Positions 1 through 64,000 of a DNA stretch of 64,000 nt are shown piece by piece. Position 1 is the first letter of the stretch, and every line of letters starts with the position of its first letter. Origin of the DNA: Candidatus Binatia bacterium (lineage in GTDB: Bacteria; Desulfobacterota; Binatia; Bin18). Location: positions 608,001 to 672,000 of the forward strand of contig OY761159.2 of the NCBI GenBank assembly GCA_963664395.2. Reading direction: 5' to 3'. The notes beneath the pieces were generated by a model. It was not told where the DNA came from, did not search any database, and saw only the letters and a program-made list of their open reading frames with translations. Both the position numbers and the translations under genes were made by a program.

Positions 1-59
1 ATGATTTCTCCTTCTAGCTTTTTGACAATGGCGTGGGCATGTTTTTGGGTCAATTTCAT
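1..59 (-). CDS. Partial small protein (N-terminus only), possible HicA-like toxin
   Basis: ATG at 59, 6 nt after the stop of the HicB-like ORF. Reads MKLTQKHAHAIVKKLEGEI and runs off the window edge. The HicA call rests mainly on context. Confidence 0.4.
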   Translation of the reverse strand, partial: MKLTQKHAHAIVKKLEGEI

Positions 60-65
60 CCTGCG

Positions 66-482
66 TCATCCTTCTTTAATATATCTCCGTAGGACCGCGA
101 AGTCCTGTGTCAGACGCGGGCTTAATGCCTCTTCTTCAGTAAGAAATAAAGCAAACGCACTCTCAATATCCGCAGCAAGCAGTAGCATTGCCTCTTCCGG
201 GTCACTGCCTGACATACTGATATGCGCCTCCTCGAAACTGGCAACCCATTCCTGATCTTCTTGTCTTTCCAAACGAACAGGGATGGGTAGGCGGAGTGTA
301 TAGGGCGAGTCTGGCAGCGTATCAATGTGTGGCGGAGAAGATACGGATTGCTCTCCTCCGTATGGCGCGGTTTGCTCTTCTCCAAATGCATCAGACTTAA
401 AGGTAACGTCACTTATGAGAGGAAGGGGATCAGTATTCCAGTAGCCTCCTCTTGAGACTTGCGTCATAGCAGTGAGAGACAT
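66..482 (-). CDS. Hypothetical protein with C-terminal HicB-like antitoxin domain
   Basis: C-terminal half (LPIPVRLERQEDQEWVASFEEAHISMSGSDPEEAMLLLAADI) fits the beta-beta-beta-alpha HicB/UPF0150 pattern. Tightly coupled to both neighbours. Confidence 0.55.
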   Translation of the reverse strand: MSLTAMTQVSRGGYWNTDPLPLISDVTFKSDAFGEEQTAPYGGEQSVSSPPHIDTLPDSPYTLRLPIPVRLERQEDQEWVASFEEAHISMSGSDPEEAMLLLAADIESAFALFLTEEEALSPRLTQDFAVLRRYIKEG

Positions 483-483
483 A

Positions 484-759
484 TCAGTTATCCTTTCGCT
501 TAGTTGGCGGCTTTTTCAGTACTTCTGGTGCTTCAACGACCGTTGGCAGAGTGGCACTTTTCACATTATACATCGGCTCACCATTATCCGCCCACAACGT
601 ATCAAAACGAATAATCTCTTGAATGACTGTTCGGACGCGAATATGGGTACCGTCCGCAAGCTTTACGTCACTAAACCGCTCGGTTGATTCATCGATATCG
701 ATCAATGTCCCGTCTACTAAATTTCCCTGGGGGTCTAGTATCTTTCTCTTGCGTGGCAT
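484..759 (-). CDS. Hypothetical beta-rich protein, 91 aa
   Basis: Purine-rich RBS upstream, protein-like composition, stop 1 nt from the next start. Confidence 0.65.
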   Translation of the reverse strand: MPRKRKILDPQGNLVDGTLIDIDESTERFSDVKLADGTHIRVRTVIQEIIRFDTLWADNGEPMYNVKSATLPTVVEAPEVLKKPPTKRKDN

Positions 760-855
760 TCAGTATTCTTCCTTCCCCTCTGCCTTCTCTCTCTATGGTA
801 CATGGTGTGGAAATGTCAAGCGAGTAGGGCTGGCCCGGATAAAGCTGGATCAGTC

Positions 856-1232
856 TCATAGGCGAGCGTGAAAAACGCGCCCGAGCAAACAATACGGCAT
901 TGCCCTCGGTACACGATAGGAGGGATGGTAAAAGTCGATGACTCTGGTGCGCCATTGTAAGCGGGCTACACCGATATCAAAGCCAGATGGTTGAAATACA
1001 ATACCAGGAAAGAGCACAGACCACAGACTACTGTCGCCTATTCCTCCTACAATCACATCAGGGTTAATGGGTGATTCGGTTCTTTCATGATGAAAAGAAT
1101 CTTGGGGTTGGTGTTCTCGTAGCGCTCCTCACAGACAATGCCATCGAGACACATACGAGCAGCTTCTTTGGGGCGCTGCGCCTTCCACTCCGTGAACAGT
1201 GCATTCAATCTCTCTGTCTTAGTCATAGCCAT
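856..1232 (-). pseudogene. Internally deleted uracil-DNA glycosylase-superfamily-like gene
   Basis: N-part ends in PKILFIMKEPN (motif A-like). It joins out of frame near 1065 to INPDVIVGG...VIDFYHPSYR (motif B-like HPS). The middle is missing. Confidence 0.5.
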
Positions 1233-1479
1233 GAGGAGAGTATGCTCTAGGAAGAGAAGGGCGCCAAGCCCGTAACTGTTAAGTGCGAAATCAAAATAGC
1301 CGTGTGTTCGGTCAATGAAGGATGGCAAAGCCAGCATGATTGCTTCGGGCTGCTGGTCTGACGCTGTACACCACGCGATAGGCTCACCTATCCTCTATGT
1401 ACTGTGGGACGTATAGTAGGACGTAGACATGTTCAAAAGATAAAAATCATTTATTTTCAAATACTTATATTAATCTACA

Positions 1480-1569
1480 TGGCGGAGAGGGGGGGATTCG
1501 AACCCCCGATACCCGAAGGTATACACGATTTCGAGTCGTGCGCGATCGACCGGACTCTGCCACCTCTCC
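1480..1569 (-). tRNA. tRNA-Ser (anticodon CGA)
   Basis: Acceptor stem GGAGAGG/CCTCTCC-G-CCA, anticodon arm CACGA-CT-CGA-AA-TCGTG, long variable arm, GGTTCGAATCC T-loop. Confidence 0.97.
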
Positions 1570-1650
1570 GACTCCCGAGCGAAACTTGCCCCTCACTATA
1601 GGCGATTTCCGGGCAGGCGCAAAGACGGGTATGGCCGCAGACTTTTTCTT

Positions 1651-2145
1651 CTAACGATGCCGCTTCTCCCGGAAAAAACGTTGGAGGAGCGTCCGACACT
1701 CCTCTTCACAGACCCCACTCGTGATGTCCAGGCGATGATTCAGACGGGTATCCAGGGCAATATTATAGAGCGATCCTGCGGCACCGGCTTTGGGGTCAAA
1801 ACAGCCAAAGACGAGGCGTTTGACCCGCGCGGACACTAACGCCCCCATACACATCAGACAGGGCTCGACCGTTGTGTATAGCGTGGCATCTACCAACCGG
1901 TAATTCTTCATATACAGCGCGGCGTGCCGCACGGCTTGGATTTCCGCGTGAGCAGTCGGGTCGGTAGTTGCAATAGGCGTATTATGGCCCCGGCCGATGA
2001 TCTGCTCTTCCAGAACTACGACCGCACCAATCGGCACTTCGTCGGCGGCCTCCGCCAATGCGGCTTGTGCCAGGGCGGCTTGCATCCAGGCCCTATCGTG
2101 CTCAGCCTGTCGGTCCGTTCTGGGAGAATTGTTTTCAACTGACAT
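1651..2145 (-). CDS. tadA: tRNA adenosine(34) deaminase
   Basis: EVPIGAVVV, DPTAHAEI, TVEPCLMC and DPKAGA motifs. Start set at MSVENN. Confidence 0.93.
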   Translation of the reverse strand: MSVENNSPRTDRQAEHDRAWMQAALAQAALAEAADEVPIGAVVVLEEQIIGRGHNTPIATTDPTAHAEIQAVRHAALYMKNYRLVDATLYTTVEPCLMCMGALVSARVKRLVFGCFDPKAGAAGSLYNIALDTRLNHRLDITSGVCEEECRTLLQRFFREKRHR

Positions 2146-3756
2146 CTTCGGCGGCTCGCAACGGCACCCGTTCTTGGCTCTGCCTCTTGTTGTCACGAAC
2201 AACCCGGCGCAACTCATCCAGCGTTCCGACCCCTCCCCGACTCCCGACAATACTATCAACTGCGAGGTCGTATCTCTCGATGGCGTTGAGGAGGTCCCGA
2301 GACCAATCGGCAACCTGTCGGACGGCTCCCGGCGTAAACAGGTCGGCCACAAAGAGTAAGCGTTCCTCAGGCAGATAGACGATCAACATCCCATCCACAT
2401 GCACGGTCTCAATCGGGTAGACAATAACCACCCGATTTTCATCAACGAAAAACTTGCGCTCATTCTTGACTGCTTCAATGACAGCAATGCGCGGACGACG
2501 ATGGAGGCTGTCCGGGACTTGGGTATGAAGCGCACGAAAGGCGTCTTGGAAGAGTGGGACGTTCAGCGCACTGGTCACCACAATCGTATCGGCTGCCACA
2601 TAGGCCCGCAGTCCACCCGCGTGCTCAGCTATGAAAGTGCGTATTAACGACAAACCGGACAGGCTTGGTTGGAAAGCGTTGACGTAACGTATCGAGTACC
2701 GCGAGTGAGTGTGTATCGTCCTGGGGGGCCTCAACCACAATCAGGTACTCGCCCATCTCAACGGCCAGACTCTGATATCTTCCACCGACAATATGCATCA
2801 CCCCTGGGGCAAGGTCACGAAGCACTGGCGTTGAAGCGGAAGTACCAACCGGGTCGGCCCTGGGCAATCTGACGCAGCACCCAGTGAGAACTCTGTTCTC
2901 CGCGCGCCCCGTCCCACTCTTCCGGCTGCTCGATCTCTTCCGGAATAGTAAAGTCCACTTGGGAAAGATCAACATCGTTCTGAATAACCTCAACATGTTC
3001 AACCATGATGGTCTGGCCGTCGACCCGGTAGGTCCGTTCAAACGGGAGTCTGAGCTTTCCAACTTGACGCCAATCGGCAAAAAACACTTCGTTCTGAACG
3101 TCCCCATACAAAGGATCATCTTCAACAAAGACGACCTTGGTCAGTAGTCGCGTTTCCGAGTCAATGGCCAACAGGACGAGCTGCGTATTATCATTAAACG
3201 AGACAACCACTTGGCGGCGGCCATGAATCGTTTGATCCATTAAACGCAGAAAGGAGTCCGAACGACTCAGCGCATGAATAAGGACGGAGACGGGCGAACG
3301 GCGCAGCTCTTTTTGACGGGCGGCAATACGGGTGGCCGACATCGCCCGTCGGCGTGGACTATCAAAGCCATCGTGTCCGAGTATGACGCCATCAAGTCCG
3401 CTCATGACCTCCGTGTATTCCCAGGTTTCCCGAAAGGGATATATGAGCGTGCGCTCCCACTCATAGCGCACTCGGCCCTGCTCCAAGTCTTGGAAGAGCA
3501 CGTACCGAAATTCTGACACCTTCTGTGGCTCGGCTCCTGGCCGCGGACTCAGGTCGGGCTCAAAATTCTCGCCATGGCTGATAATACGCTGACTTTTGAG
3601 GTCAAGCAGGACCGGCCGTTCGCCAATCGCGAGCACGGCCGAATTGACAAAAACCTTGGCAGGTTGGGCCCACACCAGAGGAGGGCAAAAGAGCAGCGAC
3701 AGACAGACACCCCAGACAAGACGTGTCGCAATACTGACGGCTCTCCGCTTTTTCAT
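2135..3756 (-). pseudogene. Secreted MBL-fold metallo-hydrolase broken by two +1 frameshifts (or assembly errors)
   Basis: Signal-peptide-like N-terminus. The three ORFs join into one protein if one C near 2852 and one base near 2627 are removed, restoring NTHFHSEHAGG. Later HVDGML and VADLF motifs are present. Confidence 0.75.
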
Positions 3757-3779
3757 CTGTCCTGGAGGAAAAGGCCCGA

Positions 3780-4403
3780 TTAACCGGTCAGTCCAATCCG
3801 GACCTCTTCGTAACTCGGCCGGCTTTTCAGCCGCTCAGCCCAGGCTGCCACTTTTGGAAATGGACTGAGGTCGATACCTAATAGGTCGCCCAACCCAAGA
3901 AACGGGGTGAAGGTCAGATCGGCAAGGCTATAGTCGCCCATGAGATAGTCTTGATTCCGGAGCCGCTCCTCGAGTTGAGGAAAGAGTGCGTTGAGCCCGT
4001 CTCTATTCCGTGTCATGCGTTCCGGGTCTTGTTCCTCTGCGGGTTTGCGGCTGGTATACAGCAGACGAATGATCGGTGGTACGAACTGGCTGTTACACAT
4101 TTCGATGAGCAGCCGCATTTCAGCCCTGGCGGCTGGCGCCGACGGCGCTAATGCCGGCGTGGGGTATTTGTCTTCCAAATACTCGTTACAGATGGCCGAC
4201 TCATAGACCCACGTCCCTGCTTCGACCAGCACCGGCACTTTGCCGTAGGGGTTAATGGCAAGAAACCAGGGTTCCTTTTGTTCTTTGCTCGGCAGGTCTA
4301 TCAGAATGCGATCAAAGTCGAGGTCTTTTTCTTTGAGAACGATCCTCGTTCTCATAGCGAACGGTCAAGGCAGATAGTCAAACAACTTTCTTTTGATAGT
4401 CAT
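3780..4403 (-). CDS. Glutathione S-transferase family protein, probable selenoprotein (UGA at codon 13, 4367-4365)
   Basis: RBS GGAGAGGAG then ATG 4403 gives MTIKRKLFDYLP-UGA-PFAMRTRIVL, in frame with the GST body (INPYGKVPVL, YESAICNEYLED, YSLADL). Confidence 0.85.
4334..4354 (-). promoter_or_regulatory. Candidate bacterial SECIS hairpin
   Basis: UGAGAACGA-GGA-UCGUUCUCA: perfect 9-bp stem with G-containing loop, starting 10 nt 3' of the in-frame UGA. Confidence 0.7.
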
Positions 4404-4447
4404 GCGCGGCTCCTCTCCATGCGGTGCAAATGGCTCTTCAAACGTTG

Positions 4448-4476
4448 ACCTTAGAAAGACCGGGTGGGTACGTCAA
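4448..4476 (-). promoter_or_regulatory. Sigma70-like promoter for the GST gene
   Basis: TTGACG-N17-TAAGGT on the minus strand, about 45 nt upstream of ATG 4403. Confidence 0.5.
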
Positions 4477-4529
4477 GTCTCTTCGTCCGACGAGAGGGCA
4501 CATTCCTCAACAGAGACAGGCGGACGGCT

Positions 4530-4994
4530 CTAAATATCATACATCGGTACATGCGAGCCGCGGCGCCGGCTTGCTTCGGCGCGTTTGCACATCTCCGCCA
4601 CACTCACCTGAGCAAAGGCTGAGGCAATGGACGCACCGACTTCCAGCATAATACTGCGCAGCCAACAATATTCGAGACTGACACAGTCCGCGCATGTTAC
4701 CGGGTTTGCATCTTCCACACAGGGTAAGGGAGCCAGTGGGCCGTCTACCGCCCAGACAACCTCTTGTAACGAGATGGCCTGTGGGTCGCCCACTAACGTA
4801 TATCCTCCGGCCTTGCCACGCGTACTGTGGACAATGCCGGCTCGCTTGAGTGCGAGAAGCACTTGTTCCAGAAATTTCTTGGGAATGCGTTCTCGACGGG
4901 CAATCTCTTGAATAGGCAATACCTCAGGAGCGCCAGGCGCTCCCAGGCAGGTAAGCGCCCTGAGAGCATATTCGCTTTTCTTCGATATTTTCAT
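4530..4994 (-). CDS. Rrf2-family transcriptional regulator (IscR/CymR-like)
   Basis: SEYALRAL, IPKKFLEQVL, STRGKAGGY motifs, C-terminal Cys cluster and MYDI tail. Confidence 0.92.
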   Translation of the reverse strand: MKISKKSEYALRALTCLGAPGAPEVLPIQEIARRERIPKKFLEQVLLALKRAGIVHSTRGKAGGYTLVGDPQAISLQEVVWAVDGPLAPLPCVEDANPVTCADCVSLEYCWLRSIMLEVGASIASAFAQVSVAEMCKRAEASRRRGSHVPMYDI

Positions 4995-4995
4995 A

Positions 4996-5143
4996 AATCA
5001 CTATTTACTTAGTAGACAATGGTTCCTCTAGTCAATCCCAATGCCTTGCCAAAATTTTTATCAGCAAAGTACTTGACATACGGGCATGAATACTCATAAA
5101 TGAGCTTTATAAGACGATAAAAACTATAGATTTAATAGTGATT
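4996..5143. promoter_or_regulatory. Divergent promoter region with two inverted Rrf2-type operator candidates
   Basis: AATCACTATT-TACTTAGTAGAC at 4996 and its inverted counterpart ACTATAGATTT-AATAGTGATT ending at 5143. TTGACA at 5073. Confidence 0.5.
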
Positions 5144-5185
5144 AGCCGCTCATTCAAAACAATCAAGTCTGAGGAGAGCCGGACT

Positions 5186-7216
5186 ATGGATTCAGCCACG
5201 ACAGAAAGTAGAGGAAACGGGCGCGTAGGCACCCTTGAGAACCCTGAAGTGCCCCCCAATATTCCCGGCCGCGTCATCCCGATTCTTGAAAGGGAATTCG
5301 ACGATTTTGATGACGAAGCGCGCAAGTTTCTTGATGGAGATATAGACCGTCAGGCATTTATGGGTTTTCGGCTCCGCCAAGGCGTATACGGACAACGGCA
5401 ACCCGATGTCCAGATGATCCGGGTCAAGCTCCCCTTTGGTGGAGTAACGCCGGACCAGTTCGACGCGTTTGCCGACATCGCCGAAAAATATGCGCCGCTC
5501 AAAAAAGGCCACATCACTACCCGACAAAACGTCCAGTTCCATTTCATTCCCCTGCTGGAAGCAGCACGAGCCATTCGTCTGCTCGGCGACTCTGGTTTGT
5601 CGACGCGGGAAGCGTGTGGCAACACGGTCCGGAATGTTGTGTGTGATCCGTTTGCCGGAGTTGATCCGGACGAAGCATTTGACCCAACCCCGTACGTTGG
5701 CGCGCTGGTCCGCTATTTTGTTCGCAACGAACTGACCCAAGCTCTTCCCCGAAAATTTAAGATGGCCTTTTCCAGCACCGATAAAGACCGTGCGGTGACT
5801 GGTATTCACGACCTCGGCTTTATCCCTCGCCTCAAAAACGGGCGCAAGGGTTTCAGCATCTCTACCGGCGGGGGTACATCAATTCTGCCCCGGGTGGGCC
5901 GCATGCTGTATGACTTTGTTGGTGTAGACGAATATCTCAAAGTCGCGGAAGCCGTGATCCGTATTTTTGATCGGCAAGATGAGCTGCGCAAAAACCGAGC
6001 CCGGGCCCGTATTAAATTTTTTATCGATCGGATTGGTCTGGATGCGTTTCGTGCGCTCGTTGACGCTGAGATGCGAGGCGACTGGATCAACGCACGCAAC
6101 TTTGACCCCACGCCTCTGCAATGGAATGACAACGAAGAAGAGCGTGCCCCACACGCCCCCATCAATCCTATCAATCCCGGCAGCCCGAACGGCGACCGGC
6201 AGGAGTTCGCCCGCTGGGCCGCCGCCAATGTACAGCCACAACGCCAGGACGACTTTTCGACCGCGGAAGTGAAGATCGCCCGGGGTGATCTTACGCCTGA
6301 ACAGTTCCGGGGTATGGCGCAGATCATGCGGGATTTCAGCGGTGGTCATGCTCGGACGTCGGACGAACAGAATGTGGTGCTGCGTTGGGTCCGCAACGAG
6401 AGCCTGTATGATGTGTGGCTTCGCCTGCAAGCAATCGGTCTGGGTGATGCCGGCGCACGACAGATCACTGATGTCGTGAGTTGCCCTGGTACTGACAGTT
6501 GTAAGCTCGGCATTACCAACTCCATGGGCCTGGCTCAGGCAATCCAGCGACGTGTTGAAGAACTGGCCAAAGAGCTGACAATGGACGATCCGCTCACCAA
6601 AAAAATCCATATCAAGATAAGCGGCTGCCCCAACGGCTGTGGACGCCATCACATTGCCAATATTGGCTTTTACGGCGCAGCCATGAAGTTCGACACGCGT
6701 CAGGTTCCGGCCTATATCGTCATGCTGGGCGGCCAATACGACGCTGGTCAGGTCCGCATGGGTCAACGCCTGAATGTCCGCGTTCCGTCAAAACGTGTTC
6801 CTGAGGCAGTGGAACGATTTGTGCGGCATTATCAGGCCCAGCGTCACACCGCTGAGGCATTCAACGCCTTCGTCGATCGTGTTGGGACCGGCCCGTTTGA
6901 AAGGCTGATCGCTGACCTTTCACTTCCGGTGACGTTTGACGACGAACACCTGAACGAATTTATCGATTGGAACCAAAATCGCGTCTATAAACTCGAACGC
7001 GGCGAAGGCGTGTGTATAGCCAGAGCTATACCAGTATCGGCTGTGCTCCATGCATCCGACCAACTGAAAAAGGGGAAGACGCGCGCGCGGCGCTGGTGGT
7101 GGGAAAACGGGAAAGGCGGAGCAATAAAAGAGTGCGGCATGCACTGCTCTCTTGAAAGCGGCCGTTTTGAGCGCGAATACAGCGCGGGCTTTCATCAGAA
7201 CGGCGAGGGTATTTAG
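5186..7216 (+). CDS. Ferredoxin-dependent sulfite/nitrite reductase (siroheme) with aberrant C-terminal extension
   Basis: RLRQGVYGQRQ, TTRQN, ACGNTVRN, LPRKFK, CPGTDSCKLG and SGCPNGCGRH motifs. The expected end (ERGEG.C) runs into cysH-derived sequence. Confidence 0.92.
   Translation: MDSATTESRGNGRVGTLENPEVPPNIPGRVIPILEREFDDFDDEARKFLDGDIDRQAFMGFRLRQGVYGQRQPDVQMIRVKLPFGGVTPDQFDAFADIAEKYAPLKKGHITTRQNVQFHFIPLLEAARAIRLLGDSGLSTREACGNTVRNVVCDPFAGVDPDEAFDPTPYVGALVRYFVRNELTQALPRKFKMAFSSTDKDRAVTGIHDLGFIPRLKNGRKGFSISTGGGTSILPRVGRMLYDFVGVDEYLKVAEAVIRIFDRQDELRKNRARARIKFFIDRIGLDAFRALVDAEMRGDWINARNFDPTPLQWNDNEEERAPHAPINPINPGSPNGDRQEFARWAAANVQPQRQDDFSTAEVKIARGDLTPEQFRGMAQIMRDFSGGHARTSDEQNVVLRWVRNESLYDVWLRLQAIGLGDAGARQITDVVSCPGTDSCKLGITNSMGLAQAIQRRVEELAKELTMDDPLTKKIHIKISGCPNGCGRHHIANIGFYGAAMKFDTRQVPAYIVMLGGQYDAGQVRMGQRLNVRVPSKRVPEAVERFVRHYQAQRHTAEAFNAFVDRVGTGPFERLIADLSLPVTFDDEHLNEFIDWNQNRVYKLERGEGVCIARAIPVSAVLHASDQLKKGKTRARRWWWENGKGGAIKECGMHCSLESGRFEREYSAGFHQNGEGI
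7013..7216 (+). pseudogene. cysH: 3' remnant of APS/PAPS reductase
   Basis: An alternative frame reads YSQSYTSIGCAPCIRPTEKGEDARA, then RWWWE...KECGMHC in the reductase frame. These are hallmark CysH C-terminal motifs. Confidence 0.8.
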
Positions 7217-7231
7217 GGCGTTTCCCCCAGG

Positions 7232-8290
7232 CTACGACTCAATCACCTCGGCAAACGCCTGCACGAACCGCTGCATCTGTTCGAGCGTCCCAATGCTCAG
7301 TCGAAAGCTGCCGTCAATCACGGGCTTGCCCCGCATATTCCGAACCAGGATGCCTTTCGCGCGCAGCCCACTCTCAACCAACTCGCACTTCCGGGGCGGC
7401 CAGACGAGCAGATAGTTGCCGCCTTGTCCAGAATAGCGCACACCCAAACGCTGGAGCTGTTGCGTCACCCATGCCCTGGCTGCTTGGACCTGTTGGAGGT
7501 ATTGTTCGACGTAGTCACGATCAGCGAGAGCGGCTTTTCCAGCGATCACCGCAAAGGCGTTAATGTCATAGGGGCCGGTTACGCGGCTGAGACGACTCAC
7601 CACCTCAGGCTGACCAATGGCAAAGCCTAACCGCAGAGCGGCAAGGCCCGCGGATTTGGACAGTGACCGCAGCACCACAATATTGTCCAACTCAAGTGCG
7701 GCCGGCAGGACCGACTTCTTCGTGAAATCCGCGTATAACTCATCAACCACAACCAGAGTATCGGGCGCAGCCTGTGCCAACTCCAGCAAGGTCTGCGGTT
7801 CGAGCAAGGTGCCGGTTGGATTGTTGGGATTACAGATAAAGCATAACCGAGGTTTCCAAGTGAGCCGTTGGCGCAGAGTCTCAAGCGGAAAACTCAAGTC
7901 ATCGAGATACAGCACTTCGTCCTGTCGCATGCCGTGCTGTAGGGCGCACGGCTTGTAGTAGCCGAAGGTTGGCGCTGTTGTCAGAAAGGTCGCGCCCTTT
8001 TGGCCGTACACATCAAAGATGGTGTGAATGGCTGCATCCACCCCGTTAAAGGCTTCAACGTGCCGGGCCGGGACGTTGATGGACGCCGCATACGCCTCAT
8101 TCAGGCCGGCATATTCCGGATAGGTCGCATAGGCATTGGGCGGCAGGCGGCGAATGGCCTCAACCACTTTCGGGCTCGGTCCGATCGTATTTTCATTAAA
8201 GTCGAGGCGCAGCATGGGCCGCCGTCCCTCAAGCGGTGCCACATAGGGCTCAAGCTGTTCGACTTCAGACTTGGCCTTAATCATAACCAC
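7232..8290 (-). CDS. hisC: Histidinol-phosphate aminotransferase-like PLP enzyme
   Basis: LRLDFNEN, ICNPNNPTG, VDELY and RSLSKSAGLAALRLG motifs. Confidence 0.8.
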   Translation of the reverse strand: MVMIKAKSEVEQLEPYVAPLEGRRPMLRLDFNENTIGPSPKVVEAIRRLPPNAYATYPEYAGLNEAYAASINVPARHVEAFNGVDAAIHTIFDVYGQKGATFLTTAPTFGYYKPCALQHGMRQDEVLYLDDLSFPLETLRQRLTWKPRLCFICNPNNPTGTLLEPQTLLELAQAAPDTLVVVDELYADFTKKSVLPAALELDNIVVLRSLSKSAGLAALRLGFAIGQPEVVSRLSRVTGPYDINAFAVIAGKAALADRDYVEQYLQQVQAARAWVTQQLQRLGVRYSGQGGNYLLVWPPRKCELVESGLRAKGILVRNMRGKPVIDGSFRLSIGTLEQMQRFVQAFAEVIES

Positions 8291-8314
8291 GCCATCCGGT
8301 GATTCCGCCTGCCT

Positions 8315-9238
8315 CTACACAAAATGGGGCAGGATATCTTGTCCGTAGTGTTCAAGTTGAGACGGAATGTCCGCCGGCGGGCAGATGGGCCGGAGAACAA
8401 ACTTCTCGCAGCCGACTTCAACAAAGCGCTCAATCTGCTCCACGCACTCTTGGACCGAGCCGATCAGCGACCGCTGCATGATTTTCTCCGGATCAACCCG
8501 CAGGCCGTGGAAGAACGGCTCGACTGTTTTCATGGCAGCCGCCGGGTCGTCGCACACGTGAGTAAAGAGCAGCACACCGGCCTCGCCCGGATCAATCGTC
8601 CGCCCGTACTCCTCCCCATACCCCTTGAGCTTTTCCATATCGCGCTGAAACTCGGCGGGTGAAGTGAGCGCCGGGAACCAGCCATCACCGAGGCGGGCTA
8701 CTCGTTTAAGAATCGCGTCACTCTTGCCACCAATCCAAATATCGAGCGAACCCTTCTTCGGTTTGGGCTCAATCGTCACATCCTCAAAATGATAGAACTC
8801 ACCATGATGCGTGACGTTTGATTCCGTCCACAGTTTGCGCAGAATCTCGATCCCTTCTTCAAGTCGCCGTCCTCGGGCTTGAGGCGGCACCCCGCACGCA
8901 ATCAGATCACGCGTGTCGTTGCCGCTCCCGACTGCCATGATCATCCGTCCGTTTGAAAGATAGTCGAGGGTGGCATAGGTCTTGGCCACCTGGACCGGAT
9001 GCCGCGCCGGCAGGGTAAAGACGCTCGGTCCCATTTTCAGACGAGAGGTGCGACCGGCAATCATGGCGAACACACAATTGATATCCAGCGTAGGGTTGAC
9101 GGTCACAATGTGATCAGACAGCCAGAATGAATCCAGCCCAGCGGCCTCGGCTGTTTCGGCGCTGCTGCACAGGAGTTCGGGGTCGGGTAAACCATACTTC
9201 CATTGTCCAAAGCCGATACCGATTTTTACTCCACTCAT
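8315..9238 (-). CDS. LLM-class flavin/F420-dependent oxidoreductase
   Basis: DSFWLSDH, RHPVQVAKTYATLDYLSNGR, IWIGG and RLGDGW motifs. Confidence 0.9.
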   Translation of the reverse strand: MSGVKIGIGFGQWKYGLPDPELLCSSAETAEAAGLDSFWLSDHIVTVNPTLDINCVFAMIAGRTSRLKMGPSVFTLPARHPVQVAKTYATLDYLSNGRMIMAVGSGNDTRDLIACGVPPQARGRRLEEGIEILRKLWTESNVTHHGEFYHFEDVTIEPKPKKGSLDIWIGGKSDAILKRVARLGDGWFPALTSPAEFQRDMEKLKGYGEEYGRTIDPGEAGVLLFTHVCDDPAAAMKTVEPFFHGLRVDPEKIMQRSLIGSVQECVEQIERFVEVGCEKFVLRPICPPADIPSQLEHYGQDILPHFV

Positions 9239-9302
9239 GGTGCTCCTCCGCACTCTTTCCGACATGCGCTTCTATCTGTATATAGTTAAAGCTATCAGAC
9301 AG

Positions 9303-9330
9303 GACCAAAGAGTACAGACCAAAGAGTACA
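9303..9330 (+). repeat. 14-bp tandem duplication upstream of msrB
   Basis: GACCAAAGAGTACA twice. Confidence 0.85.
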
Positions 9331-9362
9331 AATCAAAAAGAACAAAAAAGGGAGCGTAGAGT

Positions 9363-9755
9363 ATGAGCGATAAAGTCGAAAAGACCGACGAGGAATGGCG
9401 CGCAGAGCTTACCCCCGAGCAGTTTGCCGTCTGTCGGATGAAGGCGACCGAGTCACCTTTCTCAGGCGCATACAACGATTGCAAGGATGAGGGCATCTAC
9501 CAGTGTGTGTGTTGCGGCACCGACTTGTTTCACTCATCCACGAAGTACGAATCGGGCAGTGGTTGGCCCAGCTTTTGGGAACCACTGAAGCCGGACAGTG
9601 TGCGCCTGGAATCAGACCATGGCCACGGCATGACCCGGACCGAAGTGATGTGCAACACCTGCGCTGCCCATCTGGGCCATGTATTTGACGATGGCCCACC
9701 GCCAACCGGGCAGCGCTACTGCATGAACTCCCTCTCGCTTCAGCTCAAAAAGTGA
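9363..9755 (+). CDS. msrB: Peptide-methionine (R)-S-oxide reductase
   Basis: KYESGSGWPSF, HLGHVFDDGP and RYCMNS motifs, two CxxC zinc motifs. Confidence 0.96.
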   Translation: MSDKVEKTDEEWRAELTPEQFAVCRMKATESPFSGAYNDCKDEGIYQCVCCGTDLFHSSTKYESGSGWPSFWEPLKPDSVRLESDHGHGMTRTEVMCNTCAAHLGHVFDDGPPPTGQRYCMNSLSLQLKK

Positions 9756-9825
9756 AGAAGAGGATTGGCGGGTGTCCTCGCTGACAGGCTCTTCCCGTCA
9801 GCAGAGGCAGGCAGCGGAACAAGGC

Positions 9826-9871
9826 ATCCAGCCAAGAAATCCAGCCAAGAAATCCAGCCAAGAAATCCAGC
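9826..9871 (+). repeat. 13-bp tandem repeat (3.5 copies) abutting the cysK start
   Basis: ATCCAGCCAAGAA x3 plus ATCCAGC, then ATG. Confidence 0.9.
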
Positions 9872-10813
9872 ATGACTCGTTTGTTTAACGATATCACCGA
9901 AACCATTGGCCATACGCCATTAGTGCGGCTCAATCACCTCACGCAGGATGCGGGAACTGAGGTGGGAGCTGAGGTGTATGCCAAGCTGGAATTCTTCAAT
10001 CCTCTGAGCAGCATTAAAGATCGTATTGGATACAATATGATTGCTGCCGCGGAAAAGGCCGGTAAGGTCACTGCAGAGACTGTCATCATCGAGCCGACAA
10101 GTGGCAACACCGGCATCGCCCTGGCCTTTGTTGCCGCAGCCCGGGGCTATCGGATCATCCTGACCATGCCTGACTCCATGAGTATGGAGCGGCGCAATCT
10201 GCTGCGCTTCCTTGGTGCGGAACTGGTCCTCACACCAGCCCGCGAAGGGATGCCCGGCGCGATTCGCAAAGCCGAGGAACTCGCCGCAAACATCCCGCAT
10301 GCTTTTATTCCACAGCAGTTTGAGAATCCGGCCAACCCGGACATTCATCGCCGGACCACGGCCCGCGAAATTTGGGAGGACACCGACGGCAAGGTCGATA
10401 TTTTTATCAGCGGTGTGGGAACGGGCGGGACCATCACTGGGGTGTCTGAGGTGATTAAACCGCTCAAACCGAGCTTTCAGGCCATAGCGGTCGAGCCCGC
10501 CAGCTCATCAGTGCTCTCCGGCGGCCAGCCCGGACCAACCCAGATTCAAGGCATCGGCGCCGGTTTCGTCCCTGCCATTCTGAATACCGCCATTATTGAT
10601 GAAATCATCACCGTCCGGGATGAAGACGCACTCGCCACAGCGCGCCAGCTTGCCAGACGAGAAGGCATTCCCGCCGGCATCAGCAGCGGCGCCACAGTCT
10701 GGGCCGCGCTCCAGGTTGCGGCCCGGCCGGAGAACGCCGGGAAAATGCTGGTTGTTATTCTGGCCAGCTCGGCTGAGCGATATTTGAGTACGGCGTTGGT
10801 TGAAGACCTCTAA
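9872..10813 (+). CDS. cysK: Cysteine synthase A
   Basis: [22 protein letters not shown] and IQGIGAGF motifs. Confidence 0.95.
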
Positions 10814-10828
10814 GGCGCACGATCTCCC

Positions 10829-10997
10829 CTACCCCTTCGGCTTTACCAGCTTGAAAACTTTACGGATCACGGCCGAGGCATTCGCATATGGTGCCGCCTC
10901 GCCCATGTCCGTAATCTCCGTATAGCGATCACGAATCTGTTCCGGCTGTGGAATCGTCGATGACGGCGACTTTATTGTCAAAACGGATATCGTTCAT
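10829..10997 (-). pseudogene. Short-chain dehydrogenase gene collapsed by internal deletion
   Basis: Starts MNDIRFDNKVAVI, which precedes TGxxxG in SDRs. Jumps out of frame near 10960 to PQPEQIRDRYTEITDM...KPKG-stop, resembling the C-terminus of MFE2-like SDRs. Confidence 0.65.
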
Positions 10998-11113
10998 GGG
11001 TAATTGCCTTCCTGCGATATGAGTATCGGGAGGGGAGAAAGAAGGGAAAGCCTTGAGTCCAGGATGGAATCCCCTAGCCAGGAAACGGATGAGCAGTATA
11101 AGTTACAGCCAAT

Positions 11114-11653
11114 ATGGACGCAGAATCTTGGAAATATTTCTGGCAGGGTTTTGGGATATTCGTCGGAGTATTTTTCGGAGTAGTGGCCGGCACAGCCATC
11201 AATCTCGTCATTGATTGGAGGAAGGAACGAAAATACAAGATTCAGCGACGGAAGAATCTACTTTTTGAGTGCGAACTAAATCTTCAGCATATAACTAGGT
11301 GGCTGAACACGTTAGAGGATTACCGCAGGACAGTGGTTGAAGATAGGATTTTTCAGTTTAACGGCTACTTCGACTTGACACGCGGCTTATCCCAAACCGC
11401 TAATGAGATGTACAAAGACGGGTCACTCTTCGAGTTTCTTGCACATGAGGACATAGCCCAACTTCAGGGTATGTATGTTAACTTCACGAGCGGAGCGGAA
11501 GACATGCTCAATAACAGTGTGAGAGATTATAAGAACATCTTCGGCACTGGGAATTATAATAAAGGGACTGTCACGTTCTCCATTGAATGGTGGGAAAACC
11601 AGTTCAAGCCATGTAAGCAATTGCTAGAGCGTCTAATCCAGAAATTATCATAG
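11114..11653 (+). CDS. Hypothetical protein with N-terminal membrane anchor
   Basis: Hydrophobic helix (GFGIFVGVFFGVVAGTAINLVI) followed by a basic stretch. AT-richer than its flanks. Confidence 0.7.
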   Translation: MDAESWKYFWQGFGIFVGVFFGVVAGTAINLVIDWRKERKYKIQRRKNLLFECELNLQHITRWLNTLEDYRRTVVEDRIFQFNGYFDLTRGLSQTANEMYKDGSLFEFLAHEDIAQLQGMYVNFTSGAEDMLNNSVRDYKNIFGTGNYNKGTVTFSIEWWENQFKPCKQLLERLIQKLS

Positions 11654-11814
11654 CCACATACCCTACCAACAGCCTGAACCTCTTCCATAACTCCATCAGC
11701 CGCCCGTGGGTCCTCCGTTAAGTCAGATATTTTCCCCTCCCCCCGATCCTGCTACAACACATCCCAGAACAATTCGATCACGTTACATTTTCCGATACGC
11801 CAAGGAGGGAGCCG

Positions 11815-13269
11815 ATGTCGTCACACCACACAGCCGAGCACATTCATTCACAACTGAGCCATCCGGTTATTGACTCGGACGGTCACTGGATCGAGTTTGA
11901 ACCCGCGGCCATGGATTACTTACAAGCAGTCGCCGGAGGGCGTGTGGTCGAGCGCTATACCAAGGTTGCCAACCAGTTCGGCAATAAGAAATGGGCCGCA
12001 CTCTCGGAAGAGGAACGCCGAGACCGGCGTATGCTTCAGCCGGCCTGGTGGGGAGTGCCGACCAAGAATACACGCGACCGGGCGACCGCGATGCTGCCCA
12101 AGCTGCTGTACGAACGTATGGACGAACTCGGCATCGACTTTGGAGTGATCTACCCGACCGGCGGCGCGCTGTTTGCACCGTTTCTGCGCGACGATGAAAT
12201 TCGCCGGGCGGCCTGCCGCGCGTTTAATATGTATACCGCGGATCAGTTCAAAGGCTTGGAAGACCGCCTGACTCCTGCCGCGGTGGTGCCGATGTTTACC
12301 CCGGAAGAAGCCGTTGAAGAGCTGGAGTTCATCAAGAGCAAGGGTTTTAAGGTGGCCATGCTGTCGAGCCTTATCCGGCGCCAGGTTCCGGCGGTTGCCC
12401 GCAAAGCGCCCGAGGCCGGTCGGTACGCAATCTGGCACGACACCTTGGGCATAGACAGTGAGCATGACTACGATCCGGTCTGGGCGAAATGCCTCGAAGT
12501 CGGCATCCCACCCAGCTTTCACTCTGCCTCGTCAGGCATTGGTATGCGGGCCTCGATTTCTAATTTTGTGTATAACCACATTGGCCATTTTGCCCAAGCT
12601 GGAGAGGCGGTCTGCAAATCCATCTTTATGAACGGCGTGACGCGGCGTTTCCCAGCGCTGCGCGTTGCCTTTTTGGAAGGCGGCGTGGGTTGGGCCTGCG
12701 GCCTGTATAGCGACCTCGTCGGGCACTGGAAAATCCGAAATCCCAAGGCGCTGGATAGTGTGAATCCCGCCAATCTGAACCAGGAAATGCTGGTTGACTT
12801 GTTCCGGAAATATGGCTCGCCAGCGGCTGTGGAAAAGCTGAGTCAAGAAGCAACTCAGGCCCATCTCGGCCTGCTCACCAAAGAGCCGGAAAAACTGGAT
12901 GACTTTGCTCCGTGTGGGATCGAGCGAGCCGAAGACATCCGCGACCTGTTTGTGCCGAATTTTTACTTTGGCTGCGAGGCAGACGACCCGCTGAATGCCT
13001 GGGCCTTCAACACGAAAGTCAATCCGTATGGCGCCAGGATCAACGCCTTGTTTGGCTCGGACATTGGCCACTTCGATGTTCCGGACATGGCCGGCGTGTT
13101 ACCCGAGGCGTATGAAGGCGTTGAAGATGGCGTGATGACAGACGACAATTTCAGAGATTTTGTATTCGCGAATCCCGTCCGCTTCTGGAGTGCCTTAAAC
13201 CCGGACTTCTTTAAGGGAACGGCGGTTGAATCACAGGCGCGAGCGCTTGTGGCGGAGGGAGAGGCTTAG
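11815..13269 (+). CDS. Amidohydrolase family (Amidohydro_2) protein
   Basis: IDSDGH, PSFH, AFLEGG and FGSDIGHFD motifs. AGGAGG RBS. Confidence 0.9.
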   Translation: MSSHHTAEHIHSQLSHPVIDSDGHWIEFEPAAMDYLQAVAGGRVVERYTKVANQFGNKKWAALSEEERRDRRMLQPAWWGVPTKNTRDRATAMLPKLLYERMDELGIDFGVIYPTGGALFAPFLRDDEIRRAACRAFNMYTADQFKGLEDRLTPAAVVPMFTPEEAVEELEFIKSKGFKVAMLSSLIRRQVPAVARKAPEAGRYAIWHDTLGIDSEHDYDPVWAKCLEVGIPPSFHSASSGIGMRASISNFVYNHIGHFAQAGEAVCKSIFMNGVTRRFPALRVAFLEGGVGWACGLYSDLVGHWKIRNPKALDSVNPANLNQEMLVDLFRKYGSPAAVEKLSQEATQAHLGLLTKEPEKLDDFAPCGIERAEDIRDLFVPNFYFGCEADDPLNAWAFNTKVNPYGARINALFGSDIGHFDVPDMAGVLPEAYEGVEDGVMTDDNFRDFVFANPVRFWSALNPDFFKGTAVESQARALVAEGEA

Positions 13270-14225
13270 CTACAGCACCAATCCGGCTCACCGGCGGCGT
13301 GGCCGTGGCGTTCGGCCCGGAGTTGGCGCATGCCGTCCATCATGCGCTGTCGATCGATGGGTTGGTCGAGTTCGTTTTGAAACTCCTGGTAGAGCCGCAT
13401 GAGGTTGGGCAGAATCCGCTCCGGCTCACGCCAGCGGGCGTATATGCCAAGCTTCACGTCGCGGGCGGCTTCCTCGGGACTCATACCGAGTTGGAAACGC
13501 TTCTTGGCTTCACGCCGGATGAGCATGAGGTAGGACCGCATTTCGCGCAGCTCTTTTTTACCACCAATCGGGCCGTGGCCCGGTACGATGATGTTCACAT
13601 CCAGCTTCAAAATCCGCTCTGCAACCTTAATCCAATTCCCGACATGGCCTTGGAAGGCTAATGGCGTGACGTAGTAAAAAGCGAGATCCCCGGCAAAGAG
13701 GATTTTCTCTTTGGGTAAATAGACAAAAGCGTCCCCAAAGGTGTGGGCCGGTCCGAGATGGCGCAGTTCCACGTCTCGTCCGGATTGGTGGAAGACCAGC
13801 CGGTCTTCAAAGGTCAGGTCCGGGACTCTGGGTTTGAGCTTGGAGAACTCCTTGGCAAAGCGTGGAATGCGTTGCTGGAGTTGTTTGACAGGTAGGCCCT
13901 CCCGTATCTGTTCGTCACGACAGAAGGTGTGGCTAATGACCAGGGCGTCACGAAAGAGAAAATTCCCGCCGCTGTGATCTACATGATGATGCGTATTGAC
14001 CAAACGAGAGACCGGTCGTTTCGTCACTTTCTTAATCGCCCCGAGAAAGCGGGTGGTCATGGACGGGACCATGAGGGCGTCAATCGCCATAACGCCTTCA
14101 TGGTCCGGCAACAGGCCAGCGTTGCTCACACCAAGTTCACCATAGGTCTGAATATAGGCGTAGACTTTCGGAGCGACCTCTTCGAGCCCCGTCCGCCAGC
14201 CTGCGGGAGTGATATAGTCATGCAT
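13266..14225 (-). CDS. MBL-fold metallo-hydrolase (cyclase-like)
   Basis: SNAG, NTHHHVDHSGGN, AHTFGD, FAGDL and VPGHG motifs. Confidence 0.9.
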   Translation of the reverse strand: MHDYITPAGWRTGLEEVAPKVYAYIQTYGELGVSNAGLLPDHEGVMAIDALMVPSMTTRFLGAIKKVTKRPVSRLVNTHHHVDHSGGNFLFRDALVISHTFCRDEQIREGLPVKQLQQRIPRFAKEFSKLKPRVPDLTFEDRLVFHQSGRDVELRHLGPAHTFGDAFVYLPKEKILFAGDLAFYYVTPLAFQGHVGNWIKVAERILKLDVNIIVPGHGPIGGKKELREMRSYLMLIRREAKKRFQLGMSPEEAARDVKLGIYARWREPERILPNLMRLYQEFQNELDQPIDRQRMMDGMRQLRAERHGHAAGEPDWCCS

Positions 14226-14239
14226 AGTACCGCCGACGT

Positions 14240-15340
14240 TTAGAGGTTGAATAAGCGGGCTGCATTCTCGCTCAATATCTTTTTCTTCAGTCCGTCTGAT
14301 ATATCCGTTCGCTCATAGATAGCTTTGACTGAATCCGGGCACATACAGTCCCAGTGCGAATAGTCTGAGGCATAGATGAGGCGCTCTTCCCCAATCATTT
14401 GGGCCACGAACGGAATGGTCTTTTCTTCCGGCTCCACCGCGAAAAAGCAGTTCTCACTCGTGATCCAGTCTTCAGGACTGCGTTGCTGCCAGGGCATTTG
14501 CTGCGGCAGCAATTCATAGTGTTCGTGGAGCCGCTCCATCATCCACGGCACCCAGCCGGCGCCGGCTTCCATAAAGGCAACTTTCAGCTTCGGGAATCGC
14601 TCCAGAATCCCCCCGCAGGTAAACGAGGCGGCGGCCAGCATGGTATCGAGCGAATAAAAGGCATGCTTAAATACGTAGCGATCAAATCGGTCAACGCCGG
14701 CGGAGTTGGTCGAGATGATATGCGCGCAAATGGGGACGCCCAGTCCCTGGGCCTCTTCCCAAATCGGATCAAACTCGGCTTCATGCAAGAGCTTGCCACC
14801 GAAATTCGTCAGGACCTGGACCCCGACCATGCCAAGTTGTTCGACCGCCCGTCTGATTTCGACCCGCGCAGCCTCAGGATCTTGCATAGGAATCATGGCG
14901 ATGCCTTTGAGGCGGTCAGCGTAGGGTGTGCAGTATTCAGCCAGCCAGTTGTTATACGCAACGGAGACAGCCATGCCGAGGCCAGGATCTTCAATTGAAG
15001 CCGCGGCACCGAGGCCAATAAAGGTCCCGAACAGGACTGCGATGTCGATCCCTTCGAGGTCCATATCAGGGATACGCTGGTGCGGGTCTTGCATCCCGGC
15101 GCGATCCCAGCCCCATTGGTGGTCGGGTTTCTTGGGTTCGGGCCACATGCCGAGTTGGCCATAGAAGTCACGCCGGCTGGGCCACATTTTGCCCTCAACC
15201 ACCAGATGCCGGCGACCATCCGGGTAGCTCACCCAACAGGGCGCATCCTTGTGATAGCGCTCAGGCAGTAATTCAACCCAGTTGACGGCCTTCTCATCAA
15301 CATGCCCATCTGCATCAATGACGGTGTAGTCAGGTCTCAT
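14240..15340 (-). CDS. Amidohydrolase family (Amidohydro_2) protein
   Basis: IDADGH, AFMEAGAGW and YASDYSHWD motifs. Start MRPDY after GGAGG. Confidence 0.9.
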   Translation of the reverse strand: MRPDYTVIDADGHVDEKAVNWVELLPERYHKDAPCWVSYPDGRRHLVVEGKMWPSRRDFYGQLGMWPEPKKPDHQWGWDRAGMQDPHQRIPDMDLEGIDIAVLFGTFIGLGAAASIEDPGLGMAVSVAYNNWLAEYCTPYADRLKGIAMIPMQDPEAARVEIRRAVEQLGMVGVQVLTNFGGKLLHEAEFDPIWEEAQGLGVPICAHIISTNSAGVDRFDRYVFKHAFYSLDTMLAAASFTCGGILERFPKLKVAFMEAGAGWVPWMMERLHEHYELLPQQMPWQQRSPEDWITSENCFFAVEPEEKTIPFVAQMIGEERLIYASDYSHWDCMCPDSVKAIYERTDISDGLKKKILSENAARLFNL

Positions 15341-17582
15341 AGTTTCCTCCTGTCTTTTCTTCTTTGCGGCTTCTCGCCAGCTTCTCGCCGGCTTCTGGCC
15401 AGATCGTATCATGACGCTGACGAAACTCTGCATACTCTATCGCGGCCCGTAGAGCAGCAACCGCTCGATGGGCACTCGGGTAGCAAACGCGGCCGGCTTC
15501 GCGTACGGCAAGGGGGCCGGCATTACCGTACTCCCGATCGGTGTAGACGAGTTCGGTGGTCGTGAGGACCGGTTTCTTATGCTTGCCTGAAGCTTCGGCA
15601 GCGGCTAAGGCATACCGCCGATCTTGTTTTTCATGAAATCCGGCCATGCGGTCCAACCCGTAGTCCGGATAGAATGCACCCGCCTTAAACCCTTGGGCGG
15701 TTGCGGCTTGGATACCCAGGCCAAGATGGAGAACCGCATCAACCTCGGGGTGTGCACATACCAGGTCGAGAATTTCAGGAACAGTATCGCGGGTCTCGCC
15801 ACCCGCCAGATCAATCGGATTATTGCGGCTCCAGCGGGCCGGGACCATACTACTAATCGCCTCTTCGAGCTCTTGGGGCAGAGAGATAAGATTGAGCCCG
15901 GCAGTGGCGCAGGCATCCGCGGTCAGGACACCCCAGCCGCCAACGGTGGTAAAGACAACGACCCGTCTGCCTTGCGGAAGCGGCTGGGTTGCCAGGGTTG
16001 CAGCCCATTCAAAGGCATGTTCAATCGTGGGCGCCCGCAATATGCCAAATTGGCGACACAGCCCGTCAAAGACACGGTCGTCCGTCGCCAGTGAACCAGT
16101 ATGCGATAGCGCAGCCCGCTGTCCCTCTGCCGCAGCGCCGCCTTTCACCACCACCAAAGGCTTCCGCTGTGTGAGACCGCGGACTGCTTCAATAAAATGA
16201 GGGCCGTCAGGCACGCCTTCAAGATAGGCAAGGACAACGTCGGTTTCCGGGTCAACCGCAAAATACTCCAGATAATCGGCAATATTCGTGTGTGCGGAGT
16301 TGCCGGCAGAAACAGCCTTACTCACCCCGACTCCGGTTTGGACGGAGTAGTTCAAGAAGGCCGACAGCAGGTTCCCGCTCTGACTCACGATGGACAGGCG
16401 GCCGGCGGGAGGATACGGAGCCACAATTTGGGCACACATTGAAACCGACGTAGAGATCACGCCTTGGCCATTCGGCCCGGCCAGCAGCATACCAAGCTCC
16501 TGGGCTGTTGTGACGAGTTCGTTTTCCAGTTGTCGGCCGTCCTCGCCGGCCTCCCGGTATCCCCCACTGGCGACAAAAGCGGCCCGAACGCCGACCTTTG
16601 CACAGGAACGCAGCAGTGCGACGTTGGCGGCAACAGGGGTGCACACAAATACGAGGTCAGCCTTATCCGGCGGAATCTCTTCCACAGTCCGGTAGGTTGG
16701 TTGACCAAGAATTTCCGCCCCCTCACGATTCACCGGAAAGACTTCGCCCTGGTATCCGAAGCGTCTGAGATTGTGCAAAGAGACAAACCCGAATTTCCCC
16801 GGATGCGAGGAGGCCCCAGCGACGACAACCCCGCGCGGGTGAAACAGGGGACGAAACCGTTCAAGGATGTCTTCAGGGGTGCGCCGCTGAACAGTGGGGC
16901 TTTTGGGTTGCGTCTTGTTCGTCACGACCAGTGCATCAACCGCAATGGGTTTTCCATTGACAACAATCAGCGGATTCACGTCAACGCTCTCAATGTCAGG
17001 CCGGTCAAGGGCTAAGCGGCCAAGCCCAACCAGGACAGCGGCCAAGGCATCGAGATCAACCGGAGCCTCACCACGAAACGGTTGTGTGAGGAGATGTTGA
17101 GACCGCATCCCCTCGACCATAGCTCTTGCTTGGGTGTGTAAGAGCGGCGCAACGGCAAAGACAACATCTCCGAGCGCTTCGGTCAGAATACCCCCAAGTC
17201 CCAGGAGTACGCACGGGCCGAACTGAGGATCACGGACCATACCGGCGATCAACTCCCGCCTCCCAGAGACCATCTCAGCGACGAGTACACTCACTTCCCC
17301 ATCTTCATCTTGACGCTGCGCCCACAGCGCATGCGCAGCCCGCTCAACAGCCTGTAGCGTATCAAGACCGAGGCGGACGAGGTTACGTTCGGTCTTGTGA
17401 GCGATGCGCGCACCACACAATTTCACGACAACAGGAAAGCCAATCTCAGTTGCCGCACGACCGGCCTCGTACGGGTCCCGGACTATGACTTCTTGAGAAA
17501 TGACACACCCGTATCCGGCAAGAACACGCTTGGATTCATACTCGGACAGGGTCCATGTTTGCGGCTCAGTCGAACGTTTCAT
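15330..17582 (-). CDS. ADP-forming acyl-CoA synthetase, beta (ATP-grasp)-alpha fusion
   Basis: N-terminal GFPVVVK, HKTE and DVNPL motifs. CoA-binding VAGAS..PGKFG, GPNG, SQSG and phospho-His SHTGSL. Confidence 0.9.
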   Translation of the reverse strand: MKRSTEPQTWTLSEYESKRVLAGYGCVISQEVIVRDPYEAGRAATEIGFPVVVKLCGARIAHKTERNLVRLGLDTLQAVERAAHALWAQRQDEDGEVSVLVAEMVSGRRELIAGMVRDPQFGPCVLLGLGGILTEALGDVVFAVAPLLHTQARAMVEGMRSQHLLTQPFRGEAPVDLDALAAVLVGLGRLALDRPDIESVDVNPLIVVNGKPIAVDALVVTNKTQPKSPTVQRRTPEDILERFRPLFHPRGVVVAGASSHPGKFGFVSLHNLRRFGYQGEVFPVNREGAEILGQPTYRTVEEIPPDKADLVFVCTPVAANVALLRSCAKVGVRAAFVASGGYREAGEDGRQLENELVTTAQELGMLLAGPNGQGVISTSVSMCAQIVAPYPPAGRLSIVSQSGNLLSAFLNYSVQTGVGVSKAVSAGNSAHTNIADYLEYFAVDPETDVVLAYLEGVPDGPHFIEAVRGLTQRKPLVVVKGGAAAEGQRAALSHTGSLATDDRVFDGLCRQFGILRAPTIEHAFEWAATLATQPLPQGRRVVVFTTVGGWGVLTADACATAGLNLISLPQELEEAISSMVPARWSRNNPIDLAGGETRDTVPEILDLVCAHPEVDAVLHLGLGIQAATAQGFKAGAFYPDYGLDRMAGFHEKQDRRYALAAAEASGKHKKPVLTTTELVYTDREYGNAGPLAVREAGRVCYPSAHRAVAALRAAIEYAEFRQRHDTIWPEAGEKLARSRKEEKTGGNYET

Positions 17583-17784
17583 AGCGATGCTTTTACCCCT
17601 CTTGATCGGAGCTTGGTCAGACGTATAGCGCGCCTCGACATAATGAACAAAGTGAGCGGGCCTGAAAAGTACGAGATTCTAGCATACCCATGGCTGCTCG
17701 GGCAGACGCCAGCGCCTTGAGGGGTTGCTTTCACACAGGTGAGGCATTAGGTATTGTTGACCTCACGGACTAAAAGGGGACAGC

Positions 17785-18687
17785 GTGAACGCTTCGGTCA
17801 AGCTTATTGAACAAGTTATTCCCTCAACGGTTGCCATTCGAGTGACCGTTCCCGCACAGCACCAATCTGCCCAGTTGTTAGGAACTGAGCGTATGGGGTC
17901 CGGGGCAGTTGTGAGTCCGGACGGCTACATCCTGACCGTCAACTACATTGTTATTGGCGCGTCTCAGATCAGCGTCAGCATGATTGATAACACCCAGCTC
18001 GACGCCGAGGTGGTTGCCCAAGATTTTGCGAGCGGTATTGCGGTGTTAAAAGTATCTCAAACCGGCTTTCCGGCTGTCCCACTGCAACCTTCCACTGGGC
18101 TTCACACAGGAGATGAAGTTTTCCTGGTCGCCAGTGCGGGAGAAGAAAATGGCCGGCGGGTGAATGGCGGCGGACTCACCTCGGTTTCCCATTTTGATGC
18201 CTACTGGGAGTATAGCCTGGAGCGGGCGCTGACGAGCACCGCTATGAATCCAGGCTTAGGCGGCGGCCCCATGTTCGATATGCGTGGTCGCATGGTCGGC
18301 GTCGTCTCCCTCAATCTCAATGAAATTGGAAAGTTTTCCCTGGCGATTCCGGTTGAGCACTTTACTGAACATCAAGATGAACTCCTTCGGTATGGGCGAC
18401 GAGTGACTCGTCCTTCACGCGCCTGGATCGGCATGTATTCGTATACGCTGAAAGAGCACCTCGTCATTGCCGGCTTATTACCCGATGGCCCAGGTGCCAA
18501 AGCGGGCTTGAAAGCCAGCGATGTGATCCTCGCAATCGACGAGAAAGAAACAGCGAACCGCCACGGCTTTTATGAGCAGCTCTGGAGTCGGCCCGCTGGC
18601 GAGACCGTCTTGTTTCGTATCTTTCGGAATAATACAGTCCAGAGTATCCCGGTTGTTTCCGGCAACGTTGAGGAGTTTTTCGGCTAA
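17785..18687 (+). CDS. S1C/HtrA-like trypsin-fold plus PDZ protein with degenerate catalytic residues
   Basis: GSGAVV...YILTVNY, MNPGLGGGPM and a C-terminal PDZ domain. Confidence 0.85.
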   Translation: MNASVKLIEQVIPSTVAIRVTVPAQHQSAQLLGTERMGSGAVVSPDGYILTVNYIVIGASQISVSMIDNTQLDAEVVAQDFASGIAVLKVSQTGFPAVPLQPSTGLHTGDEVFLVASAGEENGRRVNGGGLTSVSHFDAYWEYSLERALTSTAMNPGLGGGPMFDMRGRMVGVVSLNLNEIGKFSLAIPVEHFTEHQDELLRYGRRVTRPSRAWIGMYSYTLKEHLVIAGLLPDGPGAKAGLKASDVILAIDEKETANRHGFYEQLWSRPAGETVLFRIFRNNTVQSIPVVSGNVEEFFG

Positions 18688-18813
18688 CAGTTGCTCCGCT
18701 CAGTAGCAAAGCTCCCGCCTGACCTCAGGGTGTCCTCTTCCCTTTTGATGCCCCCCTCTCACTCTTCCTTCTTCCTGGCCGCGCGTCTGATATACTCTCC
18801 ACAGGGAGGCAGT

Positions 18814-20469
18814 ATGGAAGCGCATATGCAACTCGGAAATTATCTTGTCGCTTATTTGCGCAAGATGGGTCTGACCCACCTGTTTGGCATCCCCGGTGAT
18901 TTGGTCATTCAGCTTTTCATGAAATTCGGCCAACCCCAGGATATACAAGTCATTACGTCTTCACATGAGCCGGGTGCCGGCTTCGCCGTCGATGGGTATG
19001 CGCGGGCCACCGGGAAAATCGGCGTCCTGTGTGTGACCTACGGGGCCGGGGGGCACAACGTCGTGAATACCGTTGCCGGCTCATATGCCGAGCGGGTGCC
19101 GGTTCTGGTCATCAGCGGTGGTCCGGGTGAGGAGAAGCGTAAACTCGGGGTATTAATCCATCACCAGGCCAGAGAGATTGAGTCTCAGTTCCATATTTTT
19201 CAGGAAATTACCTGCGCCGCGAAAATTATTGACGATCCACGGACTGCGGCAACCGATATTGACGAGGTTGTCCAGGATATCTGGCGGCACCAGCAACCGG
19301 GCTATATTGAGATCCATCAGGATATGGTTGAGCAGGAGGTCAGCCTCCCTGCACGGATTAGAGAGTGGGACGGCAGCTTTTCTCGAACCCCGTCCGACAC
19401 TCAAAAGGTTGAGGAAGCGGTCCGGGAGACAACCCTACGTCTCAACCAAGCCCACAAACCCGCCGTTATCATTGGTATTGAAACATTTCGACATCATCTC
19501 ACCACAGATATCATTACCCTGGTCGAAAAGATCGGCGGCCCCTGCCTGACGACCGTTCTGGCAAAGGGCGCCTTCCCCATGGATCATCCCCAATATATGG
19601 GCGTTCATATTGGGGCCATCTCGCCGGCACCCATCCGTCAACGGATTGAGGAATCCGACCTGGTGCTCCACCTGGGCTCCCTGCTGACCGATATGAATCT
19701 GGGCTCACAGCCACAATATATCGACCGTCACCACTCAATCTGGGCAGCGGAGAATAAGGTGCACGTCAGCTTTCATACCTATACCGATGTCACACTCCAG
19801 GATTACGTCCAGTCTTTGCTGCGGGCTCCGCTGACACTGCATCGGGAAGAGATTGCCTATTACGACAATCTCGCTCCACAACCGCCCGGAGATAATCGGG
19901 CGCTCCAGGTCTCCGATATGTTATGGGAAGTCAATAAGTTCCTGGATGGTCGCAAAGGCTATATGGTTGTAGCCGAAGCCGGCGACATGCTGTTCGCCGG
20001 GTTGGATATTAAAATTGGCCAACGCGGCGGCTACCTCGCTCAAGGATATTACGCCTCAATGGGCTTTGGCGTCCCCGGTGCACTCGGCGCTCAATTGGGA
20101 ACGGGTCAGCGTCCAATTGTGTTGTGCGGAGACGGGGCCTTTCAAATGACGGGCTCAGAGATTTCGCATGCGCCCCGTCACAAACTCAATCCCATCGTCC
20201 TGGTCATGAATAACGGTGGTTGGGGCATTTTTCGGCCGGTTTCCGAGCGGCAGGATTTGCTCACCATTCCCCCCTGGCCCTATGCCACACTCGCCAAAGA
20301 GTGGGGCGGCAAGGGGTTACAGGCCGCTACCGTCCAGGAGCTGCGCCAGGCATTATTGGAAGCCGACCGGACCTCGTCTTTTGTCATCATTGAGGTTATG
20401 GTGTCGCCGCGTGACTTATCGCCAGTCACAGAAAAGTATATCAAGGCCTCAGTTGGCAGCAGCCAATAA
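18814..20469 (+). CDS. ThDP-dependent alpha-keto acid decarboxylase (indolepyruvate/phenylpyruvate decarboxylase-like)
   Basis: FGIPGD, HEPGAGFAVDGYAR, IHHQ, YYASMGF and GDGAFQMTG...NNGGW motifs. Confidence 0.88.
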   Translation: MEAHMQLGNYLVAYLRKMGLTHLFGIPGDLVIQLFMKFGQPQDIQVITSSHEPGAGFAVDGYARATGKIGVLCVTYGAGGHNVVNTVAGSYAERVPVLVISGGPGEEKRKLGVLIHHQAREIESQFHIFQEITCAAKIIDDPRTAATDIDEVVQDIWRHQQPGYIEIHQDMVEQEVSLPARIREWDGSFSRTPSDTQKVEEAVRETTLRLNQAHKPAVIIGIETFRHHLTTDIITLVEKIGGPCLTTVLAKGAFPMDHPQYMGVHIGAISPAPIRQRIEESDLVLHLGSLLTDMNLGSQPQYIDRHHSIWAAENKVHVSFHTYTDVTLQDYVQSLLRAPLTLHREEIAYYDNLAPQPPGDNRALQVSDMLWEVNKFLDGRKGYMVVAEAGDMLFAGLDIKIGQRGGYLAQGYYASMGFGVPGALGAQLGTGQRPIVLCGDGAFQMTGSEISHAPRHKLNPIVLVMNNGGWGIFRPVSERQDLLTIPPWPYATLAKEWGGKGLQAATVQELRQALLEADRTSSFVIIEVMVSPRDLSPVTEKYIKASVGSSQ

Positions 20470-20502
20470 AAAACCATTTGCAGGCAAGAGAGGAGAGAAC
20501 GC

Positions 20503-21156
20503 GTGAAGATTGCCATTTTGGGAGGAACTGGAGAACAAGGTCCTGGCCTGGCCCTGCGCTGGGCACTCGCCGGAGAAGAGGTCATTATCGGTTCACGCCA
20601 ACAGGAAAAAGGAGAACGCGTGGCGGCCGAGCTCAATCAGGAAATCGGTCGGGACCTCCTGCGCGGAACAGATAATGTCACGGCCGCCGCAGAAGCCGAG
20701 GTGGTGTTTATCACCGTGCCGTACTCCGCCCACGTCAAGACGATAGAGTCGGTGAAAGATCAACTCAAAGGGAAAATCTTTGTGGACGTGTCGGTTCCGC
20801 TCGACCCGGATAACGCCCGGCGGGTGCTCATGCCGGAAGCGGGCTCCGCAACAGAAGAGGCGAAACAAATCCTGGGCGACGATGTCCAGGTCGTGTGCGC
20901 GCTCCAGAACATCTCCGCTCACCTCTTACGGGATGTGAACGCCCAGATTGACTGTGATGTATTGGTCTGTGGGGATAAAGACGCCAGACCAACGGTGATT
21001 GAGTTGGTGGAGAAGCTGGGCATTCGCACGGTTGACGTTGGTCCGCTGGCCGCCGCCAGTTTGATAGAGCCGATTACCGCCCTGCTCATTCGCTTGAATA
21101 TCCGAAATAAAGTGCATTCCGCCGGGATTCGGATCACCGGGCTGTCCGAAAGTTAG
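20503..21156 (+). CDS. npdG: NADPH-dependent F420 reductase
   Basis: GGTGEQGPGLALRWA, IIGSR, VDVSVPL, QNISA and LIRLNI...AGIRITG motifs. Confidence 0.9.
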   Translation: MKIAILGGTGEQGPGLALRWALAGEEVIIGSRQQEKGERVAAELNQEIGRDLLRGTDNVTAAAEAEVVFITVPYSAHVKTIESVKDQLKGKIFVDVSVPLDPDNARRVLMPEAGSATEEAKQILGDDVQVVCALQNISAHLLRDVNAQIDCDVLVCGDKDARPTVIELVEKLGIRTVDVGPLAAASLIEPITALLIRLNIRNKVHSAGIRITGLSES

Positions 21157-21184
21157 ACCCGTCCGATTTCCCCGCGCCAGCAAT

Positions 21185-21216
21185 AAAAAAGGCCCTACTT
21201 TTGTAGGGCCTTTTTT
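21185..21216. terminator. Bidirectional intrinsic terminator between npdG and groEL
   Basis: A6-GGCCCTAC-TTTT-GTAGGGCC-T6. Confidence 0.92.
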
Positions 21217-21240
21217 GATGAGTACTCGGTATAAGGGGGA

Positions 21241-23209
<1,969 letters not shown>

Positions 23210-23329
23210 ACCTCGTCTCCTTTCTCTCAGACGTGTTTCCTTACTGTGAATTTTCTCTATGGGGGGGATTTTCCCCACCCAGGGTGGAGGGAAAATAATC
23301 ACTCTTTTTGTGTTGTCAACTGTCGGCGT

Positions 23330-23599
23330 TCAAAATTTTCGCTTTCGCGCCTCTTCTTCAAAATACCGGCGGTAGAGAATATCCCATTCCGTACTTCCTG
23401 GGACGACTTTTCTCGACAGAGAACGAATCTTTCGCCGGACCACAGCATCAATAGCGCCGCCCTGCTGAAAGTAGGAACTCAATATCCTTTTACTCTCGAC
23501 CAGCGCTCCTCTTTCATTGACAATCTTACCTTCCACTGCGATAGCCCGTAAGGCCGAACGAGCAAGGGCGGTGATGCGGCTGTCTGACAGGTCACTCAT
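23330..23599 (-). CDS. DUF507-family protein
   Basis: LSDSRI...KIRSLSRKVVPGSTEWDILYRRYFEEE pattern. Confidence 0.75.
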   Translation of the reverse strand: MSDLSDSRITALARSALRAIAVEGKIVNERGALVESKRILSSYFQQGGAIDAVVRRKIRSLSRKVVPGSTEWDILYRRYFEEEARKRKF

Positions 23600-23871
23600 A
23601 GCGCAAAATCTTTCTCTTCCGCTAACCGGCGCTTAATGAGCTGTACGACCTTATATCGATCAACCGTTGGCGATTTCTGGATGTGCTCTTCAGCTAAGCG
23701 TTCGGCTTCCTTTTCAAGAGCAGCCTCTTGACGGAAGTTCGCGAGTAGCGCGGTGGCAACCTTGTTCGCAGCTTTAGCTGGTTCCCCATTCAGACGGACT
23801 GCACCCTTCGTGCACAGCGCCTCCACGAGAACCTGGCCAACATGGCGACAGAGTGCTTCTGGGTCTTGCAT
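23596..23871 (-). CDS. DUF507-like protein
   Basis: EKEAERL...IKRRLAEEKDFAL. ATGA overlap with the next gene. Confidence 0.6.
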   Translation of the reverse strand: MQDPEALCRHVGQVLVEALCTKGAVRLNGEPAKAANKVATALLANFRQEAALEKEAERLAEEHIQKSPTVDRYKVVQLIKRRLAEEKDFAL

Positions 23872-23952
23872 GCCAGGACACCATAGCTGGCACCCTCGTT
23901 GTTTAGCAACCCCGTCTTGACAAGGAAAACAAGGTTTGAGATGGGACCTTAA

Positions 23953-25173
23953 GTGACTTGCCAAAGACCCGCACCAGACCAGTCCCCCGCAGCTTTTCCC
24001 TCAAGCTATTGGGAGCATATTGCCACGTATCTCGAAGAAGGCTTAGCCATCATCGATAACCGGCGCAATATCGTATTCTTTAACGCAGCGGCGGAATCCC
24101 TCACCAGTGCTGCTCAAACGCAAGTCCGGGGGGTTTCGTATGAGCAGGTTTTTGACGAGAATCCCTGGATTATTACCCTCATCCGACGGGCGCAGGAATC
24201 TGGATATAGCCGAACGGCAGAAGAGGGAGAGCTACGAGACCGTTTTCGCCGAGTCGTACCAGTCCGGGTCACCTGTTCTCCTATTTTCGACCAGGACGAC
24301 TTCCCCCTTGGGCTTGTCCTGGCCCTGCATAATTTGAGCCATCAGAAAGAACTGGCAGAGGAGCAACAGCGGGATGACCGACTGACCTCTCTTGGCGTCG
24401 TTGCCGCAGGACTCGCGCATGAAATCAAGAATCCACTGGCAGGCATCCGTGGCGCAGCTCAATTACTCCAGTCTCGCGTCCAGACCGACCAGTCTGCGGT
24501 CAAATATACTACCATCATGATCCACGAGATTGACCGCCTCAACGCACTTCTTGAGCAGCTGCTTGAGTTATCGGCGCGTCCCCCATTTGATCCACAGCCC
24601 GTCAATATCCATAAGACCATCACCGATGTCTTACTACTTGAACAAGAAGCGGCCTCCAAAGGGACAGCCGTCCAGACTCACTTTGACCCGAGTTTGCCTC
24701 CAGTATTCGGCGATGAAGCTCGACTCTCCCAAGTCTTTCGCAACCTGATCAAAAACAGTCTGCAGGCCTTACGTGGGCGACGGGGTGGGATTCTCAGCAT
24801 TGCAACAAAAATGGCGACGGACTTTCATCTTTTGCGCTCGCCTGTCGGTCGGACAGCCCCTCTTCAGCCAGGGAGCGTTTCTACCGCTGCTACAACGCGG
24901 CTCCCGTACGCTCCGGAAAGACAGCCCCTCCACGACAAACACGACTGGGGTCGTTTTCTGTGCATTGTTTTTGCTGACAACGGGCCAGGGATTACACCGG
25001 ATCATCTCCCACAATTATTCACCCCGTTTTTTACGACCAAGAGCCAGGGAACAGGTTTGGGTTTGCCTGTCAGCCAACAGATTATTGCTCAACACGGAGG
25101 GACAATTCGGGTAGAAAGCAGCCTCGGTCAAGGGGCTTGCTTCCGCGTGTATTTACCCGTCCCACCAGCATAG
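23953..25173 (+). CDS. PAS sensor histidine kinase, NtrB-like
   Basis: PAS domain, LAHEIKNPLAGIRGAAQLL H-box, N box, DNGPG and FFTTK..GTGLGL. Confidence 0.9.
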   Translation: MTCQRPAPDQSPAAFPSSYWEHIATYLEEGLAIIDNRRNIVFFNAAAESLTSAAQTQVRGVSYEQVFDENPWIITLIRRAQESGYSRTAEEGELRDRFRRVVPVRVTCSPIFDQDDFPLGLVLALHNLSHQKELAEEQQRDDRLTSLGVVAAGLAHEIKNPLAGIRGAAQLLQSRVQTDQSAVKYTTIMIHEIDRLNALLEQLLELSARPPFDPQPVNIHKTITDVLLLEQEAASKGTAVQTHFDPSLPPVFGDEARLSQVFRNLIKNSLQALRGRRGGILSIATKMATDFHLLRSPVGRTAPLQPGSVSTAATTRLPYAPERQPLHDKHDWGRFLCIVFADNGPGITPDHLPQLFTPFFTTKSQGTGLGLPVSQQIIAQHGGTIRVESSLGQGACFRVYLPVPPA

Positions 25174-25179
25174 GATGCT

Positions 25180-26607
25180 ATGGTGAACGGAACTATTCTC
25201 ATTGCGGATGATGAAGAGCTTATCCGCCAGGTACTCTGTGATGCGCTCACCGAGCAGGGCTATCACGTCAAAGCAGTAGAAACAGGAACTCAAGCCTGGT
25301 CAGCATTGCAAGAACAGTCGTTCGATCTTGCCTTTGTCGATATTCGCATGCCAGAGCTCAGCGGTTTAGACCTCTTACATAAGACTCAGGCCGCTCAGAT
25401 CGATCTCCCGATCATCATTATGACCGGTCAAACCACGCTGACCAATGCTATTGAGGCGATGAAACGTGGGGCGTTTGACTATTTGCCAAAACCGTTTGAC
25501 CTTGATGATGTCCACGCTTTGGTCTCTCATGTCATGGAAGCCAAACGGCTCACGGTCGATACTGACCACCCACTGCCGGCTATCCAGGGGCGCGATGAGC
25601 AAATCATCGGCAGCGGCGCGGCCATGCAGCAGGTGTATAAAACAATCGGTCGTATCGTCCGAAGCGACGCAACCGTGCTCCTCCAGGGAGAAAGCGGGAC
25701 AGGCAAAGACCTCGTGGCAAAGGTGATTCACCATTACTCAGCCCGCTGGCGTGCGCCCTTTATCGGGATTAATTGTTCGGCTATTCCGCTCGATTTACTC
25801 GAAAGCGAATTGTTCGGCCACGAACGTGGGGCATTCACAGGTGCGGTCGAGCGGCATGCCGGGAAGTTTGAACAGGCTGCCGGCGGGACACTCTTCCTGG
25901 ATGAAATCGGGGACATGCCGCTATCGCTTCAGGCAAAACTGCTCCGCGTCCTCCAGGAGCGTGAATTTACTCGTGTAGGCGGAAGCCAGGCCCTCCGGGC
26001 AGACGTCCGTATCATCGCGGCTACGAATCAGGACCTTACGACAGCAGTAAAAGAAAAACGTTTTCGGGAAGATTTGTATTTTCGTCTTCGAGTCGTGCCC
26101 GTCACCCTCCCCCCACTGCGCCAACGGCGCGAAGATATTCCTGAGCTCACAACCTACTTTCTCGATAACATTACGAAGGAGGTGGGGACCTCGGCGACAG
26201 GGATTACCCCTGAAGCGCAGACTCTCCTCACCAATTACTCCTGGCCGGGGAATGTGCGAGAGTTGGGAAATACACTCCTCCGAGCCGCGGTCCTCAGCCC
26301 AGGCCCGTTACTGACGCCGGCAGACCTCTCACTCCCGCAGACAAGAATTCCGCTTCCAGCTGATCTGGCAGAACTCTCGTTCGAGGAAATAGTCCAGCGT
26401 CAACTCACGACGTATCTTCAGCAACCCGCTCTCCTCGAGGCCGGAGACCTCCACGCTGTGATCATTAGCCAGGTTGAAAAACCCCTGATCGAACTAGTCC
26501 TGGACCATACCCGAGGAAATCAACTCAAAGCCGCAGAACTCCTGGGAATTAATCGTAATACGTTACGAAAGAAAATGACGGATCTCAAAATAGCTGTCAA
26601 AAAGTGA
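25180..26607 (+). CDS. Sigma54-dependent response regulator, NtrC-like
   Basis: Receiver domain, GESGTGK, GAFTGA and [23 protein letters not shown]. Confidence 0.93.
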
Positions 26608-26625
26608 GCGTCGACCAACGTGGGT

Positions 26626-27261
26626 ATGCCTTTTTCCTTCCCCAGTCCGTTCTACGCCGTGGCGGATACATTGAATCAGCCGGATGTGTCCTTCCAGAGA
26701 CTCACCCACCAACTGTGCGCTGGAGGCGTACGTCTCCTTCAGCTTCGCGTCAAACAGCGTCCGACGCGATCTTTTGTCTCACTTGCCACAGAAGTCAAAC
26801 AGATTTGCCGCCGCTATCAGTGCACATTCATCCTTAATGATCGGGTGGATATTGCCCTGGCTGTTGAGGCAGATGGCGTCCATGTTGGCCAGGAGGACCT
26901 TCCACTGCTTGCTGCGCGAAGAATTCTCGGACCGGATAAAATTATCGGAGTCTCAACCCACACCCTTCAGCAAGCGTTGACCGCAGAACAAGAGGGCGCT
27001 GATTATATTGGATTCGGGCCGTTGTTCGGGACAACGACAAAGGCGACCGGCTATACCGCCCGCGGCCTGGAGCAGCTTCAGGAGATGCGTAAGCAGGTCC
27101 GTATTCCTATTGTTGCGATTGGCGGGATTACGGCTGAACGTGCGCCGTCTGCACTCCAGGCTGGCGCAGACGCCGTCGCTACGATCAGCGATATTATTCT
27201 CGCACCCGACATCAAACACCGGGTCACAACACTCCTTCGGCAGCTTATGGAAAGGGACTAA
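26626..27261 (+). CDS. thiE: Thiamine-phosphate synthase
   Basis: QLRVK, LNDRVD, GVHVGQED, GVSTH, TTTK and AIGGI motifs. The stop codon lies inside the IS terminal repeat. Confidence 0.93.
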   Translation: MPFSFPSPFYAVADTLNQPDVSFQRLTHQLCAGGVRLLQLRVKQRPTRSFVSLATEVKQICRRYQCTFILNDRVDIALAVEADGVHVGQEDLPLLAARRILGPDKIIGVSTHTLQQALTAEQEGADYIGFGPLFGTTTKATGYTARGLEQLQEMRKQVRIPIVAIGGITAERAPSALQAGADAVATISDIILAPDIKHRVTTLLRQLMERD

Positions 27262-27291
27262 TATACTTGACACAACTACAACAAACAGCCC

Positions 27292-27420
27292 CTACCCCTC
27301 TTCCTGCTCAGCGTCTTCCTCGTGCTGCTGTTCAGTATCAGACTGAGGAGCATCTTGAAGTGGGACATTTAGACCGGCCCGTAAGAGGTCGTCAAAGGTC
27401 AACTCATTCATCTTTGGCAT
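27292..27420 (-). CDS. Small acidic protein (42 aa) at the end of the element
   Basis: GGAGGA RBS. MPKMNELTFDDLLRAGLNVPLQDAPQSDTEQQHEEDAEQEEG. Confidence 0.5.
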   Translation of the reverse strand: MPKMNELTFDDLLRAGLNVPLQDAPQSDTEQQHEEDAEQEEG

Positions 27421-27439
27421 GGGCGGTTCCTCCTTCTTG

Positions 27440-27883
27440 CTATTCGTGGCGGGTGTGCCCGTTCGGGAAGAAAAACGGCTCCAAGAGACAGGCAACCGCC
27501 TTTGCCAGCTCCCCATGTGGGAACTCAAGCGGTTCTGTATTTTCGTCAGTCTGCACCACTACTTGACACGTCTGCGTCTCGGCATCCCAGCGGGTCGTCA
27601 CTGTTCCAACGCTGGTCTCGTTCCGCGCAACCTGCACAATGTTGGCTTCTGGGAGATAGCGCAAGGTAAGGGACTCCGGCTTGTCAGTAGCCGTATGCTC
27701 CACCATGCGTGTCCGTCCTATGTATGGACGCATGGCCATCTGCCCGTGCATAGATTCCTCGTCCATTGCAACAGCGTTCCATTGCCCGACATTCGTCTGT
27801 ACCAGACGGGCCAGATCGGCAAACAGTTTTCCCATGTCACACTTGGCCCGCTCGGCCACCCACTTTGTAGGGTCATGTTCCAT
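27440..27883 (-). CDS. Hypothetical protein (transposon passenger)
   Basis: 147-aa ORF starting 4 nt after the MTase-HNH stop, with an AGGAGG RBS. Confidence 0.65.
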   Translation of the reverse strand: MEHDPTKWVAERAKCDMGKLFADLARLVQTNVGQWNAVAMDEESMHGQMAMRPYIGRTRMVEHTATDKPESLTLRYLPEANIVQVARNETSVGTVTTRWDAETQTCQVVVQTDENTEPLEFPHGELAKAVACLLEPFFFPNGHTRHE

Positions 27884-27887
27884 TTTT

Positions 27888-29393
27888 CTACGCCTCCTTG
27901 AGATATCCCAGCTTCTTGTTTTCCTTCCGCAACCCGCCCAGCGTAAACCGATTGCTTTTCAGTTTATTGCAAGGACCACACAAAAGAACTCTATTCGAGA
28001 TATGGTTTATTCCACCGTCCGACCGTGGGGCATTGTGGTCTAATTCAAGATAGCGGGCATCATCGAACATTCTATTACAGCCCTGACATCGTGAGCCATG
28101 CTGCTCTAGGAGGAATTGCACCATTTCAGCCCGAGACATCTTTCGGTCTTTGGGTTCATGGACTTTTAATTTTGTTCTGAGGAAAGGGACGGCATCTAGC
28201 CCGTCGTCCGTGCGCTGGGGTGGGGTAGTTTCGTAGTAAATTTGTCCGACATGAAAGAGTTTGCCGTCTGGTTTGCCGTCTGGAGCCAGTAAGTCTTCTC
28301 TTTTAAGCCGTTCAATAACAGCGTCGTGCGCCTTATTCCATATATCAATGCCGACCCATTGCCGCCCCAGCTTCTCAGCGGCAACGAGGGTTGTAGCGCA
28401 GCCCGCAAATGGATCGCACACCGTCTCACCCTCATTCGAGCTGGCTTTGATAATCCGCTCGTATAGGGCAAGCGGTTTTTGTGTGGGGTAGCCAATACGC
28501 TCTTTAGCCTGAGAATTTATGGGCGCAATGTCATCCCACAAGCTGCCTATGGGTTTTCCCTTCTCGATGTCGCTTGGCCGCAGCTTTCTTCTCACCCCTC
28601 CAGTCTTGGTCCAAGCGAGATTCCCTTTCTTATCAATTTCCTCAAGAGTCTCCTGGTTGACCCGCCAACCGGCTGGCCCTGGTGTGAATCCCTTGTATGA
28701 GTAAACGAGATTTGGCCTTAGACCCATGCTCTCAGAACGGAGAATAGGACCATCTGCATAGCGCCCGTGTTCATCTTTGTATGGATATTTTTTCGCAAGT
28801 TCTTCCAGCGTCAGAGGAATACGTATGGTATCCACATTGATCTTGGATTCGTGAGATCGTGCATAGTACAAAATCGTATCTGTAAAGGGACTAAAGCGCG
28901 CCATTTCATGTTGTGATCCCTTGGGGTTGGCAGACCGCTTCCATATGATTTCATTCCGAAAATTCTTCCATCCGAAAATTGCATCCATGACAGCCTTGAG
29001 GTAGTGCGATGCGGTCGGGTCGCAGTGCATATAGAGGCTGCCCATAGTCTTCAGAACACGGCGCATTTCCAGCAGCCGCACCGCCATGAAACACATAAAC
29101 GCGCCCATGCCGTCGCTATGAGCATATCGGGCGCTCTCGATAGCCTCCATAAGCCGGGGATAGTCGTCTGTAATTTTATCCACCCACTCTTCATGTACAT
29201 CTTTCTCCCAAGACCAACGATCTTGAAAAGATGCACCAGCTGCCAGGCTATCTGGCGTTGCATGAAAATCCTTCCCCTTATTGAAGGGCGGGTCAGTCGC
29301 AATAAGATGGACTGAATTACTGTTCATAGCCCGGAGAAAGGGGAGATTATCCCCGTGAAAAAGTGTTCGGTTCTGCCAGTTGGGGGCTGCCAT
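27888..29393 (-). CDS. N6/N4 DNA methyltransferase (beta class) fused to a C-terminal HNH endonuclease
   Basis: TDPPF motif IV precedes YPTQKP and DPFAGCATT motif I. C-terminal CQGC...ELDH...GG.N...N..LLCGPCNKLKSN. Confidence 0.9.
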   Translation of the reverse strand: MAAPNWQNRTLFHGDNLPFLRAMNSNSVHLIATDPPFNKGKDFHATPDSLAAGASFQDRWSWEKDVHEEWVDKITDDYPRLMEAIESARYAHSDGMGAFMCFMAVRLLEMRRVLKTMGSLYMHCDPTASHYLKAVMDAIFGWKNFRNEIIWKRSANPKGSQHEMARFSPFTDTILYYARSHESKINVDTIRIPLTLEELAKKYPYKDEHGRYADGPILRSESMGLRPNLVYSYKGFTPGPAGWRVNQETLEEIDKKGNLAWTKTGGVRRKLRPSDIEKGKPIGSLWDDIAPINSQAKERIGYPTQKPLALYERIIKASSNEGETVCDPFAGCATTLVAAEKLGRQWVGIDIWNKAHDAVIERLKREDLLAPDGKPDGKLFHVGQIYYETTPPQRTDDGLDAVPFLRTKLKVHEPKDRKMSRAEMVQFLLEQHGSRCQGCNRMFDDARYLELDHNAPRSDGGINHISNRVLLCGPCNKLKSNRFTLGGLRKENKKLGYLKEA

Positions 29394-29401
29394 ATTTTCC
29401 T

Positions 29402-30337
29402 CTATTCCGCCGTCAGGTTGGCGTAGGTCAGGCGCTCCCCAACCCCAGCTTTCAGAATGGCGTCAATCCGTTGCTCACTCGTCAAATCAATCATGTTCCA
29501 GCGTTGAGAGAACTCGGCAAGATAGCGGTCTAAGTGCTTCCAGGTGAAGTCATGAAAGACCCCCATATAGCCCCGCTTGAGTAGCGCCCAGAAGCTCTCC
29601 ACGCCGTTGGTGTGCGCTTTCCCTCTGACATACTCACCAGCACTATGGTTGACTGATTCATGCTGGTAGATGCCACCCAGAGGCACATAGGCCCGTGCTT
29701 CGTCTGTGTACAGGGTTTCTTGCGGTTCGACATGCGCTGTCAAGAAGGCGGATAACGTCTGCGTATCTGTCTTCTCTACCTTCTTGGCAAAGGCTTTGCC
29801 TGTCTTTCTCGATACAACACCAGCCACGGCCATCTTGCCTACCGGCCCGCGCCCTTTGTTGAGTTTTTTGTTGTTGTGTCGGTTCTTGTTCTTACCACCT
29901 AAATAGCTTTCGTCTGCTTCGACCGGACCGGGCAACGTCCCTGCTGCTGCGCTGGCCTGTTCAGCCGCCTTACGGAGTCGGCCCAGGACAAACCAAGCGG
30001 TCTTTTGCGTGACCCCGATTTCCCGGCCCAACTGGTAGCTGCTGATACCCTTGCGGCTGGAAGTCGTGAGGAACGCGGCCACAAGCCACTTTTGCAGGGG
30101 TAAGCGGCTTTCCTCGTAGACCGTGCCTTTCCTGATGCTGAACTGCTTCCGGCAATCTGCGCATTTATAAATGCCCGGACGGGACAGGTGGTGAATCTTA
30201 CGGCTGCTCGAACATAGTGGGCAGGTGATTCCGTTCGGCCAGCGCAATTGTTCGAGATGTCGGGCGCACGCGGCTTCATTCGGGAATGCCTTGAGTAATC
30301 CAATGACATTGTTATAACCAGTTCTGTTTGTTGCCAT
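29402..30337 (-). CDS. IS1595-family transposase
   Basis: CPLC/CADC zinc ribbon, HTH (GVTQKTAW), EADESY, YTDE, VNH..GEY and HTNGVESFW motifs. Confidence 0.95.
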   Translation of the reverse strand: MATNRTGYNNVIGLLKAFPNEAACARHLEQLRWPNGITCPLCSSSRKIHHLSRPGIYKCADCRKQFSIRKGTVYEESRLPLQKWLVAAFLTTSSRKGISSYQLGREIGVTQKTAWFVLGRLRKAAEQASAAAGTLPGPVEADESYLGGKNKNRHNNKKLNKGRGPVGKMAVAGVVSRKTGKAFAKKVEKTDTQTLSAFLTAHVEPQETLYTDEARAYVPLGGIYQHESVNHSAGEYVRGKAHTNGVESFWALLKRGYMGVFHDFTWKHLDRYLAEFSQRWNMIDLTSEQRIDAILKAGVGERLTYANLTAE

Positions 30338-30342
30338 GTCTT

Positions 30343-30371
30343 CTTATAGCAAAACTATATGGTTGCGTCAA
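30343..30371 (-). promoter_or_regulatory. Transposase promoter partly within the IR, likely leaderless
   Basis: TTGACG-N17-TATAAG-N5-ATG with no Shine-Dalgarno. Confidence 0.65.
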
Positions 30372-30407
30372 GTATATTAGTCCCAGGCTACTTGTTGATA
30401 GGGATGT

Positions 30408-31799
30408 ATGAACGTGTCACCACATGAATCAACACTAGAAGATATCTTGCGAAAGGTTCCGCCACGGAACCTGGAGGCAGAAGAGGCTGTCCTGGGCGGC
30501 ATTCTCTTGGATTCCAACGCCCTCGACCGGGCGGCCGAGATCATAGGCCCCGATGATTTTTATCGTAAAGTCAACCGGAAAATCTTCCTCGCCATGTTCG
30601 CCTTGATGGAGCGAAGCGAGCCTATTGACCTCATTACGTTAAGCGAGGCCCTGCAAGCACGAGGCGAATTGCAGGAGGTCGGAGGGGCCAGCTATTTAGC
30701 AGAACTGAGCGATAGGGTACCGAGTGCGGCGAACATTGCAGACTATGCGCGGATCGTGAAAGAAAAGGCCGTCCTGCGCAATTTGATTACCATCTGCGGG
30801 GAAATCGTCAGTCGGTGCTATAGCGGTCGGGAGGATATCGATCAATTTCTTGATGAGGCGGAACGCTTGATCTTTGACGTGTCCGAGCAGCGGATTCGTC
30901 CGGCCTTCTCCAAGGTCGGGGATATGATTATGGATACGATCAAGACCATTGAGCGGCTGTATGAGCGCAAAGAACTAGTGACCGGCGTCCCGACCGGTTT
31001 TCTTGACCTCGATAGGAAGACAGCCGGATTCCAGCCATCTGACCTAATCATTATCGCGGGGCGGCCCAGCATGGGCAAAACCGCCTTTGTGCTGAATATC
31101 GCCCAGTATGTGGCCGTGGAGGCGAAGACGACGGTGGGCATTTTTTCGCTGGAAATGGCGAAAGAACAACTCGTGATGCGCATGCTGTGTGCGGACGCGC
31201 GGGTGGATAATGCAAAAGTTCGCATTGGACATCTGGGGGAACGGGACTTCCCTCGCTTGGTGATGGCGGCGGGGCGCTTGGCGGAAGCCCCGATTTATAT
31301 TGACGATACGCCCGGACAAAACGTCCTTGAACTGCGGGCCAAAGCGCGGCGGTTGAAACGCGAGGCGAACCTCGGGCTCCTCGTCATTGATTATCTCCAG
31401 TTGATGCGCGGCCTCACCAGGCAGGAGGATCGTGTTCGGGAGATGACAGAAATTTCACGTAGTCTGAAGGCATTAGCGAAGGAGCTGAACATCCCCGTGA
31501 TCGCCCTCTCTCAACTCAACCGCCAAGTCGAATTTCGTGGCGACCGGCGGCCAATCATGTCGGATATTCGCGAATCGGGCGCGATTGAGCAGGACGCGGA
31601 TGTCATCATGTTCATCTACCGGGACGAAGTCTACCATCCCGAGTCGGAAGAAGAAGGGACCGCGGAAATCATTATCGGCAAGCAACGCAACGGCCCGACC
31701 GGCACGGTCCGGCTTGCCTTTCGGAGTGAGTACACGCGGTTTGACAACTTGGTCGAAACCTTTGCCGGACCCGATGAAGTGGTAGCGGAGGGGGTATAG
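30408..31799 (+). CDS. dnaB: Replicative DNA helicase
   Basis: PPRNLEAE, GRPSMGKT, FSLEM, IDYLQL, SQLNR, ESGAIEQDAD and KQRNGPTG motifs. Confidence 0.98.
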   Translation: MNVSPHESTLEDILRKVPPRNLEAEEAVLGGILLDSNALDRAAEIIGPDDFYRKVNRKIFLAMFALMERSEPIDLITLSEALQARGELQEVGGASYLAELSDRVPSAANIADYARIVKEKAVLRNLITICGEIVSRCYSGREDIDQFLDEAERLIFDVSEQRIRPAFSKVGDMIMDTIKTIERLYERKELVTGVPTGFLDLDRKTAGFQPSDLIIIAGRPSMGKTAFVLNIAQYVAVEAKTTVGIFSLEMAKEQLVMRMLCADARVDNAKVRIGHLGERDFPRLVMAAGRLAEAPIYIDDTPGQNVLELRAKARRLKREANLGLLVIDYLQLMRGLTRQEDRVREMTEISRSLKALAKELNIPVIALSQLNRQVEFRGDRRPIMSDIRESGAIEQDADVIMFIYRDEVYHPESEEEGTAEIIIGKQRNGPTGTVRLAFRSEYTRFDNLVETFAGPDEVVAEGV

Positions 31800-31845
31800 G
31801 TGCGCTTATAGCTATCGTCTCTTCTCCCGGAAGCCCGCACTCCTT

Positions 31846-32673
31846 CTAATCGTCTATGGTTTCCCGCACAAAGGCAAACAGGCGGGACAGTTCAGTTAAG
31901 CCGTCGGCAATGCGGGGGCCGTACCAACAGAGCGCCATGCCATCCACACAGTAGAAGTGTCCGCCCTGTCCGGCCCGGGTCTTCTGGAGCGGCTTAAGAT
32001 GAATAAAATGCTTCTCCGCAAAAGGATAGGGCTCGCTCGGAAGGATGACGATGTGAGGGTCGGCAGCAGCCGCTTCATCCAGGGAGAGCGAGAAATATCG
32101 TTCGTCCTTTGTACGCAGGATGTTCTCTCCGCCGCAACACCACAGCATGTTATCGCTATAGGTCTCGTGGTTAAAAGACATCCAGGGCTTGCGCCAGATG
32201 GGACAAAACACGCGCAACCGTTCTCCCTCTTTCGGTCCGGTCGTCACCTCTTCATAGTGCTGCCACAGAGACATAGCCAGCGTCTGGGCCTGCTCTTGGC
32301 AGCCTATGAGCGGGCCGAGCTGTTCCACCAGCCGAATTCCATCCGCTACCGTACGCGGAGCGGTGACATAGATAGGCAAACCCCGTTTGTCCAGCGCCTG
32401 GAAATCCTCTTGTCTATTTTCTTCCTCGTTGACAATAATGAGGTCGGGCTCCAGGCGCTCAATCGTGTCGAGGTCGGGGTCTTTTGTACCGCCAACGTGC
32501 GTCACCCCCGCCACAGCGTCAGGCGGATGCGTACAATAGGAGGTCACCCCAACCACTCGCTCACCAGCTCCAAGGGCAAACACGGTCTCGGTAATACTCG
32601 GGACGAGCGAAATAATACGCCGCGGCCTTTGAGGAAGAGAAAGAGAGCGTTTATGGGCGTCCAGAAATTCCAT
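31846..32673 (-). CDS. Helical-backbone metal receptor (BtuF-like cobalamin-binding protein)
   Basis: RIISLVPSITE, GGTKDP, NEEEN, PSEPYPF and WYGPR motifs. Confidence 0.85.
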   Translation of the reverse strand: MEFLDAHKRSLSLPQRPRRIISLVPSITETVFALGAGERVVGVTSYCTHPPDAVAGVTHVGGTKDPDLDTIERLEPDLIIVNEEENRQEDFQALDKRGLPIYVTAPRTVADGIRLVEQLGPLIGCQEQAQTLAMSLWQHYEEVTTGPKEGERLRVFCPIWRKPWMSFNHETYSDNMLWCCGGENILRTKDERYFSLSLDEAAAADPHIVILPSEPYPFAEKHFIHLKPLQKTRAGQGGHFYCVDGMALCWYGPRIADGLTELSRLFAFVRETIDD

Positions 32674-32709
32674 CGTTTGGTGTCAAGGCGGGCTCTGTTT
32701 TGTCTTCAA

Positions 32710-33006
32710 TTACTGCTGCAGAATCGCTTCCAACTGCCGCCGTTCCTCTTGGGTGACTTCTTCGACAGCATTGGCCTGGCCATTTTCAGCGGTCGGGTCA
32801 GGAATGGTCTGGCTGAGCGCCGCACCCTTCCCTTCCTCAGGACCGAACAGGCCAATACGCCGCAATTCTTCTTCCATGATAAAAATTGCACCAATAAAGA
32901 GCACCAGCCCGACACACGCCATGAGGAGCATGAGTTTCGGGAGCCAAAGCCAGCGTCTTTTTTTCTGCGCCTGTACTGCTGGGCTATTCTTTCTTTGCCG
33001 TGCCAC
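32710..33006 (-). CDS. Small single-pass membrane protein
   Basis: Basic N-terminus, one transmembrane helix, AGGAGG RBS. Confidence 0.65.
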   Translation of the reverse strand: MARQRKNSPAVQAQKKRRWLWLPKLMLLMACVGLVLFIGAIFIMEEELRRIGLFGPEEGKGAALSQTIPDPTAENGQANAVEEVTQEERRQLEAILQQ

Positions 33007-33018
33007 GAGACCTCCTCC

Positions 33019-34236
33019 TTACGGCTGCCGCGAATGTCGCAGCTGTCGCTTGACAACCGCTCGGACGGCATCCCAGCCACTCCGCCGGTGCCAGCCATCC
33101 ACCCCGTTATACCACTTCAAACCGATGGATTGGAGTCGCCTACTCCGAGCAGCAAGCGCAAACCAAACGCGGGCCGTCGATCCATAGAAAAGCGTGGTGG
33201 CAAAAGCCAGCCGGGCCAGCTTCTTGCCTGACCAGGACCGCGCGACAGTCTGCGTGTACGTGTCAAACGTAAAATCCTGAGTCTTTAACGCCTCGATTGC
33301 GGCTTGAGCAGCACATGCCCCGTATTCAAACGCAAAAGAGATGCCTTCTCCCATAAGGGGTTCAGCTCCCGCTGCATCGCCAGCGAGAACAACGTGCGGA
33401 GCGGCAAGCGGCTGCTCGGAGGCGTACCCATAGATCGGAAAAGCGCGCAGCCGTCGGGGGACGCTCGTTCCCCCAGAGACACCGGAGACGCTCAAATGGC
33501 CGATTTCCTCAGTAAGGCAGTCCTGTAGCTCCGCATTGGAGAAAGAAGCCTCGCCTAGCGAATAAATACCAACATTCATATGCGGGACCCGATCAATCAG
33601 GCATGGGAAGGCCCATAAATATCCACGTAATCCAGTCGGCACAGGCAGAAAATTGAAATCGTAACGCTGCTGGGAGAAACCATCCCAGTCCGTTTCTGAG
33701 ACCGGCACATCGGCCATGATGGCTTTACCAACTGCTCGGTGGGTCTGCCCGATCAACTGTCGTCGCACCCGGCTGCCGGACCCGTCAGCCCCGACCACAA
33801 TACGTGCAAGATAGGTCGCCTTGTCTGTCTCCACACGAATGCCGCTCGGCTCTCGGATAAACTGTATAACTTTTTCACCTTGCCGGATTTCCGCTCCTCG
33901 CTCCTGGGCAGTCCGCACGAGTAAAAAATCAAACTCGTTCCGTCGGATGATGGAGCACATGCCCCCTTCCTCACACACAACCTCCTGTCCGGGCGGGACT
34001 TGGACAAACGCACGGTTGACCTGGACATGCGGAACAGTCAGGGGAATATCTAAAGCGTTAAGACACTCAAGCGTGTGAGGAATGAGTCCGCCAGCGCAGA
34101 CCTTCTCCCGCGGATGAACCGCTTTGTCGAGAAGGAGGATAGTGCCAGCCAACGCAGGGTCGCCTCTCAACAGATTGAGAGCGGTTGCGGTCCCGGCCGG
34201 GCCAGAGCCGATGATGATAACGTCAAAGCACTCCAC
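33019..34236 (-). CDS. FAD-dependent oxidoreductase (geranylgeranyl reductase family)
   Basis: GSGPAG, PREKVCAGG, GADG, YLWAFP and GDAAG..PLMGEGI motifs. Confidence 0.88.
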   Translation of the reverse strand: MECFDVIIIGSGPAGTATALNLLRGDPALAGTILLLDKAVHPREKVCAGGLIPHTLECLNALDIPLTVPHVQVNRAFVQVPPGQEVVCEEGGMCSIIRRNEFDFLLVRTAQERGAEIRQGEKVIQFIREPSGIRVETDKATYLARIVVGADGSGSRVRRQLIGQTHRAVGKAIMADVPVSETDWDGFSQQRYDFNFLPVPTGLRGYLWAFPCLIDRVPHMNVGIYSLGEASFSNAELQDCLTEEIGHLSVSGVSGGTSVPRRLRAFPIYGYASEQPLAAPHVVLAGDAAGAEPLMGEGISFAFEYGACAAQAAIEALKTQDFTFDTYTQTVARSWSGKKLARLAFATTLFYGSTARVWFALAARSRRLQSIGLKWYNGVDGWHRRSGWDAVRAVVKRQLRHSRQP

Positions 34237-34265
34237 AGCAGTGGGAGCCGTCCGAAGGCGAATGA

Positions 34266-34610
34266 TTAGCCTTCAATCATGGGGGCTTCTTCAGTCACGA
34301 ACCAGACTAAGTTGGGGTGATCTGTGAATTTCAGTTCATCCGGTCGCACGTGGGCCAGGTAGTCCGAGTCAGCCAAAAAGGCATCCACAGCAGCGTAATC
34401 ATCAAACCACAGTTCGGCAATACCATCGAATGGCGCGGCATTACTCTCGTATGCCTGCGGGGTCGTATGGCTCTGTACGTATTTCCGAATATACTTCCGC
34501 AGCCCTGGGATGCCTTTAATCAAATTCCCATGTTGAGTCCGCCAGTATGCGTGGAACTCGTCCACGCCCATCCCAGGCTTTCGTTTTACACAGACGACAA
34601 GTTTGACCAT
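34266..34610 (-). CDS. EthD-domain protein
   Basis: KRKPGM...FHAYW...H, YVQSH and FDGIAELWFD motifs. Confidence 0.88.
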   Translation of the reverse strand: MVKLVVCVKRKPGMGVDEFHAYWRTQHGNLIKGIPGLRKYIRKYVQSHTTPQAYESNAAPFDGIAELWFDDYAAVDAFLADSDYLAHVRPDELKFTDHPNLVWFVTEEAPMIEG

Positions 34611-34642
34611 AATACCCTTACGAACAGGACCGGACCCCCTGC

Positions 34643-35068
34643 TTAGAGGGCAGAACGCGGCCCAACGTTGTCCCGAATCCAGTCCACAATTTCCTGGGTA
34701 CTGGCTCCAGGGGTAAACACCTTTTTGACTCCGATTTCCGTCAGGCCGAGCATATCATCTTCCGGGACGATGCCCCCACCAAAAACAGCCACATCATCCG
34801 CCCCACGCTCTTTGAGCGCATCCAGAATGGCAGGGAATAAAGTCATATGGGCACCCGAAAGAATGCTTAAACCAACGGCGTCTACGTCCTCCTGCACGGC
34901 GGCCTCAGCGATCATTTCCGGTGTCTGGTGTAAGCCGGTGTAGATGACCTCAAAACCGGCGTCTCTGAGTGCGCGGGCAATAATCTTTGCGCCTCGGTCA
35001 TGACCATCGAGCCCAGCTTTTGCAACCAGGATGCGGAGTACTGTTTCTTCGGACACACCAACCTCCAA
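34643..35068 (-). CDS. Cobalamin-binding small subunit of an acyl-CoA mutase
   Basis: [17 protein letters not shown] and GGIVP motifs. Confidence 0.93.
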
Positions 35069-35098
35069 AAGAAGGGACTAGGAATTGTTCCTTTTTCG

Positions 35099-36730
35099 TT
35101 ACAGCCATGCAGGGTCTTGATATACTCCAAACACCTCACGGTACACATCGGAGATTTCACCAATCGTACAGTAGGCTTTGACGGCATCGATCAAGACTGG
35201 CATTAAGTTCTGCCCGTTGCGTGCCGCCGCGTGCACTCGACCCAGGTTTTCCGCTACTAAGGCACTATCACGCTCTTGTTTGACCTGCTTGACCTGGGCA
35301 ACCTGGCTACGCTCAACCTCCGGATTAATCTTGAGGGTTTCCATCGGTCGTCCTGCTTCGACCACGTGCGAATTTACCCCAACGATAACCTTTTCTTTGG
35401 CATCCAGCTGTTGCTGATAGCGATAGGCCGCATCTGCGATTTCCTTTTGTGGAAAGCCGATATTGATCGCTCGGATAATACCGCCGAGTTCGTCAATCCG
35501 GTCGATATAGGCGAACGCCTCTTTTTCCATACGGTCCGTCAGGGCTTCGATGGCCCAACTGCCGCCCAGCGGATCAACGAAGTTGGTGACTCCGCTCTCT
35601 TCCGCAATAATTTGCTGGGTCCGCAGCGCGACCGTGACTGATTCTTCAGTTGGGAGGGCCAGGGTCTCGTCCATGGAATTGGTATGCAGCGACTGGGTGC
35701 CACCCAGGACGCCCGCCAGGGCCTGAATGGCCACCCGCACGACGTTGTTGACCGGTTGCTGGGCAGTCAGGCTGACACCGGCCGTCTGACAATGCGTCCG
35801 CAACAGCAGCGAACGGGGATTCTTTGCACCAAAGCGCTCCTTCATGATCTTGGCCCACATCCGGCGGGCCGCTCGCAGTTTGGCAATTTCTTCAAAAAAG
35901 TCATTATGGATATCAAAGAAAAAGGATAACCGCGGGGCAAACTCGTCAACATCGAGCCCGCGTTCTATCCCGGCTTGGACATAGCCAATGCCGTCGGCCA
36001 AGGTGAAGGCCAATTCCTGTATCGCAGTCGAGCCGGCTTCGCGGATGTGATAGCCCGAAATTGAGACGGCGTGCCAACGCGGTACCTCCTTGGCACAAAA
36101 TTCAATCATGTCGGTGACAATACGGACGGCTGGTTCGGGCGGGCAAATCCACTCTTTCTGGGCGATATACTCCTTGAGCATATCGTTCTGGATCGTCCCG
36201 CTGATCTGACTGCGTGGGATGCCCTGTTTATCGGCAACCGCAATATACATGGCGAGTAAAATACTGGCCGTGCAGTTCACGGTCATCGAGGTGGAGACTT
36301 CATCGAGCGGAATATCCTGGAACAAGCGCTCTATGTCTTGTATGGTCGAGACCGACACACCTTCACGACCAACCTCGCCCAGCGAGCGCGCATGGTCGGC
36401 GTCATAGCCCATCAGCACCGGCATATCAAAGGCGGTTGACAGGCCGGTTTGGCCCTCGGACAGCAGCAGCTTAAAGCGTTTATTCGTATCCTCGGGCGTC
36501 CCAAACCCGGCGAACTGACGCATGGTCCAGTAGCGACCCCGATACATACTCGGGTAGACCCCACGGGTGTAAGGGTATTCCCCCGGATAGCCTATCCCTT
36601 CGAGGTTGGAGCCGTTGAGATCGTCCGGCGTATAGACGGGCTCAATCTCCATATCGGATATGGTAGAAAATCGCTGCGAACGTTCCTCCTGTTGAGGATA
36701 TTTCTCATTCAACCACTCTTGCTTATTCAT
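35099..36730 (-). CDS. Acyl-CoA mutase large subunit (methylmalonyl-CoA mutase family, isobutyryl-CoA mutase-type residues)
   Basis: [35 protein letters not shown] and QSLHTN motifs. No B12 domain. Confidence 0.93.
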
Positions 36731-36854
36731 GCTTCCTCCGAAAGAACCAACTGTCTCTCCAGCGTATTCGCTGTACGTCCCAAGTCCTTTTGGGAGCAAC
36801 AAATTTTACGTTACATAGCACGACCAACACACCCGGAATAGGGGCATGTCCGTC

Positions 36855-37637
36855 TTATTTTCCAGCAAACTTCGCCGCTCGTTTTTCAAGAAACGCGGCC
36901 ATCCCTTCGGCCTTGTCCTGCGTCGCAAATGTCAACCCAAAAGCCTCGGTTTCAAAACGACAGCCATTGACAATATCCATATCAATCCCGGCATTAATGG
37001 CGGTCTTTGCCTGCTGAATGGCAATGGGTGGTTTTGTCGCCAGCTTATGGGCGAGGGCTGTGGCCGCATTCAAACACTCGGCCACAGGAACGACTCGATT
37101 GGCCAAGCCATAGCGAACCGCCGCTTGTGCATCAATCATATCGCCAGAGTAGATCAGTTCCCGGGCCAGCGGCAGCCCGATACGACGCGCTAAGCGCTGT
37201 GTGCCGCCAAAGCCGGGGATGACACCCAGATTAATTTCAGGCTGACCGAACTTGGCGGTATCCGCGGCAATAATCATGTCACAGGCCAAGGCGAGTTCTA
37301 GGCCGCCACCCAGAGCAAAGCCATTGACTGCGGCAATCACGGGAATGGGCATTTCCTCAAGCGTCCGGGCCACCCGGAGCCCCAGTGAAGCAAAGGCTTT
37401 TCCCTCCAGGGGGGACATCGACACCATCGCTGATATATCTGCTCCTGCAACAAAAGCTCGATCGCCCGCGCCGGTAATGACAAGACAGCGCAGCGTGGCA
37501 TCCTGCTTTACCGCGTCCAAGCAGCCGGCAATCTCACCCAGGGTTACTGGGTTGAGCGCATTCAGGCTCTTGGGACGGTTCACCCTCAGGATGCCAATCG
37601 CATCTTCTTTTTCAAACACAATGTTTTCATATGCCAT
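36855..37637 (-). CDS. Enoyl-CoA hydratase (crotonase)
   Basis: AFVAGADI, GFALGGGLELALACD and GQPEINLG..PGFGGTQRL motifs. Confidence 0.93.
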   Translation of the reverse strand: MAYENIVFEKEDAIGILRVNRPKSLNALNPVTLGEIAGCLDAVKQDATLRCLVITGAGDRAFVAGADISAMVSMSPLEGKAFASLGLRVARTLEEMPIPVIAAVNGFALGGGLELALACDMIIAADTAKFGQPEINLGVIPGFGGTQRLARRIGLPLARELIYSGDMIDAQAAVRYGLANRVVPVAECLNAATALAHKLATKPPIAIQQAKTAINAGIDMDIVNGCRFETEAFGLTFATQDKAEGMAAFLEKRAAKFAGK

Positions 37638-37638
37638 A

Positions 37639-38595
37639 TCAGTACTCCGGTTGCTCCTCAAAGTGGTGAAAGGTGTTGAGAAAGCGAATGGTCCGGCTCT
37701 TTGAGCGCATCACAACCGAATGCGACTCGCCTCCCCCGGGAAAAAACCGGACCCCACGGAGATAGCTCCCGGTTGTCACCCCGGTTGCGGCAAAGACGAC
37801 ACTGCCTTGGGCGAGTTCTTCGGTCGTATATTTTTTATGGATATCCTCCACTCCGCTCTCCCGTAGCTGGTCAATTTCTCCCGCGCTCCCCGGCTGGAAG
37901 CGGGCCTGAATCTCTCCGCCCAAACACCGCAGGGCCGCTGCGGCTAAAATACCTTGCGCGGCGCGTCCCGTGCCAACCAAAAGATCGAGTCCGGACTCCT
38001 CCCGCGTGGTGGCTAAGGCCGCAGACAGGTCGCCATCACTAATCAGGGTGACATGCACGTTAATGTCACGCAGTTCGCGCAGCAACTTGGCATGCCGGGG
38101 CCGGTCGAGCATGACCACGCGCAGGTTTTGCGGTTTGACCCCTTTCACTGCTGCGAGAGCGGCAAGATTGTCGACCATCGGCTTATCCAGATCAATCACC
38201 CCACGGCCCCACGGCCCCACCGCAATCTTCTCCATGTACACATCAGCGGGACAGCGGAGAAAACCACCCTCTTCAGCAACAGCAATGGCTACGATCGCAT
38301 TCGGCGCGCCCAGGGCGCAGGTGGTTGCCCCTTCAAGCGCATCGACAACCACCTCAAGGACGGGCCCCCGCCCGGTCCCGAGGCCTTCGTCGACATACAG
38401 CATGGGAACCGAGCCTTCATCTCCTTCGCCTAAGACGAGGTGGCCGCTGAACTCGATATGAGGGAACAGCCGGTGCATGGCCTCCACAGCCGCGGCGTCG
38501 GCCACCGCTTCATCTCCCCGCCCCATGTGGGAGGCTGCGGCTAAAGCGGCCGCGTCCGTCACACGAACGAATTCAAGCGCCAAGTTCCTATCCAT
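37639..38595 (-). CDS. glpX: Class II fructose-1,6-bisphosphatase
   Basis: MDRNLALEFVRVT, GEGD, YMEKI, LDRPRH, ISDGD and AATGVT motifs. Confidence 0.92.
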   Translation of the reverse strand: MDRNLALEFVRVTDAAALAAASHMGRGDEAVADAAAVEAMHRLFPHIEFSGHLVLGEGDEGSVPMLYVDEGLGTGRGPVLEVVVDALEGATTCALGAPNAIVAIAVAEEGGFLRCPADVYMEKIAVGPWGRGVIDLDKPMVDNLAALAAVKGVKPQNLRVVMLDRPRHAKLLRELRDINVHVTLISDGDLSAALATTREESGLDLLVGTGRAAQGILAAAALRCLGGEIQARFQPGSAGEIDQLRESGVEDIHKKYTTEELAQGSVVFAATGVTTGSYLRGVRFFPGGGESHSVVMRSKSRTIRFLNTFHHFEEQPEY

Positions 38596-38622
38596 GCCAA
38601 ATCTCTTTGCTTCTCCCGATTC

Positions 38623-39843
38623 CTACACTAAGGCCTGCACCTCTCCGCGAATCACGTGCTCCATCAAACGCCACGCCTCAGCAACAAACACGTTCGTCGC
38701 TTTGGCACACGGTTCGTTATATCCTACAGGAGACTCTTCCGTACCGTCATGAGACGAGAGAACCGCGAAAGGCACAGGGTCGGACGAATGCGTCTTAATC
38801 GCGACGGGCGTGGCATGGTCAGGCATCAGTAAGATGGTCCACTCCGGGAAGGCGTCCAGACCATTCAGAATAGTCCCGACAACTTTCTCATCAAAATCCT
38901 CAAGCGCTTGGACCTTTTTATCGGCCGCCCCCATATGGCCGGCTTCGTCCGTTGCCTCAACATGCAGGAAGAGGAAATCCTTGTCACGCAGGGCGGCCAA
39001 ACCATATTCGGCTTTGCCGAGATAATTCGTGTCAAGAAAGCCGGTCGCTCCGGGCACATTGATCACCTCGAGCCCGGCGAGTATGCCAAGACCCCGCACC
39101 AGATCAACCGCGGAAATGACCGAACCGCTCAGACCAAAGCGTTCGGCGATCGTCGGGACGGCAGGACGGCGGCCTTGTCCCCACAGCCAGATCGAGGAGA
39201 CCGGCTTATGCCCCGCAGCCTGACGCCTGGCGTTGACCGGATGCCGGACGCATATCTCCTGGGCGCGCCGCATCAGCGAACATAGTTGGTCGCCACCATC
39301 TCCCTGGGGCCAGTAGCCCTGTACGGACCGGCCAGTAATATCGTGGGGTGGCGTGGTGTCCATTTTTTCCTTGCCCCCGTGCCAGACCAGCAGGTGCCGA
39401 TAGCTCACGCCAGGATAAAAGGAAAACTCACCGCCGCCCAACTCGCTCTGCATCGTCCCAATCAACTCCGCCGCGTCTGCGCTGGGGATGTGGCCGGCCG
39501 CAAAGTCGAGCATGGTTTCGGTTCCATCCGCGGCGCGACCCAAGGTCACCAGATTGCACCGAAACGCAATATCCGCCGGTCCCAGCTCCACGCCCATACT
39601 GGCCGCTTCAATGGGCGAACGTCCGGTATGGTATTGACGTGGGTCATAGCCCAGCAGACTCATGGTTCCGACATCGCTGCCTGAGGGATAGCCCTCGGGA
39701 ATCGTCTGGGTGAGGCCAAAGATACCGCGGGACGCAAGGCGGTCCATATGCGGCGTATGCGCGTACTCAAGAGGCGTTTTCCCGCCGAGTTCATCGACCG
39801 GCCAGTCCGCCATGCCATCACCTTGGAGAATGATATATTTCAT
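38623..39843 (-). CDS. apgM: Cofactor-independent phosphoglycerate mutase (ApgM type)
   Basis: GDGMAD, GKTPLE, GSDV, HVEATDEAGH and PDHATP motifs. Confidence 0.88.
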   Translation of the reverse strand: MKYIILQGDGMADWPVDELGGKTPLEYAHTPHMDRLASRGIFGLTQTIPEGYPSGSDVGTMSLLGYDPRQYHTGRSPIEAASMGVELGPADIAFRCNLVTLGRAADGTETMLDFAAGHIPSADAAELIGTMQSELGGGEFSFYPGVSYRHLLVWHGGKEKMDTTPPHDITGRSVQGYWPQGDGGDQLCSLMRRAQEICVRHPVNARRQAAGHKPVSSIWLWGQGRRPAVPTIAERFGLSGSVISAVDLVRGLGILAGLEVINVPGATGFLDTNYLGKAEYGLAALRDKDFLFLHVEATDEAGHMGAADKKVQALEDFDEKVVGTILNGLDAFPEWTILLMPDHATPVAIKTHSSDPVPFAVLSSHDGTEESPVGYNEPCAKATNVFVAEAWRLMEHVIRGEVQALV

Positions 39844-39848
39844 ACGTC

Positions 39849-41264
39849 TCACCCATCTGAAAATTCGTGCACGCGGGGTGCCTGCTTTTGCTCCAGCACA
39901 CCAAAAATCGCATCGCGTGCGCTTTGATAATCGGCCGGCGATTCAATCGGCTTGTTTGCGGAATGCGCTGCCACCCCACGCAAACGCCCCTCATGGTAGC
40001 GACGTTTGAAGTCGATAAACTTGAGCCCATGTGCGGTGGATATCACAACGACACGTTCCTGTGATTGGATCTGCCCGGCGCGCACGAGTTTCCGCAGGAC
40101 GGCCAGAGCAACCCCAGTGTGCGGACAATTGAACAGCCCGGTCAAATCTGCCAATGCAGACGCTTCGGCCAACTCGGCTTCGCTGGCCTGCTCTACTATA
40201 CTATCGAACATCTGCAGGACCCGAATGGCTTTATGCACACTGACCGGGTCACCGATCTGAATGGCTGATGCCAAGGTCTTTTTGGCTTTGACCGGACGGT
40301 ATTTTTCAAAGCCTGTGGCAAAACTCTTGTACAAAGGATTTGCGCGTTCTGCCTGGGCACAGACGAGACGGGGCAGGCGGTCAATCAGACCAAGCTCCTG
40401 CATCAGCAGGAATCCACGCCCGATAGCCGTCACGTTGCCGAGATTTCCTCCGGGGACGATCACGACATCGGGGACTTCCCAATCAAACTGCTGAACAATT
40501 TCAATCGAGATCGTCTTTTGCCCCTCAAGCCGGAGACTGTTCATCGAGTTGGCCAGATAGATATTTTCCTTCGTACACAGCTCTCGGACGACCCGCATAC
40601 AGCCGTCAAAGTCGGTATCGAGCGACAGGGTCAGCGCCCCATTTGCCATGGGCTGAATGAGTTGGGCCGTAGACACCCGATTGCGGGGCAGAATCACAAT
40701 GGCGGGGATACCGGCCGCGGCGCAGTAAGCGGCGAGTGCGGCTGACGTATCGCCGGTTGAGGCGCACGCCACTGCGGGAATTGACACGCCATCCGCAATC
40801 ATTTGCTTTACCATAGAGACGAGCACAGTCATGCCCAGGTCCTTAAATGACCCGGTGTGGGAGTTTCCGCACTGTTTGACCCACAGCTCGTCAATACCGA
40901 TGTGTCGTCCGAGCCGCTCCGCCCAAAAAAGATTAGTCCCCCCCTCATACGTGGAAACAATATTCTCGTCATCAATGGCCGGACAAACCATTTCCTTCTT
41001 GCCCCACACACCGCTGCCATACGGGTAGAGCGTTCGTCGGTAGCGCTCGTCAAACAAATGCCGCCACTCCTGGGGCGAACGCATTTTGAGCGCGGTAACA
41101 TCGTGATACACATCCAGCAGCCCTCCACACGTCGGGCAATAGTACAGGATCTCGTTAAGCGGATGTTCACCTGGGCAGCCGGACGCACAGCCAAACCAGG
41201 CCCGAAACGGGGAAGGGGTCGGGGCCGTCAGAGGAAGAGAGTCTCCCAGCGCAGCGTGTGTCAT
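39849..41264 (-). CDS. thrC: Threonine synthase
   Basis: [25 protein letters not shown] and STAHGLKF motifs. Confidence 0.95.
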
Positions 41265-41304
41265 AGTTGTCTCTGACCGGTTCTTTCCATTCTTGTACGT
41301 TTCG

Positions 41305-42621
41305 CTAGCCAAGGCTCTCTTCAATGCGGATGTACACCGATTTCCCGTGAACGATAGGTAATTGGTCAACCAACGTCATAGCCGCCTTCAAATTCCGTTC
41401 AGGTGCGGCATGCGTCCGCATGACCAAAGGTACGGTATTATCGCCTTCACTCCGGCCGCGCTGAATGACCGAGGCAATACTAATGTCCTGGTCGCCTAAA
41501 ATACCGCTAATCTGTGTGAGCACGCCAGGACGGTCAACAGCCATGAAGCGCAGATAATACTCACTGACCAGCTCATCCATGGGCCGGACAGCCGCCGGCT
41601 TCAGCTCTGTCCAGGCACACCCAAGCGGGGGCGGGGGCTGCTGATGCTTCGTCTGCGCCCGCGCACTGTCAACAACGTCAGACAGAACTGCCGCCGCGGT
41701 AGGCAAACTCCCCGCTCCTTGTCCAAATTGGAGGGAAGAGCCCAGAGCGTCCCCTTGCGTAAAGATGGCATTATACGCGCCGCCCACACCCGCCAAAAGA
41801 CTGCCCTGCGGAATCATGGTCGGATGGACGCGGGCTTCAAGCACGTCACCTTCTTCCTTGGCAATCGCCAGGAGCTTGATCACATAGCCGAACTCGCGCG
41901 CAAATGCGATGTCGATCTGGTCGAGCTGCCGAATCCCTTCGGTGTACACGGCATCGACCGGCACCCGTACGCCAAAGGCGAGCATGATGAGTAGCGTCAG
42001 CTTCTGAGCAGCGTCAATGCCATCAACATCCATACGGGGATCAGCTTCCGCCAAGCCCAGCTCTTGGGCTCTGTGTAAGACAGAGGCAAAATCGGCGCCG
42101 TCCTCACGCATCGTTGACAGGATGTAATTACACGTCCCATTCACAATCCCGAACAGTGCCTTGTTGCGGTCCGCGACAAAGCCTTCCCGCAGCGTCCGAA
42201 TAATAGGGATGCCGCCAGCCACGCTGGCTTCAAACCCCAAGCGTACCCCATGCGCTTCCGCTGCGGAAAAAATCTCATCGCCATGCAGAGCCAGCAGAGC
42301 TTTGTTTGCCGTCACAACGGCTTTGCCCCGTGCCATAGCTTCTAAAACGAGCGACCGGGCGGGGTCGGTTCCGCCAATGAGTTCCAGAACAATATCAACC
42401 TCACCATCATTCACGACGCTCCAAGGGTCAGCCGATAAACGGACACCAGAGAGAGGCGGGTGCGGTTTTGTGTCGATGCTCCGACTCGCAACGTGCACGA
42501 GTTGCAGGGGAACACCTATTTTTCGAGCAAACGAATCGCGCTGCCGGTCCAGGAGTTGGACAACCCCGGAACCAACCGTCCCCAACCCAATGAGACCAAG
42601 TTTTACACCCTCCCTCGCCAT
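41305..42621 (-). CDS. hom: Homoserine dehydrogenase with ACT domain
   Basis: [29 protein letters not shown] and DRPGVL motifs. Confidence 0.95.
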
Positions 42622-43859
42622 TATACCGCTCGAAGCTTTTTCCCCGCCGGCTCGGCCTGTCCTGAGCCAGGTCGAAGGGCCGGAACACTTACGCCACCAA
42701 AGGCTTTTCGGATGCCGCGGACCGCCTGCCGGGTCCGATGCTCATTCTCAATCAACGCGAAGCGGACGTAGTCTTCTCCATATGGCCCAAAACCAATTCC
42801 TGGGGACACCGCGACTTTGGCTTCCGTCAGGAGAAATTCGGCAAAGGCCATGGAGCCCATGGCCCGCAGTGGCTCTGGGATTTGCGCCCAGACAAACATC
42901 GTGCCTTTGGGTTTGGGGATATGCCAGCCCACCCGCTCCAGGCCGTCAATCAGGACATCGCGGCGGAGACGATAGCGCTGGCGCATGTCTTCCACGCAGT
43001 CCTGGGGGCCGTTCAAGGCCTGAATCGCGGCGATTTGAATGGGCTGAAAAATACCGTAGTCGAAATAGCTTTTGAGCCGGCCCAATGCCATGATCGCTTC
43101 GGGATTGCCGCACGCAAAGCCCACCCGCCAGCCCGGCATGTCATACGATTTCGACAAGGTAAAGAACTCAACACCTATCTCTTTTGCGCCGGGCACCTGC
43201 AGGAAGCTCGGCGGCGTATAGCCGTCAAAAAAGAGGTCGGCATAGGCAAAATCGTGAATGACAAACAACTTATGCTCACGGGCGAATTCCACCACCCGCG
43301 TAAAAAATTCGAGATCCACAACGGCCGTCGTCGGATTATGCGGGAAGCACAGCAGCAATACCTTTGGCCGCGGCCAACACTGCCGAACCGTTTCTTGAAG
43401 GGAGGCAAAGAAATCTTCCCCTGGTCGGAGCGGGACGACCCGTAAATCGGCATTGGCCATGACAATCGAATACTGGTGGATGGGATAGGTCGGACTCGGG
43501 CAGATGGCCACATCACCGGGGCCGAGAATCGACAGCGCCAAGTGGGACAGACCCTCTTTCGACCCGATTGTCACAATGGATTCGGACTCGGGATCAAGCT
43601 CCACCTCAAAGAGGCGTTTATACCAGTCGCAAATCGCCAGGCGTAGCTTGTATAGGCCACGTGAAGTTGAATAGCGATGATTCTGGGGCTTTGCCGCAGC
43701 CTCAACGAGCTTGTCCACCACGTGTTGCGGAGACGGGTGGTCGGGATTGCCCATCCCGAAATCGACAATATCCTCACCCGCCCAGCGTGCCTCCATTTTC
43801 ATCTTGTCCAGGGTGGCAAACAGATAGGGCGGAAGCCGTTTAATACGTGGAAATTCCAT
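42621..43859 (-). CDS. alaC: Class I PLP aminotransferase, AlaC-like
   Basis: [29 protein letters not shown] and [13 protein letters not shown] motifs. Confidence 0.8.
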
Positions 43860-44017
43860 GTTGTCTCACCTCTGGGGAGACAGGCCGTTCAGCCCTTCTC
43901 CGGCAGGACCTCCATTGCTGCTAAGGATATAGGGGATTTACCGAAACCGGTCAAACCGCTGGGAGTGCAGTTTCGGCCTCGACAGCCCACAGGCGGCGGG
44001 CAGGAATCCCCTCGAAT

Positions 44018-44182
44018 TTATTTCTTTCCGGCGGTACCTTGATTCGGCGGGTTGGTGGGTGGTTTTTTTGGAGACTGCTCGGTCGCCACAGGTTGGTAGC
44101 CGCGAGAGAAATCGACCCGAAGGTCGTTTTTCCTCTGTTTGTTGGACGGACGCGGAGCCGCAGATGTGTTATTCTTGCGCAT
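44018..44182 (-). CDS. Small Pro/Lys-rich peptide (54 aa) with GYQP motif, not in the ORF track
   Basis: GGAGG RBS and an ATG overlapping the 3' end of the upstream gene. MRKNNTSAAPRPSNKQRKNDLRVDFSRGYQPVATEQSPKKPPTNPPNQGTAGKK. Confidence 0.65.
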   Translation of the reverse strand: MRKNNTSAAPRPSNKQRKNDLRVDFSRGYQPVATEQSPKKPPTNPPNQGTAGKK

Positions 44183-44786
44183 TGATTTCCTCCTGAGGGT
44201 GGTAAGGCCAAAACTCTATTGTTCTGATTTCTTCGGCAGCAATGAGCACACCTCTCTCACTTTTCGGCGGCGTCCACGTACCATCTTCAGCAATATCATA
44301 AATCCATTGGATGAACATATCGCGCTCATCTGAATTAGAAGAAACGAAAGATTGTACACCGTAGAAGCCTGCAAAACGGGTCCCATCTTTCAGTGTCACA
44401 AGAACCCACTGTTCTGCCATACCGTTGAACTTCCAGTCCCAGGCGGTCGGTATGGCGTGGGCAGGATAGAGACCAAACCGATTAAGGAAACGGCGAACAA
44501 GGTCTTTCTGGATATTGATCCCCAAAAGTAGGCCGAGAAAAATAGGGCCAACAAAAACAACGCCGAACCAAACCAGTCTTGAATCCTGTATCAACGCGGG
44601 ATCAACGACAGGGAGAACCAGAGCGCCATAGATGACTGAGATGGTGAGATAGGAGAGAAGCGAAGCCTTATTCTCGGACGGAATTCTTCCGGTTATGAAC
44701 TGCGAGCGTACTGATAACGCGATAAAGCCAGGGACAATGAAAACCAGAATAAGGTAGAGACTATTAACTGACAGTAATTTAGTCAC
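44169..44786 (-). CDS. DUF6338-like membrane protein
   Basis: IVPGFI plus about three TM helices, then PTAWDWKF, WVLVTLKDG..FAG.YG..SF.S and GVLI...EI..IEF. Confidence 0.75.
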   Translation of the reverse strand: MTKLLSVNSLYLILVFIVPGFIALSVRSQFITGRIPSENKASLLSYLTISVIYGALVLPVVDPALIQDSRLVWFGVVFVGPIFLGLLLGINIQKDLVRRFLNRFGLYPAHAIPTAWDWKFNGMAEQWVLVTLKDGTRFAGFYGVQSFVSSNSDERDMFIQWIYDIAEDGTWTPPKSERGVLIAAEEIRTIEFWPYHPQEEINAQE

Positions 44787-44890
44787 GGCTCAACCTCTCC
44801 TTACCTGCCAGACAGTACGGCTACGAAGCTGATCGCTTTCTGACCATCAGCTATGCCCGCTTGTCGTGTCAAGATTCTACTGCTCACTCG

Positions 44891-47800
44891 TCACCCCTCC
44901 ACTCCCGCGTCCGGCTCGCCCGCCCCCAACGCATTCATCCACGCCAAACACAAGTCACGCGAGCGGTAGCGACCATACGTCGCCATTTCCTGACGTTCGA
45001 CAATCGGGAAAGTAGAATAGATGTAGCGCACGTCATCACGGTCAGTGACGCCGTACAGATGAAAAAACACCGCGTCGAGTTTGGCGCGCAGGTGCAACCG
45101 CCGTTCCTCGTCCCACACGAACGGCGGCTTGACGTTGCCCAACTCATCCACATGGCCCAGGTCGCGGGCGAAGGGGGCCATGTCGTGGGCCGTATAGGTG
45201 AGTTCCAGTACGGCCTCACGGACGATCTCACCGGCGGTCTTGGGGCCGAAACCCACGCTCTCGAAAGTTGCTGCCGGCACGACAGGCATTTGCTCCAGAA
45301 CGTACCATGTAAAATGCGTTGCCGGCACTTTTTGCCGAGCCACGAAGTCGAACACCACGGCGTTCAGGTTCGCAACGAGCAGGCTCGCAAGCACAGACCG
45401 CCGGGAGCTGTCAGCGTCTATCAGGAATACGGGCAACGTATTTCCCGCGCCGGCGCGTGGGATGAGCGCTGAGATCATGGTGCGCATGTTGGTGGCGGCG
45501 GTAATGTCCTTGAAGGCGATGGCCCACTCGTCAACCCACTTCCATGTCCCGGAATCTTCTTTCACATAGTAGCGCGACTTTGGAGAACGCTCGGGGTCTC
45601 GCTTCTCCGAATCAGGAATGGATTCCTGCTGACCGGGCCGAAAAAGATTCTCCTCATTGATGGTGATATCAGCCGCTCGGTGGTCAAATCTCTGCACCAT
45701 CTTGCCCTCGTACAGCGGCAACCATTCCCCGCTCGGACTGTCGAAGCGGTTGCCGCCAATGGGCCACGCGCCCTCCCCTTCTTCCAACTCTTCGCGCGTG
45801 CGGAACAGATAAGAATCATTCGTCATGTGGAACATCGTGGCGTACTTCACCGGCCACGCCTTGACTTCCTCGTCGCCGGAACGACCCACCAACACCGGCA
45901 GGCGTTCGTAGATCGCGGTCGTCAGCTTGGCGTCACGGCTTGTGCGGAAGATGGGCGCGGTGCCGGTGTTCGGGTTGACACGGACGAAGTCCTCGGCGGT
46001 CAGCGGGAAACATCGCTCCGGGTCGTTGAGTTCGGAGACATCCTGCAAAAAGAACGCGCATTGGGCAGGCTCGCCGAACGACGTCGGGCTGGCCACAATC
46101 GCACAGAACTTGAAGCGGCTGTCCACGTCCGGGAAGAACGGCGGGGCATTGAACTTGGTCCTGCGGTTCTCGAAGTCATACAACGCTCGCAACCGACCTT
46201 CCGTTGCCACGCCCTGAAAAAACGGCGCCGCGGTCTTGTCCGATGCAATGCCGGACGGCACCAGCAACCCGACCATGCCCGTCGGCTTGACCAGCGTCAT
46301 GGCCCGCTCGACAAACAGTGAGTACAGATTCACGTCGCCATGCGACAACAAAGGATAGTCGCCACAGGCGCGCGCCATGCGCGTAGCGTTGGCGGCCCGT
46401 TCGCTCGCCTTGGCAAAATCGTGGCCGAGCGGGTCGCCGTCCGTCTCTAACGCGGCGATCAGGCGCTTGCGATCCGTAGCGCGTTGGGCCAGGGCAATCT
46501 CGGGGCGGCGGGCGGCGAACCATTCGACCTGTTGCAGCTTAATGCGATCCCAGGGCGGGTTACCGATGACCGCGTCAAAGCCGCCGTCCGGCTCCGTATT
46601 TTTCAGATTCGTCCATACGCCGGGAAACGCAGCCTGCCAGTTCAGAAAGCGCTCTTCGGCAATGAGACTGCGCGCCCGTTTCAGCAGTTCGGCGAACCGT
46701 TCGCCATCGGGTGTAGCAGTCGAGACGGCGCACCGCCCCTGAGCAATATTGAGCGGATCGCCCAAGCGGCTCTCGAAAAAAGCGTGCAGCGCAGCCGTGT
46801 CATCACGGTCTTGGATGTCCAGCCAGTCCAGGGCGTGCAGCAGCGACAGAAACGCGTCGAGCGGCGCGGTCATGGCCTCCACCTCGGCGAAGGTTTGCGC
46901 GGACTGCCGCGCCTCGGCAATCTCGGCGTCCGTCAGGTGCTCAACGACCTGCATGGCGTTGGCCGCGTCCGCGGCGCGGTTCACCGGCTCGTGGATGAAC
47001 AGCCCATGGCCACCGGCACTCATCTTCTCTATGCCCTGACGCGCCCAGCAGCCGAACAGACTGTTACCGCAACGCAAGTGGTGGTCCAGAAAGCTCAGCG
47101 GCGCACCCACGGTGAAAGTGTGCAGCCACAGCGACACCTTGGCCAGTTCGACGGCCATCGGGTTTTTGTCCACGCCGTAGACGCAGCGCTTGAGCACCAT
47201 GCGGCGAATGACGTGACGGTCGTCAAGCTGTTCCGCGTCGATGGTCCAGCCGCGCTCGGCGGCATTATTCAGGATGGTGGTCCGAATGGCGTCAATCCGC
47301 TTGGTCAACGGCGAAACATAGTCCTCGACCGTGGCCTGAGCCTCGGCAATCGCGGCAATCACGCTGTCGGCCAGATAGTCCACCAGGCTGACCAGAAAAT
47401 GCCCGGAGCCCATGGCCGGGTCGCAGATTTTCAGTTCCAGGAGCCGCTCAGCAGGATCGAGCCGCTGCAGCTCACCCTGTGTGAGGCCGGCGTCCGAACG
47501 GCGCTTATCACGCTTTGCCGCCCGTTCGGAAAATGCTGTCAGGCGCGCCCGGACCAGCGGGCCGACCGTCTCCTTGAGAATCACGTTCACAAGATCGTCC
47601 GGGGTGTAATAGCTGCCCGAGCCCTTGCGGGCAAACACGTTGGGCCGCACACCGATTGTGTCACCGTCGCGGACGACTTCGTATTCGAGCAGGCGTTCAT
47701 AGATTGAGCCGAGCTGCTGCACGCTCAGGTCGCGGTAGTTGATATAGCGCCGACCTTCTGGTGTCTGCTCAAACGATAGCGCGTCAATCACGTCAGCCAT

Positions 47801-48985
47801 GACCTGATCACCCAGTCGGATGCGGGTCAGCAAGGGCGTGCGCGCCCGGTCAAACAGACCGCCGTTATAGGGCGGCAGGCCGATACTGGCGTCGCCTTGG
47901 TCAACCGCGCGGCACAGATCGTCAACCGTAGACCAATAGCGGCTGGCGTTTTCGGAAAACGTGTCGTTACCGTCCTTACGCCGCCCGACATCACCCCGTA
48001 CTTTTTCGCGCAAACCGTAATCGTCATAGCGGTCGTCCCGCACCGGCAGCAGGTCGCGGTCCTCGGCATACAGGATAAACAGCAGCCGGTAGAGCAGAAT
48101 CAAGGCCGAGTCGCGCACCTCGGACAACAGGGCGTCCGGCGCAGCCGCGGCAATGGCACGGGCCAGGCTGGGAAAGACCTGCTTGAAGACCAGTTCGGAC
48201 AGGTCGGCGGCTACCCGCTCTTCATAGAATCGGCCTTGGGCAAGCGCACGCTGATGCAGGCTGCGCGAGTCCGCGGTGTCCGGGTCGGGCAGAAAGGCAG
48301 CACGGCGAAAAAAGAGCACGAACAGCTTGAGCCAGTGCCGGCGGTCGGCCTCGGACAGCGCGAACAGGCCGTCGTTATGGCCGGACAGACCCAGGGCCGT
48401 CGCCAGGTCGATCTCGAAGAACTGTTCCGACACGGACCGCGCGCCGGCATAGGACAGCCGCCACTTGGCACCGTTGGTGAGAATGCCCCAGCGCAGCGTC
48501 CCGTTCGTCAGGTCATCCACCCGCCGCAGGTAGCGCAGCATCTGGGTTGAGGGCGCGGTCTCCTCGCCCCGCCGGTCGGAGCGCCGGTCGAGCGGGCGTT
48601 GCCAACGCTTGGACTCGACCACGGCCAGGCCGAATGCGTACCGCTTCCATTCCTGCCGGCATCGGTTGGCGCGGGCTTTGGCCTCGTCATCGGCAAATAG
48701 CAGGCCGTCGGGCACATCGTCCCGGCCCTGGGCAGTGAGGTTCTGCTGCCGCAGGCTGGCCGTCCAGCCGAGAGCCCCGAGTACCGGCCAAATCAGATCG
48801 TCCTCGGTCTGGCTCTCGTTGGGGGTGAGGGCCGTCGGGAAGCGCTCGAAGACGGTCCGCAGCGCGCGTTCACATCCGTCCAGCGCTGCGTCGTCAAAAG
48901 CCTGCCAGTCGATCAATTGAGCAACAGATTCCGTCAGAAAATCGTGGGCAAACAGGCTGCCCTGGACGATATCGTTCATATTCAC
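44891..48985 (-). CDS. Type IIG (Eco57I-like) fused restriction endonuclease-methyltransferase
   Basis: N-terminal PDGLLF...VESK nuclease, WGILTNG, YNGGLF, LGSIYE, GSYYTP, CDPAMGSGHF, GNPPW and a C-terminal TRD. Confidence 0.92.
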   Translation of the reverse strand: MNMNDIVQGSLFAHDFLTESVAQLIDWQAFDDAALDGCERALRTVFERFPTALTPNESQTEDDLIWPVLGALGWTASLRQQNLTAQGRDDVPDGLLFADDEAKARANRCRQEWKRYAFGLAVVESKRWQRPLDRRSDRRGEETAPSTQMLRYLRRVDDLTNGTLRWGILTNGAKWRLSYAGARSVSEQFFEIDLATALGLSGHNDGLFALSEADRRHWLKLFVLFFRRAAFLPDPDTADSRSLHQRALAQGRFYEERVAADLSELVFKQVFPSLARAIAAAAPDALLSEVRDSALILLYRLLFILYAEDRDLLPVRDDRYDDYGLREKVRGDVGRRKDGNDTFSENASRYWSTVDDLCRAVDQGDASIGLPPYNGGLFDRARTPLLTRIRLGDQVMADVIDALSFEQTPEGRRYINYRDLSVQQLGSIYERLLEYEVVRDGDTIGVRPNVFARKGSGSYYTPDDLVNVILKETVGPLVRARLTAFSERAAKRDKRRSDAGLTQGELQRLDPAERLLELKICDPAMGSGHFLVSLVDYLADSVIAAIAEAQATVEDYVSPLTKRIDAIRTTILNNAAERGWTIDAEQLDDRHVIRRMVLKRCVYGVDKNPMAVELAKVSLWLHTFTVGAPLSFLDHHLRCGNSLFGCWARQGIEKMSAGGHGLFIHEPVNRAADAANAMQVVEHLTDAEIAEARQSAQTFAEVEAMTAPLDAFLSLLHALDWLDIQDRDDTAALHAFFESRLGDPLNIAQGRCAVSTATPDGERFAELLKRARSLIAEERFLNWQAAFPGVWTNLKNTEPDGGFDAVIGNPPWDRIKLQQVEWFAARRPEIALAQRATDRKRLIAALETDGDPLGHDFAKASERAANATRMARACGDYPLLSHGDVNLYSLFVERAMTLVKPTGMVGLLVPSGIASDKTAAPFFQGVATEGRLRALYDFENRRTKFNAPPFFPDVDSRFKFCAIVASPTSFGEPAQCAFFLQDVSELNDPERCFPLTAEDFVRVNPNTGTAPIFRTSRDAKLTTAIYERLPVLVGRSGDEEVKAWPVKYATMFHMTNDSYLFRTREELEEGEGAWPIGGNRFDSPSGEWLPLYEGKMVQRFDHRAADITINEENLFRPGQQESIPDSEKRDPERSPKSRYYVKEDSGTWKWVDEWAIAFKDITAATNMRTMISALIPRAGAGNTLPVFLIDADSSRRSVLASLLVANLNAVVFDFVARQKVPATHFTWYVLEQMPVVPAATFESVGFGPKTAGEIVREAVLELTYTAHDMAPFARDLGHVDELGNVKPPFVWDEERRLHLRAKLDAVFFHLYGVTDRDDVRYIYSTFPIVERQEMATYGRYRSRDLCLAWMNALGAGEPDAGVEG

Positions 48986-49047
48986 GCGCCCACGGTCTTT
49001 GTTTCGTTGCGGATTGTGCTTCTGCCCGACAAATTCATTGAGATAAT

Positions 49048-49291
49048 ATGAAAACTATTACTATCACTATTGACGAAACCACGCTGCGGTTCCTTGCTGA
49101 ACTCGCCGTTTCTTTTGCCCGTCGTCAGAGTCGCTCCGCGCTCGTGCGGACACAATTCATGGCTTTGCCGAGCAGCAGCGCCGACGCAAGACCGAGGCGG
49201 ACGAAGACCACCTATTTCACACCAGTCGGAAACGTCTGGCCAGAGAAGCCAAGGCGTTGGTCGCCGAGCAAGCCCGGCCATGAAGCGTGGC
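49048..49291 (+). pseudogene. Decayed toxin-antitoxin pair: frameshifted RHH antitoxin plus first codons of a MazF/PemK-like toxin
   Basis: MKTITITID...SRSALVRT, then a 1-nt loss near 49152, then FAEQQRRR...EQARP-TGA(49283). An ATGA-overlapped MKRG follows and similarity then ends. Confidence 0.55.
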
Positions 49292-49329
49292 TGTGGGAAA
49301 TGTACGAAAACCGAGCCTCGGCTTCAGGC

Positions 49330-51579
49330 TCAGCCCACCCGAGCCAGCTCAAGCCGCCCGGCCCAGCGGTCTTCGAGTACGGCCCGCAGTCGGCGGGATT
49401 CGGGTGTGGTCAGGTTGGGGTCGCGGGCGAGCCAGGCCAGGGCTTCGTCCCGCGCGGTTTCCAGAATCTTGCTGTCGCGCACGATATTGGCCACGCGGAA
49501 GTCGGGCATCCCGGACTGACGCGTGCCCAGAAATTCACCCGGCCCACGAAACGCCAGGTCGGCTTCGGCAATTTTGAAGCCATCCTCGGTTTCCACCATG
49601 ATCTGAAGACGCCGCCTGGACTCGTCCCCCGGCGCGTACTGTGCCAGCAGCAAACACAATGAGGCGGCTTGCCCGCGTCCGACGCGACCGCGCAACTGAT
49701 GCAACTGCGCCAACCCGAATCGTTCGGCATGTTCAATCACAATGACCGTGGCGTTCGGCACATCAATCCCAACCTCAATGACGGTTGTCGAAACGAGCAA
49801 CTGATGCGCGCCGGTCTTGAAACGCTGCATGGCCGCCTCTTTTTCATCGCCCTTCATGCGGCCATGGACGAGGCCGACCGAATAATCGGCAAAGAAGGTT
49901 TGCGACAACTCTTTAGCCATAGAGGTCGCGGCCTTCAGGTCTAACTTCTCGGATTCCTCAACCAGCGGATAGACCACATAGGCTTGATGGCCCTGATCGA
50001 TCTGTTCCTTGACGAGTCGGTAGGCTTTTTTGCGTTCGCCTTCATGGAACACCCGAGTCGTGATCGGCTTGCGACCGGGCGGGCGTTCATCAAGAGCCAG
50101 GACATCCAGGTCGCCATACATGGTCAGGGCCAGGGTACGTGGGATGGGGGTTGCGGTCAGGAGCAGAATATCGGGATTCACCCCTCGTTTGCGCAAGGCC
50201 ACACGCTGCATCACCCCAAAGCGATGCTGCTCATCAACGATGGCCAAGCCCAAATGCTGAAAGCGCACACCGTCCTGGATCAGGGCATGCGTCCCCACCG
50301 CAATCTCGACCTCGCCGCGTTCCAGGAGACCATAGATCTCCTGTTTCCGTTTCATGCGGGTTTCTCCGGTCAGCAGGGCCATGGAGATGCCGAGCTGCTC
50401 GGCCAGCGGCGTCAGCGTCCGGTAGTGCTGCTCGGCCAGGAGTTCCGTCGGAGCCATGAACGCTACCTGATAGCCGCTGTCGAGCGCGGCCAGGGCCGCA
50501 AAGAAGGCGACAATGGTCTTGCCCGAGCCGACATCCCCCTGCACCAGTCGATTCATGGGGTGAGGCGCGGCCATATCTCGAAAAATCGTCTCAGTCACAC
50601 GCTCTTGGGCCGCGGTCAACCGAAACGGCAAAATGCCATACACCTGCCGGACCAAGGGGCCCGGCACAATGGACAGCCCCTCTTCGCGGACGATGTTGCG
50701 CCGGCGCAGGGCCATGCCGAGTTGCAAATAAAACAGTTCGTCGAACACCACGGCCCGATGCGCCGGAGAGATAGCCTCATTGAGTGCGGCAATCTCAATA
50801 TCGAGCGGGGGAAAATGCAGCTGCCGCAGGGCTTGATTGAGCGGCATCAGGTGCAGGCGCTCACAAATTTCCTGCGGCACGCCGTTGGGGACCTGATCGA
50901 CATGCAGGCTAACGGCACCATGCACGACCCGCCGCATGGCAGCCACCGTCATTTCCGTGGTCTTGTTATAAATGGGCAGGACGCGGGCGGTCTCATCCTC
51001 TTCTTCCATCGGCTCCATGTCCGGGTGGATCATCCACTTGCCGCCCTTCATGCCCTTCTCGACCTTCCCGTACAGGAGGACACGCTGACCAAGTTGATAG
51101 CGTTGCTGAAAATAGCGATGCTGGTGATACCACAGCAGAAAGAGGAAGCCGGTTTCGTCGCGCACAACCGCTTCCAGCACCCAACGACGCCGGCGGGCCA
51201 GAAAGCGACGGCCCATACGGGCGATCTGTCCGGTTATCGCGGTCTCATCTCCAATCTGAAGATCACGGATTTGCTTGATCTCGCGCCGGTCCTGATAGCG
51301 AAACGGAATATGGTACAGCAGGTCTTCGACCGTCTCGATACCCAGCCGGGCCAATTGCTCCGCGCGACGCGGGCCTACGCCTTTGACATACTGCACCGAT
51401 TTTTTGAGCGGTGGCTGGGAGGCGCGAAACGAGCGCGCCGACGAGGAAGGGGGGGCAGCATCCCCTCTCTCTCCCCCCTTGATAAGGGCGGCTGGGGGGG
51501 AGGCCTGGTCAAAGAGCTGGGGAGTTCCCTCTGACGTGCGACTTTTCGACCCTCTGACGTGCGACTTTTCGACAGCCAT
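49330..51579 (-). CDS. recG: ATP-dependent DNA helicase RecG
   Basis: KGVGP, QGDVGSGKT, DEQHRFG, TATPIPRT, QLHQLRGRVGR and RGPGEFLGTRQSG motifs. Exact start uncertain. Confidence 0.96.
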   Translation of the reverse strand: MAVEKSHVRGSKSRTSEGTPQLFDQASPPAALIKGGERGDAAPPSSSARSFRASQPPLKKSVQYVKGVGPRRAEQLARLGIETVEDLLYHIPFRYQDRREIKQIRDLQIGDETAITGQIARMGRRFLARRRRWVLEAVVRDETGFLFLLWYHQHRYFQQRYQLGQRVLLYGKVEKGMKGGKWMIHPDMEPMEEEDETARVLPIYNKTTEMTVAAMRRVVHGAVSLHVDQVPNGVPQEICERLHLMPLNQALRQLHFPPLDIEIAALNEAISPAHRAVVFDELFYLQLGMALRRRNIVREEGLSIVPGPLVRQVYGILPFRLTAAQERVTETIFRDMAAPHPMNRLVQGDVGSGKTIVAFFAALAALDSGYQVAFMAPTELLAEQHYRTLTPLAEQLGISMALLTGETRMKRKQEIYGLLERGEVEIAVGTHALIQDGVRFQHLGLAIVDEQHRFGVMQRVALRKRGVNPDILLLTATPIPRTLALTMYGDLDVLALDERPPGRKPITTRVFHEGERKKAYRLVKEQIDQGHQAYVVYPLVEESEKLDLKAATSMAKELSQTFFADYSVGLVHGRMKGDEKEAAMQRFKTGAHQLLVSTTVIEVGIDVPNATVIVIEHAERFGLAQLHQLRGRVGRGQAASLCLLLAQYAPGDESRRRLQIMVETEDGFKIAEADLAFRGPGEFLGTRQSGMPDFRVANIVRDSKILETARDEALAWLARDPNLTTPESRRLRAVLEDRWAGRLELARVG
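51527..51572. repeat. Perfect 23-bp tandem duplication in the recG 5' end
   Basis: CCCTCTGACGTGCGACTTTTCGA x2. Confidence 0.9.
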
Positions 51580-51580
51580 C

Positions 51581-54850
<3,270 letters not shown>

Positions 54851-54873
54851 GGTTTATATCTGTCGGTCAGAAA

Positions 54874-56013
54874 TCAGCCTCGAAACTGCTCCATCAAAGT
54901 AGTAAAGCGCTGGAACAAATAGGCCGCATCATGCGGGCCGGGAGAAGACTCCGGATGATACTGCACGGAAAAGAGTGGCTCCTGCGTATGCCGCAAGCCT
55001 TCCACCGTCCGGTCGTTCAGGTTGAGATGGGTGACTTCCGCCCGCTCGCACAACGAGTCGACGTCAACACAAAAACTGTGATTCTGAGCTGTAATTTCAA
55101 CCTTCCGGGTGGTGAGGTCCATCACCGGCTGGTTTCCACCGTGATGTCCGAATTTGAGCTTATAGGTCTGTCCACCCAGCGCCAGGCCCATAAGCTGGTG
55201 CCCGAGACAGATGCCGAACAGGGGGACTTGCCCCACCAGGGCGGCAATACTCTCTCTGGCATAGGACACGGCATCCGGGTCGCCCGGCCCATTCGACAAA
55301 AAAACGCCATCCGGCTTGAGACCCAGGACCTCCGCCGCAGGGGTGTGAGCCGGCACAACCCGCACCCGACAGCCAGCCTCAACCAGATGGCGCAGGATGT
55401 TGAACTTCACTCCAAAATCGTAGGCGACCACAGAGAAGCGCGGCTCGGGTGCATGCCCTGTCCCTTGCTGGCGATAGCCGCCCTCCAACTCCCAGTGGCC
55501 TTGGGACCAGTCATACGGCTCGCGACAGGTGACTTCTTTCACCAGGTCACGTCCAACTAAACTTGGCGCGGCTTGCGCTTTTTCCACCAAATGTTTTGGA
55601 TCAACATCGCGGGTTGAGATCACGCCTTGCTGGGCGCCGCCATCACGGATGCGGCGGACGAGTGAACGGGTATCAATACCCTGAATGCCCACAATGTCAT
55701 GCTCACGCATATAGGCGGCCAAACTCTTTTGGGCCCGCCAGTTACTTGGCCGTTCCCAGTATTCCTTGACCACGAAGCCTTCAACAAATGGCCGGCGGGA
55801 TTCGACATCTTCGGCATTGACCCCGACATTGCCAATCTCGGGATAGGTCATGGTGACGATCTGACCTGTATAGGAGGGATCGGTGAGAATCTCCTGATAG
55901 CCGGTCAGCGAGGTGTTGAAGACGACCTCGCCGACCGCTTCCCCCTGAGCGCCAAAGGCGCTGCCCTCAAAAACCGTCCCATCGGCAAGGGCTAAGAGTG
56001 CTGTGGGTCTCAC
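54874..56013 (-). CDS. carA: Carbamoyl-phosphate synthase small subunit
   Basis: [21 protein letters not shown] and QYHPE motifs. Confidence 0.98.
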
Positions 56014-57311
56014 GCCGGTTTGCCCTCCTGCTCACAGTCATCGTACACAATCCGCCCCTCAACCATGGTCAGCAACACCTTGCCGGTCAGCTCCCAGCCG
56101 GCAAAAGGCGTATTCTGACTGCGCGACCGAGAGGCGAGTGGTTCCACCTGCCAGGTCGCTTGGGTGTCAAAAAGTGTCAGGTCCGCCGGCCTCCCCACCG
56201 CAAGCGTGCCGTAGGGCAGACCCAGAATACGAGCCGGGTTCACACTCAGTTTCCGTATGGCTTCGGAGAGAGAGAACACCCCGTCTTGGACTAATTTCAG
56301 CGTCAACGCCAGGGCCGTCTCCAAGCCGGTCACACCGTGGGCGGCTTGGTCAAATTCAACCTCTTTCTCGTCCCGGTGATGGGGGGCATGGTCGGTCGCA
56401 ATGGCGTCGATTGTCCCATCTCGCAGGCCGGCCTTCATTGCTGCGACATCCTCAATCAGTCGGAGCGGTGGACTCATTTTCGCGTTGGTATTATAGCCCT
56501 CAACCGCCTCTTCGGTCAGCGTAAAATGATGCGGAGCCACTTCGGCCGTGACCGCCAGGCCCTCGGCTTTTGCCTGGCGCACCAATCCCACCGCGCGCAG
56601 GGTACTGATATGCGCGATATGCACCCGTCCGCCGGTAAGACGCGCCAGGGCAATATCGCGAGCGACCATCACCTCTTCCGCTACACTCGGTACGCCGCGA
56701 ATACCCAGCCGCACCGAGGTCGGCCCTTCATTCATATGGCCACCAGCCGAGAGGTGGACATCTTCTTCATGCACACTGATCGGCACGTCAAACATTGAGC
56801 AGTATTCCAGCGCGCGGCGCATGAGGTTGGCATCCATAACAGGCCGACCGTCGTCTGATATGGCGACAGCGCCGGCATCGATCATTTCACCGATTTCGGC
56901 TAACTCTTCTCCCTGGAGTCCCTTTGAAAGCGCTCCAATCGGGAACACCCGAGCCAGCCCGGCGCTGCGCGCCTGCTCAACGATAAAGCGGGTGACCGCC
57001 CCATTATCATTGACCGGATTGGTATTGGCCATACAGGCCACCGTAGTGAATCCGCCGGCCACCGCGGCTTGGGTTCCGGTCAGGAGTGTCTCTTTATATT
57101 CGTAGCCCGGCTCGCGCAGGTGCACGTGCATATCAATCAGTCCGGGGGCGACGACGCAGCCGGAGGCGTCAATCCGCTGCGCTTCGACCGAGGCAAAGCT
57201 GCCGGGCCGGCCCAGCTCACGAATCACGCCCGCTTCGATGACGAGATCGAGTTCCGCTTCCAGCCCATTGGCCGGGTCAATAACCGTTCCGTTCTGCACG
57301 ACTATGCGCAT
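56010..57311 (-). CDS. pyrC: Dihydroorotase
   Basis: [16 protein letters not shown] and ATDHAPH motifs. Located in the pyr operon. Confidence 0.95.
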
Positions 57312-57314
57312 GGT

Positions 57315-58358
57315 TTATTGCCCCACCGCCCGTTTCGGTAAAGAGCCTTCATCCCACGCACCGGGCTCTGTCTGCACATCGACCTTCTCCCGTCCGACAG
57401 CCTGCCCATTGGTCACAGATTGGTTCTGGGTCGCCAGCTTCTCCTGGGTCGTGAGCAGATAGAGGACGGCCATGCGGACCGCAACGCCGTTAGTCACCTG
57501 TTCGAGAATCACCGAATAGGGACCGTCCGCAACCCGCGAGTCGATCTCAACGCCGCGATTCATCGGACCGGGGTGGAGAATAATGACGTTCGGCTTGGCC
57601 TCTCTGAGCGCCTCGACGGTTAGGCAAAAGCGCCGCGCATATTCGTCCAGGCTGGGAAAGAAATTCCGCGTTTGTCGCTCACGCTGCAAGCGCAGCATCA
57701 TAATCGCATCAACATCAGCTAGGCCGGCTCGTAAATCCGTATACCGTTCGACACCCCAGCCGCTGAATTCCGGCGGCAGCAGGCTTGGTGGGCCGATCAG
57801 TCGGACTTGGGCACCCAAAGTGGTGAGGGCTAGGATATTGGACCGCGCTACACGGCTGTGGAGAATGTCGCCCACAATGGCAATGGTTTTTCCGTGAATG
57901 TCGCCGAGATGTTGACGAATGGTCATGACATCCAGAAGCGCCTGGGTCGGATGCTCATGGGTACCATCACCGGCATTGATGACCGGGCACTGGTTCAACC
58001 GGGCCAGCAGGTGCGGCGCACCGGACGCCGGATGACGAATCACCAGGGCTGCCGGACGCATGGCGCACAGGTTGCGAGCCGTATCAATCAGGGTTTCGCC
58101 TTTGTTCACACTACTCGTGGAGGCAGAGATATTAATCGCGTCAGCGGACAGGCGTTTGGCCGCGATCTCAAAGGAAGAACGCGTCCGGGTGCTGGACTCG
58201 TAGAACAGGTTAATAATGGTTTTCCCACGCAGCGTCGGCACTTTTTTCACTTCTCGTTCAGAAATCTCTCGAAAGGATTCAGCCGTGTTGAGCACAAACA
58301 GTAATTCGTCCCGAGACATGCCTTCGATTCCGAGGAAATGGCGCTGGGTAAACGTCAT
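57315..58358 (-). CDS. pyrB: Aspartate carbamoyltransferase catalytic subunit
   Basis: [26 protein letters not shown] and HPGP motifs. Confidence 0.97.
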
Positions 58359-58367
58359 GGCGACCTC

Positions 58368-59024
<657 letters not shown>

Positions 59025-59232
59025 TGTCCTTTGTGTACCCCCGTTCCTCTTGACTGTCAAGGGATTGCCCATCCGACAGAGAAGAGCCCTCCCCCATCCC
59101 CTCTTGGGAGGGGTGGCCCGAAGGGCCGGGGTGGGTTTTGCATGCTTGCCTCCTTCTGACAGATACCACTTGCGCCCCTACGCTAGTACTGATAAATCCT
59201 TACCTATCAGGTAAATTAAATGAGATTCAACA

Positions 59233-59565
59233 GTGGAAATTGTCTTTCGGACCAGGAAACTCGCCAGAATCTTCAACTCTATCGATGCGCTCCGCAAACA
59301 GTACGGCGACCGCATGGCACGCACAATCATGACGCGCCTCGCAGTGCTCCGAGAGGCCCCGCCACTATCAATGGTGCCAACCCTTCCACCGAATCGGCGT
59401 CATCAACTTCACGGGGACCGTGCTGGACAGTACGCCGTTGATCTCACTCACCCGTATCGGCTGATTTTTGAACCGAGCGACACGTCCATGCAGGAAGCCG
59501 GCGGTGACATTAACACCGATGAAGTGATCGCAATCACGATCATCGAGGTCACTGATTACCATTGA
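59233..59565 (+). CDS. HigB-like (RelE-family) toxin
   Basis: MEIVF..RKL, HQLHGDRAGQYAVDL..PYRLIF and IEVTDYH motifs. Confidence 0.85.
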   Translation: MEIVFRTRKLARIFNSIDALRKQYGDRMARTIMTRLAVLREAPPLSMVPTLPPNRRHQLHGDRAGQYAVDLTHPYRLIFEPSDTSMQEAGGDINTDEVIAITIIEVTDYH

Positions 59566-59579
59566 AGGAGGCGAACACT

Positions 59580-60674
59580 ATGGACGCCACATATCCCTAC
59601 CAGCCCGACTACGCGGTCCCGCCCGGCTGGGTTGTAGAGGAACATTTGCAGAGTCAAAATCTCTCCCCGGCTGAGCTTGCCCGGCGGTGTGGCCGTTCCG
59701 CAAAGCTCATCAGCGAGATCATTACCGGCAAGGCTCCGATTGAACCCAAGACCGCCCTCCAATTCGAGAAAGTGCTCGGTCTTGATGCGAGCATTTGGTT
59801 GGGCATAGAGGCCCGCTATCAGCTTCACCGGGCGCGAGAGGTCGAGGCGCGAGAGGCCGAAGGGGCTATTTCCTGGGCGAAGGCGCTGCCTCTTAAAGAA
59901 TTGGTGAGACGAGGAAAAATCGACAAGCCCGCCTCTGATTTCGATGCGGTGTCAAAACTGCTCTCGTTCTTCGGAGTTGCCTCGGTCGAGGCTTGGCACA
60001 CGAAGTACGAACGGCTGAGTGTCGCGTACCGGCACTCGCCGAGTTTTGAGAGCGATAAGATGGCACTGGCAACCTGGCTGCGGCTCGGAGAGCTAGAGGC
60101 GGAACAGCAAGAGTGTGCCGATTATAATGAGGCGCAATTCAGGCGGGCGTTGAGAGAGATGCGGGGGCTCACGCAAGCACCTCTAAGAGACGCCTTGGAA
60201 AAGGTCCGGCAGCTCGGTAACGAATCCGGTGTTGCCCTGGCCCTGGTCAAACCTCTCCCAAAAACCGCGCTCAGCGGCGCGGCCTGGTGGCTCACGCCTC
60301 GCAAGGCCGTCATTCAGCTCAGCGCGCGCCACAAGACCGATGACCACTTGTGGTTCAGCCTGTTCCACGAGGCCGCTCACATTCTGCTACATAGCAAGAA
60401 GCGCGTCTTTATCGACGGAACAAAAGCGGATGAGGAGCCCACCGACATTGAGACGGAAGCCAATCAATGCGCTGCAAATTTTCTCATACCGCCGAACGAT
60501 TGGGAGCAGTTTGTCGCAACGTCTCTCTATGACGAAAGCGCTATTCGTCAATTCGCTGAGGAACAGGGTATCGCCCCAGGTGTAGTCGTGGGGCGGCTCC
60601 AACATGAAAGACAGCTCCCGTGGAGTCAATTGAATACACTGAAAGTACGTCTGAAGTGGGAGGCAACAGCATGA
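59580..60674 (+). CDS. HigA-type XRE antitoxin fused to an ImmA/IrrE metallopeptidase
   Basis: PDYAVPPG, HTH (ELARRCG.S.KLISEI), WFSLFHEAAH and E.EAN.FA-like motifs. Confidence 0.88.
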   Translation: MDATYPYQPDYAVPPGWVVEEHLQSQNLSPAELARRCGRSAKLISEIITGKAPIEPKTALQFEKVLGLDASIWLGIEARYQLHRAREVEAREAEGAISWAKALPLKELVRRGKIDKPASDFDAVSKLLSFFGVASVEAWHTKYERLSVAYRHSPSFESDKMALATWLRLGELEAEQQECADYNEAQFRRALREMRGLTQAPLRDALEKVRQLGNESGVALALVKPLPKTALSGAAWWLTPRKAVIQLSARHKTDDHLWFSLFHEAAHILLHSKKRVFIDGTKADEEPTDIETEANQCAANFLIPPNDWEQFVATSLYDESAIRQFAEEQGIAPGVVVGRLQHERQLPWSQLNTLKVRLKWEATA

Positions 60675-63600
60675 GCGATGGACCATATTCGCCCCCGGCT
60701 TCCTCGGAAAAATTCGACCGGCTGAAGGACATTCTGCGAACGATGTTCCAGCTTGACCGGGGAGACCTCGATTTCGGCCTGTATCGCATCATGAACCTGA
60801 AGGCGGAGGAAATCACGAATTTTCTCGACAATGACTTGTTGCCCCAGGTACAGACGGCCCTGGCGGGGAACACCGCCAACCAGCAAGCTGAATTGGAAAA
60901 GGAACTAGCTGAGGCCCGTGCAACGGCCTCAGGCTTAGGTGTCGATCCCGACACAACACCGAAGGTCGCTAAACTGAGACAACAACTGGCCGAGGCCAAG
61001 GCTGACACAGCAGCGGAAACCGATGTCTACAATCACCTCGCTAACTTCTTCGCCCGGTATTACGACGAGGGCGATTTCATGTCGCTACGCCGCTATTCGG
61101 GCGGTGGCCAGTCGAGCTATCTCATTCCCTACGACGGCGAGGAAGTAAAACTGCATTGGGCCAACGCGGATCAGTACTACATCAAGTCAACCGAAAATTA
61201 CGCTTCCTACGTCTTTACTGTGGGCGCGGAAAAACGGCGGGTACGATTTGAGATAGCCAAGGCGGATAACGAAAGGGACAACATCAAGGAAACGAGCGGC
61301 AAGCAGCGCCGTTTCCTATTGACTGAGAGCCAGAATACAAAGGCGGTTGAAATAGACAACGGCGAACTGGTCGTTCGATTTGAGCACCGGCCGCTAACGG
61401 AAAACGAAAAGATAACCTTCCCTGGCAACAACAGTCGGCAGCAGGACAGGATTAACGAGGCGACCGCAAAACGAATCCTCGAAGCTTTGGCTTTGGAACC
61501 GGACCAGCTGGCGTTACTCGCCACGCTCGCCCCCACGGAAAGCAACCCGGACCGCACCGTGCTGGACAAGCACCTTGCCACCTACACGGCCAAGAACAGC
61601 TTCGACTATTTCATTCACAAGGACTTAGGCGGCTTTCTGCGCCGTGAGTTGGACTTATACCTGAAAAACGACGTGCTGAACGTAGACGACCTGGAGGCCG
61701 GCGACACGGCCCGGCTGCACCGAGCGCTGGCACGTATGCGGGCAACCCGCCATGTGGCCGACAAGATCATTACCTTTCTGGCCCAGATTGAGGACTTTCA
61801 GAGACAACTTTGGCTCAAGAAAAAGTTCGTGCTGGAAACGCAATACTGCGTCACGCTCGACCGCGTGCCGGAAGCGCTCTATGCCGAGATAGTTACCAAC
61901 GAGGCGCAGCATGACGAATGGGTGAAACTGTTTGCCATTGACGAGATTGAGGGCGACCTAACCTGCTCGGGCTACACTCATCCGCTGACCGTAGAATTTC
62001 TCAAGACCAATCCATATCTGGTGCTGGACACTCGGCATTTCGACCGGGACTTCACGGACAGGCTACTAGAAGCGCTATCCGAAGCCGGACCGCTGCACGA
62101 GCAAATGGACGGGCTGTTGGTACATGGCGAGAATTTTCAGGCGTTGAACCTGCTGCAAGCTCGCTATCAAGAGCAAGTAAAATGTATCTATATCGACCCG
62201 CCGTACAACACGGGAGATGACGAGTTTCTGTACAAGGACGGCTACCAGTCGTCTAGCTGGGCAGCCATGATTTCGGACCGAGCATATTTTGCTCGATACC
62301 TCATGAAACAGGACGGACTTTTCTTTATGCAGATAGGAGATGAGGAACGCGCTCGAAGTCACCTCTTGTTGGACTCAATCTTCCTGGATCGTAAGAATAC
62401 CGTAGTTGTAAGACGCGGTATAAAAAATGTCCAAGCGCAGTTTAATGATATCGCTCGTTTATCGGCCGGGCACGATATCATACACATCTACGCCAAGACG
62501 CCTGAGCTTCGGGTTCCACATTTGCGACAGTTACACCAAGTGGAGAAGTTGGGGAAATGGGATACCTTTTGGCGCGGGACCGATCGCCATACGATGCGGT
62601 ACAATCTTTTCAATCGGTTCCCCGAGTCAGGCCAGTGGCGATGGGAAGAACAGCGGGCTCTCAGTGCCGTCCGGAACTATGAGGATTATCTGGCGCACGA
62701 GTCGTCCCGAAAAACATTGGATGAGTGGTATGTAGAAAATCTTCAGGCGGGTGTCGATCTCGATTTCGTCAGATGCAACGAAGACAACGTTGTTCAATAC
62801 TACGTTCCTCCCCAATCCCATAGACTGCTCAGTGACAACTGGCTCGACATACCCACAGCAGGCGCATTCGCCGGATTCCTGACCGAAAAGCACTTAGCGC
62901 TGCTTCAGAGAGTAATAACCTGGAATACATCGGTAGGTGAGATAGTTCTTGATTATTTCGCAGGTTCCGGCACGACCGGCCATGCGGTCATCAATCTCAA
63001 CCAACAAGACAATGGACATAGAAAGTACGTTCTTGTGGAGGTTGGCGACCACTTCAACACTGTGCTGCTGCCACGCATAAAAAAGGTCGTCTATTCCCCG
63101 GACTGGAAGGGCGGCAAACCGGTTTCACGTAGCGGTTCCACTCAACTCTTCAAGTACATCCGTCTCGAATCCTACGAAGACACACTGGACAGCCTGGAAG
63201 TGAAGCAACGGTCGAGTGAGCAACAGGGATTATTGGCCCAGAACCCTATCCTGGCAGAGGATTACCGGCTGCGGTATGCGCTTGGCGAGGAAACTTCGGG
63301 TAGCGCGTGCCTGTTGGGCAAACATTTCACCGATCCTTTTTCCTACACTCTGTCCGTGGTGCGTGACGGTGTTCGCCAGGAAGTGCCGGTCGATCTATCC
63401 GAAACGTTTAACTTCCTCATCGGACTGCGCGTCGAATCGCGCCAACGAATAGACGGCGTGCTTGCCATTATCGGTACGGATGCCGAGGGCAAGCGCACCC
63501 TGATTCTGTGGCGCGACCTGAACGAGATGGATAACGCTATGCTGGAAGCGTGGTTTGTTCGCCACCGTTCCAAGTTCGGACCGCTCGACCTCATCTACGT

Positions 63601-63706
63601 CAACGGCGACCACACCTTGAATGCCCTGAGAGGCAAGGCGGAGCATTGGACTGCTAAAGCCACAGAACCGATATTGTGGGAGTTGATGTTTGAGGAGAAT
63701 AAATGA
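60671..63706 (+). CDS. Type III restriction-modification methyltransferase (Mod)
   Basis: DLDFGLYRIMN, DYFIHKDL, IYIDPPYNTG, DYFAGSGTT and KYIRLESYED motifs. Confidence 0.92.
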   Translation: MSDGPYSPPASSEKFDRLKDILRTMFQLDRGDLDFGLYRIMNLKAEEITNFLDNDLLPQVQTALAGNTANQQAELEKELAEARATASGLGVDPDTTPKVAKLRQQLAEAKADTAAETDVYNHLANFFARYYDEGDFMSLRRYSGGGQSSYLIPYDGEEVKLHWANADQYYIKSTENYASYVFTVGAEKRRVRFEIAKADNERDNIKETSGKQRRFLLTESQNTKAVEIDNGELVVRFEHRPLTENEKITFPGNNSRQQDRINEATAKRILEALALEPDQLALLATLAPTESNPDRTVLDKHLATYTAKNSFDYFIHKDLGGFLRRELDLYLKNDVLNVDDLEAGDTARLHRALARMRATRHVADKIITFLAQIEDFQRQLWLKKKFVLETQYCVTLDRVPEALYAEIVTNEAQHDEWVKLFAIDEIEGDLTCSGYTHPLTVEFLKTNPYLVLDTRHFDRDFTDRLLEALSEAGPLHEQMDGLLVHGENFQALNLLQARYQEQVKCIYIDPPYNTGDDEFLYKDGYQSSSWAAMISDRAYFARYLMKQDGLFFMQIGDEERARSHLLLDSIFLDRKNTVVVRRGIKNVQAQFNDIARLSAGHDIIHIYAKTPELRVPHLRQLHQVEKLGKWDTFWRGTDRHTMRYNLFNRFPESGQWRWEEQRALSAVRNYEDYLAHESSRKTLDEWYVENLQAGVDLDFVRCNEDNVVQYYVPPQSHRLLSDNWLDIPTAGAFAGFLTEKHLALLQRVITWNTSVGEIVLDYFAGSGTTGHAVINLNQQDNGHRKYVLVEVGDHFNTVLLPRIKKVVYSPDWKGGKPVSRSGSTQLFKYIRLESYEDTLDSLEVKQRSSEQQGLLAQNPILAEDYRLRYALGEETSGSACLLGKHFTDPFSYTLSVVRDGVRQEVPVDLSETFNFLIGLRVESRQRIDGVLAIIGTDAEGKRTLILWRDLNEMDNAMLEAWFVRHRSKFGPLDLIYVNGDHTLNALRGKAEHWTAKATEPILWELMFEENK

Positions 63707-64000
63707 CGCCTCTCCAAAACCGTCTCGCCCTGTACCGCTTCATCTGCCGGGAGTTCGGCCACGACGATATGCAGATGATGCTGGAGCGGCTGGGTAGCGC
63801 GCCAGCCGGTTTTGGCGGTGATGGCGAGAGTAAATACGCCCGCGCGCTGTATCTGAATCCGACTCTCAGCACCGTCACGCCCGACCAATTCTCCACATAC
63901 GACGCCAACATCGCCGCGCATAGCCACAAGCTACACATGACCGGCGAGCACGGACGGGAATGGAAGCCCTATCAGTATCTTGCCCTACTGTTCACCGAAC
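63703..64000 (+). CDS. Type III restriction enzyme Res subunit, N-terminal part
   Basis: ATGA overlap with mod. Open to the window edge: MTPLQNRLALYRF...YDANI..H...WKPYQYLALLFTE. Confidence 0.75.
   Translation, partial: MTPLQNRLALYRFICREFGHDDMQMMLERLGSAPAGFGGDGESKYARALYLNPTLSTVTPDQFSTYDANIAAHSHKLHMTGEHGREWKPYQYLALLFTE

What the first reader, a model, noticed from the sequence alone, without database searches (positions are those of the whole stretch)
3780..4476. Hidden selenoprotein: GST with UGA at the active-site Cys position and a SECIS-like hairpin
Seen: promoter, strong RBS and ATG 4403 give MTIKRKLFDYLP-UGA-PFAMR in frame with a complete GST. The ORF-track start would delete the first beta-strand and active-site loop. 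A perfect 9-bp hairpin with a GGA loop begins 10 nt after the UGA. Known: Cys-type GSTs (omega, lambda, DHAR) use a CPF-type motif here, and bacterial Sec insertion needs a hairpin just 3' of UGA. Sec-GST-like sequences have, to my recollection, been predicted from metagenomes but are little characterised. Inference: a UPFA selenoenzyme acting as a thiol-transferase or deglutathionylase, next to Rrf2, sulfite reductase, msrB and cysK.
Basis: partly seen in the sequence, partly recalled or inferred. Interest (0 to 1): 0.85.

Follow-up and report, generated by a model that had tools for sequence, protein, structure and literature searches.

The report
Selenocysteine glutathione transferase gene in Binatia
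A glutathione-transferase gene that databases annotate as a shortened 191-residue protein most likely encodes a full 207-residue enzyme whose catalytic residue is selenocysteine, a further branch of a selenoprotein family predicted since 2005 but never tested at the bench.

Summary
On the minus strand, ATG 4403 opens 12 sense codons, then TGA (4367-4365), then a complete GST frame ending at 3780. A 9-bp hairpin with a GGA loop starts 10 nt after the TGA.

The selenoprotein reading holds up:
- The genome carries selA, selB, selD and tRNA-Sec.
- 49 of the 50 orthologue matches in the order that cover codon 13 keep an in-frame TGA. One has none.
- An orthologue from the public genome collection has TGC, and outgroup homologues have Cys or Ser there.
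- Codons 5-12 upstream are invariant as amino acids, apart from one Ala at codon 12, and vary synonymously.
- The hairpin meets the published bacterial SECIS criteria and shows two compensatory pairs.
- It matches the hairpins behind at least 8 further TGA codons at catalytic-type motifs in AhpD-like and peroxiredoxin-like genes of the same genome.

Sec sits at the N-cap of helix alpha-1, the catalytic Cys position of Cys-type GSTs.

This is not a new kind. GST-like selenoproteins with Sec at this position were predicted from Sargasso Sea data in 2005. The order-wide Binatia clade, its truncated database annotation and its conserved Rrf2 / sulfite-reductase-like neighbourhood turned up in none of my literature searches. 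Sec insertion and enzyme activity remain untested.

The parts
3780..4403 (-). Full Sec-GST coding sequence: 207 codons plus TAA, with Sec (UGA) at codon 13
   Evidence: Translation with TGA=U. Pfam GST_N_2/GST_N_3/GST_N match residues 6-83 and GST_C matches 108-196. AlphaFold2 model has mean pLDDT 89.2 and a GST fold.
4410..4418 (-). Shine-Dalgarno-like GGAGAGGAG, 6 nt before ATG 4403
   Evidence: Read. A purine-rich core is kept before the start in 26 of 26 related genomes.
4365..4367 (-). In-frame UGA, proposed Sec codon 13 (motif U-P-F-A)
   Evidence: TGA in 31 of 31 extracted Sec-clade sequences. 49 of 50 order-level matches covering the codon have a TGA. TGC in L069, and Cys or Ser codons in 60 distinct outgroup homologues.
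4334..4354 (-). Proposed bacterial SECIS: 9-bp stem with GGA tri-loop (loop 4345-4343), 19 nt between UGA and loop
   Evidence: Fold. 98.2% of 225 cells paired across 25 distinct sequences, with 2 pairs showing compensatory changes. Arg20 is AGG and Leu23 is CTC in 31 of 31 sequences, with no synonymous variation.
4353..4355 (-). Met17 ATG, the start used by gene callers (191-aa truncated product); lies inside the hairpin's 5' arm
   Evidence: ORF list. 93 of the first 95 database hits are 191-193 aa. The codon is CAG (Gln) in L047/L068.
4530..4994 (-). Rrf2-family regulator directly upstream on the same strand
   Evidence: Pfam Rrf2 113 bits and TIGR00738 110 bits. Present beside the GST in 6 of 8 further genomes examined.
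2815..3756 (-). Conserved downstream gene: 313-aa protein of unknown function with a hydrophobic, signal-peptide-like N-terminus (my reading, no predictor run)
   Evidence: No Pfam or NCBIfam hit. Downstream of the GST in 8 of 8 further genomes and in most 1.5-kb flanks. Atlas neighbours are 'outer membrane lipoprotein-sorting protein family' clusters scoring 0.95, a lead only.
5138..7216 (+). Divergent NIR_SIR-domain sulfite/nitrite reductase-like gene
   Evidence: Pfam NIR_SIR and NIR_SIR_ferr. NCBIfam NirA family 236.8 bits, below its 523-bit cut-off. Beside Rrf2 in 6 of 8 further genomes.
9363..9755 (+). msrB (context only)
   Evidence: TIGR00357 181.4 bits against a cut-off of 113.
9872..10813 (+). 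cysK (context only)
   Evidence: TIGR01139 454.5 bits against a cut-off of 351. Next to the reductase gene in 4 of 6 other-genus genomes.

Best explanation
The gene at 4403-3780 (minus strand) encodes a 207-residue glutathione-transferase-fold selenoprotein. During translation, SelB carrying Sec-tRNA(Sec) binds the 9-bp/GGA-loop hairpin 10 nt downstream of UGA13 and inserts selenocysteine instead of terminating. This step is inferred from the anatomy and from comparative data.

Sec13 lies in the loop between strand beta-1 and helix alpha-1, at the N-cap of alpha-1. That is the position of the catalytic Cys in the C-P-F/Y motif of Cys-type GSTs and glutaredoxins. This is shown by alignment and by the model.

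The enzyme therefore most likely works through a Se-S mixed intermediate with glutathione. It would act as a thiol-transferase or reductase (deglutathionylation, or reduction of disulfide-like or oxidised-sulfur substrates) rather than as a conjugating GST. This is inference and was not tested.

The gene belongs to a cluster conserved across the family: cysK / sulfite-reductase-like gene, divergent from Rrf2 - Sec-GST - unknown protein with a signal-peptide-like N-terminus. This points to a role in thiol or sulfur redox metabolism, which is a weak inference.
For: 1. The Sec machinery is complete in the same genome.
- selD scores 316 bits.
- tRNA-Sec scores 66.7 bits in Rfam, and ARAGORN calls it SeC with anticodon tca.
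- selA scores 596 bits and lies next to the tRNA.
- selB scores 390 bits.

2. The TGA is conserved.
- 24 of 24 same-genus genomes plus one same-order genome have the orthologue with exactly one TGA.
- In the whole order, 52 of 56 genomes have the orthologue. Of the 50 matches that cover codon 13, 49 carry a TGA.
- In 31 of 31 extracted sequences the TGA is codon 13.

3. Sec/Cys pairing is seen. L069 has TGC in an otherwise 67%-identical orthologue and sits inside the Sec clade, sister to a Sec form. Among 60 distinct outgroup homologues (38-47% identical) the column is Cys in 30 and Ser in 30.

4. The frame upstream of the TGA is translated. Codons 5-12 are invariant as amino acids in 31 sequences, except one Ala at codon 12. 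Each of these codons uses 2-5 synonymous codons. Met17 is Gln in one lineage, so no alternative start exists there.

5. The hairpin meets all four published bSECIS criteria (PMC13188914, Fig. 2 legend). It has a 3-nt loop, a 9-bp stem, GG at the start of the loop, 19-nt spacing, and a fold energy of -12.5 kcal/mol.
- 98.2% of cells are paired. None of 500 shuffles reaches this, and slid controls give 36-49%.
- Pair 21/27 is G-C in 16 sequences and A-U in 9, with no mismatch.
- Pair 18/30 is A-U in 16, G-U in 4, G-C in 4, and mismatched in one.
- The row L034 carries the G-C form while nested among A-U rows, which indicates a second independent double change.
- Arg20 and Leu23 inside the hairpin show no synonymous variation (31 of 31 each). 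Leu7, Leu11 and Arg5 outside it use 3-5 codons each.
- The 27-nt hairpin window folds at -9.0 to -13.7 kcal/mol in 25 Sec forms. Only 5 of 60 non-TGA homologues reach -9.0 or lower, and the Cys orthologue L069 folds at -5.0.

6. The genome's other selenoprotein genes use the same hairpin style. At least 8 further TGA codons sit at catalytic-type motifs: C-x-x-U in AhpD-like genes, and T-P-G-U or U-x-x-C in peroxiredoxin-like genes. Seven of these are followed, 17-22 nt downstream, by 6-8-bp stems capped by loops that begin G(G/U) or have G second; for the eighth I read no such hairpin.

7. TGA is otherwise a normal stop. 16 of 38 long open frames in the window end in TGA.

8. Structure supports the position. 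The model places beta-1 at residues 5-9 and alpha-1 at 14-25. A Met17 start would delete beta-1 and the active-site loop. The glutathione-site residues V56-P57 and S69 are invariant in alignment A4 (their role in binding is recalled). gshB is present at 406 bits.

9. RNA-library contigs from two studies span 4051-4425, 3700-4427 and 3700-4519 with no change at the TGA.
Against: - Nothing here shows that selenium is actually inserted.
- The hairpin of this single sequence is not better than shuffles (z = 0.09).
- The stem lies inside strongly conserved coding sequence (R-T-R-I-V-L). Five of 9 pairs never vary, and part of the conservation is protein constraint.
- The compensatory changes trace to few events among close relatives.
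- Four of 225 cells are unpaired. By my reading of the alignment, these include a G.G mismatch in L071 and a C.U mismatch in L067.
- 5 of 60 non-Sec homologues also fold at -9 kcal/mol or lower at the same place.
- Contigs from RNA libraries do not prove transcription (tool caveat).
- For the 18 order-level matches whose DNA I did not extract, I know only that a TGA lies inside the match, not that it is codon 13.
- The best fold matches are phi, Ure2p, SspA and Nu classes, not omega, lambda or DHAR. The catalytic chemistry is extrapolated from the position of the residue alone.
Confidence: 0.88

Rival explanations
1. UGA13 is read through without selenocysteine. A near-cognate tRNA would insert Trp, Cys or Arg, giving a full-length non-selenium protein.
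For: A full-length product is required by the conserved N-terminal codons, and that alone does not say which residue is inserted. No experiment here identifies the residue.
Against: - The Sec machinery is complete.
- A SECIS-type hairpin sits at the canonical distance and shows compensatory changes.
- The same hairpin style follows TGA codons at catalytic-type motifs of AhpD-like and peroxiredoxin-like genes in this genome.
- Cys occupies the homologous column. This is the classical Sec/Cys signature used to define selenoproteins (PMC1088965, section 18).
Confidence: 0.05
2. UGA13 is a true stop. The functional product is the 191-residue protein from Met17, as annotated in public databases. 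The upstream 12 codons would be a leader peptide or a termination-reinitiation device.
For: - 93 of the first 95 database hits are annotated this way, and all NCBI records looked up are 191-192 aa.
- AUG17 lies only 9 nt after the UGA, so reinitiation is geometrically possible.
Against: - The 12 upstream codons and the 3 codons between the UGA and AUG17 are homologous to strand beta-1 and the C-P-F motif of full-length Cys homologues.
- These codons are under amino-acid-level purifying selection.
- A Met17 start would remove beta-1 and the active-site loop of the thioredoxin-like domain.
- Met17 is Gln in L047/L068.
- No purine-rich ribosome-binding motif precedes AUG17.
Confidence: 0.04
3. 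The gene is a pseudogene, or the TGA is an assembly or sequencing error.
For: A single in-frame stop in a metagenome-assembled genome is a common artefact.
Against: The same TGA is found in 49 of 50 informative orthologues from independent assemblies and in RNA-library contigs of two studies. There are no frameshifts or further stops, and the whole frame is under strong purifying selection.
Confidence: 0.01

Closest known systems
GST-like selenoprotein family (Zhang, Fomenko and Gladyshev 2005, Sargasso Sea; also in the GOS 2008 table and the 2022 and 2026 reviews)
   Same: It has a GST N-terminal domain (COG0625/PF13409) and a single Sec encoded by an in-frame TGA near residue 12-13, immediately followed by Pro and an aromatic residue. 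Two Sargasso sequences in Additional file 1 show u-P-W-V and u-P-Y-A at residues 13 and 12. It has Cys homologues and a downstream SECIS-like hairpin. Function is uncharacterised in the literature (PMC13188914, passages read).
   Different: The window's protein belongs to a clade found only in one order of Candidatus Binatia: 52 of 56 genomes in the order, against 2 of 401 in a phylum-wide sample, both from the window's own genus. Its motif is U-P-F-A-M-R-T-R-I-V-L. By eye it is only distantly similar to the Sargasso sequences. I did not align them with a tool, and I could not compare the reviews' representative accessions. The NCBI records of the clade that I looked up are annotated as 191-192-aa truncated proteins.
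Cys-type GSTs and glutaredoxin-2-like proteins (omega-class GSTO1, 1eem; SspA-like proteins 6v91 and 4qq7 with a C-P-F-S motif)
   Same: The residue aligns with the Cys of the C-P-F motif in 6v91 and 4qq7 (alignment printed). By offset (query 7-197 against chain 26-211) it corresponds to Cys32 of 1eem. That this is the catalytic Cys32, with motif CPFA, is recalled. The fold is a GST fold with TM 0.74-0.85.
   Different: It carries Sec instead of Cys. It has no omega-type N-terminal extension, since beta-1 starts at residue 5. Sequence identity is 31% or less, and the top Foldseek hits are phi, Ure2p, SspA and Nu classes.
Bacterial SECIS consensus model (bSECISearch model as summarised in PMC13188914, Fig. 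2 legend)
   Same: All four stated constraints are met (see membership test).
   Different: The loop is a minimal tri-loop (GGA) on a perfect 9-bp stem. No Rfam family matched the region at E <= 1.
AhpD-like (C-x-x-U) and peroxiredoxin-like selenoproteins of the same genome
   Same: They would use the same decoding system. Their hairpins have the same style: 6-8-bp stems capped by short loops with G first or second, 17-22 nt after the UGA.
   Different: They have different folds and different redox motifs. They are listed as known families in the reviews.

Membership tests
Bacterial selenoprotein gene (general definition) | Sec decoding machinery (selA, selB, selC, selD) in the same genome | tested here: met
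   selD 316 bits, tRNA-Sec 66.7 bits with an ARAGORN SeC(tca) call, selA 596 bits, selB 390 bits; all are above their curated cut-offs.
Bacterial selenoprotein gene (general definition) | In-frame TGA conserved among orthologues and aligned with Cys in homologues | tested here: met
   49 of 50 informative order-level matches carry a TGA. Codon 13 is TGA in 31 of 31 extracted sequences. L069 has TGC. Among 60 distinct outgroup homologues the column is Cys in 30 and Ser in 30.
Bacterial selenoprotein gene (general definition) | Selenium actually incorporated at the UGA | not testable with these tools
   Needs 75Se labelling or mass spectrometry.
bSECIS consensus model (PMC13188914 Fig. 2 legend) | Apical loop of 3-9 nt on an upper stem of 4-16 bp | tested here: met
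   3-nt loop and 9-bp stem.
bSECIS consensus model (PMC13188914 Fig. 2 legend) | G in one of the first two loop positions, mostly as G[G|U]N | tested here: met
   The loop is GGA and is invariant in 25 of 25 distinct sequences.
bSECIS consensus model (PMC13188914 Fig. 2 legend) | 16-37 nt between the UGA and the apical loop | tested here: met
   19 nt (4364-4346), read.
bSECIS consensus model (PMC13188914 Fig. 2 legend) | Minimum free energy of -7.5 kcal/mol or lower | tested here: met
   -12.5 kcal/mol for the hairpin-bearing fold. -9.0 to -13.7 in the 27-nt window across 25 Sec forms.
GST-like selenoprotein family (Zhang et al. 2005) | GST domain with Sec at the N-terminal active-site position (U-P-aromatic near residue 12-13) | tested here: met
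   Pfam GST_N_2 72.5 bits. U13-P-F here, against u-P-W and u-P-Y at residues 13 and 12 in the paper's Additional file 1 (compared by eye).
GST-like selenoprotein family (Zhang et al. 2005) | Sequence-level clustering with the published members or the reviews' representative accessions | not tested
   The published sequences were not put into any tool. The representative accessions (PPR62222.1, MEK9676863.1) could not be fetched. None of the NCBI accessions found for this clade is one of them.
Omega-class GST | Catalytic Cys at the N-terminus of alpha-1 in a C-P-F-A-type motif | tested here: met
   U-P-F-A sits at the N-cap of alpha-1. The alignment offset to 1eem places it at residue 32.
Omega-class GST | Class-specific N-terminal extension and closest fold or sequence match to omega members (feature recalled) | tested here: not met
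   Only 4 residues precede beta-1. The omega E-value of 4e-18 is weaker than SspA-like at 8e-28. The top Foldseek hits are phi, SspA and Ure2p classes.
Glutathione-dependent enzyme | Conserved glutathione-site residues (cis-Pro V-P and E-S at the alpha-3 N-terminus; their roles are recalled) and glutathione synthesis in the organism | tested here: met
   V56, P57 and S69 are invariant in 27 sequences. gshB scores 406 bits against a cut-off of 299. gshA was not searched.

The most novel reading that the evidence does not exclude
The Sec-GST may be a selenium-dependent reductase for oxidised or sulfonated thiols made at the cysteine-synthase / sulfite-reductase step, such as S-sulfocysteine, S-sulfoglutathione or persulfides. 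It would release sulfite or sulfide to the divergently encoded reductase, under control of the adjacent Rrf2 regulator.

In addition, the SECIS appears to have frozen helix alpha-1 as R-T-R-I-V-L. The same GGA-loop hairpin is shared with a second GST lineage only 32-38% identical (U-P-Y-A-H-R-T-R-I-V-L). That would imply an old radiation of Sec-GSTs in a selenoprotein-rich Binatia lineage.
Probability: 0.1. Interest if true: 0.6.

Novelty: new member of a known kind. Interest (0 to 1): 0.4.

Why it matters
No GST-like selenoprotein has been characterised at the bench. The 2026 review says that the functions of nearly all these predicted families remain largely uncharacterised.

This clade offers an unusually clean test case:
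- a single Sec at the catalytic position;
- a natural Cys variant (L069, P0013) for comparison;
- a minimal 21-nt SECIS that is easy to mutate;
- a conserved regulatory and sulfur-metabolism neighbourhood that suggests substrates.

There is also a practical point. Public records of this gene are N-terminally truncated and lack the catalytic residue. Function predictions and metaproteomic searches that rely on them will miss the active site.

Finally, three Pfam queries alone flagged 12 TGA-containing redox genes in this genome, 9 of them with the TGA at a catalytic-type motif. That marks this Binatia lineage as selenoprotein-rich. Two literature searches found no paper on this point.

Tried and rejected
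- Rfam scan of 4200-4520 at E <= 1: no family matched. I know of no bacterial SECIS family in Rfam, so this is uninformative.
- Promoter and terminator scan: no minus-strand promoter upstream of the gene.
- Sec-containing formate dehydrogenase: 0 of 11 molybdopterin-domain hits carry a stop. The Sec trait in this genome is therefore not explained by FDH.
- Thioredoxin: 0 of 4 hits carry a TGA.
- Single-sequence fold statistics do not support the hairpin.
- Pfam and NCBIfam gave nothing for the conserved 313-aa neighbour. The Atlas gave only unnamed or LolA-like clusters.
- RNA-library contigs: X15 ends at 4425 and one X16 contig ends at 4427. A second X16 contig overlaps that point and continues to 4600, and X17 continues to 4519. 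No transcript start can be read from this.
- The careful tree search did not finish. The tree cited is the quick IQ-TREE run with SH-aLRT support only. The placement of the Cys form as sister to a Sec form has support of 85, below the 95 mark.
- In the TGA-gene survey, my frame picker failed for L138 and was ambiguous for L142. Those two loci are not counted as confirmed motifs.
- C8:71-277, a seventh CMD hit with a TGA, was not fetched.
Full report
**What is in the sequence**

On the minus strand, ATG 4403-4401 opens 12 sense codons (MTIKRKLFDYLP). These are followed by TGA at 4367-4365. The frame then runs on as PFAMRTRIVL... to TAA 3782-3780. The mechanical ORF list shows only the 191-codon piece starting at Met17 (3780..4355).

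Read through, the 207-residue protein matches the GST N-terminal domain models from residue 6 and GST_C over residues 108-196.

A perfect 9-bp stem with a GGA loop occupies 4354-4334. It begins 10 nt after the TGA, and its loop begins 19 nt after it. For this single sequence the fold is not better than chance (z = 0.09; 107 of 200 shuffles fold as well). The hairpin therefore has to be judged on comparative evidence.

A GGAGAGGAG motif lies 6 nt before ATG 4403.

**The organism and its Sec machinery**

Contig titles of near-identical loci name Candidatus Binatia metagenome-assembled genomes. The window's own 5.04-Mb assembly carries the full machinery:
- selD, 316 bits. It is a 755-residue fusion with a pyridine-nucleotide-disulfide oxidoreductase domain.
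- tRNA-Sec, 66.7 bits, which ARAGORN calls SeC with anticodon tca.
- selA, 596 bits, about 440 bp from the tRNA.
- selB, 390 bits.

TGA is otherwise an ordinary stop: 16 of 38 long open frames in the window end in it.

**Conservation of the TGA**

- All 24 same-genus genomes and one same-order genome have an orthologue (68-93% identical) with exactly one TGA inside.
- Across the order, 52 of 56 genomes have the orthologue at E <= 1e-60.
- Two of those 52 matches start after residue 30 and are uninformative.
- Of the other 50, 49 contain a TGA and one (G458) has none.
- I extracted the DNA for 31 Sec-clade sequences. In all 31 the TGA is codon 13. For the remaining order-level matches I know only that a TGA lies within the match.
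- In an even sample of 401 genomes from the phylum, only 2 have the orthologue, both from the window's own genus.

**Sec/Cys pairing**

One orthologue in the public genome collection (L069, 67% identical) has TGC at the column, with the motif L-A-C-P-F-A-M-R-T-R. So does the metagenome protein P0013.

In a quick maximum-likelihood tree of 58 rows, the 33 Sec forms and this Cys form make one clade. A long branch separates it from the rest (length 0.84, SH-aLRT 100). The Cys form is sister to a Sec form with support 85.

The 60 distinct outgroup homologues (38-47% identical) carry Cys codons in 30 cases (motifs C-P-F-C, C-P-F-A, C-P-F-G) and Ser codons in 30 cases.

**Translation upstream of the TGA**

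In the 31 sequences, codons 5-12 are invariant at the amino-acid level, apart from one Ala at codon 12. Every one of these codons uses 2-5 synonymous codons. These residues align with strand beta-1 of full-length Cys homologues (K-L-Y-D-Y).

In L047/L068, Met17 is replaced by Gln, so the annotated start does not exist there.

The AlphaFold2 model (mean pLDDT 89.2) places beta-1 at residues 5-9 and alpha-1 at 14-25. A Met17 start would remove beta-1 and the active-site loop.

**The hairpin as a SECIS**

The four constraints of the published bacterial SECIS model were read in the Fig. 2 legend of PMC13188914. All four are met: a 3-nt loop, a 9-bp stem, GG opening the loop, 19-nt spacing, and -12.5 kcal/mol.

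Across 25 distinct Sec-clade sequences, 98.2% of 225 cells are paired. None of 500 shuffles reaches this value, and sliding the partner by 1-3 columns gives 36-49%.

Two pairs change on both sides:
- Columns 21/27 are G-C in 16 sequences and A-U in 9, with no mismatch.
- Columns 18/30 are A-U in 16, G-U in 4 and G-C in 4, with one mismatch.

All these changes are synonymous third-position changes. One row (L034) carries the G-C form while nested among A-U rows in the tree. The double change therefore happened at least twice.

Inside the hairpin, Arg20 is AGG and Leu23 is CTC in 31 of 31 sequences. Leu7, Leu11 and Arg5 outside it use 3-5 codons each. That pattern indicates RNA-level constraint on top of coding constraint.

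The 27-nt hairpin window folds at -9.0 to -13.7 kcal/mol in all 25 Sec forms. Only 5 of 60 non-TGA homologues reach -9.0, and the Cys orthologue L069, which carries an A.C mismatch, folds at -5.0.

Caveats on the hairpin:
- Five of 9 pairs never vary.
- The sequences are close kin.
- By my reading, two Sec forms carry a stem mismatch (L071, L067).

**An internal control from the same genome**

Pfam-domain searches of the genome flagged '1 TGA' in:
- 7 of 16 CMD (AhpD-like) hits;
- 4 of 9 AhpC-TSA hits;
- 1 of 27 GST_N_3 hits, which is this gene;
- 0 of 4 thioredoxin hits;
- 0 of 11 molybdopterin hits.

I fetched 10 of the 11 non-GST loci. In 8 of them the TGA sits at a known catalytic-type motif:
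- C-x-x-U in five AhpD-like genes;
- T-P-G-U in two peroxiredoxin-like genes;
- U-P-Y-C in one peroxiredoxin-like gene.

In seven of these 8, I read a hairpin 17-22 nt downstream with a 6-8-bp stem, capped by a GGC, GGU or GUU loop or, once, an AGGAA loop. For the eighth (L136) I read no such hairpin. For two loci my frame picking failed, and they are not counted. The GST hairpin (9 bp, GGA loop, 19 nt) fits this house style.

**Other Sec-GST lineages**

Three further GST homologues in the same class carry a TGA at the same column.
- Two of them (G027, G035; 32-38% identical) read H-T-U-P-Y-A-H-R-T-R-I-V-L. They have an 8-bp stem with the same GGA loop at the same place.
- One (a G025 paralogue) reads P-T-U-P-Y-C-Q-K-V-R.

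The R-T-R-I-V-L peptide therefore travels with the hairpin.

**Expression hints**

Contigs from metatranscriptome libraries of two studies cover 4051-4425 (X15), 3700-4427 (X16) and 3700-4519 (X17). They show no difference at 4365-4367. The tool warns that such contigs do not prove transcription.

**Fold and class**

By sequence, the nearest solved proteins are:
- SspA-like proteins with a C-P-F-S motif (6v91, 4qq7; E about 1e-27). Position 13 aligns with their Cys.
- Omega-class GSTO1 follows at 4e-18. The offset puts position 13 at residue 32.

Foldseek returns phi, SspA, Ure2p and Nu class GSTs at TM 0.74-0.85. The protein is a canonical cytosolic-type GST fold with a Cys-type (here Sec-type) active site. 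It is not demonstrably a member of the omega, lambda or DHAR classes, and it lacks an N-terminal extension.

V56-P57 and S69 are invariant. I recall these as glutathione-site residues. gshB is present.

**Genomic context**

In six genomes from other genera of the family the order of genes is: sulfite-reductase-like gene, divergent from Rrf2 - Sec-GST - 313-aa unknown - deaminase, with cysK beside the reductase gene in 4 of the 6. In two same-genus genomes, Rrf2 and the reductase gene are replaced by an aminotransferase. Totals over these 8 genomes:
- The 313-aa protein and the deaminase follow the GST in 8 of 8.
- Rrf2 plus the reductase gene are present in 6 of 8.
- cysK lies within 20 kb in 4 of 8.

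The 313-aa protein, whose N-terminus looks like a signal peptide (my reading, no predictor run), has no Pfam or NCBIfam match. It only resembles LolA-like clusters in the Atlas. The link to sulfur or cysteine metabolism is suggestive, not demonstrated.

**Comparison with the literature**

GST appears among the new selenoprotein families of the Sargasso Sea study (4 sequences; table and Additional file 1 read). There the Sec is at residue 12-13, followed by Pro and an aromatic residue, which is the same position as here.

The family is also listed in:
- the GOS study (12 sequences; table passage read);
- the Olavius symbiont study (table passage);
- the 2022 and 2026 reviews (passages read).

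The 2026 review states that the functions of nearly all these predicted selenoprotein families remain largely uncharacterised.

Two full-text searches found nothing relevant. 'Binatia' plus 'selenocysteine' gave 0 papers. 'selenoprotein, sponge, symbiont, selenocysteine' gave 4 papers, none on this topic by title and abstract.

In the protein database, 93 of the first 95 hits (60-98% identical) are 191-193 aa. Only P0013, the Cys form, covers the N-terminus. The seven NCBI-named clusters looked up are 191-192-aa 'glutathione S-transferase family protein' records.

**Verdict**

This is very probably a genuine selenocysteine-containing GST. It is a new, order-wide clade of a selenoprotein family that has been known from predictions since 2005.

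Its interest lies in three things: it is a clean, mis-annotated test case; it has a minimal SECIS and a natural Cys variant; and it sits in a selenoprotein-rich lineage. It is not a new kind of system. Sec insertion and the enzyme's chemistry remain to be shown.

Noticed in passing
own genome G000, contig C1 (outside the window): e.g. 984792-985046, 3692874-3693128, 1128129-1128335, 1752274-1752519, 550432-550677, 4311617-4311988, 2437446-2437883, 3597046-3597420: The genome looks selenoprotein-rich. 7 of 16 CMD/AhpD-like hits and 4 of 9 AhpC-TSA hits contain one in-frame TGA. In 8 of the 10 loci I fetched, the TGA sits at a C-x-x-U, T-P-G-U or U-x-x-C motif; in 7 of these I read a short G-loop hairpin 17-22 nt downstream. 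No Sec formate dehydrogenase was found (0 of 11 hits).
   Followed up: partly
G000:C1:4506291-4507208 (locus L001 1390-3657, minus): selD is a 755-residue fusion of an N-terminal pyridine-nucleotide-disulfide oxidoreductase domain (residues 10-317) with the AIRS/AIRS_C selenophosphate synthetase part. I recall such fusions being reported, but I did not check this.
   Followed up: partly
G000:C1:2573200-2573292 and 2573734-2575065: tRNA-Sec and selA lie about 440 bp apart on opposite strands. selB is elsewhere, at 3066790-3068679.
   Followed up: no
L155 (G027:C85:29300-30400), L156 (G035:C62:9450-10550), L154 (G025:C15:396800-397900): Further Sec-GST lineages occur in the same class, with the TGA at the same column. 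Two read U-P-Y-A-H-R-T-R-I-V-L and have an 8-bp stem with the same GGA loop. One reads U-P-Y-C-Q-K-V-R, a U-x-x-C motif.
   Followed up: partly
window 4188-4190 and 4095-4097 (minus strand; residues 72 and 103 of the protein): Cys72 (E-S-A-I/L-C-N-E-Y) and Cys103 are invariant in the Sec clade (alignment A2). In the Cys-type outgroup, position 72 is Ile, while position 103 is Cys in 3 of 9 outgroup rows and other residues in the rest. Either could be a resolving thiol for a selenenyl-sulfide. Distances could not be measured because model coordinates are not exposed.
   Followed up: no
window 2815-3756 (minus): A 313-residue protein with a signal-peptide-like N-terminus (my reading, no predictor run) and no Pfam or NCBIfam family always follows the Sec-GST (8 of 8 genomes). 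Its nearest Atlas clusters are unnamed or 'outer membrane lipoprotein-sorting protein family' at 0.95.
   Followed up: partly
window 4530-4994 (minus), residues 101, 104 and 110: The Rrf2 regulator carries three cysteines spaced C-x2-C-x5-C near its C-terminal part (read). I recall that Fe-S-binding Rrf2 proteins hold their ligands in this region. Its best equivalog-type hit is CymR, 66 bits, below the cut-off.
   Followed up: no
window 1480-1569 (minus): tRNA-Ser (anticodon cga). It also scored weakly (34.8 bits) against the tRNA-Sec model.
   Followed up: yes
public protein records of the clade (P0002-P0096; NCBI accessions): There is a systematic annotation error. 93 of the first 95 database hits are 191-193 aa; those I aligned begin at Met17 and lack strand beta-1 and the catalytic residue.
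   Followed up: yes
window 3700-4600, sequencing runs: A 'sponge metagenome' and its metatranscriptome are among the runs that hold this stretch nearly identically. The lineage may be sponge-associated. Only coded or partial labels were seen.
   Followed up: no
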